From positions 1 through 15,991 of the forward strand of contig NW_021825290.1 of NCBI RefSeq assembly GCF_006345805.1: a stretch of 15,991 nt of DNA, in the 5' to 3' direction. The notes under the pieces are model-generated. The model did not search any database and was not told the DNA's origin. It saw only the letters and a list, made by a program, of their open reading frames with translations. This document shows positions 1 through 15,991 of the stretch, in pieces. A program made the translations under genes and the position numbers. This DNA comes from Octopus sinensis (taxonomy: Eukaryota). Positions within the stretch are counted from its first letter, which is position 1. The number at the start of each line of letters is the position of its first letter.

Positions 1-246
1 ATATATATATATATGCGTGTATGATTTTGGTGTGTCTGTGTTTGTCCCCCTAGCATTGCTTGACAACCGATGCTGGTGTGTTTATGTACCCGTAACTTAG
101 TGGTTCGGCAAAAAGAGACTGCTAGAAAAAGTACTGGGCTTACAAAAGAATAAGTCCTGGGGTCGAGTTGCTCGATTAAATGCGATGCTCCAGCATGGCC
201 ACAGTCAAATGACCGAAACAAGTAAAAGAGAGAAAATAGAGAAAGA
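1..246 (+). mobile_element. 3' half of SINE family A (5' head lies upstream of the window), preceded by its internal (TA)n/(TG)n tract
   Basis: 31-235 aligns closely with 4025-4236 (tgtgtctgtgtttgtccccc...gcttgacaaccgatgctggtgtgttta...ctccagcatggccacagt...aaaagag) and with the reverse complement of 3211-3410. It ends in an A/G-rich tail. Confidence 0.85.
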
Positions 247-296
247 GGGTATTGTGATTGAATTGTTCGACTAATCAGTCCCAGGTGTAACACCAC

Positions 297-2297
297 TTAA
301 GGTGGCTTTCCAATAACTGAATCAAAGAAGAAATAAACTACGTCGACTTTAATAGTAAAGATGACAGACATTGCTATAGCTGCGAATTTGATGATGCGAT
401 ACCTGTTGTTAGGTCGTAAGAAAGTGGAGCTGCCGCTGAGCATAAGATGTCCGCATGTATGACAACAGTCATGAATCCGATAAGTGTGGTTGTAAAATGG
501 ACATTCCTTACTCCAGCAGTGTTCTACTCGGTCTCCGTATTCACATTGGCTCATTTTGGATTTCAAGGCGTAGCAAGTCCAGCAACACTCTCTCCTGACC
601 ATAGGATCGTAGCAGAAATAGTCGTAACCGTCGGGTATATCTTTGCATGTCATGTTAAACGTACCGGGTATTACCCCATGCAATCTATCTCCGAGCCAAC
701 AATGTTTGAGAAGATGTGGAGCTCTTATGTTGTATAGACAATGTGTCATATGGCACCACATTTTCGTACCACACGATGTACCCTCGAGAGGATAAATCGC
801 CACGCATGTTGAGTTATGTAAGCAGAAAAGTCGTTTACAGAGCGTATTTCTATTAATGAAATTTTCTTTTTGGCATCCGTCTGCACTGGACGACAATCCA
901 AATTGGTCCTTACACTGCTCATTAGCAGAGAATTCCAGACCAGGTTTAAATGTGTCACTTAAATGAAATAGGGTTATACTGTCGTCCTTTGCTGTAACCT
1001 CTCCGGTGAAACAGAAAGGTATATGTCTATTTTTTCTTATTACAATCCTAAACTGCGCTACTGAACAACTAGAAAACTGAAAAATGCTGTTTTTTGCCGA
1101 CTCCAAATGGCCAAAATTGAATCCTCTCGACATGACATACTGCAGGCGAGTTTCGCATTTGTCTGCGGTTAAACCTATATTTTGAGCTATCATTTTAGAA
1201 GCTATTACAGCGGAGACTATAGAAAACCTTTCAAAAAGAACACTGGTGCCCGTTTTCGAACATATTCCTCGTGCCCAAGTTAAACCCGTTTCGTTATCAT
1301 TCGGAAAAACAATTTTTTTTTTTGTGACAAAGTGAACATGGTCGTAGTTCACCAAATTTGAACTCGTTTCGTTATTTAACCAATTCGTGAACAACGTCAG
1401 TGTCTGCTCGGCGCCCATGCCATCATCTGCCCACGGTGACGGTTTATGAATATTCCACATATAAATTCCCAGGCACGTTACTGAAACACTATATTCCATT
1501 GTGGAAAGTGTCTGAAATATGTGATCAATGATTTCTGAGGTATAATAATAATATTGCGTGAGGTAATAGATTAGGAAATCATTATCGTTTTGAAATCGAT
1601 GAGGCAGTTGACTAGAAAAGAATTCATATACACTACTGTCTATTACAATACCAATTTCTATAACATAGCGCACGCGTCTTCTCTTAGACCGATGTAATAA
1701 AGTCTTATCTAACGTAAATACGTTCTTGTTAAATTTTGGCAGATTGAAAAATGTGAAACTGCCTTCATTACTACTCAGTGAAAGATCATATACCTGGTGG
1801 AAATACCCATGTATTCGATGATTTCCTTCCAGTCTAGAATATATTTTATCAGATATAAAGTTCGGCAGAATGCCATACATAATATTTTTGTGAAAAATCC
1901 TACCACTCATCTTACACATACATGGGTCGTATTTACTGCCTCTTTCATCGCATTGCACCAGAAAAGAACTGCCAACTCCTTTGAAGACAGCTGTACGATT
2001 TCTCTTTGATCCAAATTGTTCAGTTCGAGATTCTTCTTCTCCGTTCTCGTCATTTACATAGAATACAGGTGTGCTTTTATCATCTTTGTTTAAAGTTAAT
2101 CGCAGTTCGATTGTTTCTCCGCGTAAGTGAAATATAAAATCGATCTTTTCTTGGCAATTGACCTCTCCGACTGAATGTGGTGCTTGGTATATTATTACTT
2201 TATCCGATATGAGTGTGCCTTCCATAGATTTTTTGGAACTAGGCGTCGATAAACAAAGAGCGGCATTTAGGATCCAAAGACCGAGAAATAACAACAT
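297..2297 (-). CDS. ADAM/ADAMTS-like (M12B reprolysin fold) secreted or surface protein, predicted catalytically inactive; single uninterrupted ORF of 666 aa
   Basis: ATG at 2295-2297, TAA at 297-299. Hydrophobic signal peptide aa1-17; furin site RSKR aa203-206 (1680-1691); reprolysin hallmarks YVIEIGIVID, YDHVHFVT, GLTWARGIC, Met-turn VMS and FSSCS; ADAMTS-type PGLEFSANEQC..FG and EGTSCG..MWC; two CxxGD...CCxTC repeats; six N-glycosylation sequons (N100, N309, N335, N495, N548, N603). No TSP1 WxxWxxW repeat. Confidence 0.9.
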   Translation of the reverse strand: MLLFLGLWILNAALCLSTPSSKKSMEGTLISDKVIIYQAPHSVGEVNCQEKIDFIFHLRGETIELRLTLNKDDKSTPVFYVNDENGEEESRTEQFGSKRNRTAVFKGVGSSFLVQCDERGSKYDPCMCKMSGRIFHKNIMYGILPNFISDKIYSRLEGNHRIHGYFHQVYDLSLSSNEGSFTFFNLPKFNKNVFTLDKTLLHRSKRRRVRYVIEIGIVIDSSVYEFFSSQLPHRFQNDNDFLIYYLTQYYYYTSEIIDHIFQTLSTMEYSVSVTCLGIYMWNIHKPSPWADDGMGAEQTLTLFTNWLNNETSSNLVNYDHVHFVTKKKIVFPNDNETGLTWARGICSKTGTSVLFERFSIVSAVIASKMIAQNIGLTADKCETRLQYVMSRGFNFGHLESAKNSIFQFSSCSVAQFRIVIRKNRHIPFCFTGEVTAKDDSITLFHLSDTFKPGLEFSANEQCKDQFGLSSSADGCQKENFINRNTLCKRLFCLHNSTCVAIYPLEGTSCGTKMWCHMTHCLYNIRAPHLLKHCWLGDRLHGVIPGTFNMTCKDIPDGYDYFCYDPMVRRECCWTCYALKSKMSQCEYGDRVEHCWSKECPFYNHTYRIHDCCHTCGHLMLSGSSTFLRPNNRYRIIKFAAIAMSVIFTIKVDVVYFFFDSVIGKPP

Positions 2298-2429
2298 ATT
2301 CTGTTATTTATTACAATCTGCGGACATTTTGTTTCTTAGTTCCAATTGCTTTGCTCGTTGTATGTGTATGTGTGTAGACAGGTATTATTAGCAATTTATG
2401 TTTGTGTGTCTGTGTGTCCCTATAAATGT

Positions 2430-2493
2430 ATACATACACAAATACTCACGCACAAAATACATATACATATACATATATATATATATGCATATG

Positions 2494-2562
<69 letters not shown>

Positions 2563-2597
2563 ATAATATATATATATGCATAATGTATATATATATA

Positions 2598-2631
<34 letters not shown>

Positions 2632-2835
2632 TTGCATATAAATATGTATGTATATTTATATAAGAATAAATATATACATGTATCTGTCTGTTATATATAT
2701 ATATATCGATATGAGTATATATGTATACACATATATAAGAGTGTATATATATATGTGTGTGTGTGTGTGCATGTGTGTGTGTATACACATATACACGTAC
2801 ACATCTACATGTGTGGATATATATGTATGTATGTA
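2430..2835. repeat. Compound (TA)n/(CA)n/(TG)n/(TATG)n microsatellite
   Basis: Directly visible dinucleotide and tetranucleotide tracts. Confidence 0.95.
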
Positions 2836-2908
2836 CGCATTCAATAGAGAACAATAAACAAACAAATCATATTATGATAATGGGACATGACGTAGATGCT
2901 ATTACCTG

Positions 2909-2935
2909 ACGTCATCGTCGTCGTCGTCGTCGTAG
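2909..2935 (+). repeat. Short (CGT)n trinucleotide repeat in a CpG-rich patch
   Basis: acgtcatcgtcgtcgtcgtcgtcgtag. Confidence 0.85.
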
Positions 2936-3123
2936 TCCACGTCGTTGCGGACGCCATGCTAGTTCGATGCTATCATCGTAGATTTTGTTGTTCAACAGTC
3001 ATTCCTAACTGAACATGACCAATAAAGATAAGACGTTCTGATCATGAGCATCCCGCTGATATTAAGAGTTTTTTTTTTGTTTTTTCTTATTATTACAGTA
3101 CAGCATCCGCTGTTAGGTATATC

Positions 3124-3188
3124 GGATGGCTGTGTGTTTAGGAAACTCGGCTTGTCACGTGGTTATTCAGGGTCCACTCCCACTTCGC
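3124..3188 (+). mobile_element. Degenerate tRNA-derived SINE head fragment, ending next to the minus-strand SINE
   Basis: ggatggctgtgtgtttagg...gggtccactcccact resembles the family A head (tggctgtgtagtaag...gggttcaatcccact), but with many mismatches. Confidence 0.4.
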
Positions 3189-3206
3189 TGTTCTACGGAT
3201 AAGCGT

Positions 3207-3421
3207 CTTCTTTCCTCTTTTACTCTTTTACTTGTTTCAGTCATTTGACTGCGGCCATGCTGGAGCACCGCCTTTTTAATCGAGCAACTCGGCTTATTCT
3301 TTTGTAAGCCCAGTACTTATTCTATCGGTCTCTTTTGCCGAAACGCTAAGTAACTGGGACACAAACACACCAGCATCGGTTGTCAAGCAATGCTAGGGGG
3401 ACACACAAACACACACACGCT

Positions 3422-3468
<47 letters not shown>

Positions 3469-3642
3469 CATATATACGACGGGCTTCTTTCAGTTTTCCG
3501 TCTACCAAATCCACTCACAAGGCTTTGGTCGGCCCGAGGCTATAGTAGAAGACACTTGCCCAAGGTGCCACGCAGTGGAACTGAATCCGGTACCATGTGT
3601 GGTTGGTAAACAAGCTACTTACCACACAGCCACTCTTGCGCC
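3207..3642 (-). mobile_element. Full-length tRNA-derived SINE, family A, with internal microsatellite
   Basis: Reverse complement begins ggcgcaagagtggctgtgtggtaag (A box), has a B-box-like ggattcagttcc, body caccttgggcaagtgtcttctactatagcc, an internal (TA)n tract (~3406-3477), the 3' module and an A-rich tail. 3500-3568 is a perfect 69-bp reverse complement of 3867-3935. Confidence 0.9.
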
Positions 3643-3794
3643 TATCACCTCGGAGCAAACTGATGCCTAGGGAGTGAATTTGGGGGACGAAAACAGGCCA
3701 TACAAGATATAGAACGGCCCTTATTACTCCAATAACAATACGATGTAGCCACAGAAGGGACTTGATGCCAAGATATCGTTCAATTGTACACAGT

Positions 3795-4236
3795 GGCGCA
3801 GGAGTGGCTGTGTAGTAAGTAGCTTGCTTACCAACAACATGGTTCCGGGTTCAATCCCACTGCGTAGCACCTTGGGCAAGTGTCTTCTACTATAGCCTCG
3901 GGCCGACCAAAGCCTTGTGAGTGGATTTGGTAGACAGAAACTGAAAGAAGCCCGTCGTATAATATATATATATACATATATACATATATATGTATGTATG
4001 TATGTATTTGTGTGTGTATACTTTTGTGTGTCTGTATTTGTCCCCCCCAACATCGCTTGACAACCGATGCTGGTGTGTTTACGTCCCCGTAACTTAGCGG
4101 TTCGGCAAAAGAAACCGATAGAATAAGTACTAGGCTTACAAAGTATAAGTCTAGAGGACGATTTTGCTCGACTAAAGGCGGTGCTCCAGCATGGCCACAG
4201 TAAAATGACTGAAAACATGGAAGAGTAAAAGAGAAA
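3795..4236 (+). mobile_element. Full-length tRNA-derived SINE, family A, with internal microsatellite
   Basis: ggcgcaggagtggctgtgtagtaag head, B box ggttcaatccc (3848-3858), same body as 3207-3642, internal (TA)/(TATG)/(TG) tract ~3958-4030, 3' module shared with 31-235, tail gagtaaaagagaaa. Confidence 0.9.
3805..3858 (+). promoter_or_regulatory. RNA polymerase III type-2 internal promoter (A box and B box) of the SINE head
   Basis: tggctgtgtagt (3805-3816) and ggttcaatccc (3848-3858) at tRNA-like spacing. Activity is not demonstrated. Confidence 0.6.
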
Positions 4237-4344
4237 GTGGTTCCGATTGTGCAGTCCCGAAATTGTCATTGGCACCGTGCGGACAAAAGCACGGAACGCA
4301 GACATCCAGAGGGTTCGCATCCATAGAGGTCGCCCCTACATCCG

Positions 4345-4704
4345 TCTCTTTCTGTCTCATTATCTCTCATGCGCACGCTCCCTCTCTTCCCCTTCTCTCC
4401 CTCTCTCCATCTCTTTGTTTATCTTCCTTTTTCCCAGTAGATGAGTGTGAGTGGGTGTGTGTATGTGTGTTTCATATTATATATTAACATAAGTGCTTCT
4501 TATATGTGTGAATATGAGAGTGTGTGTATGTATGTATGCATGTATGTATGTATGTATGTATGTATGTGAGTGTGTATACATATGTGTGAGCGTGCTCGCG
4601 CGTATATATATATATGCATAGTTCTATGTACAGAGAGTATGTATTTTCATTTCTCTCATGTACATGCAAACACACACACACTTTATGTAGACTATAAGAA
4701 CATA

Positions 4705-4752
<48 letters not shown>

Positions 4753-4844
4753 GTATATGTAATGTATGGTTATGATTATATATGTATATATTATATATTG
4801 TATATATTATATTATATATATATTATGTATTATATATGATATAT

Positions 4845-4878
<34 letters not shown>

Positions 4879-5071
4879 TAACATGTATACATGTGTGTAT
4901 GTATATATGTATATGTATATGCATATATATATGCATATATATATATGCATTGTTTATAAATTTAATTATACATCAGCACCTTTTATATTTTATGTACGTA
5001 TAATAGTCACATAAACATATATGTATACACACAGACAGACACATACTCATACACACACATACTTACACAAG

Positions 5072-5134
<63 letters not shown>

Positions 5135-5195
5135 AGATTGGGTATATAAGTATTTTTATGTACCAGCGTACGTGTGTGTGTGTGCGTGTGCATTG
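4345..5195. repeat. CT-rich low complexity followed by a long compound (TG)n/(TATG)n/(TA)n/(CA)n microsatellite
   Basis: Directly visible. Confidence 0.95.
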
Positions 5196-5502
5196 CTACG
5201 CCTATACGTGTCTTCTGGGCAAGAAAAATTTTCAACCATATTCGCTATAGAAATTTAATTATACTCCTGTGCTGCAATTTCCCACGGGTGTGTATTAATA
5301 ATTGCAAAATTCTAGATAAAAATACACATCAATTACAAAATGCGCTGCATCAAAGCCTTGAAATGAATGCAATTTATAAAATACCATCGGAAGACTAAAG
5401 TCTAGTCTTACGGCAGGGGCTGGCCGGGGGTTCGGTCTGGGTTTCTCAACGTATGGCTTGTAAGTCAATGGTCTCGTTAAGTTTCCCGTTTTATTTTTCT
5501 TT

Positions 5503-5539
<37 letters not shown>

Positions 5540-5577
5540 CCACCATCATCATCACCATCATCACCATCATCATCATC

Positions 5578-5608
<31 letters not shown>

Positions 5609-5685
5609 CCACCACCATCATCATCATCATCATCATCATAATCATCATCATCATTATTTTTTTGTTGTTATTTCTATTATTATTA

Positions 5686-5719
<34 letters not shown>

Positions 5720-5933
5720 CATCATCATCATTATTATTATTATTATTATTATTGTTGTTGTTGTTGTTACTATTATTATTATCATTATTATTATTATTAT
5801 TATTATTATCATCATCATCATTATTATTATTATTATTATATTATTATTATTATTATCATTATTATTATTATTATTATTATCATCATTATTATTATCATTA
5901 TTATTATTATTATTATTATCATCATTATTATTA

Positions 5934-5997
<64 letters not shown>
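5503..5997 (+). repeat. Compound trinucleotide array (ATC/ACC)n then (ATT)n with (GTT)n and (ATC)n blocks
   Basis: About 495 bp of trinucleotide units. It produces the poly-M/S/L/Y/I ORFs in the track. Confidence 0.95.
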
Positions 5998-6282
5998 GTC
6001 ACGGTATGTTTTTACTATTTTTTTTTTCTCTCTATATTTCAATAATTAAATATCGTTAAAAGTACTACTCAGACTTATTTCGATGTAGATAATAGTTTTG
6101 TTTGGTTTTTGTTTGTTTCTTTTCTTACTTTTAGTGGGGCGTTTTGGTTGGGTTTTACTGTTTTTTTAACTTTCCACTGTCCTTTTCTTTTTGCTTTTAT
6201 ATTTTTCATTTTGTTCTTTAATCAATGAGTTTTGTTATTTTTATACGGTGCCCCAATTGGTTCTTGTATATTTGATAAAACG

Positions 6283-6284
6283 TG

Positions 6285-6358
<74 letters not shown>

Positions 6359-6467
6359 CATGTATATATGAATATGTATGTATATGTATTCATCTCAGTG
6401 TGTGTCTGTGTGCGTCTTTGTATCTGTGTTTTCCCCAACCGGTGTGTTTATGTCCCAGTAACTTAGT
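6283..6467 (+). mobile_element. (TA)n(TG)n tract plus a truncated fragment of the SINE family A 3' module
   Basis: ...tctgtgttttccccaaccggtgtgtttatgtcccagtaacttagt matches 31-101 and 4025-4097 with an internal deletion, and stops abruptly at the next SINE head. Confidence 0.7.
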
Positions 6468-6742
6468 GAAGGCGCGTGGCTTGGTGGTTACAGTATTCGG
6501 CTTACGGTCGTAAGTTCCTGAGTTCAATTCCTGGCGACGTACTGTATTCGTGAGCAAGACACTTTATTTCACGTTGCTCCAGTCCACTCATGTGGCTTAA
6601 TTTGAGCTATACCTGTAATTCAAAAGGGGCCAGCTTTGTCACACTCTGTGTCATGCTGAATCTCCCTGGGTACTCCTTTAAGGGTACGTGGGGTACATGG
6701 AGTTCTCAGCTGATCAACCCATGTTGTCGTAACCGACAAAGC
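6468..6742 (+). mobile_element. tRNA-derived SINE, family B
   Basis: Head gaaggcgcgtggcttggtggttacag (A box), B box gagttcaattcc (6520-6531), body tgagcaagacactttatttcacgttgctccagtccactca. The 19-mer 6572-6590 is identical to 13371-13389. The 3' end at gtcgtaaccgacaaagc is placed from recall of the octopus family. Confidence 0.8.
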
Positions 6743-6754
6743 ACTAGTTTTAGT

Positions 6755-6783
6755 TTATATATAAATATGTGTGTGTGTGTATT

Positions 6784-6826
<43 letters not shown>
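6755..6826. repeat. (TA)n/(TG)n microsatellite
   Basis: Directly visible. Confidence 0.9.
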
Positions 6827-6829
<3 letters not shown>

Positions 6830-6963
6830 ATGCTTAGAAAGAGAAAGAGCGAAAGAAAAAGGTACTTCTCACATCGGATAATTGTTTCCATGCATATTGG
6901 CGAATCTTTTGTCTTCGATTCTTATCTTTTCAATTGCACACCAGCAGACATGTACTTCCATTT

Positions 6964-7075
6964 ATGCACACACACACATACACACACTCACACACACACA
7001 CACATATATACATATAGATATGTACATATAGAGAGAGTGAGAGAGTGAAATTGAGAGAGAGAGAGAGCGCGAGGG
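6964..7075. repeat. (CA)n/(TA)n/(GA)n compound microsatellite
   Basis: Directly visible. Confidence 0.9.
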
Positions 7076-7377
7076 AGAGCTCGAACTTTAATAAAGATTG
7101 TAAACACAGCGTAACTTAAATTATTTAGTATACTTCAAATTGACGGCTGCCGTGACACTAAAGGTAGCGCTCATTGTTTTGCTTTGTATTTTCATGTTCG
7201 GCATTATAACTCGCTGTAAATCTGGGGGTAATTTTTGTTCATTTTCTGTCTTTATTTCTTTTTTCCGCTGATGAGAAATATTAATTTCATTTTCTTACTT
7301 CAAGGGGGATATTAAGCGTTGATTCAAATTTTAATGTTACCTATATAAATTTATATACAGAGATTGTATGCCATATT

Positions 7378-7386
7378 GTGTATATA

Positions 7387-7433
<47 letters not shown>

Positions 7434-7464
7434 CATAGACACACATACACACACTTGTATATAT

Positions 7465-7508
<44 letters not shown>

Positions 7509-7529
7509 GACACACATACACACACTTGT

Positions 7530-7572
<43 letters not shown>

Positions 7573-7588
7573 TAATACATATATATAT
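7378..7588. repeat. (TA)n tract containing two identical 26-bp cores 71 bp apart
   Basis: tacatagacacacatacacacacttg at 7432-7457 and 7503-7528. Confidence 0.9.
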
Positions 7589-7592
7589 AATT

Positions 7593-7754
7593 GCAGTGTG
7601 GAAGGTGTTTGTAAGATGCAGCACGGATTTTTGTCAGTGAACAGGTCGCGGATTTTAGCGACAAAATATTTTGACAAATTAAATTTAAATGTTGAAGTGA
7701 ATCGAACAGCTTTTGTGTGTTTCTTAATGTGCTTACAAACACATTCCACGCTGC
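7593..7754. mobile_element. MITE-like non-autonomous DNA transposon, 162 bp, 23-bp terminal inverted repeats, flanked by AATT
   Basis: Left end gcagtgtggaaggtgtttgtaag (7593-7615) versus reverse complement of the right end (7732-7754) gcagcgtggaatgtgtttgtaag: 21/23 identical. AATT at 7589-7592 and 7755-7758. No coding capacity. Confidence 0.75.
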
Positions 7755-7815
7755 AATTGTTTTCGTTTCAGCACACGATCTCAGATCAAATCACTTGCTA
7801 TGCGAGTACATCTCC

Positions 7816-7990
7816 TATATAATATATATATATAGTATAATATATATAATATATACATTTAGATACACATATATCTACTTACAGGTATATTGATATATAT
7901 AATATGTGGGTGTTCGCTTGTATTTGTGTGTGTATGTGTTTGTGTGTTGGTGTTATATATAATATATATATATATATATATATTATATAT
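7816..7990. repeat. Imperfect (TA)n/(TG)n microsatellite
   Basis: Directly visible. Confidence 0.85.
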
Positions 7991-8219
7991 CTACTATAAA
8001 GATTTATGGATGATTTAGCGAAATGTTAATGCGTATACTACGGCAACTAAAGAAAAACACAGCAAATATTCAATCCCATTCTAGCCAACAGCAATGAATG
8101 CATTAACGGAAGAAACTGCAGCAGTCTCTGTAGCGAAGAAAACTTCTACATATTAACTAAAACAACAGACATTCCACAAAGAAAACCTGTAAACTGTATT
8201 GTCTGTCTATCCATCTCAA

Positions 8220-8232
8220 TGTCTCTCTCCTC

Positions 8233-8297
<65 letters not shown>

Positions 8298-8349
8298 ATA
8301 TATATATATATGTATTTATGTATGTATATATATGTGTATGTATGAATGC

Positions 8350-8383
<34 letters not shown>

Positions 8384-8395
8384 ATTCATATCTCC
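8220..8395. repeat. (CT)n followed by (TA)n/(TATG)n microsatellite
   Basis: Directly visible. Confidence 0.95.
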
Positions 8396-8592
8396 ATATC
8401 AGTATAGGCGTCCGTATAGATGCATGCGTGTATGTGGGTATTTTACTTAGCTTCGACATATTTAAGGTGAAAGAGAGATGATGATCGATTGCTTTAGAAC
8501 CATTTCAGGTATAAGGTTCTCTGGCTGGACGCCAGGGTGTTATGTACTATTGAAGAGCTGGAAAATTAATGAAATACAGAAATACAGTGAAC

Positions 8593-8761
<169 letters not shown>

Positions 8762-9439
8762 ACAGTGACAGACAGAGAGACAGATATTTATACATATATG
8801 TATATATACACTGAGAAAGATAGAGATAGATTGAGAGTTGAGGTGAGTAAATGAGAAACAGAAGAATTGAAAATGAGAAATTGATCGAACCACATAACAA
8901 AGGAACCAGAGAAATGGCAGCTCTTATCTGCCATAAGATACTTCGATCTATCATCATGTTAATTTCTCAAAATGGGCTCAGAATTCTATCGTTGGCAACA
9001 GAACGGAGCAGAAATATTCCTGAAGCTTCATGTTTCGTCTGTTATTTAATATTTTGCCAGGACACGTATCCAAAATATTGGGTTATTCATTTCTCAAGAT
9101 AAGTCAACTAACCTCCAAACTTTTTGCCAGCACATCAAATTATACTAGCAAGTATATTTTCTCGTTTATTTTTGGCTTCATACTATTTGTGAACATTAGC
9201 GTCGTTAGATAGAGGCTTGTTATTTTTAATATTTTTCTTTCAAAGACGCCCATCAGTGCTTCACTGCTTTTATTTCAATGGAGAACAGTGATAAGAGAAT
9301 ATTTAGCTAACTCAAACAGGATAAATACCACGGTGTGCCAAGGTTTTAATTCACCATACTAGTTTATTTCATTTTATCAACACCTACAGACACATAGACA
9401 TATCTATATTGATGTTTCCGCCGTACTTGTAATATTCAT

Positions 9440-9552
9440 CTGTGTGTGTACGTGTGTGTGTATGTGCGAGTGTCTATGTGTACGTGTTTGTGTGCGTGCG
9501 TGCGTGTGCGTGCGTGCGTGTGCGTGCGTGCGTGTGCGTGTGTGTGTGTGTG
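9440..9552. repeat. (TG)n/(TGCG)n microsatellite
   Basis: Directly visible. Confidence 0.9.
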
Positions 9553-9627
9553 AATACGGGACTCCTGGCTTGATGTTGCACTGGTAAATCTGAGATGGTA
9601 ATAGAAAAGACTCATGGTAATAGAAAA

Positions 9628-9858
9628 GGCGGCAAGTTGGCAGAAACGTTGACATGTTAGGCGAAATGCTTAGCGATATTTCATCTACCGTTACGTTCTG
9701 AGTTCAAATTCCGCCGAGGTCGACTTTGCCTTTCATCCTTTCGGGGTCGATAAATAAAGTACCAGTTACGTACTGGGGTCGATATAATCAACTTAATCTC
9801 CTTGTCTGTCCTTGTTTGTCTCTCTGTGTTTAGCTTCTTGTGGGTAGTAAAGAAATAG
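9628..9858 (+). mobile_element. tRNA-derived SINE, family D (first and only complete unit of the tandem array)
   Basis: Head ggcggcaagttggcagaaacgttg (A-box-like), B box gagttcaaattcc, body gaggtcgactttgcctttcatcctttcggggtcgataaa...gtaccagt, tail gtgggtagtaaagaaata. Confidence 0.85.
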
Positions 9859-10265
9859 GTATTTTATCTACCGTTACGTTCTGAGTTCAAATTCCACCGA
9901 GGTTGACTTTGCCATTCATCCTTTCGGGATCGATAAATTAAGTACCAGTTACGCACTGGGGTCGATGTAATCGCCTTAATACCTATGTCTGTTCTTGTTT
10001 GTCCCCTCTATGTTTAGCTCCTTGTGGGCGATAAAGAAATACGTATTTCATCAACCGTTACGTTCTGAGTTCAAATTCCGCCGAGGTCGACTTTGCCTTT
10101 CATCCTTTCAGGGTCAATAAATTAAGTACCAGTTACGCACTGGGGTCAATGTAATCAACTTAATCCGTTTGTCTGTCCTTGTCTGTCCCCTCTATGTTTA
10201 GCCTATTGTGGGCAATAAAGAAATACGTATTTCATCTACCGTTACGTTCTAAGTTCAAATTCCGC
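9676..10265 (+). repeat. SINE-derived tandem array: 3 full units plus 1 partial unit, period 183-184 bp
   Basis: The marker gttacgttct recurs at 9690, 9873, 10057 and 10241. Units start at 9676, 9859, 10043 and 10227, and the last is cut off by a (CA)n tract. Confidence 0.95.
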
Positions 10266-10395
10266 GCACACACCTCACGCACACACACACACACACACGG
10301 ACACACACATACACACGCCAGCCCCACACACACACACGTCGCTCATAACTGTATAGCAAACACGTGCGCGCACGTACACACATCCCTACACACAT
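10266..10395. repeat. (CA)n-rich microsatellite
   Basis: Directly visible. Confidence 0.9.
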
Positions 10396-10505
10396 CATGA
10401 ACAGAACCATAAATTCTGTGGGCGAATGCTTAGTAAGATTTCATTGATCGATGCCTGGCATTCACCAAGCAAAGATTGAGGAAACCCTTCGGTGTTTGGT
10501 TAAAC

Positions 10506-10660
10506 ATGTGTGTGTGTGTGTGTGAATGTGTGTAAGAGTGTGTGTGCGTGTGTAAGAGTGTGTGTGTGTCCGTGTGTGTGTGTCCGTGTGTGTGAATGTG
10601 TGTAAATGTGTGTGTCCGTGTGTGTGTGTGACTATGTATGCTTGCGTGTGTATACTTATA
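10506..10660. repeat. (TG)n-rich microsatellite
   Basis: Directly visible. Confidence 0.9.
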
Positions 10661-10689
10661 TGCATACAGAATTTTTCTTTCTATTTATG

Positions 10690-10780
10690 ATCTCTCCATC
10701 TCCCTCTCTCTCTCTCTCTCTCTCTCTAAATATATTATATATTATTATATATATATATACATATATATATATTATATATA

Positions 10781-10811
<31 letters not shown>

Positions 10812-10834
10812 GATAGATAGATTGATAGATAGAT

Positions 10835-10893
<59 letters not shown>

Positions 10894-11121
10894 GATAGAT
10901 AGATATACATAGATATTTATACATATATATATTTATATGTATAGATATACATGTATGTATATGTATATATTTGTATGTATGTATTATATATATACATACA
11001 TATATGTATGTATATATGTATATATATGTCTGTATGTATTTATATTATATATGCATACATATACGCATGCATATTTGCGAATGTATGAGTGTGTGTCAAA
11101 TATATGAGTATATACGTATAT

Positions 11122-11189
<68 letters not shown>

Positions 11190-11200
11190 ATACATATATA

Positions 11201-11245
<45 letters not shown>

Positions 11246-11412
11246 TATATATTATATATATATATATATAATATACATACATACATACACCCATACATAC
11301 ACACATACATACACACATACGTAACGCAAACCTACATACGTACCTATGTGCATATACATATATAGAGTGGCATACATATATATATATACACACACACGCA
11401 CACATACACACA

Positions 11413-11459
<47 letters not shown>

Positions 11460-11470
11460 CACACATAGAC
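10690..11470. repeat. Long compound microsatellite: (CT)n, (TA)n, (GATA)n at 10794-10905, (TATG)n, (TA)n, (CATA)n, (CA)n
   Basis: Directly visible. Confidence 0.95.
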
Positions 11471-11799
11471 ATAAGTCTATGTACAAGATCTAATATTCTT
11501 CTTTTAATCAAGAATATCTTCCGATTAAATGCTAAATAAGTAGCAATACTTCCGGTTCTGAACAAAGCAAAAAAAAACTTCATTTCCTCTAATCTAAATC
11601 TCAGTGAATACCTTACATTGCTCCAGTCTTTTAATTCGTCTTTTTGTGGCTCACCATAAGGAGGGGCCGTATCTATGGCATTGATGTAGAGTCTCTGAGT
11701 CTGCCAGAGGAAAATGGTAAAAAAAATCTGTAGTCGATACGCTATTATCGTAAAAATCACGACATCAGCACGATCTGACATATTTGCTTTTACCTTCTA

Positions 11800-11850
11800 T
11801 GCGGTCACTTGACATGCTAGAAATAATAGCCAAATTTCTCTGAAATTTCA
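11800..11850 (+). mobile_element. Probable old SINE 3' fragment (ggtcacttgacatgctagaaataatagccaaatttctc)
   Basis: A related motif occurs in reverse at 12819-12837 (gagatttggcagttatttc = rc gaaataactgccaaatctc). The resemblance to an octopus repeat tail is from recall only. Confidence 0.4.
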
Positions 11851-11887
11851 CTATTTCGACAAATAAATATATTGGGCTAATGGTACA

Positions 11888-11975
11888 GATATGACTGGAT
11901 TGTTAAAAAGCTCGCTTTGGTATCGAAATGCTTGCGGATTCAATCCCTGCTAAGCGACACTTAGTTAAGACTATG
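11888..11975 (+). mobile_element. Highly degenerate tRNA-derived SINE head, family A-like
   Basis: atgactggattgttaaaaagctcgctt...ggattcaatccc (B-box-like, 11936-11947)...gcgacacttagttaag is colinear with the family A head. Confidence 0.5.
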
Positions 11976-12209
11976 CTGTTGTAGGTACAACATGTTCTTT
12001 GTCTATCTCCTTAACTCCTTGGAGATTTTAGGTACAATTATACTAATGTGTCCATCTGTTCTAATTTAATTAAGCTCTATATCTTTGTGCAGCTGAAGAT
12101 TGCTCTACATTTTAAATTGATGTAATGATTACATTGTTCAATTAAATGGAGTTGCATGAAACGATCGTACTACTACATTGCCTCTGGATATCCTTGTTGC
12201 TTATTTTGA

Positions 12210-12251
12210 TTATATATATGTATGTTGTATGTATGTATGTATGTATGTATG

Positions 12252-12318
<67 letters not shown>

Positions 12319-12322
12319 TATA
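12210..12322. repeat. (TATG)n(TA)n microsatellite
   Basis: Directly visible. Confidence 0.95.
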
Positions 12323-12520
12323 TGACCTCGTGTGTACCGTTGGCGATTTTTTTCTTCTTCCCCCTTCTCTGGATCTTTCCTTCTCCTATGTTTCCGACGA
12401 GAGGTCCGCTCGAAACGTTAAACCCTCCTTCTTTCCTTCTTTCCTGAGCGTCCAATAATACTATTTTGTTCCACGTCCTCGCGTTGTTTTGTTTTTTTGT
12501 GCTTTCTGTTGTGGATTAAC
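12323..12520 (+). mobile_element. ~200-bp pyrimidine-rich interspersed element between (TA)n tracts; candidate Penelope-like terminal-repeat or retrozyme-type fragment
   Basis: Sharp boundaries against (TA)n on both sides and a hammerhead-like core at 12390-12423. The PLE assignment is inferred from that motif, not from an RT/EN ORF. Confidence 0.5.
12390..12423 (+). ncRNA. Minimal type I hammerhead-ribozyme-like motif (U4C variant)
   Basis: GUUU | CCGACGA | GAG-guccg-CUC | GAAA | CG | UU | AAAC. Helix I is gttt (12390-12393) with aaac (12420-12423); helix II is gag/ctc; palindromic AACGUU replaces helix III. Confidence 0.5.
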
Positions 12521-12699
12521 TTTATATATATATATAGAATGCATATTCTGCATTAATTGCGAAATCACAGGTGATATGTAACTAAATTCTTTTTTTAAAT
12601 GATTTGCTTTGAAGTTTGCATTCGGTAAAATTGTGTTTATTTAGTAGTTTTGACCGCATTGGTCCCTCTTAGCGTCTAGTATCTACGAATAGTAGTACT

Positions 12700-12741
12700 C
12701 TCAATATAATATATATATATGTATATATGTATGTATGTATG

Positions 12742-12790
<49 letters not shown>

Positions 12791-12805
12791 ATATATATAA
12801 TATAC
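12700..12805. repeat. (TA)n/(TATG)n microsatellite
   Basis: Directly visible. Confidence 0.9.
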
Positions 12806-13271
12806 TATCGTGACGGATGAGATTTGGCAGTTATTTCAGTATGATGGTCGAACACATATACACAGGAACTGCCATAGTTTGTTGAATACGGTCTCACATT
12901 TAAAATAACTAAATTATACAGAAGACCCTAATTCTAAAAGTTTTAGAATTTCCATGGAAACCAACGAGACTTAGGCCTTTTAGCAATAGGATCTCAAATT
13001 GCAGTAACAAATCAAATTTACTCTGAATATTAGCCTCTAAGTGAAATTCAATTCCACACATATTTCCTTTCAGAAATATATGTCAATTAAGATTCAGCAC
13101 GCCAGAACGTGCATGGATTGTTGAACAGAAATGTTTAATTTGATATCTAATTAAGCTAACATATTTAATTTAATATATAATTCCAATTTCATGACAATGG
13201 AAGATGTTATTCAGTGGGTGTCCCCCTAACTTGGTAAACAATTGATATATTGTTTAGTAAGCGGGTGGAAG

Positions 13272-13506
13272 TGGAGGCGCGTGTGGTTTAGTGGTTAGGG
13301 TGTCAGCATCATGATCGTAAGATTGTGATTTCGATTCAGATTATGTTCTTCAGAAAAACACTTCGTTTCGCGTTGCTCCAGTCCACTCAGCTGGCAAAAA
13401 TGAGTAGCGCTGCGATAGACTGGCGTCCCGTCCAGCTGGGGAAGACATACGCCATAGAAACCGGGAAACCGGGCCCATGAGCCTGGTTAGGCTTTAAAAG
13501 GGCGCA
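13272..13506 (+). mobile_element. tRNA-derived SINE X: family B-type head and body joined to a family C-type tail
   Basis: Head tggaggcgcgtgtggtttagtggttaggg; 19-mer shared with 6572-6590; tail 13402-13505 aligns with 13708-13812. Confidence 0.85.
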
Positions 13507-13510
13507 TATG

Positions 13511-13829
13511 TGGAGACGCAATGGCCCTGTGGTTAGAGCAGCGGACTCGCGGTCGGAGGATCGCGGTTTCGATTCCCAGACCGGGCGTTTTGTGTGTTTA
13601 TTGAACGAAAACACCTAAAATCTCCGCGAAGCTCCGGCAGGGGGTGGTGGTGATCCCTGTTGTTCTCTTTCGCCTCAACTTTCTCTCACTCTCTCTTCCT
13701 GTTTCTTGAGTAACGCTGCGATGGACTGGCGTTCCGTCCAGCCGGGGGGAATACATACGACACAGAAACCGGGAAACTGGGCCCATGAGCCTGGCTAGGC
13801 TTGAAAAGGGCGACGTTTATCGTTTCTTT
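13511..13829 (+). mobile_element. tRNA-derived SINE Y (family C), directly tandem to SINE X
   Basis: A box tggccctgtggttag and B box ggtttcgattccc. The 18-mer gcagcggactcgcggtcg (13538-13555) is identical to 14616-14633. The tail is shared with X, followed by a T-rich 3' segment. Confidence 0.85.
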
Positions 13830-13914
13830 TAAGCGGGTAGAAGACTAAGGATAATATATACTGTTTGAAGCATCAGGGCGGAACAATTAATGCAAGGATG
13901 GTTGTTCCGATTCT

Positions 13915-13990
13915 TTGCATTCTGAGTTCGAATATCACCCTGTTTGATTTATGCCATTCAACATTTTAATAGCTATAAATTGAATAACAA
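13915..13990 (+). mobile_element. Highly diverged family D SINE remnant
   Basis: ttctgagttcgaatatcaccctgtttgatttatgccattcaacattttaatagctataaattgaataac is colinear with ttctgagttcaaattccgccgaggtcgactttgcctttcatcctttcggggtcgataaattaagtacc. Confidence 0.45.
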
Positions 13991-14214
13991 TAAGCGGGAT
14001 GGTTCTCTGTTCTATGATCATTTAACTGCAACGACCTTCACAATAACCAGCCTTCAATTTGATTTTCCGTCCCTAGGTTAATTGGAGACATAAATTGGCG
14101 TGCTACTCATAAACCCTCTGGGAAGTTCAATTATTCGGTGAAAAATATACTCTCAGAACAACTTAAACTGTCCAAGGGACGGGTGCGTTTGCTAGTCTTG
14201 AAATAAAGCTGATC

Positions 14215-14436
14215 AATGACATATATACATATATAAACGCATGAATGCATACATAAATACGTACGTACGTACATACATACATACATGCATACATACATAC
14301 ATACATACATACATACATACATACATACATACAATACATGCATCATACAGCATACATACATACATACATACATACTACATACATACATACTGCATGCATA
14401 CATACATCATACATACATACTTACATACTACATACA

Positions 14437-14468
<32 letters not shown>

Positions 14469-14520
14469 CATACATATATGCATACATACATTTATACATA
14501 AATGTGTATAAGTACGTTCA
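14215..14520 (+). repeat. (CATA)n tetranucleotide array, imperfect
   Basis: Directly visible. Confidence 0.95.
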
Positions 14521-14587
14521 CACACAAATATACGCACTCACTCAAATATTTCATAAACATATTTCAATTAAACTAAAGTTCGCTTAT

Positions 14588-14889
14588 AGTGGAGGCATAT
14601 GGCCTAGTGGTTAGGGCAGCGGACTCGCGGTCGAGGGATCGCGGGTTCGAATCTCAGACCGGGCGATGTGTGTGTTTATGAGCGAAACACCTAAGCTCCA
14701 CGCGGCTCCTGCAGAAGGTAATGGCGAAACTTCTGCTGACTCTTTCGCCACAACTTTCTCTCATTCTTTCCTACTGCATCTTGCAGATCACCTGCGACGG
14801 ACCGGCGTCCTGTCCAGGTGGGGAACCTATACGCCAAGGATACCGGGAAACCGGCCCTTATGAGCCAGGCATGGCTTGAGAAGGAACAA
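14588..14889 (+). mobile_element. Full-length tRNA-derived SINE Z (family C) with a perfect 13-bp target-site duplication
   Basis: aaagttcgcttat at 14575-14587 and 14890-14902. A box tggcctagtggttagg, B box ggttcgaatctc. Head and body colinear with Y; the tail is a diverged version of the X/Y tail. Confidence 0.92.
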
Positions 14890-15517
14890 AAAGTTCGCTT
14901 ATGTCTAAACACTGCTTGCCTCTGATACTGCTGTGATCGTTTCCGACCTGGTAGTCACATAGTGTGTCACAGTTAATGCCGTTTACTGTGTTTTACTTAA
15001 AGCTACGGATTTGGTTAAGTCTGTCCAGAAATGTTTCTATTCGTATTTCTCATTGATAACGACTAAAGAGCTAGAAATGCGTCTGGGAATCTAACAGGTG
15101 TCAGCACTGGACAGATGTGGAGTTTTTACAACTTTTTACTCTAAGAGAGAATTTTCCTCACGGTAACTGCTGTGAATTTAGTTATTAATAACGAAAAATA
15201 TTTCACGGATGGAGATCATTTTTATACTTTTGGTAACGCGCTGCTACATATGTTTCGGAAAGACATGTATTTTTATGGGACTACCTCACCACATCGATAG
15301 GATATTATTAAATATTATTTATAATATCTGTGGAACGTTAAGGGTGTACATTAACTCGACTTGCATAATTCTTCAGACAATTTTGCGTAGATGTTTATAG
15401 GATTGCCTGGTTGTTTAGGTTACAAGATATTAATCATTCTACACCAATCAAAATCTAGCAAAGGAACTTTTATGGGCGTAGTAGTAGGCATTTCTCATAT
15501 ACAAAATACAATGATGT

Positions 15518-15589
15518 AAATATATATATATAGATATATATATATATATTATACATGGTGGTAGATACACAGATAGATAGATAGATAGT

Positions 15590-15686
<97 letters not shown>
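15518..15686 (+). repeat. (TA)n then (GATA)n array (15571-15686)
   Basis: Directly visible. Confidence 0.95.
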
Positions 15687-15991
15687 TCTGCGTATCTTTG
15701 TTGTGGTATGTTTGTTTCTGCACAGTCTCTTAAAATATATCTCCAGCTGCCTAAAGGATGTAGATAGGGATATATGAATGAGTTGTTCTGCCATAGTTCT
15801 GGAGCAATATGCCAAGATACATATACATATAAGTAGTCTTTATCATTATATATAGTTTTAACTTTAATTTCCTTTATATTTAAGATTCACTATTAATATC
15901 CCTACTCTTTCAGTTAGCTACTTATGACGTTATATCATATAACGTTTTTTTAAACAATATTATAGCGTTCTGTCTATCGCTATACGAATCC

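What the first reader, a model, noticed from the sequence alone, without database searches (positions are those of the whole stretch)
1161..1196. Zinc-binding site completely erased in an otherwise intact reprolysin fold (pseudo-protease)
Seen: at the position of HExxHxxGxxHD the protein reads K368-M-I-A-Q-N-I-G-L-T-A-D379. All three His ligands and the catalytic Glu are lost (H>K AAA, E>M ATG, H>Q CAA, H>A GCA), while the structural G375, D379, the following Cys, Met-turn M389, FSSCS and the furin site are kept. Three of the four changes need two or more substitutions, implying long-standing loss. A-to-I editing cannot restore His or Glu at these positions. Established: metzincin catalysis needs these residues, and non-catalytic ADAMs (ADAM11/22/23) act as adhesion or ligand receptors. 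Inference: a cephalopod protease-dead ADAMTS-like receptor, decoy or scaffold. This is the best protein-level candidate for something undescribed here.
Basis: partly seen in the sequence, partly recalled or inferred. Interest (0 to 1): 0.72.

Follow-up and report, generated by a model that had tools for sequence, protein, structure and literature searches.

The report
Octopus protease gene that lost its active site
This octopus gene encodes a secreted protein that keeps the shape of an ADAMTS-type metalloprotease but has lost every zinc-binding and catalytic residue; selection still keeps the gene intact, so it is a pseudo-protease that probably works by binding, one of a small unstudied octopus family.

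Summary
Window 1161-1196 (minus strand) encodes K368-MIAQNIGLTA-D379 inside a single-exon 666-aa ORF (297-2297). Sequence, profile and predicted-structure alignments all place it on the HExxHxxGxxHD helix of ADAMTS-type M12B proteases. One correction: the third His and the Asp look deleted (a 4-residue gap), not substituted, and D379 is not conserved.

The dead site is not an artefact. A syntenic O. bimaculoides orthologue (LOC106878282), a third octopod orthologue and four paralogue lineages all lack it. They form one clade (bootstrap 76%) whose sister is an active, also intronless gene named 'metalloprotease mig-17' by NCBI.

The ORF is under selection (overall dN/dS 0.5; 0 of 5000 neutral simulations keep it open). 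The constraint sits on the prodomain, the disintegrin-like domain and two C-terminal 6-Cys modules (0.19-0.48). The dead catalytic-like domain evolves near neutrally (0.87, against 0.03 in the active sister).

All dead members also have a GPI-signal-like hydrophobic tail that the active sister lacks. The same mollusc family lost the site at least five times.

Verdict: a real, maintained, non-catalytic MIG-17-like pseudo-protease. It is a new variant of a known kind. Its role as binder, scaffold or decoy is inferred, and expression is unverified.

The parts
297..2297 (-). Single-exon CDS of the 666-aa pseudo-protease, including the stop codon at 297-299.
   Evidence: ORF list and translation. 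It is collinear with the single-exon O. bimaculoides LOC106878282. There are no net indels across 2001 nt, against 14 gap events per kb in the flanks.
2235..2297 (-). Signal peptide, about aa 1-21 (MLLFLGLWILNAALCLSTPSS).
   Evidence: Hydrophobic N-terminus read directly from the sequence. AF2 models helix 2-16. An upstream in-frame ATG is closed by TAA in this window.
1680..2234 (-). Prodomain, about aa 22-206. It is beta-rich and under purifying selection.
   Evidence: AF2 models strands 31-171. dN/dS is 0.25-0.47, p<=0.0014.
1668..1691 (-). Proprotein-convertase (furin-type) site R203-S-K-R206 followed by R-R-V-R210.
   Evidence: Regex search. R203, K205 and R206 are invariant in all eight octopod proteins.
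978..1679 (-). Catalytic-like (M12B/adamalysin-fold) domain, about aa 207-440, with no zinc site.
   Evidence: phmmer to ADAMTS13. AF2 pLDDT is about 90 and Foldseek matches ADAMTS1/4/5 with target TM-score 0.70-0.75. Pfam Reprolysin models fall below their cut-offs. dN/dS is 0.86-0.89. All five Cys are conserved with the active sister.
1161..1196 (-). Erased zinc-binding motif K368-M-I-A-Q-N-I-G-L-T-A-D379, in place of HExxHxxGxxHD. A 4-residue deletion removes the third His/Asp segment.
1131..1133 (-). Met-turn methionine M389, retained.
   Evidence: Invariant in the alignments.
735..944 (-). ADAMTS-type disintegrin-like domain, aa 452-521.
   Evidence: Pfam PF17771 ADAMTS_CR_2, E 4.8e-13, 49.8 bits against a cut-off of 27.3. 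It aligns to the ADAMTS13 D domain. dN/dS is 0.19-0.33.
573..701 (-). First C-terminal 6-Cys module, aa 533-575 (C..C..C..CCxxC).
   Evidence: All six Cys are invariant. AF2 models it as helical with pLDDT about 86-94. No Pfam family matches it, PLAC included. dN/dS for both modules together is 0.31-0.48.
453..545 (-). Second C-terminal 6-Cys module, aa 585-615 (CEYGDR..C..C..CCHTC).
   Evidence: Same as for the first module. The module is repeated many times in bivalve and gastropod relatives such as P0008.
300..452 (-). C-terminal tail, aa 616-666: a small-residue cluster (SGSS), a spacer, then a hydrophobic end. This is the layout of a GPI-attachment signal.
   Evidence: The tail is present in all 7 dead-clade proteins and absent from both active sisters, which end 9 aa after the last Cys. 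AF2 models a low-confidence helix 634-661.

Best explanation
The gene encodes a selectively maintained but catalytically dead descendant of a MIG-17-like (ADAMTS-type) secreted metalloprotease.

Shown:
- The layout is signal peptide, prodomain, furin site, adamalysin-fold domain, ADAMTS-type disintegrin-like domain and two 6-Cys modules.
- The fold and all disulfide cysteines are kept. The three zinc ligands and the catalytic Glu are gone, and the third-ligand loop is shortened by four residues.
- The gene belongs to an intronless octopod clade in which one branch stayed active and one branch lost the site and then duplicated.
- Purifying selection acts on the prodomain, the disintegrin-like domain and the Cys modules, but hardly on the dead domain.

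Inferred:
- The protein enters the secretory pathway and is cut by a furin-type convertase.
- It is tethered to the cell surface by a GPI anchor.
- It acts by binding rather than cleaving, as a matrix or cell-surface adaptor or as a competitor of the active paralogue for shared partners.
- The binding is done mainly by the disintegrin-like and Cys modules, and perhaps the prodomain.
- The dead catalytic-like domain is a disulfide-locked passenger or spacer. It may even be shed, as happens in some non-catalytic ADAMs.
For: Dead motif and register.

Fold intact: AF2 mean pLDDT 79, catalytic-like domain about 90. Foldseek's best hits are ADAMTS1/4/5/13 at E 1e-12 to 6e-15.

Orthologues and paralogues with dead sites: KMIAQNIGLT / KVIAINIGLT / QLIAYNIGIEFD / YILAVSFGIKED / QLIGRSIGIPFD.

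Tree: the dead clade is monophyletic in 152/200 bootstraps. Dead clade plus the active Argonauta protein is monophyletic in 200/200.

Active O. bimaculoides sister: HELGHSLGVLHDG, single exon, on a different chromosome.

Selection:
- Whole gene dN/dS 0.50-0.56, p<1e-5.
- Prodomain 0.25-0.47, disintegrin-like 0.19-0.33, Cys modules 0.31-0.48.
- Catalytic-like domain 0.86-0.89, p about 0.5-0.6.
- Active pair: catalytic domain 0.03.
- A second dead pair: catalytic-like 0.41, disintegrin-like 0.05, Cys modules 0.16.

ORF maintenance: 0 of 5000 neutral simulations stay open, and there are no net indels.

The furin site is invariant. All 31 Cys columns from C275 onward are shared with the active sister. 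The GPI-signal-like tail occurs only in dead members.

Precedent: non-catalytic ADAMs work by binding, and some discard the dead domain (review PMC11266112). MIG-17 depends on its prodomain and disintegrin domain (PMC4856095).
Against: - There is no evidence of transcription or of a protein product. The public contigs carrying relatives end in microsatellites and look genomic, and no poly(A) signal lies in the 296 nt available downstream.
- A dN/dS of 0.5 is high for a structural or adhesion protein.
- The GPI anchor is judged only from the layout of the tail. No predictor was run.
- No partner is known.
- dN/dS rests on three sequences and the Nei-Gojobori method.
- The third orthologue's orthology is assumed, and its species is unknown.
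- One paralogue copy (P0004 locus) carries a frameshift. It may be a long-read assembly error or real decay.
Confidence: 0.68

Rival explanations
1. The dead catalytic-like domain is itself the working part: a fast-evolving ligand-recognition surface under diversifying selection, as the ADAM22 metalloprotease-like domain binds LGI1. On this reading the protein is a cell-surface receptor.
For: - The catalytic-like domain averages dN/dS 0.87 while keeping every cysteine, the Met-turn and a confidently predicted fold. That pattern could be a conserved core mixed with sites above 1.
- The C-terminal half reaches 1.1-1.3 in two of three comparisons.
- ADAM22 is a precedent.
- The GPI-like tail suits a receptor.
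Against: - No region is significantly above 1 (all p>0.28).
- The paralogue pair shows 0.41, which is plain relaxed constraint.
- Three sequences cannot separate relaxation from positive selection.
Confidence: 0.15
2. The locus is a functionless relic, a retrogene-derived copy drifting towards pseudogene status.
For: - The gene is intronless (against the multi-exon relatives).
- The coding sequence is as diverged from the O. bimaculoides copy (substitution p 0.14) as its immediate flanks (0.17-0.20), and more than the distal collinear non-coding blocks (0.05-0.12).
- There are no expression data.
- One paralogue has a frameshift.
Against: - A 2-kb ORF is open in three species at dS 0.27-0.43, while 0 of 5000 neutral simulations keep it open.
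- There are no net indels, against 14 gap events per kb in the flanks.
- dN/dS is significantly below 1 in three domains.
- All cysteines and the furin site are invariant across paralogues only 25-33% identical to the window protein.
Confidence: 0.08
3. The protein is still an enzyme, using other residues or another metal-binding arrangement.
For: Only that the cleft-forming fold, the Met-turn and G375 persist.
Against: - No His, Glu or Asp on the active-site helix is conserved.
- The nearby D379, E382 and H397 vary among orthologues.
- The third-ligand loop is shortened by four residues.
- The domain evolves near neutrally, whereas the active sister's catalytic domain is at 0.03.
Confidence: 0.03
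4. Assembly or sequencing artefact: the true gene has HExxH.
For: None found.
Against: The same erased motif is found in an independent reference genome at the syntenic locus, in a third species, and in four paralogue lineages from independent data sets.
Confidence: 0.01

Closest known systems
C. elegans MIG-17 and the octopus genes that NCBI names 'metalloprotease mig-17' (O. bimaculoides P0158; Argonauta hians GAB1611091.1)
   Same: - Layout: signal peptide, prodomain, M12B domain, ADAMTS-type disintegrin-like domain, then a small C-terminal Cys-rich module, with no thrombospondin repeat.
- The octopus 'mig-17' genes are the immediate sister of the dead clade (200/200 bootstrap) and are also intronless.
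   Different: - Those proteins keep HELGHSLGxLHD and a catalytic domain under very strong constraint (dN/dS 0.03). They also end 9 residues after the last Cys.
- The window protein has no zinc site, a relaxed catalytic-like domain and an added hydrophobic tail.
- Orthology to nematode MIG-17 itself was not tested.
- The C-terminal modules do not match Pfam PLAC.
Non-catalytic ADAMs (ADAM11/22/23, ADAM2/18/32, unc-71)
   Same: - M12B pseudo-proteases with the Met-turn kept and the motif degraded in a similar way. ADAM18 QLLGLNVGLTYD and ADAM22 QSLAHNIGIISD compare with octopod QLIAYNIGIEFD and KMIAQNIGLT.
- They are surface-attached and act by binding.
- Some shed the dead domain.
   Different: - They belong to a different branch of M12B. 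The window protein has the ADAMTS-type disintegrin-like domain (PF17771).
- It has no Pfam match to the ADAM disintegrin, ADAM cysteine-rich or EGF domains.
- It has no transmembrane and cytoplasmic tail, only a short GPI-signal-like end.
- The loss of the site is independent.
Canonical ADAMTS proteases (ADAMTS1/4/5/13)
   Same: They are the best structural and sequence matches for the catalytic-like plus disintegrin-like pair. They share the furin-processed prodomain.
   Different: The window protein has no TSP1 repeat, no cysteine-rich or spacer region and no zinc site.
ADAMTS-like (ADAMTSL) proteins and papilin
   Same: Non-catalytic relatives of the ADAMTS superfamily that act in the matrix by binding (established knowledge).
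   Different: ADAMTSLs lack the prodomain and catalytic domain altogether and are built of TSP1 and spacer modules. Here the dead catalytic domain is retained and there are no TSP1 repeats.
Other dead-site members of the same mollusc family (Dreissena XP_052272708.1, Saccostrea XP_061177722.1, Mizuhopecten OWF49167.1, Physella XP_059146118.1, Liolophura XP_064599216.1 and others)
   Same: Same family by profile search. They have degraded motifs such as TQQIARSLGSRDD, AQELGRSLGSRLD and RELGRGLGANYD, and all are uncharacterised.
   Different: They are independent losses on the tree, with at least 5 events. They are longer proteins. The relatives examined there, two active ones (Mytilus, Haliotis), are multi-exon genes.

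Membership tests
M12B adamalysin/reprolysin-fold metzincin domain | Adamalysin fold of the catalytic domain | tested here: met
   AF2 pLDDT is about 90 over residues 209-430. Foldseek matches ADAMTS1 2v4b at E 5.9e-15 with target TM 0.75, and ADAM/SVMP catalytic domains at TM 0.75-0.84. phmmer to ADAMTS13 gives E 1.5e-7.
M12B adamalysin/reprolysin-fold metzincin domain | HExxHxxGxxH zinc-binding consensus with the catalytic Glu | tested here: not met
   The site reads K-M-x-x-Q-x-x-G, the third-ligand segment is deleted or Ala, and there is no HExxH elsewhere.
M12B adamalysin/reprolysin-fold metzincin domain | Met-turn methionine downstream of the motif | tested here: met
   M389 is invariant in dead and active relatives.
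M12B adamalysin/reprolysin-fold metzincin domain | Passes a Pfam Reprolysin model at its gathering score | tested here: not met
   The best hit is Reprolysin_2 at 14.6 bits against a cut-off of 27. The O. bimaculoides orthologue sits exactly on the PF01421 cut-off (20.8), and the active sisters pass.
ADAMTS family (canonical) | ADAMTS-type disintegrin-like domain after the catalytic domain | tested here: met
   PF17771 ADAMTS_CR_2, 49.8 bits against a cut-off of 27.3, residues 452-521.
ADAMTS family (canonical) | At least one thrombospondin type-1 repeat, then the cysteine-rich and spacer regions | tested here: not met
   No TSP_1 or ADAMTS spacer hit appears even at E<=1. The C-terminus is two short 6-Cys modules instead.
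ADAMTS family (canonical) | Prodomain ending in a furin-type site | tested here: met
   RSKR206/RRVR210. R203, K205 and R206 are invariant.
MIG-17-like (ADAMTS-type protease without TSP1) | Architecture SS-Pro-MP-DI-PLAC without TSP1 (PMC4856095) | tested here: inconclusive
   The order SS-Pro-MP(like)-DI is met. The C-terminal modules have a PLAC-like cysteine spacing as I recall it from memory, but they give no Pfam PLAC hit even at E<=10. The sister gene carries the name 'mig-17' from NCBI, which is a name and not a test.
MIG-17-like (ADAMTS-type protease without TSP1) | Catalytic activity needed for function | tested here: not met
   The zinc ligands and the Glu are absent.
MIG-17-like (ADAMTS-type protease without TSP1) | Orthology to C. 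elegans MIG-17 | not tested
   No nematode sequence was obtained.
Non-catalytic ADAMs (ADAM11/22/23 type) | ADAM disintegrin, ADAM cysteine-rich and EGF domains, a transmembrane helix and a cytoplasmic tail | tested here: not met
   There are no Pfam hits to those domains. The protein ends in a 51-residue tail with no cytoplasmic part.
Non-catalytic ADAMs (ADAM11/22/23 type) | Degraded zinc motif with the fold retained | tested here: met
   compared with Table 2 of PMC11266112.
GPI-anchored surface proteins | C-terminal signal: small omega-site residues, a polar spacer and a terminal hydrophobic stretch | tested here: inconclusive
   The layout is present in all 7 dead-clade tails (SGSS, then about 13 residues, then FAAIAMSVIFTI...; maximum Kyte-Doolittle hydropathy over 13 residues is 1.5-2.4) and absent in the active sisters. 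No dedicated predictor or experiment was available. In the window protein the hydrophobic run is interrupted by K/D.

The most novel reading that the evidence does not exclude
After retroposition, an octopod-specific gene family was converted from a secreted basement-membrane protease into GPI-anchored surface proteins. Their disulfide-locked, zinc-less protease shell became a rapidly diversifying recognition surface. Alternatively, they act as dominant-negative regulators that compete with the active MIG-17-like paralogue for matrix docking sites. Either way this would be the first described pseudo-protease lineage on the ADAMTS side of M12B. The loss of the catalytic site and the gain of the anchor fall on the same branch.
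Probability: 0.15. Interest if true: 0.7.

Novelty: new variant of a known kind. Interest (0 to 1): 0.45.

Why it matters
Pseudo-proteases are a recognised class. The M12 examples listed in the 2024 review I read (PMC11266112) are all ADAMs. The ADAMTS side is known for losing the catalytic domain altogether (ADAMTSL), not for keeping a dead one.

This locus offers a clean natural experiment:
- An active gene and a dead sister clade sit side by side in the same genomes.
- The selective signature is reversed. The catalytic domain goes from the most constrained part (dN/dS 0.03) to the least (0.87).
- The dead branch alone has a probable membrane anchor.
- The same family lost the site at least five times in molluscs.

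That makes it a workable system for asking what a protease fold is kept for once catalysis is gone. It also corrects annotation: the O. bimaculoides orthologue is labelled only 'uncharacterized' or 'Peptidase M12B domain-containing'. The practical importance is modest unless expression and a partner are found.

Tried and rejected
- **Logan contigs as evidence of transcription.** The contigs carrying relatives have similar lengths across runs, which first suggested transcripts. Their ends are microsatellites and none has a poly(A) tail, so they are genomic. Rejected as expression evidence.
- **Literature search for the run accession SRR11869384, to name the third species.** Nothing found. Searches for octopus or mollusc ADAMTS pseudo-proteases found no paper on this family.
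- **Calling the C-terminal modules PLAC, or the prodomain a known domain.** Pfam gives nothing usable even at E<=10, so the PLAC label was dropped.
- **Flanking non-coding divergence as a neutral yardstick.** Alignable distal blocks are less diverged (p 0.05-0.12) than the CDS (0.14), but the immediate flanks are at 0.17-0.20 and 4-fold sites at 0.175. The yardstick is ambiguous, so I relied on dN/dS and ORF simulations instead.
- **Positive selection in the catalytic-like domain.** Local dN/dS reaches 1.1-1.6, but no comparison is significant. Not claimed.
- **RNA genes in the window.** Rfam and tRNA scans found none.
- **Tandem paralogues next to the gene.** tblastn finds none in this window or in the 22-kb O. 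bimaculoides locus. Two other dead paralogues, however, lie 18 kb apart on one ENA contig.
Full report
**1. The observation**

The window carries one long ORF, 297..2297 on the minus strand. It is 666 codons with no intron. Residues 368-379 are K-M-I-A-Q-N-I-G-L-T-A-D, encoded by AAA ATG ATA GCT CAA AAT ATA GGT TTA ACC GCA GAC at window 1161-1196, exactly as reported. No HExxH exists elsewhere in the protein.

His to Lys, Glu to Met and His to Ala each need at least two changes. A-to-I recoding of these codons cannot produce His or Glu where they are needed (read directly from the sequence).

**2. Is this really the zinc-motif position?**

Four independent lines say yes.

- phmmer against the PDB aligns residues 306-522 with ADAMTS13 (6qig, E 1.5e-7). 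K368, M369, Q372, A378 and D379 fall on H224, E225 (Q in that crystal mutant), H228, H234 and D235.
- A profile of the three orthologues, searched against 1.84 billion representative proteins, found 446 relatives. Among the 152 proteins then compared (the 150 listed representatives plus the two orthologues), 118 carry HExxHxxGxxH in the column block where this protein reads K-M-..-Q.
- Direct alignments with the closest active proteins show the same register.
- An AlphaFold2 model built on 86 family sequences has mean pLDDT 79 and pTM 0.72. The catalytic-like domain is at about 90, and helix 361-374 carries the motif. Foldseek's best PDB matches are the catalytic plus disintegrin-like structures of ADAMTS1, ADAMTS4, ADAMTS5 and ADAMTS13 (E 6e-15 to 2e-12, target TM-score 0.70-0.75 for the catalytic plus disintegrin-like structures, lower for the longer ADAMTS13 chain).

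One detail of the finding needs correcting. Between G375 and C381 this lineage is four residues shorter than its paralogues and the active sister: GLT----ADKC against GILHDGKNNTC. The family alignment places the gap on H-D-G-K. The third His and the metzincin Asp are therefore most simply deleted, not replaced by A378 and D379. D379 is N and V in the two orthologues.

The other 'kept' residues are invariant. These are G375, C381, the Met-turn M389, F408-S409-x-C411 and the furin site R203-x-K205-R206.

**3. What the protein is**

Pfam recognises only the ADAMTS-type disintegrin-like domain (PF17771, residues 452-521, E 4.8e-13). The Reprolysin models fall below threshold, and there is no thrombospondin repeat, spacer, ADAM disintegrin or EGF domain.

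The full layout is:

- signal peptide;
- a beta-rich prodomain;
- the furin site RSKR/RRVR;
- an adamalysin-fold domain with no zinc site;
- a disintegrin-like domain;
- two helical 6-Cys modules ending CCxxC, which no Pfam family matches, PLAC included;
- a 51-residue tail.

Without TSP1 repeats it is not a canonical ADAMTS. The layout is that of MIG-17, described as signal sequence, prodomain, metalloprotease, disintegrin, PLAC (PMC4856095).

**4. Relatives**

*Orthologues.*

- O. bimaculoides LOC106878282 is 74% identical and also a single exon. It lies in a locus collinear with this window over the whole 16 kb. Its motif is KMIAQNIGLTEN.
- A third orthologue, from an octopod whole-genome run, is 63% identical and reads KVIAINIGLTEV.

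*Dead paralogues.* The exhaustive search adds four more distant lineages, 25-33% identical to the window protein, and all are dead:

| Protein | Motif |
|---|---|
| P0004 | QLIAYNIGIEFDG |
| P0005 | QLIAYNIGVNFDG |
| P0006 | YILAVSFGIKEDG |
| P0009 | QLIGRSIGIPFDK |

Two of them lie 18 kb apart, on the same strand, on one contig. One occurs in the same sequencing run as the third orthologue, so paralogues coexist in one genome.

*The active sister.* The nearest active protein is Argonauta hians GAB1611091.1 (HELGHSLGILHDG). Its O. bimaculoides orthologue, which NCBI names 'metalloprotease mig-17', is 73% identical to it. That gene is active by sequence and lies on a different chromosome from the dead gene.

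*Tree.* On a neighbour-joining tree the seven dead octopod proteins form one clade (152/200 bootstraps). That clade plus the active Argonauta protein is recovered in 200/200. The simplest history is one loss followed by duplication, before Argonauta and Octopus diverged.

*Gene structure.* Every octopod gene of this clade that I examined is a single uninterrupted ORF. A Mytilus relative spans 46 kb and a Haliotis relative 41 kb. An ancestral retroposition is therefore likely, though this is inference.

*The wider family.* The family is molluscan, plus a bryozoan hit, and many members carry mucin-like stalks and transmembrane helices. Loss of the zinc motif recurs within it. Nineteen of the 127 representatives on the tree are dead, and these need at least five independent events. 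They occur in bivalves, a gastropod and, off the tree, a chiton.

**5. Is the gene alive?**

Nei-Gojobori dN/dS over the whole gene is 0.50-0.56 in all three pairs (Fisher p<1e-5). At the observed divergence, none of 5000 neutral simulations kept the ORF open. The CDS has no net indel in 2001 nt, while the flanks carry 14 gap events per kb. The gene is therefore maintained.

The constraint is unevenly spread:

| Region | This gene (3 pairs) | Active sister, Argonauta vs O. bimaculoides | Second dead pair, P0004/P0005 |
|---|---|---|---|
| Prodomain | 0.25-0.47 | 0.23 (dN 0.37, least conserved) | not measured |
| Catalytic(-like) domain | 0.86-0.89 (p 0.5-0.6, same as 1) | 0.03 (dN 0.066, most conserved) | 0.41 |
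| Disintegrin-like | 0.19-0.33 | dN 0.122 (dS saturated) | 0.05 |
| Cys modules | 0.31-0.48 | dN 0.126 (dS saturated) | 0.16 |

The order of conservation is thus reversed between the dead gene and its active sister. Yet all five cysteines of the dead domain, and all 26 of the downstream modules, are shared with the active sister, and the fold is predicted with confidence. The domain survives as a scaffold, while the selective weight has moved to the modules around it.

**6. A second change on the same branch**

All seven dead proteins end in a 27-51-residue tail. It consists of a cluster of small residues (SGSS, GASSS, STSS, KASSA, KSSSA, SGS, FSSS), a spacer and a hydrophobic terminus. This is the layout of a GPI-attachment signal. 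Both active sisters stop nine residues after the last cysteine. This is a reading of the sequence, not a prediction by a dedicated tool.

**7. Most likely mechanism**

*Shown:* the site cannot hold the catalytic zinc or the general base; the protein keeps its secretory signal, convertase site and disulfide framework; selection acts on the non-catalytic parts.

*Inferred:* the protein is secreted, cut after R206 (or R210) and tethered to the cell surface. It acts by binding matrix or surface partners through the disintegrin-like and Cys modules, and possibly the prodomain. MIG-17 needs its prodomain for tissue targeting and its disintegrin domain for processing.

It may compete with the active paralogue for the same docking sites. 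The dead domain would be a spacer or a disposable part. Some non-catalytic ADAMs discard theirs, while ADAM22 uses the surface of its dead domain to bind LGI1 (PMC11266112). The ADAM22 model is the main rival. It is compatible with the high dN/dS but is not demonstrated.

**8. Weak points**

- No evidence of transcription was obtainable. The public contigs are genomic, and the window ends 296 nt after the stop codon without a poly(A) signal.
- Selection estimates rest on three sequences and a counting method.
- The species of several relatives are unknown.
- The monophyly of the dead clade has moderate support only.
- One paralogue copy has a frameshift that may be a long-read error.

**9. Novelty**

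I found no paper on this family. The O. bimaculoides orthologue is annotated as uncharacterised. The M12 pseudo-peptidases tabulated in the 2024 review are all ADAMs.

The concept of a dead metzincin that works by binding is well known. What is new is the branch it occurs on (MIG-17-like/ADAMTS-type), the intronless octopod expansion, the reversed selection pattern, and the anchor-like tail found only in the dead branch. I rate it a new variant of a known kind, of moderate interest.

Noticed in passing
window 31-250; also 3209-3415 (-) and 4027-4240 (+): A SINE-like interspersed repeat of about 220 bp begins 47 nt downstream of the gene's stop codon. Two more copies in the window are 83-85% identical to it. 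None of the three positions falls inside the blocks that align with the O. bimaculoides locus, so they look like lineage-specific insertions.
   Followed up: partly
window 9677-10265: A tandem array of 3.2 copies of a 184-bp unit (88% matches). It is absent from the orthologous O. bimaculoides locus and from the two other octopod loci checked.
   Followed up: partly
window 251-2629 against distal blocks (e.g. 8041-9370, 12770-13271): The CDS (substitution p 0.14; 4-fold sites 0.175) and its immediate flanks (0.17-0.20) are more diverged from O. bimaculoides than the collinear non-coding blocks further away (0.05-0.12). Either the distal blocks are constrained elements, or the gene region mutates or evolves faster. 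This is unexplained.
   Followed up: partly
window 2400-2860, 4700-6050, 7380-7590, 8590-8760, 10730-11470, 14220-14500: About a fifth of the window is microsatellite: (AT)n, (ATC)n, (ATT)n, (GATA)n, (ACAT)n, (TG)n. All the other ORFs of 100 aa or more in the window are translations of these repeats or of the SINE-like element, not genes.
   Followed up: yes
L003 9466-10000 (ENA ERZ21867824 ctg111803l): The paralogue P0004 is split. Its N-terminal 109 residues are in one frame and the rest in another, with the shift near L003 9740-9820. This is either a long-read indel error or a real disabling frameshift in that copy.
   Followed up: partly
window 2298-2330 (upstream of the ATG at 2297): An in-frame upstream ATG is closed by TAA in this window. 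The third orthologue starts at the equivalent upstream ATG and lacks the Met at the main start, and the O. bimaculoides model carries a 13-residue N-terminal extension. The start codon has therefore shifted between species, although a hydrophobic signal region is kept.
   Followed up: partly
relatives P0012-P0017 (not in the window): Many active members of the mollusc family combine the ADAMTS-type catalytic and disintegrin-like pair with repeated 6-Cys modules, a Ser/Thr-rich mucin-like stalk, a transmembrane helix and a long cytoplasmic tail. I did not find this membrane-anchored ADAMTS-type architecture described in the papers searched.
   Followed up: no
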